A stretch of DNA of 64,000 nt, from NCBI GenBank assembly GCA_965113315.1, contig OZ220367.1. One strand, given 5' to 3'. Source of the DNA: Podarcis vaucheri (taxonomy: Eukaryota). Position numbers and translations under genes: made by a program. Shown here piece after piece: positions 1-64,000 of this stretch (its first letter is position 1; the number at the start of each line of letters is the position of its first letter). The notes under the pieces are model-generated. The model did no database searches. It was given only the letters and a program-made list of their open reading frames with translations, and was not told the DNA's origin.

Positions 1-605
1 TCTTAAATGAAGGAAAACTACAATTTGTGTAACCAAATCACGTAGTGTTCATTAGCAGAGTATAAAAGCCTTTTGGAATGACTGACAATATAGGGCAAAA
101 CAAGGTACCTTACTGGAAATGAGATTTTTACAACTTCTACACCTGTTAAATCATAAATGTAAATGTCACATTAACCAATCTGTAAACAATTTGCTTTTCT
201 CTTTCTTAAAACTGCAGGAAAACACTGGGCTAGGAATTCACTGTGAATTCAGAATACTACTTACTGTATTTGTATGCTGCTTTTCTTGTACAAAATTAAA
301 AGACTGCTCTCTTAGAAGAGCTCTTTATCTGCATAGGCAACCACAATTTGCACCTGGGTTGTATTCCGGGTCACCGCGCACAATAGTGAAACACCCATAA
401 GCTGGTTCCACCTCCTTTTCCGGCCACTTCCAAGTTGCTGCGATGCACAAGTGTGCAGTCGTGCATCAATTGGAGGCGCATATATCTGTTTTCGCCTGTA
501 GTATATATCAACAATGTATGGAGAAGGGTGATGGCAGAACTTCCAGGTTGGCTTTATAGTACTAGAGTTTGTTCCTCTCGATGGGCAATCAGTGTCTGAC
601 CATTA

Positions 606-819
606 CAGTGGTACCTCCGGTTGCGGGTGGGATCCATTCCGGACATCCAGCCGGATCCTGAGGTTTTCACAACCGGAGAGACCGCTTCTGCGCACACGGT
701 AGTAGAGCGCTTCTGCACATGCGCGTGTGGCAAAAACCCGGAAATGTACTTCTGGGTTTGCTGCTTACGTATCCTGAAGTTTACGTAACCGGAGGGCTAC
801 ATAAGCGGAGGTACGACGG
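606..819. mobile_element. Tigger/mariner-like MITE
   Basis: TA|CAGTGGTACCTCCG...CGGAGGTACGACGG|TA. Confidence 0.8.
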
Positions 820-1264
820 TATTTCCCTTTCCCCTTCCCTTACCTTCCCTATTAAGCCTATTAAGTAGCTCCAAATTTGTCCAACAAGATCCTGTTGGGA
901 ACAATTTTATTGCTTACTGAGATAAAGGAGTATTGTATGCACTACCTTGCTTAAACACAAAGCGCTACAAAGTATTGTTAATCCTCCTCCATTTTGCTAT
1001 GAGTTAGTTCTATGGTGGGGTTCTAATTTTTATCAGACAAAAAAATTACAACTTTCTTGATCATCCATGTTACCAGGAAAAATGAGGTTGTATCCAATTA
1101 AGTTCTACTCAAGAGTAGGCCCACTGAAATTAACGAGCCTAAGTCAGTCATGCCCATTAATTTCAATAGGTCTATTTTGAGTAGGACTAGCATGGAAGAC
1201 CGGGCACGATCCAGCAAAAAGTGACCCACCTATACACATGTTGAGATGAGCAAGATGTTTAAGC

Positions 1265-1500
1265 AACATCCTGAAATTGCAGTCATTAAGAGTCGTCAAC
1301 AGGCTCATCTCAGCTATCTGCCAATCTCCCATTCCCACCACCCTTCTGAGTAATACCCCTCCCCACCTTCTCACTATATAGAAGGATCTGGCAACTTCTG
1401 TTTCAGTGTATCTGAAGAAGTATGCATGCACACGAAAGCTCATACCAAGAACTAACTTAGTTGGTCTTTAAGGTGCTACTGGAAGGAATTTTTTTATTTC
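1265..1500 (+). mobile_element. Penelope-like element terminal fragment
   Basis: CTGAAGAAG...CACGAAAGCTCATACC...GTTGGTCTTTAAGGTGCTAC motif; related copy at 54853-55001. Confidence 0.7.
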
Positions 1501-3224
1501 ATCCTGAAATTTTGTTTCACACAAATGTTGCTTTGCCTAATTATTTCCCTAGGCATGTTATGTTGCGTAAGTGTTTTGATATGGCAAGCTTTAATTACCA
1601 ACAACATCGTTTAAGTCAGAAAGAGAAGACTGCCCAGAACGGGAATGCAGGCAACTTTGGTTAATGTGAAACAGACAAGAGGCTGGTTTTGAGATCTGAG
1701 CTGGAAGGAGGATAGGAATGTTGGGACCTCTATAATGTACTTAGTCAAGTACATTATAGTCAACCCCTGCCGTTTACTCCTATGTGAAAAAGTGTAGCAG
1801 TTGAGGACACCACTGTAATAGGCAAGATCTCTCCCCTCATCTCTAACAGGGAAAGAAGGGTGGTCTCTACTGAGAACATACCTGGACTCTTTCTTTAATC
1901 TATCCATCACAGAGACAAGCATCTTGCTAATATTCTTTAAAAGTAGGCTGCAGTGGGAATCATCTGCTGTAAAAGGTAGTTAGGGCTATGATCTGCACCC
2001 TGAATATTAGTTCCCTAAAATGGACCGCGAAGTTGAGCAGTGTAATGGGGTACTGTAAGTTCTCCCATCCACCCAACTTGATTCAGGTTGCCCAAGATGG
2101 CAACTCCTCCCTGGGCCAACCCTCTCCTCACTGAAGAAAACCACCTGCAGCCAAAAGAAAAAGGAAGGGGGGGGCAGTCAAAATGAACCTGTTTCCTTCA
2201 CAGAGGAGGAGCTTCTGGAGACTGTTAGGTAGAGAGAAACCGGTTTCAGCAGCGACCCAAGCAAGGAGGAAAGTCTTCAGCCTCAGAAAGCTACGAACTG
2301 AGATGGCACCAAGATGCAAGTCTCCCTCCTTTGGAAAAGAGAGCAAGACCACAAGGCAAAAGGGCAGGGGGAGCAAGACTCTAACTTAGGAATGAAGAAA
2401 CTTCCATTCCTCCCCCTCCCAAATTTTTTTAAAAAATGCTTTATTTTTCTTGCCTTTGCCTACCCTCTAGTGGACACTGCCACAGTAACTCCAAGTTCGT
2501 TTACAGCCAAGGCTTATTGTTTTGGATTAAACAGCCTTTGCCTGCTGCCCCCTTTCTCTGGAGAATGAGGGAAGACACCCCTTGTTTTCCTCTTGCTGCC
2601 TTATTAAATGCTGTGCACCACTGGCTTAAGAGTCAAACAAAGGCTAGCCCCTCTGGAGCCAAGAGCCCAGCAGAGCCCCACAGAGCTCTCTGCTCTGGCC
2701 CTTCCTGTGACCTCTGAGCCTTCAGAGGTAGCATGCTACGTGAAAAATGGGTGGAGAATGTCAGCAAAACCACACAACCAGTTCACACAAACAAAGATGC
2801 AAGGCACACCTAGAACCATCCTCTACCACAAATGCAAACATGACGCAATTATTCACCGGTGAAATACAAGCCATGATGTGCTCCAAGCAGACAAATCATT
2901 CTAGTTCACTGATACAACACAGCCAAATCACAGGCTTCAAAGGAAGGTACCCACACATACAGACCGTCTAAACTTGCCAAGCGCTTAGACAAGCTTTGAA
3001 GACAGATGCTTCTTAGGAACTACAAACCTGGGCAGAATGCCACCTTCATGCATCTATTTAGTTGTGCCACGCTTTCTTCCAAGGAAAAGCTTTTATGCTC
3101 AGAACATCTTAAACCTCTTTCCAGTATGGATGTAGGCGAGTATTACTTACTAACCAAATAACCCTATGTGATTCAAGGCAGCTACATAGCAGTGAAATTG
3201 TATTTCACCTGGCCATTCTAGAGT

Positions 3225-3458
3225 CAGGGTGGCATAATGGTTAGAGTGTTGGACTAGGACCTGGGAGACCCGGGTTCAAATCCCCCCTCAGCCATGAAAC
3301 TCACCGGGTGACCTTGGGCCAGTCACCATCTCTTAGCCTAACCTACCTCACAGGATTGCTGTAGGGATGAAATGGGGAGAACCATCTTGAGCTCCTTGGA
3401 AGAAGAGGTGGTATATAAATATAAATAATAATGATGATGATGATGATGATGATGATGA
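3225..3458 (+). mobile_element. tRNA-derived SINE (Squam3-like) with TAAA/(GAT)n tail
   Basis: A box TGGCATAATGG, B box GGTTCAAATCC, core-like body, simple-repeat tail. Confidence 0.7.
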
Positions 3459-5564
3459 TAATTCCATAGCAATGATAAAAAGCCTGATCTGCAATCTAGC
3501 AAGCCAGATTTTAATAGAATAATAGCATCACTTATTTTGAGCCTAGAAAACTGGCCTGTAAAAGCAATATTCAAAGCATCTTACAAAAGATAAACAAAAA
3601 ATCTAAAAATCTAAAAAAAGAGAAAAAAGACCAGAGAAGAAAGACCATTTTTTCTCTGGGAATTATAATAATGCTATTATTCCTCTGCTGTACCTGATGC
3701 AATATGCTAGTAAGTTACATGGTGCCGTCAGAACCGTGTAGTAAAAAAAAAAAAAAAGCTTCGAAATCTGAGACAAATCTTAGTTCTATGAATGTTTTGT
3801 GGGGGGGAGGACTGTAATTTATCCATATGAGTATTACAAAATAAGTGAGGGGTAACTATTAAGGGATATACTTTTGCCAAATTATTAAGTAACACAACCT
3901 CATCTCTAATCACCCCAAGACAATCCCCCCTCTATGTATTAAAATGCCTTTTAATCTCATTTCCACCCCTGATTGCACTCATTCTTGTACCATCATATTT
4001 CTGACCTGTACTGTACTAAGACTACCAATATTCCTTAGAGCCAGTTTGCACATTACACAGGAGTGGGGAGAAGAGACGTCTCATTGGTTCACCCTTTGCC
4101 TTGCTCCACCTTTGCTGGGACTGATGAGGATAGCTGGACTAGCCACACCTGCACTGAAAGCATCTTTGAAATTTAGAGATCACATTTCACCCCAAGGTCA
4201 GAGAAAGAGCTGCCCAAGAACCCTGAAATCCTCATGTTATAGCCTATGTTATGCAGAGAATTCGCAGAAAATAGGTGGCACCCCTTTTATGTACTAAACC
4301 AACAGCAACCAGTTTGGTCAAATGAACATTAGCTGATACCTTGACCAGGGAAAAAGTTGCCATTTCCCCCTAAATTTATACTACATGTGTGAGTGGATAT
4401 GGAGGGAAAATGTAAAAATGTGCATTTCTTTGCAGATCTTTCATGTAACATTAAAATATAGTTTAATAAACTATAGGTAATAAACCATGGGTGGAATTCA
4501 ACATCCCGCTCTACTGAATATCAGCTTGCCAGATGAAACAAATCTTCTGCCAATTGGCAGATTAATATTCTACAGTCTTTTAAATGAGGCAATGGGAAGA
4601 AGGTGGGGGGGGGTCATTGCTTTATATTAATTATTTACCTGTGTTTTTATGTTGCATAAAACCTTGATCTCACCCTGAGATCTTTCAATAAAAGGTGGTA
4701 TATAAATTTAAATAACAACAACAATTACTACAGTCAACACGGGGGGGGGGGGGCTTCTGAATATGCGTTTTTTGGGGGGATGAACCCACCACATGTTTAA
4801 CATTATGTGTACACCAGGTCAGTTCCATGTGACAGCTTTTTATGTGTGCCTTCATTTGTAAACTATCCTTCAGCTCTTATTTACAGAATTTGTGGATTAT
4901 CAATGCTTCACAACACAATCTTTGATAAGATTACTCTTAACAATATCCTTCACAAAACTAAAGCAGGGGAAGAGAAATACTGCTATTTTTATTTTAAGCT
5001 ACAAAAGCCAATTTCTTTTGTGTTTTTATGCACTGGAAATGAATTAGATGATAAGTAAGCATAACTACCAAGAAATGTAGCACAGGTAAAAAATACTAGG
5101 CAGTTATGAGATATTTTGCATTTAACACTTTAGCCTTATGAAGATATTTGGAAAAGATTCATGCCATACATACAGATAAAAACATTAGTTAAGAACAGCT
5201 AATTTAAGGTACTGTCTAGAAATGAGTGCATTTCCAATTTAAATATTGATGGGAGCTATAATATTCTATTCACCACAAACATATTCAAATCATGTGGGCA
5301 GAAGCAGCTCCCAGCATGCTGGATGTGCTCCCTCTACTGGCCACCTGAAATAATTTTAGCTACATCTTCAACCTAAAAAACATTCAGATCATCCTTTGCA
5401 GAATCTTATTGTCTTATAAGTCTAAGGGCCTAGAGCCAACACAGTTTTGGCATATACAGTGCCAATTTAAAAAGATAGGTAAGGTTCCATTCAGACATTT
5501 CAACAGATAATGGTTAAGAAAATTTAACCATGGCTTAGCATAGGGCCCAAATTGACAACCTATA

Positions 5565-5896
5565 CAGTGGTGCCTCGCAAGACGAAAAGAATCCGTTCCG
5601 TGATTCTCTTCGTCTAGCGGTTTTTCGTCTTGCGAAGCAAGCCCATTGACGGATTAGAGGATTAGCGCTATTAGCGGCTTTTAGCGGCTTATCAGCTTAT
5701 CGGATCAGCTGATAAGCGGCTTAGCGGCTTAGAAAAAGGGGGGGAGGAAAAAAACCAGCAGGAACTCGCAAGACATTTTCGTCTTGCAAAGCAAGCCCAT
5801 AGGAGATTCGTTTTGCGAAGCACCTCCAAAACGGAAAACTCTTTCGTCTAGCGAGTTTTCCGTCTTGCGAGGCATTCGTCTTGCGGGGCACCACTG
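5565..5896. mobile_element. Tigger/mariner-like MITE
   Basis: TA|CAGTGGTGCCTCGCAAGACGAA...TTCGTCTTGCGGGGCACCACTG|TA. Confidence 0.85.
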
Positions 5897-5985
5897 TAAT
5901 TATGAGCATGGCTTCATCTGCCATGACATTTTACCACCCAAAGTGCCTGGGGAGGCCCGGCCAGATGGGCAGGGTAGAAGTAATA

Positions 5986-6031
<46 letters not shown>

Positions 6032-7391
6032 TACTACTATTACTGAGACCTTTGTGAATCCTGAACTTAGTGCTCTGTTTACAACATATGGACTTGTCAA
6101 CTGATCTCTGTCGCATCACTGTAAGGGCAACTGATGGCAAGAATGATCTACCATCACATGCATTCTGTTTTCACCACTGTCATAACTGCACCCCTTCATT
6201 CTGCAGTTGTAAAGAGGGGTTCCTCAGTCGAATTCCCTTTTGCTGGAGACTCAAATGTCTGAACATTTTTTGGGTAGATCATAACTTCTTTCATAAGCCA
6301 ATGAGAACTTAGTGCTTTCTATGTTTTCTTAAGAGGCGTTTACACAGTACCTCTCTATGCGTATACCATACAGGTGGGGAGAGGGAAGTAGGACTACAGT
6401 GCTGGACTCAACGCCCCCCCCCAATACCCACATGTTCAGGATGTAAGCGCATAGGCTCTCCTTTCCTATGTCTTGCCTAATCTGTGTTACTCAGAACTGA
6501 CTTAAAATTTATTTTAGACATAGAGGACTAGTGTGTCAACGGCTCCTCAATTTTAGGACCAAGCTCAATTGGTCCTAAATTGGCTGATCATAGCCCTCTT
6601 TAGGCATTGCGGCCCCTCATATAATGACAGGTAGAGTGTGGGTACGAAAATGTGGAAGCAAAAGTAGAAGTTATTAAAATGTAGTTTTAATAATCATGGA
6701 AGATTATTCTTTAAGAGTTCACACTATGGGAAAACCACCACAAAAAGACTAACTATACTGTGTGTTGACTAGGACTAATGCATGGCTGATTTTATGATAT
6801 GTGAAAGTACCCAATACAGCAGCTTTAGGGGACAAGTGAAATCAGTTACCCCAAGAAAAGCAATTTGATAAAAAGATGAGACCACTTTGATTTTTCTACA
6901 GCAATCTCTCACCCCATCTCAGTTACCGCTGTGTTCAGTATATATTGCGTTAAAAGCTTAATTACTGTATTACTACTGTGCATGAATGCTTCATTCATAC
7001 AGTTTAGCAAAACCAATAAGGAAAAATCGAATGCTCTGCTATTTAAAGACATAGCAAACTATGAAGCTCAGAGAGAAATCTAGATAATTAATAAAAAGCA
7101 GGTTCAAATATATTAAGTTTTATGAAAAGTTTAAAGAGATTTTAAAAAACGATTTGCATGTTAAATTTATAATCCCACCTTTTATTGCAGCGTGATTCTG
7201 GGATGAGTTACAAACAGTTCAAGACAATGGAAGATCCTGGTCTCTAGAAAGGACATCCGCCCCCTGCCCCCGCATAACCAAGGTATATACAAGACTACAA
7301 TATGCCATATTGAGGCCATATTGCGACATTATGTTCTAAATTCAGGTCACATATTCCTCAAACTATACCAGAAATATTTAACTTAACTCAC

Positions 7392-7520
7392 CATTGTCAT
7401 CTTCCTGTCTTTAAAACCAATATTCATTTCCTTACATTTCTCTGTGGCACGCTCCAATTTGTTTTTAAGATCAATGGCTTGTCTTAGATGTTCATCATTT
7501 ATTCCAGCCCTTGTGAACAA
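7392..7520 (-). CDS. UVSSA: UVSSA coding exon 6 (gene continues beyond the window start)
   Basis: ttttag|[43 protein letters not shown]|gtgagt; 129 nt; no later UVSSA exon recognised in 1-7391. Confidence 0.92.
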
Positions 7521-7793
7521 CTAAAAAATAAAAACCGGAACATTAGCTGACTTGGCATTCAAATACATGCCAAGATTTCATGCACATTTGGCATGCCATG
7601 GGAATTTGTAATACAGATAACTCGCAACTTATGCACATTTAATTTGTGTGCCATTCAGCTTCACACACCGCTGGTTAATAAAAAGTAAAGGTAGCCACCG
7701 TCACCACCAAACTCATATTAGGGAAATACATTTATTAGATGAGATGGTAAATAATGGGGGGGGGGGTAGGATCTGGTTGTTTATAATGTTGTG

Positions 7794-8656
7794 AGCTTAG
7801 ATGAAAAGATTGGTGGGATGCTCATCCAATGTGCAGATGACTCCTAACTGGGAGGGGTAGCTAATGCTGCAGAAGACAGAACTGGGATTCAAGATGACCT
7901 TAACTGATTGGAGAACTGGGCCCAAACTCACAAAATGAATTTCAGTAGGGACAAATGTAAGGTTCTGCACTTAGGCAGGAAGAACCAGCTGCAGAAATAT
8001 AGGATGGGGGACACCTGGCTTGCCAGTAGTACATGTGGAAAGGATCGAGGGGTCTTAATAGACCACAAGTTCAACATAAGTCAACAGTGTGATGCAGCAG
8101 GGAGAAAGCTAATGTTATTCTAGGCTTCATCAGCAGACGTCTAGTGTCCAGGTCAAGGGAAGTAATAGTACCACTCTATTCTGCTTTGGTCAAACCACAC
8201 CTGGAGTCATGTGTTCAGTGCTGGGCACCACAATTTAAGAAGGATATTGACAAGTCTGAACATGTGCAGAAGAGAGTGATCAAGATGATAAAGGGTCTCG
8301 AAACTAAGTCTTATGAGGAACAGTTGAGGAAGTTGTTGAGACTGAGACTGAGATGTGATATAACAGCCACCTTCAAATATCTAAAGTGCTGCAGATGAAA
8401 AAGCAAACCAATGTCTTCAAGTTACAAGAAATGAGATTCCAGTTAAACATTAGGAAGTACTTTATGACAGTAAGAGCTGTTCACCAGTGGAGCAGACTCC
8501 CACAAGAGGTTGTGTATTCTCCTTCATTGGAGGTTTTTTATGCAGAGGTTAGATGGCCATATGTCATCTATGTTCTAGTTGGGATTCTTGGATTGCAGGG
8601 GGTTGGACTAAATGACCCCTGAGGTCTCTTCCAACTCTGCAGTTCTGATTCTATGT
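7794..8656 (+). mobile_element. CR1 LINE 3' fragment (degenerate)
   Basis: ORF2 C-terminal KCKVLHLG...[20 protein letters not shown] with stops; TTCCAACTCT...GATTCTATG end. Confidence 0.9.
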
Positions 8657-9184
8657 AATGCCAGTCCTCCAACAGTGATTTCCAAAGCAGAAGTATTCTG
8701 ATATCAAGAATTTTTAGAAAGGAAAGGCTTACCTAAGATTAACTATATTACAAGCATCCTGGAAACCACCCAAACCCTATTCTCTTCAATCAAAATACAA
8801 CAGAGTAGGAGCCAAGTAACTCTGTCTTACCACCAGTGCTTACTTTTTCCAATCCAAAAGAACAATGACTGGCTAGATTTTCCTGTTGCATCTGATTAAG
8901 ATCCTAGTACCAAGGATTACAATAAATGTCCATTTTCTGCCTTAACTAGCATTACTGTACTTGTCAGGGAAACTATAACGCTGACTGCACCATTAAGAAA
9001 GCACACACACAGAATCTTCTCTCCACTAGGTTAACTTTTTGAATAGAAATTTATGAAAGCTTTTTAAAGCATGAGATTATGAAAGTTTTGGTTGAAATCA
9101 GAGGAGATGGAAATAAAGGAATGTGTGACATCTCCCTCAAATACTGAACACAGCTCAGAAATAAAACATCAGTATAAGTTTGGA

Positions 9185-9542
9185 GGACGCGGGTGGCGCT
9201 GTGGGCTAAAGCCTCAGCGCCTAGGGCTTGCCGATCGAAAGGTCGGCGGTTCGAATCCCCGCGGCGGGGTGCGCTCCCACTGCTCGGTCCCAGCGCCTGC
9301 CAACCTAGCAGTTCGAAAGCACCCCCGGGTGCAAGTAGATAAATAGGTACCGCTTACCAGCGGGAAGGTAAACGGCGTTCCGTGTGCTGCGCTGGCTCGC
9401 CAGATGCAGCTTTGTCACGCTGGCCATGTGACCCGGAAGTGTCTCCGGACAGCGCTGGCCCCCGGCCAATAGATGTGAGATGGGCGCACAAACCCCAGAG
9501 TCTGCCAAGACTGGCCCGTTCGGGCAGGGGTACCTTTACCTT
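9185..9542 (+). mobile_element. Sauria SINE, full length
   Basis: GGACGCGGGTGGCGCTGTGG head, GGTTCGAATCC B box, (ACCTTT)n tail, TSD TATAAGTTTGGA. Confidence 0.92.
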
Positions 9543-9729
9543 TATAAGTTTGGAAGGCTCCAAGTTCACAAAAAACAATGCTAAATGTGCTTTCAATTCA
9601 AGAATGCTGAAGTTAGTGTAGAGCCCAGGGGAACTAAAACACCACATGAGCATATTAGCATTTTGACACACAGAGAATAAACAAAATACAGAATTTATTT
9701 TTATTCTCAATGGAAGAGTTTTTCCTCAC

Positions 9730-9839
9730 CTGAATCCATGACTGTACAGAAGGCATGAATTTGTTTCTGATGAGCTTATAAGCGTCTGTAGCGTTATTTA
9801 TTATGGCTGTATTGTCTTCATTCTCCTGCAATTTCACAT
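9730..9839 (-). CDS. UVSSA: UVSSA coding exon 5
   Basis: gctag|[38 protein letters not shown]|gtgagg; 110 nt. Confidence 0.95.
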
Positions 9840-10451
9840 CTAGCAGGGGAAAAACAGACAATGAGCAAATGCATATCAAATTCACAGAATGTTTTGGTAC
9901 AGTATTAATTTATTTACTTATTTATTACATTTATATCTCATCTATCCTCTAACCTCAAGGTGGCATACATGGTTCTCTTCTCTTAGCAGCCTCCAACTTA
10001 GTAGGTTCGCCTAAAAGCAATAGGATATTTCTCCATACAATCTCTCCTCCCACCATTCTGGTTTTATAATTCAGTGGCTGCCACCACATGTTTGGTGAGT
10101 AACTAGACGCTTAAATAACTATTAGTAATACTAATACATCACCTTCCACACATTTCTCAAGGCAATGTACAAACTACAGTAAACAACAAAAAACAACAAA
10201 GAAAACAGCAGCAGATATTTTTTAAAAAAACAATATGAAGTAGACACCCATGGCAGAGCCCTATTCTGCTATGACTAGACACTTGAAATAAGGAAGATGC
10301 TGAAAAACAGTAGAAAAAAGGCCAGATGATCTCTTGATAGGTCTTAATTTGAAATCTTCCAACCTTTTTTTCAAGCCCTACTTGCAAAAATCAACAGTCA
10401 GAGGAAAGCAGGCCAGGACAAATATATTTTCCACCCAGGAACGGCAACATA

Positions 10452-10680
10452 CAGTGGTACCTCTGGATACGAACGGAATCCGTTCTGGAGCCCCGTTCGC
10501 ATCCTGAAGTAAACGTAACATGCGATTGTGCATCTGCGCATGTCGCGTTTCCGCAAATGACGTCATTTTGAGCGTCTGCGCATGCGCAAGTGGCGAAACG
10601 CACTCTGTCACTTCTGGGTCGCCGCAGAGCGCAACCCAAAAATACTTAACTTGAAGCTACTTCAACCCGAGGTATGACTG
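10452..10680. mobile_element. Tigger/mariner-like MITE
   Basis: TA|CAGTGGTACCTC...GAGGTATGACTG|TA. Confidence 0.82.
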
Positions 10681-10797
10681 TACTTATAACAGATTCTAAA
10701 TACTTGGTTATTAGCTGACAAGTGAAGATGATCATTTAAACTTTAATTAAAAGCAGTGTATTGTAATTAATGATTATGTTCCACAGAATCCCAGTAC

Positions 10798-11214
10798 CTG
10801 TGGCTATTTCAAGATTGAGACTGTATTTATGAGATCCAAGACCATGGCTCCGAACAAAGGTGGCATAGTCATCTTCTCCACTGGCAGCAGCAGAAGTCAA
10901 CTCAGAATTTAAAGAGTCTTCCATGCCTCCATTCTCCTCCATTTCGCTATTCAAGTCTTTTTTGTTACCAGCTTTCGGAACCAGAGAGATGGAAGGAAGG
11001 TCCTTGCTGCAGCAAGGCTGCTCATTATCATCAAGGAAATGTGCCTGTTGAGCTGCCCTCTCCACAGAAGAGCAGGAAACAGTTTTGTCCAGTTCAGCTG
11101 TCCTCCAATTGACTGTTTCAGTGTCATTTGCCATGAAGTCAAAGGGATCTGGCATCAGAAGCTGAAAACAATTCTCCATCTCGGTCAGCACAGCTTCGAT
11201 TTCTTGCGACATAT
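10798..11214 (-). CDS. UVSSA: UVSSA coding exon 4
   Basis: tgacag|AT-MSQEIEAVLTEMENCFQLL...FVRSHGLGSHKYSLNLEIAT-G|gtactg; 417 nt. Confidence 0.95.
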
Positions 11215-11508
11215 CTGTCAAGTGGTGGTAGTTTTAAAATACTGCCATAAAAATACAGAAAAATCACATACACTAAAATAAGTTTGTTCCCACAGAAGTT
11301 ATTTTGGGACAGAGTTTAGACTACTTTTTGCCTATGAAACTCTTTCACAACGATAGCACTATATAAATGTTTTCATACGTATTGTTTTTTACCTTGTATT
11401 TTTATTATGTGAACCGCCCTGATATCTATGGATGAAGGGTGATATACCAATTTAATACACAATAATAATATAAATAAATAAGTACTTTCCTTATTAAAAT
11501 TACTAGTA

Positions 11509-11697
11509 CAGTCGAACATCGAAAGTCGAACACCTTGCGAGATGAACATTTTGGCTCCTGAACACCACAAACCCGGAAGTGATTGTTCCAGTTTGTGCTT
11601 CCTGCAGCCAATCGGAAGCCGCACCTTGGTTCCCGAACATCTTGGAAGTCGAACAAACTTCCGGAATGGATTGCGTTCGACTTCCAAGGTACGACTG
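11509..11697. mobile_element. Tigger/mariner-like MITE
   Basis: TA|CAGTCGAACATCGAAAGTCGAAC...GTTCGACTTCCAAGGTACGACTG|TA. Confidence 0.75.
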
Positions 11698-11762
11698 TAT
11701 TGACATCTCCAAATGAAATTAGGACTAATGCACCACCATTTAAGGCACTAAACCGCACTCAC

Positions 11763-11883
11763 CTGCCATTTCCCTCTCGGCTTTTTTGGCTTTTTCCTTG
11801 TAAATATTATCCAACCTTTTTTGTTTCTCTTCATCTCTCTTCCTTTCTGCTAGAGTTCTGGCATTTGTATCTTGAAAATCTAC
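11763..11883 (-). CDS. UVSSA: UVSSA coding exon 3
   Basis: ctgtag|[41 protein letters not shown]|gtgagt; 121 nt. Confidence 0.96.
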
Positions 11884-12495
11884 CTACAGAATCGTAGAAT
11901 ATATTTCATTATTTTTGCCGTTGCTGAAAACGTATCGTGCATGTCAAGACAAATTTTCTTTGGTGGTCAACATCTGAAAGGAACAGACTGCACAAAATAA
12001 TACTTTCAGATATTTCTAAAGAATCTGTTTTTGAGCTAACAATAAAAGCTTCTTCTCAGAAGCTTAGGGCAAATCTCACAGAAAGTCCTTACTAGAAGTA
12101 GCACAAGGTGATACTAATACAGATTGTGTTCTATGTGCATGGGAAGGGACACAGAATTTCTTAAGTCGTTCCAATTTAAGAATACTTACCTTTTTCGTTT
12201 CAAATACTTAAACGATGCAAACTTTCAGTAGAAACACACATCTAATGCAGGAAATTCATTTTTCAGTGTCGTCTTTGTTAAATAATAAGTATTTTAGCAT
12301 TACCAATCAGTCTATGTGCAGCAGCACTTCAAAGTAATATAATATGGGTCTTTCATCTACTTATTTATAAAGAACCATATTTTTTTTGTTCACATTTAAT
12401 ATATTCACATCTGCTAGCAATGAACTAAACATTTCCAACACTTTATTCGTATAAAGCCACTAAGTATTCAATCATGAAAGTGAGTATTTAAGTAC

Positions 12496-12826
12496 CTTCT
12501 TATTCTGTTTTAGGAAATGGAATCCTAGTGAAAGTTTCTTGTAGGCCTCTCCATATTTCTCATGCCACTCCTGTACAGATTTAATGGCAGCTCTTTTTAG
12601 CTTTTGTGCCACTTCCACCGGTGGGGGAAGTGGCTGATCATAGTCTGTTTCCACTGTGAGTTCCAAGAACTCTTGGAAGTTTGAAATGATTAAAGTCCTA
12701 AACTGATGGGAACGGGTGAAGAGTTCATCCACAACTTGAAATGCTGACAGCCGTATCTCTGCGTGCTCTTGATTCAGCTGTGTCATCAGCAAGTGATAAA
12801 CGTGAGTAATATGCTCATCCGAGGAC
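12496..12826 (-). CDS. UVSSA: UVSSA coding exon 2 (VHS-like domain)
   Basis: ccaaag|[31 protein letters not shown]...[10 protein letters not shown]|gtactt; 331 nt. Confidence 0.96.
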
Positions 12827-13107
12827 CTTTGGAAAAGTAACCGGCATGATTAGCAAGAAAGCAAATACAGTACCGTCAACAGTGAAGTTTTTGTTTTTTT
12901 AAAAGTAACACCCGGGACAAGAAGAAAACTAATTCTCCCCAATTGCTTAACTTACTTCTGAACAAGCATGCACAGGATTGCACCCCCCGCTCCAAATAAT
13001 AATATAAAGAACAGCCACCATGGAAACGTTTGTTTTTAAAAGAAAGATTCCCAGATTTGCTTTTTATCATATTCTTTTTAAAAGAAAGGTTCCCAAATTT
13101 GCTTTTT

Positions 13108-14692
13108 ACAGCAGCTGGGATTCTTTATGCACAAAACGGAAAGATGAAGAAGTTCCCACCAAAGGAGGATGGATAAGTAAAGAGAAGGACTATGTGGAAT
13201 CGGCATATTTAACAGCTAAAATAAGAGAACTCAATGACAATTGCTTTATGAAAGAACGGAAGCCCTTTTTGGACCATTTAAAGAAATATTACAGTATGAT
13301 GAATTGGGGAGAAGGGTTTGAACTATAAGCAACAGAACTGGATGAGAGATTGTTGCGTTATTGTGATGATAATAAAAGCGGGGAGACAACGTTCAGTAAA
13401 GGGGAGGAATAAAACACACCATGGAAAAATGGGATGGGAAGCGGGCAAGAATAAAACAAATGTATTGGAATGATGTGAACTTTTTGGAAATTTAATAAAA
13501 ATATATCCAAAAAGGAAAAAAGAAAGAAGAAGAAGGAAAGCTTCCCAGATGAAGATGATGGACTTTGCAAAACTGGCCAAGCTGACAGGAAAAATCCCAA
13601 ACTAGCATGATCAAGTATTCCAAAAGGACTGGAGTAAATTGCAATTAACTATTGCAGGCAATTAACATCGCTAGTAGGGGTTGCCTGAAGATTTGTTGTA
13701 ATGAGGATTTCCCATTCTATATTTGTTTAAATTTTGAGTTATTCTGCAATGAGTGCAGTTAGAATTGGGAAATGTACAAAACGCAAGAATTATAGAGTAA
13801 AGGTTAATTTTGAAAGCCATGAGGCGGAAGGGAAGGAAGTCGATAGGCTCGAAAGAGCCAGGGAAGTAAAGTGGATAATAATGATGTGAATGTAAGCAGC
13901 AAGAATATTGATTGCAAAGTATTGGAAGACACAAGATTTACCCACACTGGAAGAATGGCAGATGATGGTGATGGACTACATGGAACTGGCAGAAATGACT
14001 GGCAGAATCTGAGATAAGGGAGAAGAGGTGGTGGAAGAAGACTGGAAGAAATTTAAAGACTACTTGCAGAAATACTGTAAAATTAATGAATGTTAAAGGG
14101 ATGTTGGATTGAAAATAAGCGGTATTGGTAAAAAGATTAACAAGAATATGTAAATACGGATTGAGAATGGTTGAAAATATATAGTTACAATAGGTTAAGA
14201 TATTGAGTAAAGATAAATGATAGAGGGTAAGGATTTGCTGAATTAACTATGTGAACTGGAATACAAAAAAGGGGGTGTGTGAGGAGGTCAGGAAACAAGT
14301 AAATGAAATATAAGATATGAAAATATTGATTTCTTTTTAACTTTTTTTTTTTTACTTTTTATGTATTTTGTCTTTGTATTTTTGTATCTCTTTTTCTTTT
14401 ATTATTGCTATTCTTTTTAATTTTGTGAACTGGAATACAAAAAAGGGGGGTGTGAGGTCAGGAAACAAGTAAATGAAATATAAGATATGAAAATATTGAT
14501 TTCTTTTTAACTTTTTTTACTTTTTATGTATTTTTGTATCTCTTTTTCTTTTATTATTGCTATTCTTTTTTATTTCTTATTTTTCATTTTGTAACCTTTT
14601 ATTGTCTGTAAAACTTCAATAAATATCATTTTAAAAAAATAATAATGATGTGAATGTATATTATTAAATGGAAATATAAAAAATAAAATAAA
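13108..14692 (+). mobile_element. Cluster of three L1-type 3' fragments, one nested (13895-14638), in UVSSA coding intron 1
   Basis: ORF2 C-terminal motifs (KRKDEEVPTKGGW; AARILIAKYWKTQDLPTLEEWQ); AATAAA/A tails; 20-bp TSD ATAATAATGATGTGAATGTA. Confidence 0.8.
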
Positions 14693-14723
14693 GGGGGGGT
14701 ATTCTACATTAAGAGGTCCATAC

Positions 14724-14821
14724 TTGCACATCTTCTTCAGCTCCTTGAGCTTGGCGGGGTCCAGGCGCGGCTCCCCCGAAGTCGTCAGCTCCTCCACCAG
14801 CTCAGGCAGCTTGCCGTCCAT
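14724..14821 (-). CDS. UVSSA: UVSSA first coding exon (UV-stimulated scaffold protein A)
   Basis: [34 protein letters not shown]|gtatgg; 98 nt; acceptor-like tttccccttcag 2 nt before the ATG suggests an upstream non-coding exon. Confidence 0.93.
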
Positions 14822-15262
14822 TTCTGAAGGGGAAACCCGGCTGTCCGAGGACGAAGCGAGGGCCGCCTCGCTAAGGAAACGAAGCCGCGGCTCTCCGCTG
14901 CCCTGCGGGGCGGGCGTCGCCGGCGCCTCGTCCGGAGGCCGTTCCACCCAAGGCCGCTTTCCGCGGTGGGAGACGCAGGCCGCGGAAGGAGCCGGAGGAA
15001 GGCCTCGGCCTCTCCCGCCCGCCGGGCCCGCCCCCTTCGCTCGCCTGCTGGGGCGGGCTCCGGGAGAGGAAGGCGGGGAGGAGTCCGGAGGGGAAGGGAA
15101 GAAGGGAAGGGCTGCCCCCGCCTCCGGTCGAGCTGCGGGGAGCTGCTGGAGGGCGAGCGCCGGGAAGGACGGGGGGCTGCTTCTTCTTCTGCCGGCTGGC
15201 TTCACTTCAGCTTCGCACGGCTCGCCGGCCGCGGAGATAGTCGTGTCCCTTTATCGGCAACT
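14750..15262. promoter_or_regulatory. UVSSA CpG island / promoter
   Basis: GC- and CpG-rich block over and upstream of the first coding exon; GGGCGG boxes. Confidence 0.8.
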
Positions 15263-15266
15263 TTGA

Positions 15267-15887
15267 GGCTGGTGCCCCCAATCAATAATTCTGTTGCTAA
15301 GGCTGATGCCCCCCTAATCAGTAGTTCTGTTGCTAAGGCTGTTGCCCCCTAATCAATAATTCTGTTGCTAAGGCTGATGCCCCCCTAATCAATAATTCTG
15401 TTGCTAAGGCTGATGCCCTCCAATCAATAATTCTGTTGCTAAGGCTGTTGCCCCCTAATCAATAATTCTGTTGCTAAGGCTGATGCCCTCCAATCAATAA
15501 TTCTGTTGCTAAGGCTGATGCCCCCCTAATCAATAATTCTGTTGCTAAGGCTGATGCCCCCCTAATCAATAATTCTGTTGCTAAGGCTGATGCCCTCCAA
15601 TCAATAATTCTGTTGCTAAGGCTGATGCCCCCCTAATCAATAATTCTGTTGCTAAGGCTGATGCCCCCCTAATCAGTAGTTCTGTTGCTAAGGCTGTTGC
15701 CCCCTAATCAATAATTCTGTTGCTAAGGCTGATGCCCTCCAATCAATAATTCTGTTGCTAAGGCTGATGCCCCCCTAATCAATAATTCTGTTGCTAAGGC
15801 TGATGCCCCCCTAATCAATAATTCTGTTGCTAAGGCTGATGCCCTCCAATCAATAATTCTGTTGCTAAGGCTGATGCCCCACAATCA
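15267..15887. repeat. Minisatellite, 17 units of 35-36 bp (AATCAATAATTCTGTTGCTAAGGCTGATGCCCCCCT)
   Basis: 17 counted copies of CTGTTGCTAAGG at 35-36 bp spacing; a few recurring unit variants. Confidence 0.97.
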
Positions 15888-15994
15888 GGAATGATGCAGG
15901 CCTTCCAAGCATCCCTATTTAACAGGTGCAGTCCCAGATTTGCAGAATCCATCCCGGTTTCTGATTTGATCCCGGAATGGCCCGCTTTTCCTTA

Positions 15995-16355
15995 AGGTAA
16001 AGGTAAAGGTACCCCTGCCCGTACGGGCCAGTCTTGACAGACTCTGGGGTTTGCGCGCCCATCTCGCTTAAGAGGCCGGGGGCCAGCGCTGTCCGGAGAC
16101 ACTTCCGGGTCACGTGGCCAGCGTGACAAGCTGCATCTGGCGAGCCAGCGCAGCACACGGAACGCCGTTTACCTTCCCGCTGGTAAGCGGTACCTATTTA
16201 TCTACTTGCACCCGGGGGTGCTTTCGAACTGCTAGGTTGGCAGGCGCTGGGACCGAGCAGCGGGAGCGCACCCCGCCGCGGGGATTCGAACCGCCGACCT
16301 TTCGATCGGCAAGCCCTAGGCGCTGAGGCTTTTACACACAGCGCCACCCGCGTCC
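15995..16355 (-). mobile_element. Sauria SINE inserted in an older MITE-like element
   Basis: Near-identical to the 9185 copy; TSD CGCTTTTCCTTA; host sequence resembles 55300-55400. Confidence 0.9.
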
Positions 16356-16577
16356 CGCTTTTCCTTAGGACGTCCCTATTTTCATCAGAGGATGTTTGGA
16401 GGGTATGATAGGATGTCCCTATTTTCATTGGAGAAATGTTGGAGGGAACATCTCTATTCATCAAGGAAATGTTGGAGGGTATAAACTATGTTGCGCAATG
16501 TCATAAATTGTGCTTGCTCTCAACTTACTCTCCATTGCTGCTCCCACACTTTCCCTCAGTCCTTCAGGCCCAAATCC

Positions 16578-16718
16578 CAGTGGCGTAGCGTGGGTTGTCA
16601 GCACCCGGGGCAAGGCAAGAAATTTGCGCCCCCTAACCCGTGGATTTGTGCCCCCTAACCCCCAGATGTTGCGCCCGATGCGGCCGGCCCCCCCTGCACC
16701 CCCCACGCTACGCCACTG
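16578..16718. mobile_element. hAT MITE, 141 bp
   Basis: TIR CAGTGGCGTAGCGTGGG; TSD CCAAATCC. Confidence 0.85.
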
Positions 16719-17036
16719 CCAAATCCCAGTGGGGAGAATGGGATGCCTGGACCAGCAATGAAACCTCACGTTGTACTGGCCCTATATTGCCTTATTGCAT
16801 CGCTAGAGAAATCCTCTTGTGTTGACTCATGCTTGTTTGCAGGATAGTTAAACCAGACTTCCTTGTCCTTGATGTTCTCCATTGTGTTAAGACTGTGGCT
16901 CCCATGCCAGCTGGGGATGATGGAAGTTGTTATCCAACATTTCTGGAGAGCATCAACATTGAGAAAATCTTCACTAAACAGTGGGAGATGGTGTTTCCTC
17001 TGATGGAGTGGGGACTGCTAATGACTTGGGATGTGT

Positions 17037-17610
17037 AGAAACCAGAGGCCTTTCTTCTTGGAATAACAGGTTTGGAATTGCCCAAGAAAGATGTTAAATT
17101 ATTTTTGTATGCCACAACTGCTGCTCGTATTTTGTTAGCTGAAAAGTGGAAAACCCAAGAATTACCAACAATAGAAGAATGGCAGATGAAGATGATGGAT
17201 TTTTCAGAGCTAGCCGACCTGACCGGAAGAGTCTGTGACCAGAAGGAGGAGTATCATCAGAGTGGAATAAATTTAATGATTATTTAGTTAAATTTGCTGA
17301 GTTAAACTAACTGAAAACAGCTTGCAGATACTTAATGGGATTAGGATTTTATTTATGTTAAGTGATGAATTAATATGCTTAATTCCATAAGGTGAAGATC
17401 TAAGGATGTTAATGTTTAAGTTAAATTTTATAAAAATTGGGATTTGGAAAACCGTTAAAAGGACATGCAATGAAATTCAACCAAGGGGAAGCGAGGAAGT
17501 CACTTAACAAAGTTAATAACTGTAATTTTCAATAAGGCTATGATTTTTGTTTGTTTGTCTTGTGTGTTTGTTTGTTTATAATATTGTGAAAACTAATAAA
17601 ACAATTTTGA
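17037..17610 (+). mobile_element. L1-type 3' fragment
   Basis: KPEAFLLGI...LFLYATTAARILLAEKWKTQELPTIEEWQMKMM; AATAAA end. Confidence 0.8.
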
Positions 17611-18574
17611 GTGGGATGTGGGAGTTGTAGACACGATTCCTAGCCCATTGTGATCGATGATGGTTCCAGTATTGAAAAACGTCAAAGCAAGTTTTGAAAA
17701 TAATAATCCTGTTGCACAGATTTTGAAAAGGCACCCTGTGCTCCTTTAGGAGGAAGGGTGGAATATAGATTTCAATAAACTTAAAGGGTACATCTCAGCA
17801 GTGTACGGTGAGGAGCATATCAATTTTGAGCAGGAAGGGGCTGCTAAATTATTTGTATTTCGGTGCGTATCAAAGGCCAGTGCTGCTTCCCCTTTAAACG
17901 ATGCTCACCTGGATTTCAGTGGAATATAAAGCAGAGTTCACAAATATTCACCCACTTTTTCCCACTGCAAATTGGCACTGAGTGGACACAATCTGAAGCA
18001 AAGAAGAGCAATCTTGAATCGTCTATTCATCGCTTCTTTTCAACTACAACACTATGCCACCCAACCTGTTTTATCCCCAACAAGCATCTCAGGTTCCAAA
18101 GTAACCACAGATGTCTTGCAGCATACCTGCTGGGGGAAATTTCAACATGTCAGTGAATGAGTATTGTCTCCTTAATCATGCTGCAATTCCAAACTCATAA
18201 GAAGAAACTTGAACTTTTAAGTTATTCAGTCTGACACACAAAAACCTTCCCTTTGCTGCACCAGTATTAAAGATGGCGAATGGCTCCTGTCTCCCAGTTT
18301 CACCTACCCCAAATGCATGCAGTGGAACTGAATAACACCAACTATTCTAAGAAATAGCTGCTATAATACACTAAGATACATGTTTTATACTTGCATGGCG
18401 CTGAGGTTAACAGCAGACATTTAACTTGCAGTTTCTCCTTATGTTCTTGGTGCATGATTAATCTAAAATTCTTGACCCTTCAGGCCAAGGAACACAATGT
18501 GCCTTCACTAAAATGCTTTAATTCTTAAAAAAATAGCAAAAACTTCTGCAGGCAGAGTTAAGGAGCCCATAGAT

Positions 18575-18664
18575 CATAGCTGTCAACGTTTCCCTTTTTT
18601 AAAGGGAAATTCCCTTATTCCGAATAGGATTCCTCGCAAGAAAAGGGAAAAGTTGACAGCTATG
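18575..18664. mobile_element. hAT MITE, 90 bp
   Basis: TIR CATAGCTGTCAAC; TSD CCATAGA[T/C]. Confidence 0.8.
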
Positions 18665-20014
18665 CCATAGACAGCCCTCCAGATATTTTTAGACATCAGG
18701 GATAATGAGAGCTCTAATCCAGGAACAACTGGAGGGCAATAGGTTCCCTCACCTGAAAGTACTTTGTACATGGTCTTGCAAGAGTATGACATAAATAATG
18801 GTGATTAAAAATGGCCTATAATCTTCACAGGTTCGTTCAAAAGCCCTGTTAAGTCATTCAGTAGTCCTTCACTCAGAGGGTTGTGTCAGCAAAGCTGGGT
18901 GTTTTAAAAACAAGAATGTAGCCAACTGTTATCTCTCGATTTGCGATGTGTTATAACAGATAAATCTCAAAAGATGCAGAGCAATTGAGCGAAGCCAGGA
19001 TGCAAGATAAGTGAAATTGTGGAATTTCGCCCCCTTTCACAGGCAGATGAACCTGGAGCAGTCCCCCCTTCTCATTCTGTAAAATATTACATTGCTACAG
19101 TCCGTTCCCTCCAGCAGCAAATGTTGTTTCCCCCTGTGGGGAAACAATGTTTACCAGAGATGCTTCACTGCCAAAGACACACCAGTTGAGCTCCTTGTTT
19201 TTAATTAACAGGTTTAAAATGGGAACTTTTAAAATCTTGAAACTTTAAAAGTGTTGAAATAATGAATTTTCACCCAAACAGCCGAATGCATAGCATTGCA
19301 ATACCTGTGACTTCAACCATCTGAATTGCCAAAAAGAAAGATTTCAGCTAAGTTTTGGGTGACTAGCATTTGTAAACACAAGACTTGGACCTTTGAATGT
19401 AATAAATTTCAAAACTGTTTAACTCGGCCATTCTTCGTGAGTGTTTTCTGGCTTAGGGTTACATTCAGATCTGGGCTTGTGGCTTGTCTGACTTGAGACA
19501 AATCACAAGCTGCAGCCAAATATTAAAGCTAAAAATCAAAGCTGCATCAAGTGTGTTCTATTTGTTTAAATCACTGCTTGTCTATGATACTTAGAAAATC
19601 AAGTCTCCCTACATTAGTCTTTCACTTAGAAACATAGATTCTGTATTTAATTTTGTGATCATGTGAGTATCCCAATTCCACATCTAAATGTATCTCCTAG
19701 CCTCCTCACCCTTCCCAGAATTTTGAAGGTGTACTGGATCAAGTGTTTAGAAGAGATGAGCACAACATCTGTCCCTTTACTTATTGATAGCTGTTCAGTT
19801 TTCAAAAATACAGTATCTGTATAATCCAATAATCAGACAAGTATCCAGAAAATAATGAATTGTCACCAGTATTAGGTAAAATATCTGTAATGTGACCATT
19901 TTAGTAGTGAAGGTTAACTCCCCGCACCAATTCCTAGTTTCAAGAACAAATTAACATTCCACTGTCAACTAAGGAAAAGAAACAATGATTATAAAAGGGT
20001 TTGTGTTTACAGTC

Positions 20015-20020
20015 TTTATT
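20015..20020 (-). terminator. Probable MAEA polyadenylation signal (3'UTR about 1.2 kb)
   Basis: AATAAA on the minus strand at the end of a U-rich, repeat-free stretch downstream of the stop; a second AATAAA at 20098-20103. Confidence 0.55.
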
Positions 20021-21235
20021 AGCTAATCAACATCAACATGCAAAAATAAATGCTAAATACAAACTTCTACCATATGGTTTTTTCCAACTACAATGGTTTT
20101 ATTTGGAGAGTGATAAGGATGTGATTTGCAGCTGTTAAAACTGAACTAATCTCTTGTGTAATGAATACCCTAAAATTACATAATTAATCCTGCAAGGCAT
20201 CTTCAAAATTTGCCCAACACTTAAGGTTACCAGCTGATCTTTATGTGAGTACATTCTCAAAGTAAGAAATAAGGCAGTAGCACTAATGGTTTGATATTGA
20301 ATCCTATGCACATAGTAACTAATAAATGAAGAATTTTAACACTATGGTCAACTGGAAGAAGGACAGACATACAAGCAGTGCATTGTGCCTGTAATGTTTT
20401 CAGTTACTTCGTATTTATGCAGTCTTCCCAAGATGGTCAATGTCTGGAGGGTTTTTGGAAGAGAATAAACCCTTGCAGTACATTTCAAAGAACTCCCAAC
20501 TGATCCAGTTAAATCAGCCTTGTGTTAGTGTTGTCGTCAAGCATCTACTATGGCCCATGGGATCATTTCAAAGGCAGAATGGAAGAGGATTTCAAACAAA
20601 AGGGTCTTAGCCAATTGCTAACACAGAAAAAGGAAGCACACAGACCTACATCACACTTGTGACATTGCAAATCTATTTCCAGTTTATGTGTCTCATGCTG
20701 ACAACCACATTTGAAGGGGAGATGCACGTGTGTGCGTGCACACACTTGAGGCCGCAAGGTCGACACACATTCAGAGGCCGTGACTGGCCCCAGTTCCCTG
20801 GTGCATGTATCACAGTTTTGCATATTTGGCCCCTTCAAGTTCTTCCATACATGGGCACATATTGGTGATGTTGAAAACAGGTCTGGAAGTGTGAAATGGC
20901 CCTTTGAGGTTCACTGTAACTTTTTTCTCATGTGAAACTGTCCATTTTTTTAGCTGAGTTTTTGCTGGATGATTATTTGAGAAAAGTCCAATTACTGTAA
21001 CAAAATCCAAACATTCAATATTTGTTCCCTCCAAGTACAACCTTTTAGTCACACTTCCTCAGTTTCTAAGAGTGTATATTGTTGTTCATTGATCTTTGGT
21101 CGCAATAAAAAATGCCACCAACCAATCTGATTCCCACCCCAGCTCTCTTAGCCACACTCAAGATCTCTCTCTACAAGTCATGCCAAAATATATTATGTCA
21201 AATTCCAGCGGCACTTCATTGTACGTACGAGGGAA

Positions 21236-21331
21236 TTACATAATGTAGACCTTCTCAGCTTGTGAGAAGTTGAAGACTTCTTTGGTTCTTGGGCAAACTA
21301 CTTTATCATCTTGACGAACAGAAAGCAAAGA
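21236..21331 (-). CDS. MAEA: MAEA coding exon 9 (last)
   Basis: tttcag|[31 protein letters not shown]; the nine exons sum to 1191 nt (396 aa + stop). Confidence 0.97.
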
Positions 21332-21989
21332 CTGAAACAAAAAGAAGAGAGATTAATTATGATAGTCCCAGAGTGAAATAAAGTGTTTATCCATTCTTCA
21401 GTTTCTGTTATCTTAACTGCAAAGTTTTAAGAGCTGGAAACAGCTATATACAATCCAAGACTCCACACTGCTATATACACACCCACTAGCCAATGTCTGA
21501 TCAGCCTTTTTGTAATCCTATTTTGACTGTTTTTTTATTATTATATACAATATTTATATATTGCCTAATAAAGTTTATTTGAGTGGTTTAAAGGTTTAAA
21601 CCAAGTAAGAGACATGCTAACACAGAATAATACTAGGAAATGCATCAAACCCATGTAAAAATTTGCAACAAGTTAATATTAACGTAAGAATCTAAAAAAC
21701 AATAAAATATAAATATTAAAAAGCCCGGGAATATTTTTAAAAGGCTTCACAATGTAGGCACCAGGCAAGTTTATCTATGGAGGGCATCCCACAACTGTAA
21801 AGGTCCTGAGTTTTCAGGTGCTAAGTTTCCTTTGATGGGAATCTAGGGAAGGGCATTGAAAGATGATTTGAAGTTCTGGAATAGGTACATGTAGGAAAAG
21901 GTGATCTTTCTGGTAAACTGTCAACCAAAGCCAATCAGAGCTTAAAATGGTTCATAACAACCCTTTGAACTGGACCTGAAAATGGACTA

Positions 21990-22228
21990 CAGTGGTACCT
22001 CAGGTTAAGTACTTAATTCGTTCCAGAGGTCCGTAGTTAACCTGAAACTGTTCTTAACCTGAAGCACCACTTTAGCTAATGGGGCCTCCTGCTGCCACCG
22101 CACCGCCGGAGCCCGATTTCTGTTCTCATCCTGAAACAAAGTTCTTAACCTGAAGCACTATTTCTGGGTTAGCGGAGTCTGTAACGAAGCGTCTGTAACG
22201 TGAAGCGTATGTAACCTGAGCTACCACT
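21990..22228. mobile_element. Tigger/mariner-like MITE (same family as 62425)
   Basis: CAGTGGTACCTCAGGTTA TIR; AACCTGAAGC internal repeats. Confidence 0.8.
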
Positions 22229-22540
22229 AGTGAAGTTGGTGAAGCACTGGTATATGAGCATTATCAATCTGTCTCAGTTGCTTGCTGCTCTGTGTTGGAG
22301 CAACTGAAGATGCAAGACAATCTGAAGTTTCTGGACCATCTTCAAAAGGATCCCCATGTACAATGCATTCCAGCAATCCAAACAGGAGGTTAACATGTAT
22401 CAAAAGTTGTAGCAAATCTATCTTTGTCCACAGCCGATACATCAGTTTAAGCTAATAAAAGTTATTCTGAGCTACAGAGTCTACTTATGCCTCTAGTGAC
22501 AATGAAAGAGTAGACCAAAACTGCATGTGAGCCCTTAAGG

Positions 22541-22676
22541 TAGGCATGGCCAAACTTGGCCCTCCAGCTGTTTTGGGACTACAACTCCCATCATCCCTAG
22601 CTAACAGGACCAGTGGTCAGGGATGATGGGAACTGTAGTCCCAAAACAGCTGGAGGGCCAAGTTTGGCCATGCCTG
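22541..22676. mobile_element. Palindromic hAT MITE (URR1-like), 136 bp
   Basis: Near-perfect hairpin; 8-bp TSD CCTTAAGG. Confidence 0.87.
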
Positions 22677-23073
22677 CCTTAAGGGGAATGTAACCACCTG
22701 TAGTCCATATGAGCACTACTCAGCCAGACAAACCACCCTATCACAGCATTCAGTGTTGGCTAGATTGAGTCTGAGGTCTCAGGGCCCATTACTGTGCTCA
22801 AAACCAAAAAGACAACTAGATGCAGGAGAAAACCCAGAGAGAATAAATTCTCAAAGTGCCAAAATGTTTTATTATGCTCAATATATTCAAGAATTAAGAC
22901 GTTATTTCACCGGGAGCGTCTTACACTTCTTACCATTAACCTGCAAAGATAATTTTCTGAAGCTTTGTCCTCTGCTGAATTCAACTAAAGGCCTAAGCAG
23001 ATTATTGAAGGCTTTTGTAGAATTCAGCAAAGCAGAAAGCTGTACAAGTTAAAGTTGGAAGGTTCAGTAAGTT

Positions 23074-23456
23074 CCTACATTGGCTCCCAGTATGTTTCCG
23101 AGCACAATTCAAAGTGTTGGTGCTGACCTTTAAAGCCCTAAAGGGCCTCGGTCCAGTATACCTGAAGGAGCGTCTCCACCCCCATTGTTCAGCCTGGACA
23201 CTGAGGTCCAGCGCCAAGGGCCTTCTGGCAGTTCCCTCACTGCAAGAAGCAAAGCTACAGGGAACCAGGCAGAGGGCCTTCTCGGGAGTGGCACCCGCCC
23301 TGTGGAACGCCCCCCATCAGATGTCAAAGAGAAGAACAACTACCAGACTTTTAGAAGACATCTGAAGGCAGCCCTGTTCAGGGAAGTTTTTAATGTGTGA
23401 TATTTTAATGTATTTTTAATCTTTGTTGGAAGCTGCCCAGAGAGGCTGGGGAAATA

Positions 23457-23503
<47 letters not shown>
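23074..23503 (+). mobile_element. L2 LINE 3' fragment with (TTA)n tail
   Basis: LHWLPV.FRAQFKVLVLTFKAL.GLGP.YL...RAFS.VAP.LWN motif. Confidence 0.85.
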
Positions 23504-23505
<2 letters not shown>

Positions 23506-23593
23506 TCCAAACAAATTTAACGCTATTATCTGTTTTAGGAAGCCACATACAGTATATCACAATAGTTTGAAACATCTATGGAAAAACACTTAC

Positions 23594-23789
23594 ATTGTAT
23601 CCATACACATATCCATTTGGAAGCATCATGGGAGGATTATTTTCATTCATCACATCTCCTGAAATCTTGCAGACTAGTCGGGAATTGGCACAATGTGCCA
23701 TTGGCAGAGGCTGAGCCAGCTTATTTAGGGATTTGCTACAAACAGGGCAGTCAGGGTTTTTGGAACTGCCATCCTCTTTATAACATTGT
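23594..23789 (-). CDS. MAEA: MAEA coding exon 8 (RING-like region)
   Basis: aatag|[20 protein letters not shown]...[13 protein letters not shown]|gtaagt; 196 nt. Confidence 0.97.
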
Positions 23790-24324
23790 CTATTTAAAAG
23801 TGAGTTAAAGGATAATAGATAAATATTTGAATAATAAACACCAAACAGAGAACTCATTTGTTACTGAAGACGGCTTTTAGGCTTATATGAAGAAAGTGGA
23901 TCTGCAGGTGCAGATGTTGATTTCAAGGACAACCAGTTTTATTTTTGTGTACTTCTGAGCCTCCTAAACCTGTTAAATTTTCAGCTCACTAAAACAGCGG
24001 CCAAGACACCTGATGGCTCAGGCTTGCTCAATTTTTTTTACCAAGCGCGTAAAAAATGCACGAGTCTTTTCGGAATTCTGATATTACAAAAAAATTAAAT
24101 AAAATCCCAATTTATATCAAGATTAAGAGCCTGTGTGTCATGCAATCTGCATTTTGGAGAACACAAACTATGAAAGATGGCTGCCCTGCTGTTGTTTTTC
24201 AAAGTATTCAAGGCATAAACATATGTCTAAAATGTGGACATAAATTGGCCAAACGCAGCTCAGGAAAAAACTGAATTTTTAAGGACCAAGTTTCAGCATC
24301 CCACTGTGATGCACTGAAGGATAC
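23790..24324 (-). other. MAEA: U12-type (minor spliceosome) GT-AG intron, MAEA intron 7
   Basis: 5' splice site GTATCCTT; branch-like TCCTTTAAC (23804-23812) 12 nt before the terminal AG; no long pyrimidine tract. Confidence 0.9.
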
Positions 24325-24458
24325 GGTGTTTTTATAGCTGAAAGCCCGGCCTGGAGTGTTATAGTAAAGACAGAGTTGTTCCCCAGCTGATGCAGCCTGT
24401 AGTTATCATATCTAAACTGCTGGATTAGCATCCTCCACCGGGCAGAGTCCAGAAGATC
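24325..24458 (-). CDS. MAEA: MAEA coding exon 7
   Basis: cacag|[20 protein letters not shown]...GLSAIKT-CC|gtatcctt (U12-type donor); 134 nt. Confidence 0.96.
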
Positions 24459-24809
24459 CTGTGGGGGGAACACAGAGACACAAAAATGCAAAAGGCAGAC
24501 TGTGATATTTCCATAGCTTCAAAGTACTGGGAATGTAATTATGTACTGCAACCAGTTGAACCTGGAATTTTTTTGTGCATCTCAGTTTTAATACTTTCAA
24601 ATAGGCCAGCGGGGAATCACAACCGTTCCCAGATGTCAATATCGAGAAGCAGATTAACAGAACATTTTGCCAATAGCAACAAGCAGGTTAAATGCATGTT
24701 TGAAATCCTCAATATTTGATAATGGGCATCCATTTAGAGTCAGTAAGCATTAGCGCATCAGTACACTGCAAAAAAAAGGGAAAAAATCCTCTGCCCATCT
24801 TTTTAGCTA

Positions 24810-24956
<147 letters not shown>

Positions 24957-26947
24957 TTACTCTGCTTGCATCCTCAGCATCTCAAGATTTGCTTTATGTT
25001 CTTTTTAAGAAGTACCAACCCTTACCTGCAAAGAGAAACATTTTTCGAAGCAAATCTTACAACCCCAGGAAGTTTTCTCACTTATCTATGAAAGTACTAC
25101 ATTTCTGAGCCACAAAGTTTATTCCAGAAGAGAATCCAATGAGACACGATCATCCACCAAAACACAATTTTTGTTGCAAGTCCTGGGGAGTGTCTGATTC
25201 AAATATAGTGCTAAACATTGTCAAGAGACTGAGGGGGGTGTGCACCCCTCATCTACAATGTCACCACCATAGCAAGAATGGTGTGGAAACACTTTTGATT
25301 TTCATGTAGCAGTGTTAGGGCTGATGAGAACCAACATGTTGAGAAGTCCGCTGTTGCAGAACAGCAAGAATTGCTGTTGTGGCAACAACCAAGTGCCAGA
25401 AGAAGAGTTCTGGCATTCGGAACATCAGCTGGTCCATTCAATGCAATCATCTCACAACCTCTGCTTTTGATTCTGACCAACACAGCTAGTATGTCGCCAG
25501 TCTTCTTCCTTGCTGCACCCCTTGGCCTGGGATAAGACCGTGTTGAGTAAGAAAAACAAAAAAATTGCTGAATACAGATACAGGGAGCTCACAACATAGG
25601 CACATTTAACTTGCACACATTCAACTTTATTGTCATTTTTTAAAAAAAATTAAAAGAGGGCAGAAAGAGGGTGGGTGTCTGGGAAGACAGACTTTGGCAA
25701 TCCCAACTGCAATGGAACAAAAAGTGATTTGGTTTTTACACACTATCCCTGGAACATGTAAGTTGAGAGTTGCCTGTATTTTAAGGCATTAGTTTAGAGA
25801 CACAACATGTCAGTTTGACAAAGCAGTAATGGTGCTGTACAACAGCTCTAAAATGGTCTAAAGAAAAAAACACAAAAAAATCTAAGAATACTGAGTTAGA
25901 CTAATGCAGAGTGAGTCGTTTATCTAACTCCAAAAAGCAGGACTCCCTCAATACAAGGCCTGATAGGTGTTTAGCTAAGGTTATCTGAGCAAATTCATTC
26001 TACCTGCTGGCTTGCAGCTAGAAAAGTCACATATTCTAATGGCTCCTTCTAATAGTCTACTGTATTGTGCCTATTTGATGACTCATCGTGCAAACTGAAC
26101 TCTATACATTCATATCAAAGTTCCAAGGGTTATATCGCACAACACCAACAAATGGCAAAGAGGGAACAGTGATGATAGAGACTGGATCAATTCTCAATGG
26201 TTCCCACAGTTTACTTTTATTGTATTTAAATCAATCTGCAACTTGAGATACAATTGAGAAAGGAAAAATATTGATCCTCATCAGTTTGAGTAACTTGGGA
26301 TAGTTAATCACTAGCCCAATGGTGTTCAAGTGTAGTATCTGACACCTTCTTTGACATCATGTTCTATGATGGAACTTATTTCTACTTCATCCCCTTTACA
26401 CTATCCTACCATCTACAACACTACTAACACCAACACTGTCCCTAGCAGAAAAATATGATGGCAAGTCTTAACGTATCATGCAGCAAAGGCCTTTCTAGCT
26501 GTCTAATATTTCCAGTTTAGGTTTGGAAAAGTTTAGCTTCTTGGACCATCATCTCTGCTTCCTTAAGGAAGGATTTCTGGAAAGAGATGTATTGCACTTC
26601 AAAGTGGTTGGCAAGAATATGTTTGCTAAGAGTCTCACAAACCTGATCAGGAGTGCTTTAAACTAAATCCTATGGGGAAAGAGGACAATAGTTGGTTGAC
26701 GGGAACACTTGGTATTGGGGATAATAGCTTCAATGACGCACTCCAGAAACCTGCTAAAGGGCAGGAAACTACAAGGAGGAAGCAGCTGGAGGGAATGACT
26801 TGTATCTATATTAACACATAGGGTATAGGAACCAAGGAAAACAAATATGGTCTAATAGGCATCACCTAGTGGGATGAGACTCATGACTGGAATGTAGAAA
26901 TTGAGTATTATAACCAGTACAAAATTCTGCACATCCTATTTCCATAC

Positions 26948-27024
26948 CTGACAGCATCCAGTCTCTTGTTCTGTCGAATAAGTTCAATGAACTCCTGAAT
27001 CCTTAGGCTGAACTCCAGACAGCT
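26948..27024 (-). CDS. MAEA: MAEA coding exon 5
   Basis: cttag|[27 protein letters not shown]|gtatgg; 77 nt, ends in phase 2. Confidence 0.96.
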
Positions 27025-27206
27025 CTAAGATTAAAGAAAAGACAGGGTCTTAGATGTGGCCACATTTAACCTGTGATCTTAGACATACTTACTTTACATT
27101 ATGTTACACTGAAATCAATAGGAGTTTTGAGTTAATATATTTAGGATTAAGGTGTATGCAGTTCTATTTGTTGGTGTTTATGTCAATAATGATGTGCTAC
27201 TAGATT

Positions 27207-27277
27207 ATAATATAATATAATATAATATAATATAATATAATATAATATAATATAATATAATAACATAATATAATATA
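27207..27277. repeat. (TATAA)n pentanucleotide microsatellite
   Basis: Seen directly. Confidence 0.95.
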
Positions 27278-28042
27278 GGTTTGAGTTGCATAAAAACAAA
27301 TCTATTTGCACCTCAGAATTGAATGCTATTAAAAATCCTGTTACTATGACTAAGGTCTGATTTCTAGCCAGTGTTACCTATATGCATTTTAAATTTGAAT
27401 TTTGTGCCGTTACTGCCTTACTTTCTGAGAAGCAACAATCAGAAATAGGAGGATCTGCAACTTTCAGTGAGACCTCTTAGAACAGGAATAAGTTATTATT
27501 CCACACTACTTAATTAAGTTTAAAGAAAATCAAAAGGCATTTGTTCATGGGTGGGGGGGGGGGATTAGATGGACTGAGGTCACCCGCAGGTTAAATGTAT
27601 ACAGTACTTGGTGATAACAGATCCAATTACTTCGTACTGAAGTTCCCTTAACATTTGTTCATTGTAATGCGAAGGGCTTGTATTAAAACTAACCTTCACT
27701 TAAAACTGATCCTAATGTTCTCTTTTTATATACAATCATTCCTCAATTGCACTGCAATATTATCCATGTGCCTAAAGTTTTTTTAAAAATATCAGTAAGT
27801 GTCTGTGGAGGGGTGCTGTTTTTGAAGTTTCTTTCAGTTTAAAACTGCAGTCTGCTTACATCAAGGCAGAGTTAAAATACCCTTCCCCAACCTAATGCCC
27901 TCTGGAAGCTCTGGACTACAACCTGTACCAGCCCCATCTGCTGACTATGCTGTATGGAGCTGATAGGAGTTGCATTACAAAACATCTGAAGGGCACCAAG
28001 TTGCAGAAGGAAGAGTTAAGGAACACATTGCAACGTGTGTAA

Positions 28043-28393
28043 AAAGGTAAAGGGACCCCTGACCATTAGGTCCAGTCGCGGACGACTCTGGGGTTGCGGC
28101 ACTCATCTCACTTTACTGGCCGAGGGAGCCGGCGTACAGCTTCCGGGTCATGCGGCCAGCATGACTAAGCCGCTTCTGGAGAACCAGAGCAGTGCATGGA
28201 AACGCCGTTTACCTTCCCACCAGAGTGGTACCTATTTATCTACTTGCACTTTGACGTGCTTTCGAATTGCTAGGTTGGCAGGAGCAGGGACCGAGCAACG
28301 GGAGCTCACCCCGTTGCAGGGATTCAAACCGCCGACCTTCTGATCAGCAAGTCCTAGGTTCTGTGGTTTAACCCACAGCGCCACCCACGTCCC
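28043..28393 (-). mobile_element. Sauria SINE
   Basis: Head and tail as above; flanking repeat GCAACGTGTGTA. Confidence 0.9.
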
Positions 28394-28790
28394 ATTTTAG
28401 CAACGTGTGTATTTATGCATAAATGCTACAACTTGCACTGCACCAGACATTATCACATGTCTGTACTGCTATGGCAGCTCTCCTCCTTCAACCACTGTGG
28501 CAAGTTACAGCTTCAGGATCACATATCCTGCAATTTTATACTTGGGGAGTGGGCTGCACTATAGTTAACTGCATACTGCACTATAAAGAATCCCCTGCCC
28601 CATGAATTTAAAGGACACTACACATTCATATTCTGCTCTCTTCTGCTTATCTTGTAGTAAACCTTTTTCAATAAAACATTACGTAACGATTGTATGCCAC
28701 TGAAATCCTATACTGCCAAAGTCGACAGGACCCGGGGCAGTAAGGTTTCTGCATGCAACTAGACTGTACCGAGAATTTGCAAAACAAAGA

Positions 28791-31158
28791 GCTGGTGTGG
28801 CAAAGCAAATGTTGGCACTTACCATGGCAAGTTGCTTCTCTGGAGGGAGAAAGGGGATCCCGTGTGGGTTGTCACTGCCCACTTCTCCACTGGCAGGAAC
28901 TCACCCTTTTGAGAGGGCACGCCTGGTGGGCGGGGAAACCCCTCACCAGTTCAATTTGTGCTTAAGCAACTGTATAGCCAAAAATTAAACAACTTAACAG
29001 GACAGGAAGGAAAAGGAACACAACTTGTTAAGAGAAAGGAACTCAGCTGTCCCACAGTGGGATATACCACTCTGTTCCTGAGGCCCAGTCCCAAGAGGTT
29101 CTAATGACCCCTGTAAGGCAGCCCAGGTGAAGAAGAAAAGAATGGTATGGGCTAAAGAATAAGCGAAGGGAAAACCGGGGTGGAGGGAGAGAGAGAAGAG
29201 GCCCCCAAACCCCCGGTCGATCCTCAGTTCTTTGTGTCCAATGGCCTCCCCCCCACAGTGGTCACTTGGGAAGACTGGATCCCCTTTCTCCCCACAGAGA
29301 AGGAACTTAACACGGTAAGTACCAACATTTACTTTTCTTTTAGTAGGGGGGATCCTGTGTGGGCTGTATCTCAGCAATTACTAGACTGGGTAACTGTGGG
29401 TAATGGTGTCCACCACCTACTGAAGCACTCATTTCCCAAAGGAGGCCTTGGATGAGTTGTAAATGTTTAGCTAGTAATGCCTCATGAAGGTGGGACATGA
29501 GAACCAGATGGCTGCCCTGTGTATGTCACCCAGAGGGGCTTGGGTCCGAAATACCACTGAGGCTGTTGCACCCCTGGTGGAAATGGGCTGTGATACCCGA
29601 AGGAGCCCGTCCTCCCTCCGGGAACCCATCACAGCTCCTGGTGATGCAGGCCTTTATCCATCATGCTAATATCGCTGGGGAGGCCTTGTGTCCCTTGGAT
29701 CTGGACAGGAAGGAAACAAACATGAATTCTGAAAGGTGGAATTCCACTGTGTACCTTAAGTAGATCCTGATGGGCCTTCACACATCTACAGAGTATCATT
29801 CCTTCTCCCTAGCGGACTTGGGCTTTGAGCAGAAGGAAGGGAGGACCACCTTTTGAGACCTGTGGAGGTTGGAGTTAGCCTTTGGCTTGAAGGTCTAATC
29901 AAAGCATGGCAGAATCCTTCGGAATAATACATACCGTATTTTTTGCTCTATAAGACTCACTTTTTCCCTCCTAAAAAGTAAGGGGAAATGTGTGTGCGTC
30001 TTATGGAGCGAATGCAGGCTGCGCAGCTATCCCAGAAGCCAGAACAGCAAGAGGGACTGCTGCTTTCACTGCTCAGCGGTCCCTCTTGCTGTTCTGGCTT
30101 CTGAGATTCAGAATAATTTTTTTTCTTGTTTTCCTCCTCCAAAAACTAGGTGCGTCTTGTGGTCTGGTGCGTCTTATAGAGCGAAAAATACGGTAACTCC
30201 TTGTGGACAGAAAGGGCTGCAATCTCCGATACCTGCCGGGCTGAGGTGATAGCCGCTAGGAAGAGATACTTCCAGCTCAGGAACTTCAGAGGTACCATCT
30301 GCACTCCTCAAAGGGGTGGAGGAGACCAGTGAGCACCTTCAGTACCATATGGAGGTCCTAGGTGGGGAACCTGTGCACTTTAGTAGTAGTAGTAGGAGTA
30401 GTAGTAGTAGTATACCATCCTTCATCCAAAGATCCCAGGGCAGTTTTAGCAGCACTGCCAAGAAGCATTTGACCAAGGAGAAGGAACTCAGAGGGGCTCC
30501 TGCTGACCTAAACACTGAGCCCAAGGCTGCTACTTGTCTGCCAAAGGTGTTGAGGCAGAGCCCGTGGTCCAGGCTACAATGTCCATTGTCTGCCCTGCCC
30601 GGGATCCCAACGACTCTTCTGATGAGTCCACAGAGAGCTCCATCCTCCTAAGCAGCTCTCCTCCTGGGCAAAAAAACCCTTCCGGCGCTTTTCACCCCTT
30701 TCTGAAACTTTCTCCCCACCATGGAAGGTCCAGAAGCCTCCAAGGGCTGTAAGCCTGAAAGGCCAAAGAAAAGGGATACCTGAAGGAAGAAGAGGAGAGA
30801 TCGATGGTGCTAGGAGTGAGTGAAAAAGAGGCAGGCAGAAGAGGAGCGGGAGTAGAAAGATGATCCAGGAACAAAGCAAATAAAAGATCAAAGGAAAATG
30901 CCTTTCAAAATGGTGTTCCCACCTTCTCTCTTTTGCAGTGCTTGAAGCTCCTGGCAAGAGCGACCTTCAGTGGAGCTAGCAGGAAGTTGAATTGACTGGG
31001 GGGGGGGGTGCCCTGCCCACCAGGTGAACCCCCTCAAAAAATTGACTTTCTGCCAGTGGAGAGGTGGGCAGTGACAACCCACACAGGATCTTTCCCCTCC
31101 TCTACAGAGGAAGAACTTATCATGGCAAGTACCAATGTTTGCTTTACACCACACCAGC
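28791..31158 (-). mobile_element. Degenerate, internally deleted DIRS1-like tyrosine-recombinase retrotransposon
   Basis: About 145-bp inverted terminal repeats (28791-28935 / 31008-31158); internal complementary region near 29275-29365; YR remnant (FKPKANSNLHRSQKVVLPSFC...RAIRIYLRYT...FVSF...STRG...RAAIW...TFMRHY). Confidence 0.82.
29934..30193. mobile_element. pogo/Tc-like MITE inside the DIRS element
   Basis: TA|CCGTATTTTT.GCTCTATAAGAC...GTCTTATAGAGCGAAAAATACGG|TA. Confidence 0.85.
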
Positions 31159-32025
31159 ATGTGGTGGGGCAGAGCCGCCCTGCTAACTTAGCATTGCTAC
31201 TTTTTACCTAGATGGTGCTGGGACGGAGTGGAGGCTGTGTGTGAACACCAGCAGCCTCAGTGGTAAAACTGCCTCGCCACATTCCCATCCAGGTAAACAA
31301 CAGGGATGCCGGTACTGGGATCTTGGCTCTGCAGCACCACACACACCACTTCTGGCTAAGACACAGCCATGGATCAAGAGGTACCTGGTTTCAATCATCG
31401 TCTCTGCCAAGAACTCCTTAGGTGGCCTTAGGGAGCTGAAGTAGACAGTGGCTTGCCTATCTGCAATGTGTAGATAATGTTGACTTACCTTAGAGGAATG
31501 CTGTAAAAACAAGGATTACCTATGTTAAGTGCACTCAACACTTTTTAAAGCACTATAATTATTTTAAAGCAAGGAAATGTAACTGCATGTGGTTATGCTG
31601 TCCAGAAACGAACTTCTACCAAAGACACCTTTCCCCAATATGAAATTACATCTGTTCGCACCCAATTCAATTTTCCTACTATAAAACTTGAGCTTTGCTT
31701 ATAGAAAACTTCTCAGTAAAATACAAAATTGTAGCTATGTAAGCCCTGTACTTCTCCATATACTTGCCCAAGTTATTTTTACACACAAGATTTATAAAAC
31801 TTGTTTTGTTAGGTAAAGGTAATTTAGTAAGTATACTTTAATCAACTGGAAACAAATTTTGCCCATGATACGGCTTCACCACATGGGACAACTTCTAAGA
31901 ATCAAGCTAGATTACATGAAATGCATTTTTAACCAATACATTTCCTGGTGGTAGTGATTACTGTTTATCCATTCACCTCCACTCATTCAGGCATAATTTT
32001 TTTGCAACCTATAAAGGTTACATTA

Positions 32026-32175
<150 letters not shown>

Positions 32176-33615
32176 CTAAACAGAGATAGGAGTGTGGGAG
32201 AGGGAAAGAAAAAATGAGACGAGGTAGTTACTCACCAGAGCCAGAGGAATGACACCATATACAGCTTTTGTTAAGATAACTAATAAGCTTTTCAAGATGA
32301 CCCAAACATTGAGGTTTTTCCTTTTTGTGGGGACAAGGGAGGGATTTGCAGAGCACCAACATAAGGACAGTCAAACTCCTTTTCCTTAATGAAGGAAGAT
32401 TTTTATCCAAATCCTAGTCAATGTCTATGAAATAAAAAAATAAAACATTTGTACTGGGCAAAATCTGAAGAACTATTTTAAGTACATTCAAGGGCTTGGG
32501 CGTGTCTAGGGAATCTTAGCTTTTTCCTTTGAGGAATAGGCCCCAATAATCTGTCAAAAACTGCTTTTTAAAACTTCTTCAGTGTCAAAGAATGTTTGCC
32601 ATGTACGGTGGGGGGGGGGCTGCTGTTCAAGAAACATAGCTAAAGTTCCCTGAACATGTGGAACTAGTTGTGCAGTGCTCTGGTTCCAAGCTTTAAAGTA
32701 TTTCCTTTTTAAAATAACCTGATTTAAAATACTGGAATTCAATACAAACATACGGAAGTCTATATCCAAACAAAATGAACCCCTGCCTCTCTATCAAACA
32801 CGATGAGTTAGTCTGTTTTCCTATACAAAAGAACAAACAGAGGCAAAGATGTGTAACTTGAAGTCAAGCACTGTAAATTACACAATACAATGTGCATTTC
32901 TTAATGCCAAAAGCATCTTTTAATTGCGTGGAAAAAAAACCCTGCTTCTGGCAAGTTTGGGGCACTTTACCTTCAAGTCCTGACCTGTGTCTAGAGGACC
33001 ATACAAAATCTCAACTCCACAACTGTTCATCAAAGAAGAGAAATTTTGTAAACTAGAAGCATGTGAATCGTAAGATTAAAGACTTTGGATTTTTCTCCAG
33101 AGTGTCTTCAGTAGCAGAAGGTTTGAAATAATTAAGCTATAAGATACGACAGGTGCAACAAACAAATTATTAATACAAGTACTGTAATATAGTTACTGCT
33201 TAAAGAAAAATTAAAGAAAAACAGTAATGAGGTTTAGAGATCTCTTCTTTGAAAGCACTTTTCAACTCTTCCCCTTCTTTGACCTTGGGGCTGTCGACAC
33301 TATATGAGAACTTTTACATATACAGTATATTTTGGAAACTTGTTTGTTTTCTATGCATTTGGACTCCTCTTACGATATTGAAACCAAATTTTTGCATGAT
33401 GATTCCTGAGACCAAGAAGCAGGTTTCTGTCTAAGTGGATACAATTGGATTCCATACGGAATCAAGATGGCAGAATGAGCCTTTCAAAGAGGAGCAAAGG
33501 AGTGGCAAGGCTGCCTGTAGTCCCATCCCCACCATTTTAGAGCTGTGAAATCCTGAAAGATTCAAATGGTGTTGCCCCTTCTGACTGATATGCTCTGCAT
33601 TCCTAGCCAGCAGAG

Positions 33616-34306
33616 ACGACTGTGACCCTACATACCGATGTGGGATAAATTAAAAGAGAGCTATTCTGTGAAAAACACCCAAGGCTTGTGAAAAATTTCT
33701 GGCACTCTGCACAAGTAACTACTACAATGGCTGTATTTTTTCACTGGAATATCAAAGGATTTATGGTGCAGACCAAAGATCCAACAGGTTCTGGAAAAGG
33801 AGGAACTATGTTATTAACCAAAATCAAGACCTTGTACCAATCACTCAATATTCTCAGTGGAGAGGTTACGTTAAGTAATTTGTTTGAATGTTGAATTTGT
33901 AAGCGTGTATCTGGAGACAATGGATAAAACTGACACCATTAGATGTACTGCTGGATAAGTGTTGAATGGGTATTGTATTTGTATAAAAACCATTAAAAAT
34001 TTGTTTAAAAGAAAAGGAAGAAAGAGCTTTAGGGGCATAAGATTTGAAGATGAATAGTGTGAATACTTAAAACACAGTGTTCATGGAATTGTTTCCATGG
34101 CAAATAATGGTCCAAATACAAATGGATCCCAATTCTTCATCACCTATGACAAACAGTCACACCTGGACAAGAAATACACTACTTGGGAAGGTAATCAATG
34201 GCTTGGATGAGCTGGAGAAATTGCCAGTTAGTGAGAATACATTCCACCCCCTTAATGACATAATGTTAAAGATGTTACAATTCATGCTAATTCTTCTGCT
34301 CAATAA
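33616..34306 (+). pseudogene. PPIL3: Processed pseudogene of PPIL3 (cyclophilin-like 3) in MAEA intron 3, antisense to MAEA
   Basis: Reads TVTLHTDVG*IK.ELFCE..PKACEKFLALCTSNYYNGCIF.HWNIKGFMVQTKDPTGSGKGG / [34 protein letters not shown]...[11 protein letters not shown]...KDVTIHANSSAQ*; intronless; ATG changed to ACG; stops and frameshifts. Confidence 0.9.
33806..34010 (+). mobile_element. 5'-truncated non-LTR (L1-like) 3' end inserted in the PPIL3 retrocopy
   Basis: TSD GAAAAGGA[G/A]GAA (33794-33805 / 34011-34022); ATTAAA and A-rich end. Confidence 0.65.
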
Positions 34307-35294
34307 CTAAAAATGCCAATGCAGATTTCTGAAGGACTGGCTTGAAAAACTGCTGGTGAGTCTTTGAAGACAGATGGAACTTGTACATTCTCTCTTGGGA
34401 TTATGGACTTCCCAAGCTTTTCAAAGTTCAACATTTCACAGGACAAAAGGCCACTTTTTGATGTGTGAAATTGTACACACTTAAGAAAGCTGGGTTCATT
34501 TTTTTTAAAAAAAAGAAAAAAAAGAAAAAAGATGAGCCTTTCAAAACTGCAGATTCTTTTTGGTTTCTTAGAATTCCCAATGCCCAAGTAACAAGCTGCT
34601 ACTATTTTATATCTGATACATAGTCAGATACAGCATCGGTACTTAAAATGGTATATGAACTGCAGTTTTAAGCAGCAAGCCAGGAAAATGTACAATTTCT
34701 CTCCAGTATAAAACCTTCCTGTATTTGGAAACTGAAGAACAGAAAGGAAGACGCAAGCTTAGTACTCTCTTTGATATGCTGTAGTCTTCCATTTGTTGGT
34801 TATGTTTGGTTTTTGATAGCTGATCCCGTCAGGCATAGGGTCAAATACGGAGTGAAGAATGGGGGAAGAGAAGAGGCATGATCGCAGGATTGCAGAGTTG
34901 GAAGCAACCCTGTGGGTCATCCAGTCCAACCCCCAGCAATACAGGAATAACACAAGGCAGTGAACATAGAGAGTTTGCTTCTGCCTTGTGGCTTACCATG
35001 CTTTACCATGCCTGACCCTGACAGGAAGCTGCCTCCATAACATCACCCCCTCCCCCAAAATCAGGATCTAGTCTCCCAGCCTTAAAGACTCAGCAGGCAC
35101 CCCAGCACTGAACAATTGCCTTTGAGGTCTCCACGACAACCTTTCATTTCTCAAGGAAAGTGATGTCTTCCAGATAAGCAGTAGTAATAACAATCTAATA
35201 ACTGGAAGTAGCCGGGGGGGAGCAGATAGCTATCTAGATTCCAGACAGCACCAAATAAAGCAACCTTTTGTACTTCATCACAGCAAATACCAAC

Positions 35295-35498
35295 CTCAAT
35301 ACCACTTTGCCTGGCCAGCTTTACAGCTGTATTGTAATAGCCACATCGCAAGAGATGCTCCACCATCATACGATCCATGCGTTTTTTCTTCCACATGTTA
35401 GCAGCAGCTGGTTGGTCACTGCTGTGCTCCTTGAGATGTTCAATCCTGCGCTTGCATAGTTTTGCACTCTCGTCTTCAGCCTGGATTGATTCCACTGC
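35295..35498 (-). CDS. MAEA: MAEA coding exon 3 (LisH region)
   Basis: atag|[18 protein letters not shown]...KLARQSGIE|gttggt; 204 nt. Confidence 0.97.
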
Positions 35499-35651
35499 CT
35501 ATATCAAGAAACCCCTCATTCGGTCAGAAGTTACACTGAACAGGTCTGTATTCCACATTTCACATTTTCTACCATGTAAATGTAGAAAAAGATATACAAC
35601 CTACTAAAAAATACAACATCAAATACAACACCCTCACCCCACCCTGGCAAC

Positions 35652-36100
35652 TGTTAGAATTCCTGCTCCATGATTGCAGTCATGGGATTTTTGTCTATCA
35701 CATGATGGTGTATGTTTTGACTCCACAGAGTGGGAAGTGATGGAGACAGGATGTTTGTGTTACTGTGTTCCATGAAGTGGGACTATCGTCCTTTGTTCAT
35801 TTTCTCTTTGCTGTCTGATGCTAGAGAGAGAGAGGGAGCCATGTTGCAGTGGTCCGTGTGTGTTTATATGTAAATAAAGTAGATTAGCCAAAATGCTGAG
35901 TTGCTGAGGTCTGTTACACAAGCTGCAAAGACTCTGCGGATCCCTAAGTGTGCCGATGTCTGTTGGCATTGGTTGCTGTGGTGTTCAGGCAGAAGAAAGC
36001 TTCTGAAGCTCCTGAACGATCGACCAGGAGACAGAGAACATGCCAGTCGGGCATGTGTCTCTGCCAGGGTCCTACTCAAGAGTAAGACGAGCTCCTGACA
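35652..36100 (+). mobile_element. Solo LTR, 449 bp
   Basis: TG...CA ends, 5-bp TSD GCAAC, internal AATAAA. Confidence 0.82.
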
Positions 36101-37060
36101 GCAACAGTCAAGTCACAGTATTAATACATAGCTGAAACATATACTATTCTACCCAGGACTATGGGACACACACAAACAGCCATTATTACCATCTACCACT
36201 TACTTGTTAACATCTTTGTAGCTAATGGAGATACTGGAGGAATCAACTGTCATACCATGAACGTACAACTGTTTAACAAAGGAAGCTGAGGCTTCTGACA
36301 AAGGGCACAACATGACTTTCCAGTAACACACTGTGCTTATTTTGCAGTCATCATACACGTATAGTTAAAATATTGGTGGGACCAGAACCTCGTTAAATGT
36401 TCCCATCAAAAATTTATAACCCAAATCTAATGCAAAGGTAGACACCTCTCACTTAAATCAATGGGATTAACTACATCCACAATTGTGCTGAATTATGGTC
36501 CAGGACCTGTGCAACACTATGTACAGTCGACTCACAATCTGCACATATTTAATTTGCACAACTGCAACTTCAGTGCTTCGTGGCCAACCAGCTGATATTG
36601 CACAAATTAAGCACACGGAAGGACGAGAGCTTAAAAGCTCTCAGGCTTGCATACTGGGTTCTGGGAAGGTATCACACGGGCTCTGGAAGGCTCCTGCAAG
36701 ACCTCGCAGGAGCCCCCCAGAGCCTGGTAAGCAGGCAGAAGAGCTTAAAATCATAAAAGCTCTCCACCTTGCTGGGGTGGGGGTAAGCAAAGCCAATACA
36801 TGATTTTGGTTTTATGCGCAAAAAGGATTTGCATTTTTCCAACCTGGTTTACTCCTCATTTTTTCTGCATGTTACTTCTACGTTGAGTTCCTTGTTAGGT
36901 CATTTGGGGGCTGAAGAATATTAACCTTTTTAAACGAACATTTAGAAGTTAAATTTTCATCAAAAACAAATCTGTAGCTTCCTAGACCTTTTAAAATATG
37001 ACACCTCTTAGTAAGTCCTTGTGTTTATGATGTAATCTCTTTCTTGGCATAGCTCCTAAA

Positions 37061-37288
37061 GAACATAAGAGTAGCCTGTAGGATCAGGCCAATGGCCCAT
37101 TTAATCCAGCATCCTGTTCTCACCGTGGCCAACCAGACGTCTTATCCTCCCATGGTTTCCAGCAACTGGCATTCAGAAACTTTGCTGCCTCTGACTGTAG
37201 AGGCAGAGCATAGCCATTGCAGCTTGTGGCAACCGAGAGCCCTCTGCTTCTCCACGAATTTGTCTAATCCTCTTTTAAAGCCACCCAA
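37061..37288 (-). mobile_element. CR1-tailed SINE or CR1 3' fragment abutting the MAEA exon 2 donor
   Basis: AAGAACATAAGA...GGATCAGGCCAATGGCCCAT...TCCAGCATCCTG motif. Confidence 0.6.
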
Positions 37289-37293
37289 CTTAC

Positions 37294-37476
37294 CTTTCTT
37301 TTCAGAACACTGAGTTTTTCAACTACTCCATCAAGGAGACTAACCACAGAATCCACAGCTGGGCAGCTGCTCAGCGTCTTCTCCAGCTCTGCTACGACCA
37401 TAGTTACGTGGCTGGTCTCTCGGTCAATGTTTTTCTGAGCAGCTCGGAAACGTTTGTTCAGCGTTTCGTATGGCAC
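37294..37476 (-). CDS. MAEA: MAEA coding exon 2
   Basis: aaag|[20 protein letters not shown]...LSVLKRK|gtaagt; 183 nt, phase 0. Confidence 0.97.
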
Positions 37477-40400
37477 CTTTAAGAAGAAGAAAAATTAAAA
37501 CAGAGTAAACAGTGCTTACATCAAAACTCTTGTGCTTTCTATTTCTATTTAGGAAGACAGGAAGCAGCCTTATATTGAGTCACACCATTGGCCCACTGAG
37601 CTCATTACACCAGCCTTTGCCCAATGTACAGCACATACTCCAAGCTGGAGAAGCCTGGTCTCCACTGATGGACAACAACTTTCCATAGAATTGAAGATGT
37701 GTTTTCCAGTCCTACTTGGAGATGTTTACTGTATCTTATGTGGAAAACTCTCAATAAAAATTTTTAAATAATATATTTTTAAAAAACCCAGTTGGCTCTC
37801 CCTCCATAAAGGTGTTCTAATCACTGTATCTCTAGCTGCAGGTCTCACTCAATATGTCAAAGTACTTAAAGCACTCAGGCGTTTGATATGTTCTATGTAG
37901 TATCCTTTGCTGGATTAGTCTTGATCAAGTATCTAATGAAGCAGATATAAATGTCTGTAAATCTGCCTTCCAATCCAGAAGCTGCAATCTGAGTCTAAAT
38001 TTTATGTTCCACTTACTTCTGATAGAGTCTAAATTAGGTGTTTATATTCCTCAGCATACCAAATGCTAACATTTATGAAGACTTCTTGTGAAAACCACAG
38101 CGCAGGCCTCCTGCAACACATCAAGTGGGTCTACCACAGTGAGCACACATCTGGACCAGATTTTGCCTCAAGATTTTGCTATGCTGCCTCAGGGGCAGGA
38201 ATTGAATTCCTCCCAAAAGGCTACAATGCTACAAATGCTTTAAATGTATTGCTTTCACTCAGAATTTATGGGAGATTTACAATAACTTTATCTAAACATC
38301 CACAGGAATGGTTTGCTTGCTAATTATACATGAAATGCCCCAAATGATTAAACGGGCATGAGCATAAGAGTCAAAATGAAGTTGGACCACAATCAACATC
38401 TAGGCTTGTACAGCAGCTTTTGTATGAGCATATTGTGCAGGGCACCTTAAATGCTTAGAGCCTAGAGCTACTTAGCAGGGATACTAAAAATAGAGACTAG
38501 GTAGATAAAACATAGGTATTGCCCTTATGACCCAACTATGATATATTAGAACAAAAGAGACAAAAGATGTGATACTTTTATCAGAATTTGGAATCCTCTT
38601 ATTTAATAGTGTTTGAAAATAAATTCAGTGCTCTTTATTCAAAGTTTTGATTTAAATTATAGGTAACTGCAACTATAAAACCACAATTAAACAGTACATT
38701 TTTTACATTTAATATGTTTACATTTAATATATCTTTTAAATGTATGCATTGATAGAAAACTAATAAACTTCCCTTCCATTCATATATGAAAAACAATACA
38801 GACCATTCTTTATTTGCTTCCTGAAATACAATACACTCTAAAGAATTCTTTGTATTTGTCTTGACCTTGTCACTCAATAATCCCAGCCTTCAGAAATTTG
38901 TCTAGCTGAAGAGCAGTATGAACTACGCAAACAATTATGCTAGTACAGAAGTGCCAGCAAATACCTTTTCCCCCAACTGTTATAAAACACAGAGAAGCCT
39001 GTAGGTATAACACAGCAAACGTAAGAAACCTAACCCCTCCCTTTTTATGCTGGTCTACGACCGCAATAAAGTGTTATTGTTGTAACCAAGTATTTGCCTA
39101 TATAATCGACTTTTAGCCAGATTTTTGAATAGTGCTTCAGATAAGCACCATTATATATCGAGGAGGAAATGGGATGGGATGGCACAGAGAAGCCATGTCC
39201 CTCCAGGGCATCAGCTGGCCACCTACTTATAGTGGCTGTGCATTCGGCCTCTGCGTGAAAGGAACCCTACACATGCACAATGTTGTCACAGAGCTCCCCC
39301 CCTTCATAGACAAAGGCCATGGGAGAGGGGAATGGCTAGTGGGAGCACGAAGAATGGCTTATGAGCACAATTTCACTATTCCTCATATGTTCACCCACTG
39401 CACAAGGTCACCCATCTAAATATCCCTATTATTCTTTTCAGAGTGGATTAAAATACCATAATACCACTGCTGAGCAAAAAAATGGGAGAGAGGATTTTCA
39501 GTTCCTCAACACAAACCTCTAAGCTGTTCCAACTGTCTTACAATCCACCTTAGTGCAAATCCCAGAGGATTCAAAAATACTCCACACGCCAAGACAACCG
39601 ACAGCAAGTAGCACCATCGCTATTTTCCCAGTACAATGATTTTTGCATCACAATGCAATTGTTTCATATCAATGGGTGTAGCTGAGCCTCTCTCTATCTG
39701 CTGTTAAGACAAGACCTCGCACAGGCTGGGCAGAACCTGTGCACCCTTAAAATGCTTCTGTCAACTTGAGTAGAGGTTAAACTACAGGGAGCCAACTGAG
39801 CGGCATATGCAATCTGAAGGCAGTGGGATCTGGAGGACAGAGAATGGACTATGCTGCCATGGGAAATGAGGTAATAGGATCACACGATGAATAGGATCAG
39901 CCCTGCAAGCTGTTTTGGTTATTTATTTAATGTAATTTTTTCTTAACCACCCTTCATCAGAGGATTATACTGCAGTGCACACAGCGTTCAAAACTCCCAT
40001 TGTTCTAGGCACGTTTTGCAACAGGGAATTTCATAAACGCGAGCAGTTTCTGAGCTCTGGGCGCAGTACTGCGCCTAAGTTTTCAGATTAAAATTGCCAC
40101 TGTGACTCAGAAGTAAATCCCAACCAAGTTCAATGGGACTTCCTCCCAAGTAAAACGTGCATGGATTGGAAACCTGAACACTTTCTTTTCTTTTAAACCC
40201 AACATGCTTTGTTTAGGTTTTAGTTGCCTTGTTTAATGTACTTTTAATGTATGGTGTGCTTTTAATTTGAAATATACTAGCCAGTTAGTTATGATGGTGT
40301 AAGTAGTGCATGTTAAAGTGTTATCTACCTCAGTCACATAGTGATACTTAAAATCGAAACAAAATTTGGAGTGGGATCATTGAAAGGCCCTTAAGTCTTA

Positions 40401-40498
40401 AGTTTACGAACTGGACACTCAAGGTGGGTGTCTCTGCCATTAGTTGCACAGGCCTTTAATTTGTGTTAATTGTGGTGCCAAAAAGATATGTTTATACG

Positions 40499-40642
40499 CA
40501 GTGCTTTTTTCTGGGGAGGACATGGGGAATGCATACCCTTAACATTTTATGAATCTAAGTTTGGCCTCATTGAGGGGCAGTATTTCAATATGAGTGGGAA
40601 AATGAGAGTACCCCTAAACATTTTTAAGGGGAAAAAGCACTG
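40499..40642. mobile_element. hAT MITE, 144 bp
   Basis: TIR CAGTGCTTTTT; TSD TTTATA[C/T]G. Confidence 0.78.
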
Positions 40643-43600
40643 TTTATATGAAGGAAAGGGGGTGTGGGGAGAATTGAGGGTTTCTCTGCAGAGTGGAAGG
40701 AAAGGAGGGTCTTTTTCTGCCTCCCCACTTCCAGCCACTCTCTGAAGGCTGCAGAAGGGACCCCCTTAAGAATATGGCGGGGGGGGGGGCAGAGGAAGCA
40801 TAACATTGTTTTTTGAAGTCTTCAGATGAGGACTAGACCATGTGAAAAATGAACATAGTATTTTAGCTGCAGTTCATTCATTTTCAGCTTTGTATTCTTG
40901 TTATTAAAAAGGGTGCCTAGACATTCCATTGTTGCACCCATATCCTAGGTTTAAGGTGCCATTTAGCTCCTAGCTTTCATATCTCAGTTTCTAAACCTGA
41001 GTGCACAGTATGAAAAAAAATATTCACACAACATATGAATACAATTAGTAAAGTGCAGAGGATTCCCCTGCCATAAGGATGGACATTAATAGTTCAAATA
41101 GTTTTAAAATATTGACATTATAGAAACAAAAGATAAAAAATATATATGATATACACACCCTGAATAAATTTGCTACCTGTTACTGCTAAATTTCATTTTT
41201 AAAAAGCATAACAAATGTTATTACCTATTTATTCAGTCATTCTCCAAGAAGTTCAGAACAACACACATAGCTGTCTGAGTGATTTTATACTAGCAGTATG
41301 GTGAGAATGAGAACATGACTGCCCCAACATTACCTAATGAGTTTATTGTCAAACAAGGATTCGAATTTGGGTCTCCTAGACTTGGTTCATTCAACCATAC
41401 CAGGGAATGAAAAGCAGCTCCCACAACAACATCTGGAGGGCCACAGATTATCCACCCATGAACACATCTTTGCCACTGATAATGTAACGGGGATGGGGAG
41501 GAGATGGAACAAGGCAATCGATTACTCAACTTCCAACAACTGGGTGAGATGGGAATCAGACAAAGCAACCTAACATTTGGATGGAGTGGTGCCACTCCAG
41601 AGCAGAACTACACAGCTGATGGGATATAGGCAGCACTAATTTAATTGTATTTCATTATTTTATATGTAAGCTGTCTTACAGAGCTTACATATAAAGACAT
41701 GCTTGATCAAATAAATGTAGATTCAGCATTCTACCAATAAACCTGCACCAAAAGACCCCCTCATGAAGCAAAATATCTGATAATAAAACTGAATTTCCTT
41801 TAATTTTTTTTACATAAAAAAATCCAAAAAATGGCATCACAAATATTGCCATTATCAAAGATAAAGTAAAACCTATACATAAAATAAGCAAGAAAGGGAA
41901 ATCTACAAAGACAATAAAATCAGTGTTATATATGTAAGTAAATAAAATTACAGACCAAGTATGACTAATGCTCCAAGAATTCATGCGACTTCTATTAAGA
42001 AGAGAGATTGCTGGGTACCAGCTTGAGGGAGGGAAATGACCTACAATGTTTTGCTTCCCTCCACACAACTGGTTTGTCCGAAGGGAACGGTATTGTATTC
42101 CTTTCAATGCTTTCTTCAAACCACTAGGCCTGATTGTCCACCACCATTTTCTTAATTTCTGCTCCAGCTAGACAGATCAAACTAAGTTTCTAGACATATG
42201 TAACATTTTTAAATTTCAATATATCATTACTACTAAACCTTTTACATTTTATACACTGTTGAGCACTTCACTTGTTTCACACAATACTCTTGAGATTCTG
42301 GAACATACTGCACCATGTCATCAACTGAGATCACTATAGGAACCTAAGGAGCATTGACGAACGTACTAGAACTGTATTAGTCAAGTAACTGACAACACAG
42401 ATGAAAAACCAGGAAAGACGTAAAATGAACTGAGTTCCTTTATGTGTGGACTGTTCAAAGAAAATGCCCAAAGAGGAGATGTTTCAACTGCTGCTTGCTG
42501 GATGGACCATGAAAAGGATATTGCTTTGCTTTCTGCCTACTTACTCCTCCTTGCCCTTTTCTACCTAACCGTAAAGTATAATTAACAAGAATTACCTATT
42601 ATTTGAATGCTTTATCATGTTTGTTGCCTTATTTTAATGCTGGAAACCATGTTGTGATTTCATTTTATTTGCAAAACTACGCATCAGTGGAAATATGTGT
42701 GTGTGTGTACACTCATATATACACTCAGCAATCCCACTGTGTTTTGTTTTTACTTCTGAATAGTTTTGTATAATATAGCACAGTACTGTAAATAAATAAA
42801 TGGCGGTATTCATCAATAGAAAATCTGAACGATATAAACAGCAATTCTAACAGTAACCAATGATAACCACCAAGTAAGCAGGTCTGAATAGTTCAGAGTT
42901 CATTTCCTTAAATGTAAACAGCAGCTTAAACCAGGGCAGTCCAACAAACTGTCCAAGGGCTGCATGCAGCTTTCAGCAACATTTGGCACATGCCCCACAG
43001 CCCTCGTGCTGCCTTCCCAAAGCCAGGTAAGCAAGGCGCTGGGCTTTGGGAAGAAGGTGAGAGGACTCTAGGACACTGTTAGAGCCCTCTCACCTCCTTC
43101 CCAAGCCTAACTAGCAGTTTCCCAGCTTTGGGAATAAGTTGGAAAAGCTCTAGAACACGTTTCCTTCCAAAGATCCCACACCTTGCTTAGCTGGCTTTGG
43201 GAAAGCACCATGAGGGCTTGCAGGGAGGTTATCAAATTTTGGCCTCAGTCCCTGTCCCCCCCTTTGCATATGACAAGGCCCATGGGTTCTATGTTGAAGT
43301 ACTCTTGCAGCCAACTTGGCTTAAAAAGTTGGGTCACCATTAAACTGTTCTCACTAATCCAACACTGCAATAACTGAAAAAAGTGTATTAATTCTGATGT
43401 TTAATTCATTAGCTGGAATAGACAACTAAAATCCTTAATAAAAGGGGTATTTTAGAAAAGTCTTATACAAACAAATAAGTATACCTGGTTTTAAATTGAC
43501 TTCACTCAACATTCATAACCCCACTACGAAATAAAAACACATGTCCTCTGAAGCTATAACACAATGGCCAATATCTTTAAAATGAACTGTAGTTCTTCAA

Positions 43601-45181
43601 TTTCCCTTCTGTTCCTAATGGACATGGATTTTAAAAAGTTTGTAAAGCTCAAGCAGGAGATCATGTTGATTCAGCTATATGCTTTAAAAAAGAGGAAAGG
43701 CACAGAAGAAAGGGAAAGCATACAGAAGATGTTATCAATACATGAGAAGTTCAAAGAGAAAAATGAGGCTTGTTTTTTTCCAGTCAATTGTGCAATTTTT
43801 ACGACACATACCTAAGAGATGAGAGGCCTTTCTATTTTTCATTTTCTATCACTAATCATGAGAGAATTATTTCCATCCCAACTATAAGACTCCTATATAC
43901 AATATACAATTTGATTCACTCACCTTATGACTATACTATGACTCAAGCCAACATACTTTTGACATCACTATTAACTATAGTGTACTAGGAAGAGCTACAC
44001 CTTTTATTAATAGCTCTCTTCCATTAAAATGTTTGTACCTTGTTATCAAGATCCTCCGTTTAGGGTTTAAGACAAAGGCCGTGCCAATGAATCATTTGCC
44101 TCTTTTCTGCATCAGTTTAGTTCTAATGAGCTTTTCCCAGATAGCCCTTGGCCTCCCTTTCTGTATATCAACACAAGAGACATGCTCTTGGAAGTAAAAT
44201 TACTCTTGGAAGTAATTTCCCCCCTATAATTTATATTTATTCTCATTCTAGTCTGCCCCTGCCTCTATGGAACCCTCAAGATTATTCCAAGCATTAGCTG
44301 GTCAAAAATAAAGTCTTTGGAAACAAGGTGCTCATTGAGCAGGTGGTTACACTTGGATTTTGGAATTTTCCATAATCTGATTTCCAGCTGTATTGTTACT
44401 GATACAGTATTCATCATCCTGGTGTAGGCAAATAAAAGTCCTATTAATGCTTCTGGACCTCCTGGTAGTTTTTGGCAACTATCAAACTGGTAACCTGCTC
44501 AATGTTTAAAGTGAGGAGTAGGGGTATTACATCTACATCAGCAATGGGGACGCTGTAATCCTCCATAAATTGTAGGATTTAACTCCTAGCAAACGTGTCC
44601 TGTGGTAAGGAACATCAGGAACCGTGGTCCAACATCTGGATGGCCATATGTTCCTCCTAATCGTAATGAAAGCACTGAAAGTCATCTAGGGATTTGGGGG
44701 CCAGGCTCATCAGTGCTCTAATGACACCATATCCACCTCTTTGTTTCATCAAATTCAGATGATGCTGTGAAAATTTGAAATGGATATTCAAACCTCGGTT
44801 GTCGAACGTAAGCCTTTTTGGTTTCTGAAATGTTCAACAACCAAGGCGCAGCTTCCAATTGGTTGCAAGAACTTCCTGCACTCAAGTGGAAGCCATGTCA
44901 GATGTTTCGTGTGTGTGGTGTGTTTTTTTTTTAAGATAACCTAGCAAGATAAATACCACGAATAGCAAAGACAAGGCTGCATGGGTGAAGCCTCTCGCCA
45001 CATCACATACACACACAAAATGAAGATTAAGTTTCTCTCCATATATGTGTGTGTGTGTGTGTATCTATGGGGGTGTTTATATGTATGTGTGTATGTATCG
45101 TGGGGGTGGGGTGTATATACATATGTATATATTCTTATGTGTGTGTATACAGTGTATATGTGTGTGTGTGTATATATAAAT

Positions 45182-45501
45182 AAAGGTAAAGGGACCCCTG
45201 ACCATTAGGGTCCAGTCGTGACCAACTCTGGGGCTGCGGCGCTCATCTCGCTTTATTGGCCGAGGGAGCCGGCGTACAGCTTCCGGGTCATGTGGCCAGC
45301 ATGACTAAGCCGCTTCTGGCAAACCAGAACAGCGCACGGAAACGCCGTTTACCTTCCCACCGGAGCGGTACCTATTTATCTACTTGCACTTTGACATGCT
45401 TTTGAACTGCTAGGTTGGCAGGAGCTGGGACCGAGCAGCGGGAGCTCACCCCGTCGCGGGGATTCAAACAGCCGACCTTCTGATTGGCAAGTCCTAGGCT
45501 C
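45182..45501 (-). mobile_element. Sauria SINE (5' end lost in assembly gap)
   Basis: AAAGGTAAAGGGACCCC tail and body, ends at the N run. Confidence 0.88.
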
Positions 45502-45782
45502 NNNNNNNNNNNNNNNNNNNNNNNNNNNNNNNNNNNNNNNNNNNNNNNNNNNNNNNNNNNNNNNNNNNNNNNNNNNNNNNNNNNNNNNNNNNNNNNNNNN
45601 NNNNNNNNNNNNNNNNNNNNNNNNNNNNNNNNNNNNNNNNNNNNNNNNNNNNNNNNNNNNNNNNNNNNNNNNNNNNNNNNNNNNNNNNNNNNNNNNNNNN
45701 NNNNNNNNNNNNNNNNNNNNNNNNNNNNNNNNNNNNNNNNNNNNNNNNNNNNNNNNNNNNNNNNNNNNNNNNNNNNNNNNNN
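45502..45782. other. Assembly gap (281 N)
   Basis: Run of N. Confidence 1.
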
Positions 45783-45829
45783 ACACATGAATATGTAAAT
45801 ACATATACACACCCACACCCACGATAACA

Positions 45830-46780
45830 AGAGGCGCGTCTCTCCTTCTCTGGCCCCCCTTTCCCCCGCTCCTCTCGGGAGCGCCTCGGAGGCCCCCGGC
45901 CGCGTTGGTGCGAAATGCCGGGAGGCGTCTCCCCCCGCCAGGCAGGGAACGGAGGCCTGGGAGGAAGCGGGGCCTCCCGGAGGGGCCTCGCCGGGGAGAG
46001 CGGCCCACCCACCTTGAGCGTGGGGTACTCCTGCACCTTCAGAGTCATCGAGAGCTGAGCGGCCGACTCCTGCACCGCCATCTTGGACCGAGCACCAAAC
46101 GCCGCCGCCGCCGCCTCCGCCCGCCCGCGCTGCTCCTTCTCCTCACAGAATCCTGAGGGAGCCTTCGGTACCCCCTCGCGAACTGCACCCTGGGAGAGAA
46201 AGCGCTTCCGCCTCCCCCCCCCGCCGGCCTTCGGATGACAGACGAGTCCACCCCAAGGGCCCTCGCTCGCTTCCTTCCTTCCTTCCTTCCGCTCCCCCCC
46301 CTTTCCCCCCCCTCAAATGGTTCGTGCCATTAGCGCGACGGGCTGACGCAGGGAAGCAAGGCAGCCAATCAGAGCGCTCCTCTGACACCCGTTCTTCTCT
46401 TCTCTTGTCCGTCTCTCTCTGTTTGCGATGTTTTTCGCTTTCCGAGCAGGAATCTGTAAAAGCAGGTTGGGTTGGGGAGGAAGTGACGCGATGGGAGGGG
46501 CTTGACGAATCGAGGCGAGGCTTCGGGTTCGCCCTGATTGACACCTTCCGGCCGCCGCGGGCCGTCGGCCAATCCAAGCCGAGGGTGGGCGGGACTCGCT
46601 GGACGCGGAGTCTGAGGCGGCGCTTTCGAGTTCAGTTTGGCGGCGGCCGCTCAGCGCGAGGGAGCGAGCGAGGTGGCTGACCCGACGGTCTCCTTCGTCG
46701 AGCAGTGAGGACAGCGGGCCTGGTTTGTTTCACAGTTGTTTCTGCCGGTTGGAGCGACGGGAGTGTTTCTAAGCGTGTAC
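45830..46780. promoter_or_regulatory. MAEA CpG-island promoter (possibly bidirectional)
   Basis: Very high GC/CpG; YY1-type CAAGATGGCGG over the ATG; CCAAT boxes (about 46365, 46569); GGAAGTGACG ETS-CRE composite (46479-46488); GC box. Confidence 0.85.
46013..46081 (-). CDS. MAEA: MAEA coding exon 1 (E3 ubiquitin-protein transferase MAEA, CTLH complex)
   Basis: ATG at 46081; MAVQESAAQLSMTLKVQEYPTLK matches the vertebrate MAEA N-terminus; donor AAG|GTGGGT; 69 nt. Confidence 0.97.
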
Positions 46781-46892
46781 AGAATTGTTTTCTTTTTAGG
46801 CTGGGGGGGGAGGGAGAGTTTTTGTGTGTGTTTAATGGCCTCATAGCAAAGTTGGATTTATTAAACTGACATACTGCTTTCTCATAGTGATT

Positions 46893-46894
<2 letters not shown>

Positions 46895-46927
<33 letters not shown>
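46895..46927. repeat. (GT)n microsatellite
   Basis: Seen directly. Confidence 0.95.
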
Positions 46928-46932
<5 letters not shown>

Positions 46933-47755
46933 GAAGTCAAATGTTTTATACGGAGGTTTTTTTTAAAAAATATTTTATTAAAACCTTGTCATAGTACAAT
47001 AAGATGAAACAAATCTAAATGAAATGAAATGAAAACACAGTGAAAGAAGAAACAGCGAAGGGAAGAAAAGAAAAGGGAAAAAAGAGGAAAAATAAAAAGG
47101 ACTTCTGATTTTCAGTCTGTTGGTTACATAAATGAAATTGTTCCAAATACTCACTCTAGAATGATGCCCAACAGATCTACTTTCTGTTAGGCAATATTTG
47201 CCCAGTCTTCCAACCCAAATGACTCACATTAATTCATTTTTCTTTTTACACAAAAAAATCCAAAAGGGGGTTCTCTAATTATCGTTATTAATACATTTCA
47301 ACAGTAGTTTTTTCTGTAATCAAAATTAATTAATTTGTATACTGCCCTATACCTGTAGTTTTCAGCGTGGTTGCAACATAAAATCACAATATAAAAACAC
47401 AAAACACATAATATCAAGTCCACTGTGAGTGTATATTAAAATAAGATCCCATAATTCTATTATTATTTATTCATTAATTTGAATCCAGTGCCTTATCTTC
47501 AATTCCCATTTCCTGTTGCATTTGTTGTACTTTTCCGTCCTGTTTTTTTAAATCCCTTCCATTTATGTTTCTTCCATTTCCTATCCCCTAAAAAGTGCCA
47601 GAGGTTTGATAGCTTTTTCCTCTGAATTCACTCCAAGTCGTGCACAGAGTCCTTTTTCACTCAACTCTATCTCTGCCAGATCAGTATATCTCTTCCGCTC
47701 TCCATCCATGGTTTCTTTCCACCTCTGCAACACCACAACTCTCATTTCTCTAAGC

Positions 47756-50700
47756 CAGTGTTTTTCAACCGCTCTTACGCGGCACACTAGTGTGCCGCGA
47801 GATGTTGCCTGGTGTGCCGTGGGAGGGAGGCGGGCGAGTTGGGCGGCGAGAGGCGGGGCAGCGGTGGCGAGGAGAGGCCGCCCAGCGCGGGGCTCTCGCC
47901 GTCTGGCTGCCTGCGTGGCGCTGACGTCACGGGGCTGTAACGTGCCCCACATAGCGAGCTCCCTCCCACATCCCATCGCCGCTCTGCCGCACGCTAGCTC
48001 GTTTCGGCTGGCCTACTGGGCTGTCGCAGGCGGAAGGCCTGCGCATGCGCGAGGTTTTCGCGCCTTCGGGATTCCCTTCACGCCTTCCTCCTCCCGGGGC
48101 CTTGAGAGCGCGGGAAGCGGCAGCGCGAGACCGGCCGTTGAGCCTGGCAGGTATTGCGCTTGCCAAGGCAGTCATGCAGATCATCCTTTATTATCCTTTT
48201 TAAAAGTTGCATGTGGGATTGTGGCATTGTGCAAAATGCATGAATAAATCTTTCATGGAAATGGGCAGTGACACAAATCCGTAGTCATCCAGGAGGTTCT
48301 GTAAAGCAGGCAGCAGTTGGGCTTGTTTGGGCGGACAGTCTCTTCCCATACTATGAAAGAAAATGGATAGTCAGCACAAGGAAAGCCAAGGCCAGGTGAA
48401 ATAAGGATCACCTGGGAAATACAGAGAACTGGACTATCAGGAAATTATTGAAATCCTAATTACAAAGAGTTTGAACAGTGTCCCACATAACCTTTGTGGA
48501 GCTTTAAATAGATTTTATTTTATTTATTGCAATGCATTGCATTGCAAACCACTCTGTGGGGATTTCTTTATCCCGAAAGGCAGCCTAGATACTTTAATAA
48601 ATAATAAATCAATTCATTATAAATGAAATTGAATTTAGATTCACAGTATAAGCACAATTTAAATCAGACTCATGCCAGCTACATTACTGCCCTGGAGATG
48701 TTTGGGTTGAAAGGCAGAATACTAATTCAATTAACAACGCCAACAACCACCTTTTTACAGGCATATGTCAAGGGCTCAGCACCTCCTTTTAAGTATTTGA
48801 ATCCGTTACGTTTACATGGATATTTCCCCAGCTTCTAATAGCATTTGCTCTCTTCTCTCATAGGATTTTCATACGTTTCTGGTGCTCTGTTATAGATTAT
48901 TTTTAGAAACTGCTTGTATTTTTTTAAAAAAGCACAATATATACAACAATGTACAATTTAATAACACATAAATTAAACTAAGTCATTATTATATTGTAAA
49001 TTAATCTGAAATAATCTTAATTCCTCCAGCATCATGTCTCTGTATATTAAATTTAGGATCAATGTTGTATTCTAGATTTAAAATGATGATTCAGTACATA
49101 AATACAGAGGCAAAATTCAGAGCTTACTAGCAACCACCTTTTTAGGTTTTCTGTAAACTGGGGAAGACATCCATGTTGGAAGTTCAATTCCTTGCTTAGC
49201 CATGAAGCTCAATGGAAATTGCCTTGCTCTTGCCCTCTCTAATCCAGTGTTTTTCAACCGCTGTTCCGCGGCACACTAGGCCCTCGGGGACCTCGTGGCT
49301 TCCGCTTTTGCGTGTGCTGCCGTCACTCTTCCTGCCATTCCCATGTATAATTCGTGCCCGTAATACAGGCAGTAAAAACTGTTCTGTATAACGACTACCC
49401 CGCCTCTTCCCCCCCCATCTAAACCCATTTTTTTTTCCTTTGCAGAAATGAGCCGTTGCATTGAGCTCACACAGTATGCATGTTTTTGCCTGGCTGTGAT
49501 TGGTCCGGACTCCAGCCTGGACCTATCACAGTAGGACATCATCTTCCGACTTCCTTCCCGCCCGAGCACAGAGACCAGGACTCAGCGGGAGTCGGCACTG
49601 CAGAGAGGCCGGATACTGCAGTGATGGACAAGTTTTTGAAAAGAAAAGAACTGGACTCTGAACAAAATTTGGAGCCAGATGAGAGCCCAAGAATGAGTGG
49701 GGATGAAAAGAAAGCAAAGATGGTTAGCTCAAGCAAATTCTCGGGCACAAGGCAATATAGCGAAAGCTATATTTCATTTGGATTTACTTTCACGGGAGAT
49801 GCAAACCAACCAACTCCACTGTGCATGGTGTGTGGTGAAAAGCTAGCTAACAACAGTGCTATGGTCCCAAGCAAACTTAAACGTCATCTCCAAACGAAAC
49901 ACCCTTCGCTTCAAAACAAGAATGCGGACTATTTTGTTCGCCTGCGTGAAAACACGGAGAAACAGGCAACTTTCATGAGAAAAACCACAAAGGTAAATGA
50001 AAGAGCTCTTAAAGCTAGCTATCACGTTGCTGAACTTATAGCCAAGTCAAAAAAGTCGCACACTGTGGCAGAGACATTAATACTTCCCGCCTGCAAAGCT
50101 ATTGTAGAGGAGATGCTCGGACCTGAAGCAGCTAAGGAAATAGCCAAAGTCCCTCTCTCAGACAACACAATTTCCAGACGTATTAATGACATGTCTGCAG
50201 ACATTGAAAGTGTGGTTTTGGAAAAGATCCATATCAGTGAGAAATTTGCATTACAACTTGACGAGTCTACTGATATCAGTGGACATGCTCAACTCTTGGC
50301 CAATGTGCGTTTTGTTGATGGTGATGCAATTAGAGAAAACTTCTTTTTCTGCAAGGCATTGCCAGAAAAAACAACAGGAGAAGAAATTTTTCGGGTCACA
50401 TCAGAATACCTTGAACAAGGAGGACTTAAGTGGGAAAACTGCACAAGTGTCTGCACCGATGGAGCTGCAGCCATGGTCGGGCACACCAAAGGCTTTGTAA
50501 GCAGAGTGAAGGAAAGAAATCCAGATGTGATTGTTACGCATTGTTTTTTACACCGTGAGGCCCTCGTAGCCAAGACTTTACCAGCAGACCTAGTTCATGT
50601 GTTGGATGATGTTGTGCGCATGGTAAACTTTGTAAAGTCACGACCCGTGAAAAGTCGCATATTTGCAGCTTTGTGTGAGGAGATGGGAGCGAAGCATAAA

Positions 50701-51736
50701 ACCTTGCTGTTTCATACGGAGGTCCGGTGGTTATCGCGTGGCAAGGTCTTGGTTCGTGTGTATGAGCTGCGGGAGGAACTTAAAGTGTTTCTGACAAATG
50801 AGAGGACAGATTACGCAAAACTGCTTGCAAGTGATGAGTGGTGTGCAAGGCTGGCATACCTGGCAGATATATTTCATCATCTGAATGAACTGAACACACA
50901 AATGCAAGGCCGAAATGAAAACCTGCTTACAAGTACAGATAAAATAAATGGATTCCGTTCAAAGGTGCAACTCTGGCATCAACACGTGGAAAGTGGCAAT
51001 CTTGAAATGTTCACACTCACCAAGCAATGGCAAGGTGTTCACACTGCTGCACTGTGTGAGATAATAGTTAAACATTTAAAAACTCTCGAGGGGAAGTTGT
51101 CATTTTATTTCTCTTCAGTCTCCACTGAATGCCTTGACTGGGTTAGGGACCCTTATAGCTCAGCATCAGTTGGTGGAAAGGACATGACTTTACAGGAGCA
51201 GGAGGAACTAACTGAACTGAGACAAAATCGTGGTTTCAAGCTAAGATTTGCTGATCTACCTTTGGACAGTTTTTGGTTGGAAACTGCCAAGGAGTTCCCC
51301 CTTCTGGCAAACAAAGCTATTTTGACATTGCTCCCATTTTCCACTACATATCTCTGTGAGTTGAGCTTTTCAAGCATGATTGCTATAAAAACTAATTACA
51401 GAGAGAGACTGAGAGCTGTTGACGAAGAGCTACGTGTGTGTCTTTCTTCGATTCCAGCCAGAATATCAGCTTTGTGTTCAGCCAAACAGGCCCAGGTTGC
51501 GCACTGAATAAAGTATTTTATAATTTTTCATATTTCTGTTTACTTACTATTTCATAATAAAGTAATTATAAAATACTTTCTTTGTGTTTATTTGATTCCT
51601 ATTAAAGAGAATTACTTTATATATAGTCAATATAGGCACAGAGTTAATTTTTTAAACATTTTCTAATGGTGGTGTGCCTCGAGATTTTTTTCATGAAACA
51701 AGTGTGCCTTTGCCCAAAAAAGGTTGGGAAACACTG
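47756..51736 (+). mobile_element. Composite autonomous hAT (Buster/Charlie-like) DNA transposon, 3,981 bp
   Basis: Left TIR CAGTGTTTTTCAACC, right TIR GGTTGGGAAACACTG; 8-bp TSD CTCTAAGC at 47748-47755 and 51737-51744 with central TA; second left end at 49245; GTGTGCC subterminal repeats at both outer ends. Confidence 0.93.
49624..51507 (+). CDS. Intact hAT Buster-family transposase (ZBED5/ZBED8/SCAND3-like), about 627 aa (frame open from 49480, 675 aa)
   Basis: BED finger (CMVC...HLQTKH), catalytic D (LDESTD), D (CTDGA), CxxH (HCFLH), W (VRWLS), E (YLCELSFS); Kozak-like GTGATGG at 49624; AATAAA overlapping the stop. Confidence 0.93.
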
Positions 51737-52177
51737 CTCTAAGCATCTGTGTGAAGGACTTTTCGATTTCACCCACTGTTGCCTCCAACTCTACCATTTC
51801 ATGTTCCTGTTCTGGCAATCCTTTTTCCATATGGAGCTTTGAAATCTTTGTGTCCTCTTTTCACCTTCACCCAGACCTGGGAAATGGATCACAGCTTGTC
51901 TGCCTACTTGGCCAATGGCAGGTGGGCTGTGATCTCTGCCCCTGGCTTCACTCTGGTCCTCATCCGCCCCATGGGTTTACTTATGTAACATAGAGTTAAA
52001 GTCGTAGTGATTACTTTATTTTCCAAGTAAACACACAAAAGGCAAGTTATAACTGATCAGTGGTCAAGTTCGCTGACAGGGCTTAGCAAGCAAGTGTTGA
52101 CAAGTGAGTATGTCGTACATTGTCAGGAAGTCCAGCATGCATCAGCAGGAATATGTTGCGTGTAATGACTTGTTTAT

Positions 52178-52516
52178 GGGACACGGGTGGCGCTGTGGAT
52201 TAAACCACAGAGCCTAAGGCTTGCCGATCAGAAGGTCGGCAGTTCGAATTCCCACCACGGGGTGAGCTCCCATTGCTCGGTCCCTGCTTCTGCCAACCTA
52301 GCAGTTCGAAAGCACGAAGTGCAAGTAGATAAATAAGTACCGCTCTGGCGGGAAGGTAAACGGCGTTTCCGTGCGCTGTTCTGGTTCACCAGAAGGGGCT
52401 TAGTTATGCTGGCCACTTGACCAGGAAGCTGTATGCTGGCTCCCTCGGCCCATAGAGCAAGATGAGCGCCAGAGTCAGCCACGACTGGACCTAATGGTCA
52501 GGGGTCCCTTTACCTT
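52178..52516 (+). mobile_element. Sauria SINE
   Basis: Full head and tail; TSD TAATGACTTGTTTA. Confidence 0.9.
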
Positions 52517-54852
52517 TAATGACTTGTTTACAATATAATACTATAAATAGGCAACACACATGAAATCTAATTTAGATTGTTTCTGAATTGTGTGACAAGC
52601 AGTTAACAGTAGTGCAAGTGCAATAATTTTTTTAAAAAAAATCATATTTGATACCTTCTATCTTTACGGATTACAGATCACATACAAATTGTATTGTTGT
52701 TGTTTCAATAAAATAGCAATTTACGCTTGAGTGTTTTTATACATTTTCTTACACATCTACTATGGTATCCTTCCCCCAAGACACATCCTAACTATGGAAA
52801 GCTCTGCAAAACAAAATCTGTTACAGTGTGGTCCCATCTCATGTGAGGGTTCTGCCCCAGAAGCAGTACGTACGTATTTGCAAAACCACACATAGCCAAA
52901 AACTGCTGGCTCTCAAGGGAGGGAACCACGACACAGAGGCCCTCCCCATGTCTCCACTTCCCTCCTGCATGCACAGTAGCAGCATTGAGAGGACCATAGC
53001 AGATTTATTTTCCTCTTTTCTGAGTTGCCACAGCAAGGAGAAGAGAGCAGGGAGTTGCAACCAGCCTCCTACAGCTGCGAGATGAGCAGGGAAGCAGCGC
53101 AAGGCAGACAGAGGGGAAAAGAAATCTGGCTCCCTTGGCTGCAGTAAGGAGAAGAGAAGCGTGTAGAAGCTACAGCTCCACTGCAGATCCATGGTGTCGA
53201 GCTCAGTGCAAAGAAAAGAATACAAGTTATGGGGCCTCAAACATCCAGATAACTAATCAGGTCTGTGTGCACACTGGCAAGGCTATCCAGATAACGGGCA
53301 GTAGGGGCACCACCTGGCTAAACCCTCACCACCCATTCAAGGAAAGTACTAAAGCCCTTGAAGGCTGAACAGGAGGCAGAGCAGCTCATGAGCATAGCTC
53401 TCAACAGTATTGACCTTGAAACGGGACATCCAACAGGTTCCTGGCTCGTGGGTGCACAGGCAGCACCTGAGAGGCTGGCTTGATGTCACCTTTTGCCAGC
53501 AGCACACCCCTTCTGAACCGCACAACCCCCACTGCCTCCTCAAAGGGTATGTATTTCACAGAGACCATTTCCTGTGCAACCCCGTCCCCTTAGGAAATGA
53601 AACAATATGAATGAGGTGTATTCCTCAGGCAGGAGGGAGGAAAAGGGTCCAGAGATCCTCTCCTATTAAGGTAAGGACCCTGGCTTTGGTCCCTTATACA
53701 TGGGGCACCAAGAGGGCACCAAACACAGCCCTGCTTCAGTAGTGGGAACAACATTCCCTAGGCAGTCTCGATACATCCACATGACCATGCACTGTCTATC
53801 ACATTTGAATAATTTAGTAATATTTATTTCTGCTTTCAGTAAGCAAAAGCAGCTGCATATTAACCGCATCTGTATGAATACAGAGACTGAAAAGCATCGA
53901 TGACAAATGCAAATATTCAAACATTTCCAAACTGGAGTTCCAGGCATGCAAGTTGCAATGGCGTGTGGAAATAATATAATAACAATGAAATGATTTTCTT
54001 GATAGCTTATTTGTTCTAATAATGTGGTAAGACATTGAATAGATGGCGCTCTAATAGGAAGATTAGGAGTTTATAATTAGGCTGTGCGTTCTCATGTTGC
54101 TCAAGATAGGATAGTTACTTCATATTCAGTTAAAATGTACTAATAGCCTACTTCTGGAGAAAATATTGCCTTGTTTAGCATATCTAGGACATTATTTTGA
54201 TTCCCCAACATAAACATAGTGGTTGTTTTAAAAAGAGCAGCAGGCTGTTTATACTGGCCGAATCTGACAATATAATTGATGTTTCACATTTTGGGCTCAA
54301 TAAATCATCTTCAAAATGTTGCCGGTAAGATTGGGAAAATGAGAAACAGAACCTGAAATTGATAGGTTTATCTATCTCTCCCTGTGCCATCCCCAGGTTC
54401 CTGACTGGGCACAATTCAAGGTTTTCTGCCCTTTTGGCAATGTGCTAGATTCCTTGGCTAAGGAGCAGAACCACTTGCTGTGCTAAGGTGATACCAACCT
54501 CTAAGTTTTGATTACTTACATCACCTGCCTTTCTGTGCCTTCCATTAACTGTGTATTGCCTGCTGTGCCTTAGATTAGCAATTTCCATATGCAGCCCACC
54601 AATCTCAACATTAAAGGCTTTGGAAAGAATCCACCTTTGAGTTCTTGTTCTTTTGCAACTGGCAGCCAGGACTTTAACTCAGAACTTGAGATCCTGGCCA
54701 CGCGTGGACCTCCCCCCACTTTCTCAAACAAGCCTGGAGTTTTTTATCCTGATTTTGGGGAGCGGGGAGTGCTTGACCAAATAACAACTACGAGCTGGTT
54801 CTTCCTCTAATATCCAGCAGATGGTGCTGGCATAACATAACTCAGGTGATTT

Positions 54853-55001
54853 AAAATAAAAAAATTCCTTCCAGTAGCACCTTAAAGACCAACTAAGTTA
54901 GTTCTTGGTATGAGCTTTCGTGTGCATGCACACTTCTTCAGATACACTGAAGGAATTCTTTTATTTTGACTATGGCAGACCAACACGGCTACCTATCTGT
55001 A
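54853..55001 (-). mobile_element. Short Penelope-like insertion
   Basis: Same motif, reversed; TSD TCAGGTGATTTA. Confidence 0.7.
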
Positions 55002-55424
55002 TCAGGTGATTTATTTTTTTAAAAGGGCAGGCTCCGCCTTCTTTCAAAATCCACAAACCCCAAAGACTCTGTTTTCCTAGAATATAAAGGTTAAGCTGTT
55101 GTCAGTGGGAAAAACCCAGCTGAAAGCTTCAGCTGTCAGTGCAGATTAAAAATGTCTAAAATCTAGGCTACTTGAGGTAAAGTGCAAGGTAGTGCACAAA
55201 CCTATAGGGTAACTGGCACTTTTAAAAGTGTGTTCTTGCCAGTAAATAAAACAGAAATAAAGTAAAAGCTTTTCAGTAGCATTACTAAGAGTGCTGACCA
55301 TCCAGGTTTCCCTGTTTTCCAGAGACAGTCCCAGATTTACAGAAGCCACCCCAGTTTCTGATTTGATCCCAGAATGTCCCGCTTTCCCCTATTTCCATCA
55401 GAGTTTGGTTTTTCTCGATGTTAC

Positions 55425-55975
55425 AGGGTGTGGAGTTATGTGACCCCCGAGCCAAGGAGATAAGTAACTATACAACCTTTAGAAGACATCCGAAGGCAGC
55501 CCTGTATAGGGAAGTTTCTTTTCATGTGTAATGTTTTATTATGTTTTTATATATGTTGGAAGCCACCCAGAGTGGCTGGGACAACCCAGTCAGATGCATG
55601 GGGTATAAATAATAAAGTTGTTGAATAGGATATCCCTATTCCACTGGACACTGAGGTCCAGCGCCAAGGGCCTCCTGGCGGTTCCCTCACTGCGAGAAGC
55701 CAAGTTACTGGGAACCAGACAGAGGGCCTTCTTGGTAGTGGCACCCACCCTGTGGAACGCCCTCCCACCAGATGTCAAAGAGAAAAACAACTACCAAAGT
55801 TTTAGAAGACTTCTAAAGGCAGCCCTGTTTAGGGAAGCTTTTAATGTTTAATAGGTTATTGTATTTTAGTGTTTGTTGGAAGCCGCCCAGAGTAGCTGGG
55901 GAAACCCAGCCAGATGGGCGGGGTATAAATAATAAATTATTATTATTGTTGTTGTTGTTGTTGTTACTATTATTT
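55425..55975 (+). mobile_element. Two tandem L2 3' fragments inside a MITE-like host
   Basis: Similar to the 23074 L2; TTA/TTG tails. Confidence 0.75.
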
Positions 55976-56103
55976 TCATCAGAGAAAAGTTGGAGGGTAT
56001 GTGAGTGTATAAAACAGGACTCTCAGGAAGAAAAGCAAGCTGATTGAATTTGAGCCACGCCTCCTGGCTCAAATTGGCTCCTACAGAAGCTAGGGTGAAT
56101 TAT

Positions 56104-56454
56104 AAAGGCAAAGGGACCTCTGACCATTAGGTCCAGTCGTGACCGACTCTGGGGTTGTGGTGCTCATCTCACTTTATTGGCCGAGGGAGCCGGCATACAG
56201 CTTCCGGGTTATGTGGCCAGCATGACTAAGCCGCTTCTGGCGAACCAGAGCAGCGCACGGAAACACCGTTTACCTTCCCGCCGGAGCGGTACCTATTTAT
56301 CTACTTGCACTTTGATGTGCTTTCGAACTGCTAGGTGGGCAGGAGCTGGGATTGAGCAATGGGAGCTCACCCCGTCGCGGGGATTTGAACCGCCGACCTT
56401 CTGATCGGCAAGTCCTAGGCTCTGTGGTTTAACCCACAGCGCCACCCGCGTCCC
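56104..56454 (-). mobile_element. Sauria SINE
   Basis: Full head and tail; TSD TAGGGTGAATTA. Confidence 0.9.
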
Positions 56455-56837
56455 TATAGGGTGAATTAGCCAGGCATATAAATTTGGAGGCATCTGCACC
56501 GAGAGCTAGGAGGAGCCCCAGCTGACAGAGCTTCTTGGCACCAGCCGACAGTGCGTAAAGCGGGGCAAGCAGTTGTGCGAGTTTGGTAGCAGGGCAAGGA
56601 GGTCAGGGCACCCCTCCTTTCTTTGACATCGAGAAAAACCAAACCCTCAATAAAGTCAGTTATACTACAAAAGCAGTCGTGCAGGTAGAAAGCCAGCAGG
56701 GGAGTGGGGACTTTCCAGTGTTTTGCATTGTCAGTCACCAGTTGAACTATCATCTTTTTGGCAAACTCCACAGCTGTGCTTAAGAGACAGCGAGTGCCAC
56801 ACTCTCCGGGAACAAGCTTGTTTGCTTGGGGGCTTGG

Positions 56838-57961
56838 CATTGTCAGATTCACGTATAAGCTAAGCAAGCTATAGCTTAGGGCTCCGCTCTCTTGGGGGTC
56901 CCAAAAAATTTAAAGGGGAAAAATCCTGGATGTACATTTCCAAAATATAAGATAAAAAACAAATAAAATAAAACCTACATACGGCAACAGTGTTTTGTGT
57001 TCCTATGATGTGTGGTAAACAAAAATTGCCCTTTTCCCTTATGGGGTATCCAAGAGCCCATATAGAGTCCTTACATAGGTTCCCTATTGGTAGGAGAAAA
57101 TAACAGAGGCCAGCCAGAGAATATTGAGAAGCAAAGCAGCTAGTAAGCTTGATCTTTATTGATATGTTGCAACAGGGTGCTCCCCTCAACCGCAGGAAAG
57201 GAGGAGGACTCAGAAAAATGGTGTGCAAGGCCTTATAAAGACTTTTGAAATTGCCACCCTGTAGATCAAGACCACCCCCCAGAAACTTCATACATACATC
57301 ACAGAAGGAGTGTAACCTAAGACCACCCCCCAGATACATCATACCTACATCACAGAAAAGGCTGTCTAAAACAGAACATTTGAATGCTGTTTTTCTCCTA
57401 TCGTTGTTTATTTCCTGTATGGCAGGTTACTTGATTGGATTTCCTGGGTAGCCTGGCTAGTCTTTTGTAGTGATAAATACTTAGTTCCTAGGTCACAGGC
57501 TCACACCCTATTCAAACACAGACAGACCCTTAAGACAGGATTTGTGAAGGAAAAGACAATGGGGAGGCTTTTCCACTTTGACCATGCAGAGAAACATTTG
57601 CTCAGTTTAGGAATCAAAATGGCTTCAGGTCGGTCTTCCTGTGCTGATCTATGTACGTGCAGTTATGAACATTACCATATATCTAAGACCTCAAAATTCC
57701 TATCACAGATGTAAGTAGTGGGCCCCGCCTGCTAGCCTGCTCCCTAAAATATCACTGGTTTGCTCATTTCTATATACAGGGTGCCTACATTCTGCATGTG
57801 CAAATAGCTTTAGATACCTGTTAGGTCCATAAATTACCATATAGCATACATTCAACACAAAAAACAGTGACAATTTGCTGTTGACAAAGGATAGCTGGAC
57901 ATATAAAGGGCCCCATTACCTTCAGTAGCTTAGGGCCTCGCCATACCTAAATCCAGCGCTG
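56838..57961. mobile_element. Non-autonomous hAT element carrying an LTR insertion
   Basis: 8-bp TSD GGGCTTGG; degenerate TIRs. Confidence 0.7.
57011..57707 (-). mobile_element. Solo LTR, 697 bp (4-bp TSD, ERV1-like)
   Basis: TG...CA ends, TSD GATG, minus-strand AATAAA and TATAA, short internal direct repeat. Confidence 0.75.
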
Positions 57962-58637
57962 GGGCTTGGTGCCAATCCTGGGAAAGCTAACACAGGTGTT
58001 GAGAAGGCAGGTGATTAACCCTGACCTGTCTGCTCCACCCCACCGACTGCTGCTGAAGATGGGAAGGTTGACTTCCATATCCCTGACAGCTTTTTCTCTC
58101 CCCCCCCCAAAAAAAAATCAGTGGAGAGTAGGCTTAGTGATTTTACACACAAATTATTCTTACATTTTTTTTTTTTTAAGTTGTTTGGGCATAAACAGAC
58201 ATTGAGACTTCTGTTGTGAAGGCCTCCAGCATTTTTAAGCAAAGATGGTGCTGGATTTTTCAAAATACCATGATCAAATAAACAATATGGTATGAATATG
58301 GTATGTTGGAGGACGACGACAAGGTGTTGACGGATGAGGAGGATGAGGAGTTAGCAGATGTTCATGGCACTTTTGGCAGGAGAGGGATAGAAACAAATTA
58401 TTACTCAGGCTTCATGGTAACAGAGACCCTAATTCAAGAAACATTGCATAGCTTTCTATGGCTTTAAATGTTCTGAAGGAAAGCAGTTCGGATTTGAGCC
58501 CTTGGCCGTGATCCTCAGATACTTATGAGATGTTTCATGTAACTCAGGCAACAGTAAATAAAAAAATTAGTATAATGACAGAGGCATCAAATTTGTAAAT
58601 GTATCTGCATCTATTGTGAATGATGAATGGGAAAGTA

Positions 58638-59089
58638 TCGTATTTTTCGCCCCATACGGCGCACCTAGTTTTTTGGGGGGGAAATAAAGGGGAAAAAATT
58701 ATTTCTCCCCCAGGCGTGGGGCTGGGGCGGGGGAAGCCTGAGCTTCCCCCGACCCCAGCCCCCAGAACAGGCTGCTCTCTGCAAGCTGTGGGAGCCCTCC
58801 CGCGGCTTGCGCAGAGCTACCCGAAGCCTGGGCGCGACTGCTCAGCACGCCCAGGCTTCGGGGTGCAGGCAGCTCTCCGCAAGCCGTGGGAGCCCGGCGG
58901 GAACTCCCGCGGGCTCCCAAGGCTTGCGGACAGCTTCCTGAAGCCTGGAGAGCGAGAGGGGTCGGTGCGCACCGACCCCTCTCGCTCTCCAGGCTTCAGC
59001 GAAAGCCTGCATTCGCCCCATAGGACACACACACATTTCCCCTTCATTCTTGGAGGGGAAAAAGTGTGTCCCATAGGGCGAAAATACGG
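58638..59089. mobile_element. pogo/Tc-like MITE with GC-rich palindromic interior
   Basis: TA|TCGTATTTTTCGCCCCATA...TAGGGCGAAAATACGG|TA. Confidence 0.8.
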
Positions 59090-59345
59090 TACATCATAAA
59101 CTATCGTGTCTGCGGGTACCCTTCTATTCTGCCTTGGTCAGACCGCACCTGGAGTCCTGTGTTCAGTTCTGGGCGCCACAATTTAAAAAGGATATGGACA
59201 AGCTGGAACATGTGCAGATGAGGATGACCGCCGAGATGGTCAAGGGTCTGGAAACCAAGCCTTATGAGGAACGGTTGAAGGAGCTGCGTAAGTTTAGCCT
59301 AGAAAAGAGGAGACTGGGAGGAGATATGATGGTCATCTTCAATTA

Positions 59346-59604
59346 CAGTCATACCTCCGGTTGCGAACGTGATCTGTGCGGTTGGCATGTTCGCAACCCG
59401 CAGCGTTTGTAGCCTCAAGCGCCGAGTCTGCATGCGCGTGACGTGATTCGGCACGTCTGCGCATGCACGTGATGTCATTTTGCGCTTCTACGCATGTGTG
59501 AGCACCGAAACCCAGAAGTAACCCGTTCCAGTACTTCCGGGTTCTGCGCTGTTCACAACCCGAAAACGAGCAACCCACAGCATTCGTAATCTGAGGTATG
59601 ACCG
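59346..59604. mobile_element. Tigger/mariner-like MITE inside CR1
   Basis: TA|CAGTCATACCTC...GAGGTATGACCG|TA. Confidence 0.8.
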
Positions 59605-59811
59605 TATCTCAAGCTCTGTCACATGGAAGAAGGAGCAAGCTTGTTTTCTCCTGCTCTGGAGGGTAGGAACTAAACTTAATGGCTTTAAAAGAAAGGAATT
59701 TTTTTCTGATGATAAGAGTTGTTTGACAGTAGAACGGACTCCATTGGAAGGTATTAGATTCCTTTCTTGGAGGTTTTTAAGCAGAGGTTGGATATCATCT
59801 GTCATGGATGC

Positions 59812-60069
59812 TGTTATGTACTGAAGTTCTCACCCTGGGCCAGCAGGGGGATACTGTAGATAGTTCAGGTCCACATATGCAAATAATGGATTGAAAGTGA
59901 CGTTCAGTGATTGGATAGTGACAGAAAATGGTTACTGTTGCGTTCTAGTGGAGCTCTACTTAAGCAGGCTGGCTGAACCCTTCAGTTCAGTTCTGTTCTG
60001 GCCTGTGAATAAACAAGAGCTGTTTGAAGAATCACTGTGTCGTCTGATATGTTCACCCACAACTTAACA
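59812..60069 (+). mobile_element. Solo LTR, 258 bp
   Basis: TGTT...AACA ends, TSD GATGC, ATGCAAAT, ATTGG, AATAAA. Confidence 0.85.
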
Positions 60070-61208
60070 GATGCTTTAGTTGAGATTCCTGCCTTGCAAA
60101 AGGTTGGACCAAATGATCTTAGGGGTCACTTCCAACTCTACAATTCTAATACTATTCTTATGTAAAATTGAGCTTTTTTTTGTTCATTTGCAAATAAAAG
60201 ACAAGTCTCCACTTCTGTGGTACTCTACTAGTTTAGAGCTGTTTTCAGTGTTTTTATTGCAAGTACACAGATGGTGATATTTGATTTCCTGTCAGATTTA
60301 ATGAACACGAGACAGGAGGAATAAGAACATTTGTTTGTTCAGCAAAGTTCATTTTGTGGCTTTTGATTCACAAAGTGCTTACCGTTGTGTTGCTGTTTTA
60401 TTTGTACAATGTGGTTATATGTTTAACCAAATACAGATGTTAATCATGAGAAATTTTGCAAATTACAGATTGCTAGGTCTCTGTAGCGGGGTTACTCAAT
60501 AATTTTTAATGATACTGTATATTTTGTTTTGTGTATTTCATTGTTGTACACCACCTAGAAATGTGAGCAGGACAGGTGGTATATAAATATCCCTAAAGAA
60601 ATATATGCAGTGCCCACAACAAAACATCATTGAACAATACTTTCCTTTTTTAAGCCCCTCAGCTGCAAAAAAAACTGTGTCTCCCAGTTGCCTGGCAGTG
60701 ACACAGCAGGCAAAGTCAATGTTTTTTGAACCCTTAGCCCTTGCCCAGTTGAAAAGAAAGGCCCTGTTAAAATTAGATGCTGAGCAGGTCCTTGGGAGCA
60801 TTTTTCCTAATGTTTAACTGTAAACTAAGAGGACGGTGATGTTGAAGCAATTGCTTCTTATTCTGCTCTCCCTGGACCAGGTAAGCAATAGTTTGTTTTT
60901 CTTTCTTTTTTCAAATCTGCTTTGCAATTATTATTACTGAAAACCATTGTTCCTAAATTTTCTTTAGGGGTAATGCACAGTGGGTCAACCTTTCTTTCCT
61001 TTTATTCCTTTTGCACAGGAGAGGCTCTTTTCCCACCACCATGGCTACTCCAAGAGATGCAAATTAATGGATACATAACAAGAAAAGTACTATGGAATAA
61101 TATCTCAGTACAGGATCACAGCTGAGAGACTCTTATATGGACAAAGACAGAAACATTTATTATTGTGTAAGATGGAGGAATGCTTGTTGACTTTTTTTTT
61201 AAAGTATT

Positions 61209-61450
61209 TGTTAAGTTGTGGGTGAACATATCAGATGACACAGCGATTCTTCAAACAGCTCTTGTTCATTCAGAGGCCGGAATAGAACTGAACTGAAGGG
61301 CTCAGTCAGCCTGCTTATATAGAGCTCCAGTACAACGTTACTGTAGCAACTTTCTAAAACTATCCAATCACTGAACATCACTTTCGATCCTTCATTTGCA
61401 TAACTATCTACAGTATCCCCCTGCTGGCCCAGGGTGAGAACTTCAGTACA
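61209..61450 (-). mobile_element. Solo LTR, 242 bp, same family as 59812, inverted
   Basis: TG...CA ends, TSD GTATT, reverse-complement similarity to the 59812 copy. Confidence 0.85.
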
Positions 61451-61937
61451 GTATTTATGCATTTTTTATAATTTGATACATCCACTTTCCAGTTATCTTC
61501 ATTTATCCTACATTCTTCGGCTCCCCCGCACCTACCTCTTAATTAATCCTTGGCTGTGCTGCATTTCCTTAATTACCACCCCTCTTCATGGTTGTTGAAG
61601 TTATTGGAGGCAAAGTTGAGATGTTTGATTAGAGAAAAACCATTGCTGACATTTATTATAATAATTAGAGAACCCCTTTTGAAAACGAACAAATTTGAGA
61701 CATTTGGCTCTGAAGATTGAGAAAATATTGCTTAAACAGAAAACAGAACAGTAGGATGTCACCCTAGACTGGATGTTTTGAATAATTTTATTTACGTAAC
61801 TGACAGAGGGAAAATCAGAAGTCCTCTATTTTTCTTTCTTTTCTTTCCCCCCTTTTCTTTCTCCTTTCTTTTCTTTTCCTTTTCTTATTTTTCTTTTTAT
61901 TTGGTGTCCTCTGCTTTGGGTTTATTGGGGTCCAAGG

Positions 61938-61940
<3 letters not shown>

Positions 61941-61978
<38 letters not shown>
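61941..61978. repeat. (AC)n microsatellite
   Basis: Seen directly. Confidence 0.95.
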
Positions 61979-61980
<2 letters not shown>

Positions 61981-62424
61981 AGTGGATGGTTGCTGGCCGA
62001 ACTCTTAAGTGAGAGACAGGGCAGGAAAGACCATCCAAGGTGAGAGAATGAGAGAAGAAAAGAAATCTCCCAGGTGAGAACTGGGAGGGTCTCCCACTTT
62101 CTGAGCCCGGCTTCGGCTGGGGAAGGCGGGATATAAATAAAATTTATTATTATTATTCTGTGTGAGACAAGGGTTAAGAGCTTCTTTTGAGAAAGGACTC
62201 TGCATTTTCTTTTCTCTTTCTTTCTTTGGTTTTGTTTTTATTTAGATTGGTTTCTTTCATCTTACTGTATTATGAAAAAGCTTTAATAAAATATTATGTG
62301 GCAAAAAGAGAAAAAACATGGAGGTCACAGCTTACAATGGTGAGGTACTTAAAAAATCAGCAGAGTGGGGGAAATGTAAACAAAGATGTAAAGAAGGGTT
62401 TAAATAAAAGCATGAAAATAACTA

Positions 62425-62650
62425 CAGTGGTACCTCGGGTTACAGACGCTTCAGGTTACATACTCCACTAACCCAGAAATAGTGCTTCAGGTTAAGAACT
62501 TTGCTTCAGGATAAGAACAGAAATCGGGCTCTGGTGGCACGGCAGCAGCAGGAGGCCCCATTAGCTAAAGTGGTGCTTCAGGTTAAGAACAGTTTCAGGT
62601 TAAGTACGGACCTCCGGAACAAATTAAGTTCTTAACCCGAGGTACCACTG
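62425..62650. mobile_element. Tigger/mariner-like MITE
   Basis: TA|CAGTGGTACCTCGGGTTA...TAACCCGAGGTACCACTG|TA, perfect TIRs. Confidence 0.87.
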
Positions 62651-63003
62651 TATGGGGAAAGTGAGTCCACAGGTAGAAGTTTTAAATCATCCGAGTTTTT
62701 TCAGAAACAAAAAACAAAATAATACATCTGCATAGAAAAGCACCGGTACATTTTTTTGGACAACATGGCGCAACATTATGATTAATGTACTTCTTTGTTT
62801 TATACAGAAAGGTGTTTCATGGTGGTGATTTTGAGAAGCTACATATCAACGCTCTGCAGGTATCTGCCCCAATTCTGAGACCAGGATTTTTTGTATCAAT
62901 TAAAAATATAGTTGCCAGCTGGGTCAGACCAGTAGCCCATCTAAGTCCAATTCAAGGTGGCAACCCATTGAGGCTGTGAGTGGCTGCTTGGCTCAAGGTT
63001 ACC

Positions 63004-63818
63004 CCTTGACAGATTAGAGAACTGGGCCAAAACAAACAAGATGAATTTTAACAGGGAGAAATGTAAAGTATTGCACTTGGGCAAAAAAAATGAGAGGCAC
63101 AAATACAAGATGGGTGACACCTGGCTTGAGAGCAGTACATGTGAAAAGGATCTAGGAGTCTTGGTTGACCACAAACTTGACATGAGCCAACAGTGTGACA
63201 CGGCAGCTAAAAAAGCCAATGCAATTCTGGGCCGCATCAATAGGAGTATAGCATCTAGATCAAGGGAAGTAATAGTGCCACTGTATTCTGCTCTGGTCAG
63301 ACCTCACCTGGAGTACTGTGTCCAGTTCTGGGCACCACAGTTCAAGAAGGACACTGACAAACTGGAACATGTCCAGAGGAGGGCAACCAAAATGGTCAAA
63401 GGCCTGGAAACGATGCCTTATGAGGAACGGCTAAGGGAGCTGGGCATGTTTAGCCTGGAGAAGAGGAGGTTAAGGGGTGATATGATAGCCATGTTCAAAT
63501 ATATAAAAGGATGTCACATAGAGGAGGGAGAAAGGTTGTTTTCTGCTGCTCCAGAGAAGCGGACACGGAGCAATGGATCCAAACTACAAGAAAGAAGATT
63601 CCACCTAAACATTAGGAAGAACTTCCTGACAGTAAGAGCTGTTTGACAGTGGAATTTGCTGCCAAGGAGTGTGGTGGAGTCTCCTCCTTTGGAGGTCTTT
63701 AAGCAGAGGCTTGACAACCATATGTCAGGAGTGCTCTGATGGTGTTTCCTGCTTGGCAGGGGGTTGGACTCGATGGCCCTTGTGGTCTCTTCCAACTCTA
63801 TGATTCTATGATTCTATG
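63004..63818 (+). mobile_element. CR1 LINE 3' fragment, relatively young
   Basis: 201-aa uninterrupted ORF2 C-terminal stretch (63041-63646); (GATTCTAT)n tail. Confidence 0.92.
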
Positions 63819-64000
63819 GCTGAGTGGACCCTGGCTTGGTCGAAGACTATCACTGCACAACACTGCCTCTGCTTTGGATGCGGAAGATCTAAGGTTCAGT
63901 CACCAGTATCTCCAGGTATGGCTGTGAATGTTCAAACTCTGAAACTATGGTGGGCTGCTGTTAGTATAGATGCTGAGCTAGATATGGACCAGTGATCTGA

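Follow-up and report, generated by a model that had tools for sequence, protein, structure and literature searches.

A composite element of 3,981 bp (3.98 kb) lies on the plus strand at positions 47756-51736 of a 64,000-nt stretch of Podarcis vaucheri DNA (contig OZ220367.1), which was analysed as a whole and is referred to as the window. As judged from its sequence, it is a real chimeric element, probably a Buster (hAT) transposon, that entered this site in one piece and generated an 8-bp target site duplication (TSD). It has two like-oriented left ends and one right end, with the TSD at the outermost pair. The outer left end (47756-47790) carries the 15-nt terminal inverted repeat (TIR) CAGTGTTTTTCAACC and runs on into a perfect 20-nt palindrome, GCGGCACACTAGTGTGCCGC (47779-47798), whose first half contributes GGCACAC (47781-47787). 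The inner left end (49245-49279, plus strand) is identical to the outer copy at 33 of 35 nt, stops at the palindrome centre and, directly past TAG, gives way to unrelated sequence. A repeat search of the window extends this likeness to a 44-nt direct repeat (47747-47790 vs. 49236-49279, 41/44 or 93% identical) composed of a T, the 8-mer CTCTAAGC or CTCTAATC, and left-end nucleotides 1-35. On the plus strand, CAGTGTTTTTCAACC is found at 47756 and 49245 only, and its single inverted partner is the right TIR CAGTGTTTCCCAACC at 51722-51736 (13/15, two mismatches). The perfect 8-bp TSD CTCTAAGC occupies 47748-47755 and 51737-51744, and CTCTAATC (49237-49244) directly precedes the inner left end. 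GTGTGCC occurs on the plus strand at 47790 and 47812 on the left and at 51672 and 51702 on the right; the sole copy in the inner left end is minus-oriented (49270).

The first-pass annotation had described the same architecture, and repeat search and alignment agree with it on the doubled left end, the single right end, the perfect TSD at the outer left and right ends, the similar target-like 8-mer ahead of the inner end, the break halfway through the palindrome, and the lack of outer-type GTGTGCC repeats at the inner end. A self-BLAST of eight segments of the element against the 64-kb window returned no further copy of any part. An independent transposon at 47756-49236, between CTCTAAGC and CTCTAATC, was considered and rejected because there is no right end at 49236. 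In read data from related lizards, the outer left end has very high depth in three runs, and essentially all other copies carry C instead of A at 47777. The end repeats are not a chance likeness, as the 35-nt end is part of a repeat that reaches ~10^4 copy-equivalents in related genomes.

The element interrupts a minus-strand ORF, the downstream half of which lies in the left flank (47584-47755, the last 8 nt being CTCTAAGC) and the upstream half of which follows the right TSD (flank 51737-51860). This ORF is a moderately repeated, TE-like sequence, and a Pfam search with the two flank pieces gave no match; the site is upstream of MAEA. In protein searches with each flank piece separately, residues 6-55 of the left flank matched residues 98-147 of one protein (P0123), and the right-flank piece matched residues 49-86 of P0123 and residues 9-44 of a second protein (P0122). 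Both flanks are colinear within one chain in P0122 and P0123, which are thus empty sites, all of them paralogous and none orthologous. Since both flanks occur in single paralogous proteins, the pre-insertion site held none of 47756-51736; the whole segment is inserted DNA and, in agreement with the perfect TSD, represents one insertion relative to the ancestral sequence. Contigs from runs X3 and X7 span the right-end/flank junction.

Both CTCTAAGC and CTCTAATC fit nnnTAnnn, the TSD consensus of Buster elements (PMC3499496), and TCTCTAAGC and TCTCTAATC match at 8 of 9 positions. CTCNAARC borders one unrelated copy (P0126), and xxYTNGAY borders two more, which are too few for a TSD logo. These flanks indicate that target preference can explain the similar inner 8-mer, and the near-identity is probably due to such a preference.

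Components of the composite

Positions 47756-48175 are the left arm and cargo of an abundant non-autonomous Buster family, present at roughly 10^3-10^4 copies in related lizards and outnumbering autonomous copies by ~1000 to 1 (both from read depth). The main mini-element keeps 47756-47937, which a 47937->51664 joint fuses to 51664-51736 in very abundant mini-elements; longer forms extend up to 48175, and 47938-48175 is present at hundreds to thousands of copy-equivalents by the same measure. Past the 35-nt end, a CpG-island-like block (47791-48175, plus strand; GC 0.70, CpG o/e 0.96) contains sequence motifs for CRE (47922) and an NRF1-like site (48041), and a possible splice donor, CAG/GT, at 48150/48151. 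Other copies of this block depart from the window sequence exactly at 48175, which appears as a loose end in three runs, and P0121 runs past this point into the same alternative sequence (protein search). An imperfect repeat, GCAGTCAT/GCAGATCAT, lies at the 48175/48176 junction as microhomology. The left arm is thus cut inside its own cargo and lacks the right end of its mini-element. When a spurious ORF running through the flank, left end, CpG block and filler was used as a query, two other copies only, P0121 and P0126, were found. A fresh capture of a local promoter was rejected as the source of the block, which is high-copy. Host promoter or first-exon fragments are carried by many members of the mini-element family.

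The extra DNA described by the first-pass annotation is indeed foreign to the site, but it has more than one source: the abundant mini-element arm and cargo, cut at 48175, make up the initial 420 bp, and these are followed by an AT-rich, CpG-poor, low-copy filler (48176-49135, plus strand; CpG o/e 0.21 over 48176-49244). With contig depth as a rough measure of copy number only, the filler stands at ~1x in run X1 and ~2x in run X7 (48512/48842-49165 for these two runs) and at ~8x in run X3 (48512-49244), and depth declines along it from 48186 to 49090. An X1 contig with 48193-48525 has 41 unaligned letters upstream, and the 5' part of the filler may be an unrelated repeat. A 48870->51574 joint, at ~2.7x in X7 and also present in a single RNA read, one side of which measures 50 nt, suggests deletion derivatives that retain the filler and the right arm. 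Overall, the read data hint that parts of the filler are present in more than one copy. Low sense-strand RNA covers 48186-48909.

From 49136 rightward, the sequence is common to autonomous copies that number ~8 per genome according to two runs. Its first 109 nt (49136-49244, plus strand), which end with CTCTAATC, are also found upstream of the inner left end in ~9 copy-equivalents in one run; hence, the inner left end and CTCTAATC are not particular to this locus. An X1 contig (49136-49416) reaches a depth of 88, against ~10 in the single-copy flanks. Contigs of both X1 and X7 stop at 49165, and 49244 is the boundary between two listed contigs of X3. A joint in X7 places the TIR-like AGTGTTTTTCA just before 49136 in other autonomous copies, so that in them the inner left end lies inside the element. 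Autonomous copies of the common form seem to start near 49121-49135, where a third left end may have left CAACC (49131-49135) as a remnant; the pattern of this putative end had no match in bacterial and archaeal genome contigs.

Transposase and its expression

The autonomous part carries a plus-strand transposase gene, with a 5' UTR (49280-49623) that includes a strong acceptor-like polypyrimidine tract and CAG ending at 49445, an intact Buster/ZBED5-like ORF (49624-51507, 627 aa plus stop), and a 3' UTR with the right end (51508-51736; AATAAA at 51507 and 51556, TIR at 51722-51736). The last 73 nt (51664-51736) are the right arm common to mini-elements and have very high depth; the transposase stands at 8-20x in X1/X7 and ~4-5x in X3. 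In Pfam, the protein matches zf-BED (E=0.016) and zf-C2H2_12 (E=9e-6), each below the curated cut-off, and Dimer_Tnp_hAT is matched only in a 58%-identical relative (P0035). C67, C70, H88 and H93 are invariant in the transposase alignment, and the candidate acidic residues D213/D217, D279 and E579 fall in invariant columns. A private one-codon insertion at ~49849-49851 adds a residue to the BED-finger loop of the window copy; these 3 nt are absent from other copies in the read data. Close homologues occur in Podarcis, Zootoca, Thamnophis, Rana and Xenopus, and the named close matches are all 'ZBED5-like' or 'SCAN domain-containing protein 3-like', labels from a protein search that may point to placement with the Buster-derived proteins ZBED5 and SCAND3 as opposed to the Ac or Tip clades. 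A PDB search by sequence found no relative of the transposase, and viral contigs gave no match by protein scan or left-end pattern. Metagenome contigs yielded an internally deleted, fish-like copy without a 5' end (L001) and one distant relative, neither of which bears on the left end.

The transposase family is transcribed in sense in a related species. RNA depth there is ~1-2 in 49272-49452, reaches 22 reads at 49456 and is ~23-44 per bin over 49453-51443, and sense coverage of the transposase begins near 49280-49623. None of the RNA reads has the window's allele at the diagnostic sites 49456, 49629 and 49692; every one shows the alternative.

Possible histories of the composite

We infer the following order of events. 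An autonomous copy, corresponding to the right 2.6 kb (49136-51736), would have resided at another locus with low-copy DNA as its upstream flank, and its own left end would have been poor or damaged. A template switch or end bypass, helped by the microhomology at 48175/6, would have set the full left arm of a mini-element upstream; the transposase would then have paired this outer left end with the right end of the autonomous copy, and everything between would have moved upstream of MAEA. The truncated arm, the microhomology and the absence of a right end of its own make template switching or end bypass likelier than two neighbouring complete elements. We place the probability that the composite moved as one unit to its present site at about 0.5. 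Such movement is consistent with the full palindrome and right-end-type GTGTGCC at the outer end as opposed to the 35 nt at the inner end; a Buster element assayed in cells needs a left end of at least 135 bp, and ends of 24-64 bp are nearly dead (PMC12637253). The first-pass proposal, that a crippled left end recruited an intact one upstream and the unit moved, thus agrees with the single insertion and with ~1 kb of host-like DNA between the left ends; the movement of the unit is probable. Its Pack-type label is not retained, since an intact transposase is encoded and no parental gene was found for 47791-48175 or 48176-49135. Several observations run against unit movement: in X3 the filler (~8x) is commoner than the transposase (~4-5x) and contigs break at 49244, which is not predicted; in X1 the filler is at only ~1x; the truncated upstream arm fits repair synthesis equally well; and the likeness of TCTCTAAGC and TCTCTAATC would follow naturally from in-situ duplication.

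A possible, less probable history is that a mini-element inserted here and made the TSD, and that a later internal break was repaired from an autonomous copy, so that the composite itself never moved. Synthesis primed by the right arm would have proceeded through the autonomous copy and ~1 kb of its upstream flank, with a microhomology switch back at 48175. Mini-elements, at ~1000:1 over autonomous copies, would be the likelier first insertion, the shared right arm (51664-51736) could prime repair, and the left arm is cut within cargo at an imperfect repeat; moreover, ~2x filler in X7 is what would be expected for a donor plus this locus, and transposition-independent gap filling is the main proposed origin of animal Pack-TIRs (PMC8277862). 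However, the ~8x filler in X3, the depth gradient along it and the ~2.7x 48870->51574 derivative suggest that filler-bearing units multiplied. It is distinctly unlikely that the 3,981 bp are simply a standard autonomous element, with a promoter and a non-coding exon 1 at 47800-48150, a 1.3-kb 5'-UTR intron at 48151-49445 and a nested mini-element remnant as the inner end. The donor-like CAG/GT at 48150/1, the strong polypyrimidine tract and CAG acceptor at 49445, the promoter motifs in the CpG block, the low sense RNA over 48186-48909 and the rise of related-species RNA from ~1 read at 49408 to 22 at 49456 would all suit such a gene. Nonetheless, other CpG-block copies diverge at 48175 and other autonomous copies at 49135, the putative intron is low-copy as opposed to 8-20x for the transposase in X1/X7, a 48150->49446 joint is absent among the RNA joints listed, the RNA reads all carry the other allele at the three diagnostic sites, and a typical Buster is 2.5-3.0 kb with a single ORF (PMC12637253). 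An assembly artefact, i.e., two loci collapsed or mis-joined at the 35-nt left-end repeat, appears very improbable: the join would fall in a high-copy repeat and no listed contig covers the whole stretch or the 47755/6 or 48175/6 junctions, yet contigs from independent runs cover 48512-49165, 48512-49244, 49136-49416 (and with it the inner end) and the junction of right end and flank, and a chance mis-join would not yield a perfect TSD with colinear flanks.

Returning to movement as a unit, an unlikely extension is that an expressed autonomous Buster of wall lizards swapped a weak left end for an arm of the mini-element family that it mobilises, with a CpG promoter, a non-coding exon 1 and a donor joined to the 49445 acceptor, and is still mobile.

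Relation to known systems and biological meaning

The element resembles TcBuster and AnBuster in its 8-bp nnnTAnnn TSD, short TIR starting with CAG and single ORF of ~600-680 aa, and its putative BED finger and candidate acidic motifs may be further likenesses; its 15-nt TIR is within the 14-16 bp known for Busters (PMC12637253), the activity of which requires sub-terminal sequence past the TIR (PMC3499496, PMC12637253). However, those elements are 2.5-3.0 kb long with one left end, whereas the lizard copy measures 3.98 kb, has two left-end sequences, or perhaps three, and includes ~1.4 kb of extra DNA. Metazoan Pack-TIRs are likewise hAT-dominated TIR elements with foreign, often GC-rich DNA and junction microhomology (PMC8277862), and Tan et al. 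(2021, PMC8277862), who put forward models of gap filling, FoSTeST and end bypass, explain multicopy forms by template switching followed by transposition. Unlike the lizard element, with its complete transposase and a left arm from a family of thousands of copies, Pack-TIRs are non-autonomous and mostly single-copy. In maize, hAT macrotransposons and compound Ds elements are known, and compound Ds-l4 elements trap extraneous sequence between their termini (PMC3260210). The proposed lizard history resembles Ac/Ds, where two elements in direct orientation each contribute one end, a 5' end and a 3' end respectively, and the intervening DNA moves with an outer 8-bp TSD. The lizard case differs in that it concerns a vertebrate and the Buster clade, its upstream partner is a truncated left arm without a right end, and its unit movement is deduced from sequence and not from genetics.

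To our knowledge, such composites have rarely been documented in vertebrates, and few active cut-and-paste transposons occur in amniotes. Movement of the composite as a unit, if it took place, would be a vertebrate instance of end bypass or macrotransposition, a process that moves ordinary DNA and can set new promoters beside genes. If the promoter-swap reading is true, cargo capture would have given the transposase a housekeeping-type promoter. At this locus, an intact transposase gene is physically joined to arms of a mini-element family with ~10^4 copies. The encoded transposase is also a candidate for the enzyme behind the elements of this genome that carry gene fragments.

Structure of the composite and its insertion site

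The features from which the first-pass annotation proposed a composite Buster hAT transposon (47756-51736), with two nested left ends and moved as one, were all found where it had placed them. A repeat search over 47000-52500 returned a sole long direct repeat, 47747-47790 against 49236-49279 (41/44 identical), in which a T is followed by CTCTAAGC or CTCTAATC as the 8-mer and then by 35 nt from the start of the left end, and within those 35 nt the outer and inner copies share 33 positions, as had been claimed for the doubled end. The 15-nt TIR occurs on the plus strand only at 47756 and 49245, and its lone inverted partner, with two mismatches, lies at 51722-51736, so that the right end is indeed single. 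The TSD, CTCTAAGC, stands beside both the outer left end and the right end, i.e., it belongs to the outermost pair. The outer left end leads into a perfect palindrome, GCGGCACACTAGTGTGCCGC (47779-47798), and, like the right end, carries two plus-strand GTGTGCC repeats; the inner one, as also proposed, halts after TAG, and GTGTGCC is present there as a minus-oriented copy only.

Once 47756-51736 and one TSD copy are removed, the flanks join into a 96-codon minus-strand open frame, and no such frame results when the inner element alone is taken out. The joined ORF was made in silico, and the database searches used the two flank pieces separately. When the left-flank piece was used as query in a full HMMER search, two paralogous proteins were returned, P0122 and P0123; residues 49-86 of P0123 match the right-flank piece and residues 98-147 the left-flank piece, and P0122 has the same arrangement. 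Because both proteins match both flanks, the flanks are adjacent stretches of a single old repeat, and the original site was without any of the 3,981 bp. These paralogous empty sites remove the scenario, raised in the first-pass annotation, of an empty site that retains 47756-49244 and received only the inner element. The interrupted repeat (47584-47755 and 51745-51860, minus strand), with its coiled-coil-like ORF, is present in roughly 10-25 copy-equivalents, and no Pfam domain was matched in this ORF. Contigs from two DNA read runs of related lizards span the junction of right end and flank (X3, 8/494 mismatches; X7, 0/306), and the insertion is thus common to at least two lineages. That the layout reflects mis-assembly is highly improbable.

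The composite lies approx. 1.7 kb upstream of, and divergent from, MAEA exon 1 (46010-46081, minus strand), which has a CpG island; an N run (45502-45782) is located just within the first MAEA intron. On the other side, a tRNA-related squamate SINE (52178-52517, flanked by a TAATGACTTGTTTA duplication), which we take to be Sauria-type, is by far the commonest sequence, its depth reaching millions in every run; ARAGORN called no tRNA within it.

Copy number and origin of the parts

For three DNA runs of related lizards (X1, X3 and X7), contigs were aligned to 47100-52500 together with raw RNA reads from one of the lizards, and the best-supported alignments are considered here. Copy-equivalents are contig depth divided by single-copy flank depth in the same run (~10 in X1, ~9 in X3, ~100 in X7) and are rough, as depth does not equal copy number. 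Both 47756-47937 and 51664-51736 reach ~10^4 copy-equivalents, and a direct joint, 47937->51664, is found in many contigs and ~70 RNA reads; these segments represent the two arms of an abundant mini-element. Its ~260-bp size class (47937/51664) has thousands of copies and is also seen in RNA, and a ~96-bp class (64 + 9 + 23 nt; 47819/51714) amounts to ~70 copy-equivalents in X1. The adjoining 47938-48175 has hundreds to thousands of copies. In all three runs, a loose end past 48175 reads TTGGGAAATGAAAACTTGC..., and P0121, a Logan ORF from another copy, translates exactly this continuation; therefore, 47756-48175 is a left arm, truncated and with CpG-rich cargo (GC 0.70, CpG o/e 0.96, CRE and NRF1-like motifs, a CAG|GT site). 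Its high copy number rules out unique host DNA. An imperfect repeat, GCAGTCAT before and GCAGATCAT after, marks the 48175 breakpoint.

The filler (48176-49135) is rich in AT and poor in CpG (o/e 0.21 over 48176-49244). Contigs over 48512/48842-49165 stand at ~1x in X1 and ~2x in X7, a contig over 48512-49244 at ~8x in X3, and contigs inside 48193-48525 are commoner (3-18x). At 48511, contigs of X3 and X7 show a 10-nt ATTTTATTTT insertion polymorphism. An X1 contig running through the inner left end (49136-49416) reaches ~9x. The filler contigs of X1 and X7 both stop at 49165, and thus copies diverge at 49135; in one X7 joint, AGTGTTTTTCA immediately precedes 49136. From this joint, whose left piece ends, unaccounted for, at 49265, and the two contig ends, we infer that the TIR of a common autonomous form (~8 copies) would start ~15 nt upstream of 49136. 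The inner left end would then be an internal repeat of that form, and only CAACC of the putative third left end would remain in the window. The X3 contigs listed break at 49244, where one stops and the next starts, not at 49135; in this run, filler and inner end each seem to be bordered by other sequence, as would be the case where a true insertion begins.

The transposase and its transcripts

The transposase ORF (49624-51507) is open over 627 aa; its product shares 97% identity with a Logan protein and 95% with Podarcis muralis A0A670JTK9. At 77-94% identity it is matched by proteins, bearing the names ZBED5-like or SCAND3-like, of frogs, teleosts, a snake, a tunicate (Styela) and a spider (Stegodyphus), and relatives in this range also occur in a salamander. 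A distribution so patchy, at such high identity, is what horizontal transfer of a transposon typically leaves. When 11 sequences are aligned, all invariant columns are preserved in the window copy, among them the C..C/H..H finger residues and the motifs LDESTD, CTDGA and YLCE. An Asn private to this copy (3 nt, 49849-49851) lies in the BED zinc-finger loop; it is missing in the 10 aligned relatives and in the majority of other genomic copies and RNA reads, and might affect DNA binding. Pfam matches are limited to BED and DUF4371, both sub-threshold, and a sequence search found no close solved structure. Assignment to Buster is based on the source names, the nnnTAnnn TSD (the Buster consensus, PMC3499496) and the short TIR typical of these elements (PMC12637253). 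A metagenome contig (MDSQ01038547.1, 1-830) contains an internally deleted relative, 89% identical to the ORF over its last 530 nt and with a recognisable right end, GGTTGAAAAACACTA; it is probably fish DNA within an environmental sample.

A stranded RNA library, made from a related species, gives ~23-44 sense reads per bin from ~49453 to 51443, with a drop past the AATAAA signals. Coverage rises from ~0-1 (49408) to 22 reads (49456) beside an acceptor-like site at 49445, a position at which a 5'-UTR intron could end if promoter, exon and intron formed an ordinary family architecture. As an ordinary family architecture this is unlikely, since the 48175 and 49135 breakpoints contradict it; no spliced joint 48150->49446 occurs among the RNA alignments listed, and all RNA reads at diagnostic sites carry alleles differing from those of the window.

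Formation of the composite and related systems

With a probability of about one half, the composite is a chimera made by end bypass or template switching that then transposed as a unit. By either route, a mini-element arm would have been joined to an autonomous copy and that copy's upstream flank, and the chimera would have moved via the outer left end and its own right end. Unit transposition is favoured because a tested Buster element required a left end of at least 135 bp (PMC12637253), because two of the runs contain the filler at above single copy (depth declining from 48186 to 49090), and because a 48870->51574 joint, found at ~2.7x in X7 and in a single RNA read that has 50 nt on one side, is what deletion derivatives would show if the composite were mobile. 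The main alternative, less probable, is that a mini-element landed here first and its interior was later swapped by repair synthesis from an autonomous copy and its flank, the same process as the transposition-independent gap filling described in PMC8277862.

The 8/9 match between the two similar 8-mers has a chance expectation of ~10^-3 by our estimate, which assumes independent 8-mers with the TA core alone fixed. In translated copies, the P0126 right end is followed by C-TCN-AAR-C, and Leu-Asp codons (xxYTNGAY) precede two left ends (P0121 and P0126). These three recovered junctions, too few for a logo, suggest a strong CTCTAGAG-like target preference, and with it the two 8-mers may plausibly have arisen independently. 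Nor is the internal 8-mer locus-specific, as it also lies inside the ~9x X1 contig.

Three known systems come closest: maize Ac/Ds macrotransposons and compound Ds elements (PMC3260210), metazoan Pack-TIRs with their FoSTeST and end-bypass models (PMC8277862), and standard Buster elements of 2.5-3.0 kb (PMC12637253). Among the papers searched, the one that mentions both macrotransposons and vertebrates concerns Teratorn. The inclusion of an intact transposase gene in the composite is particular to this locus.
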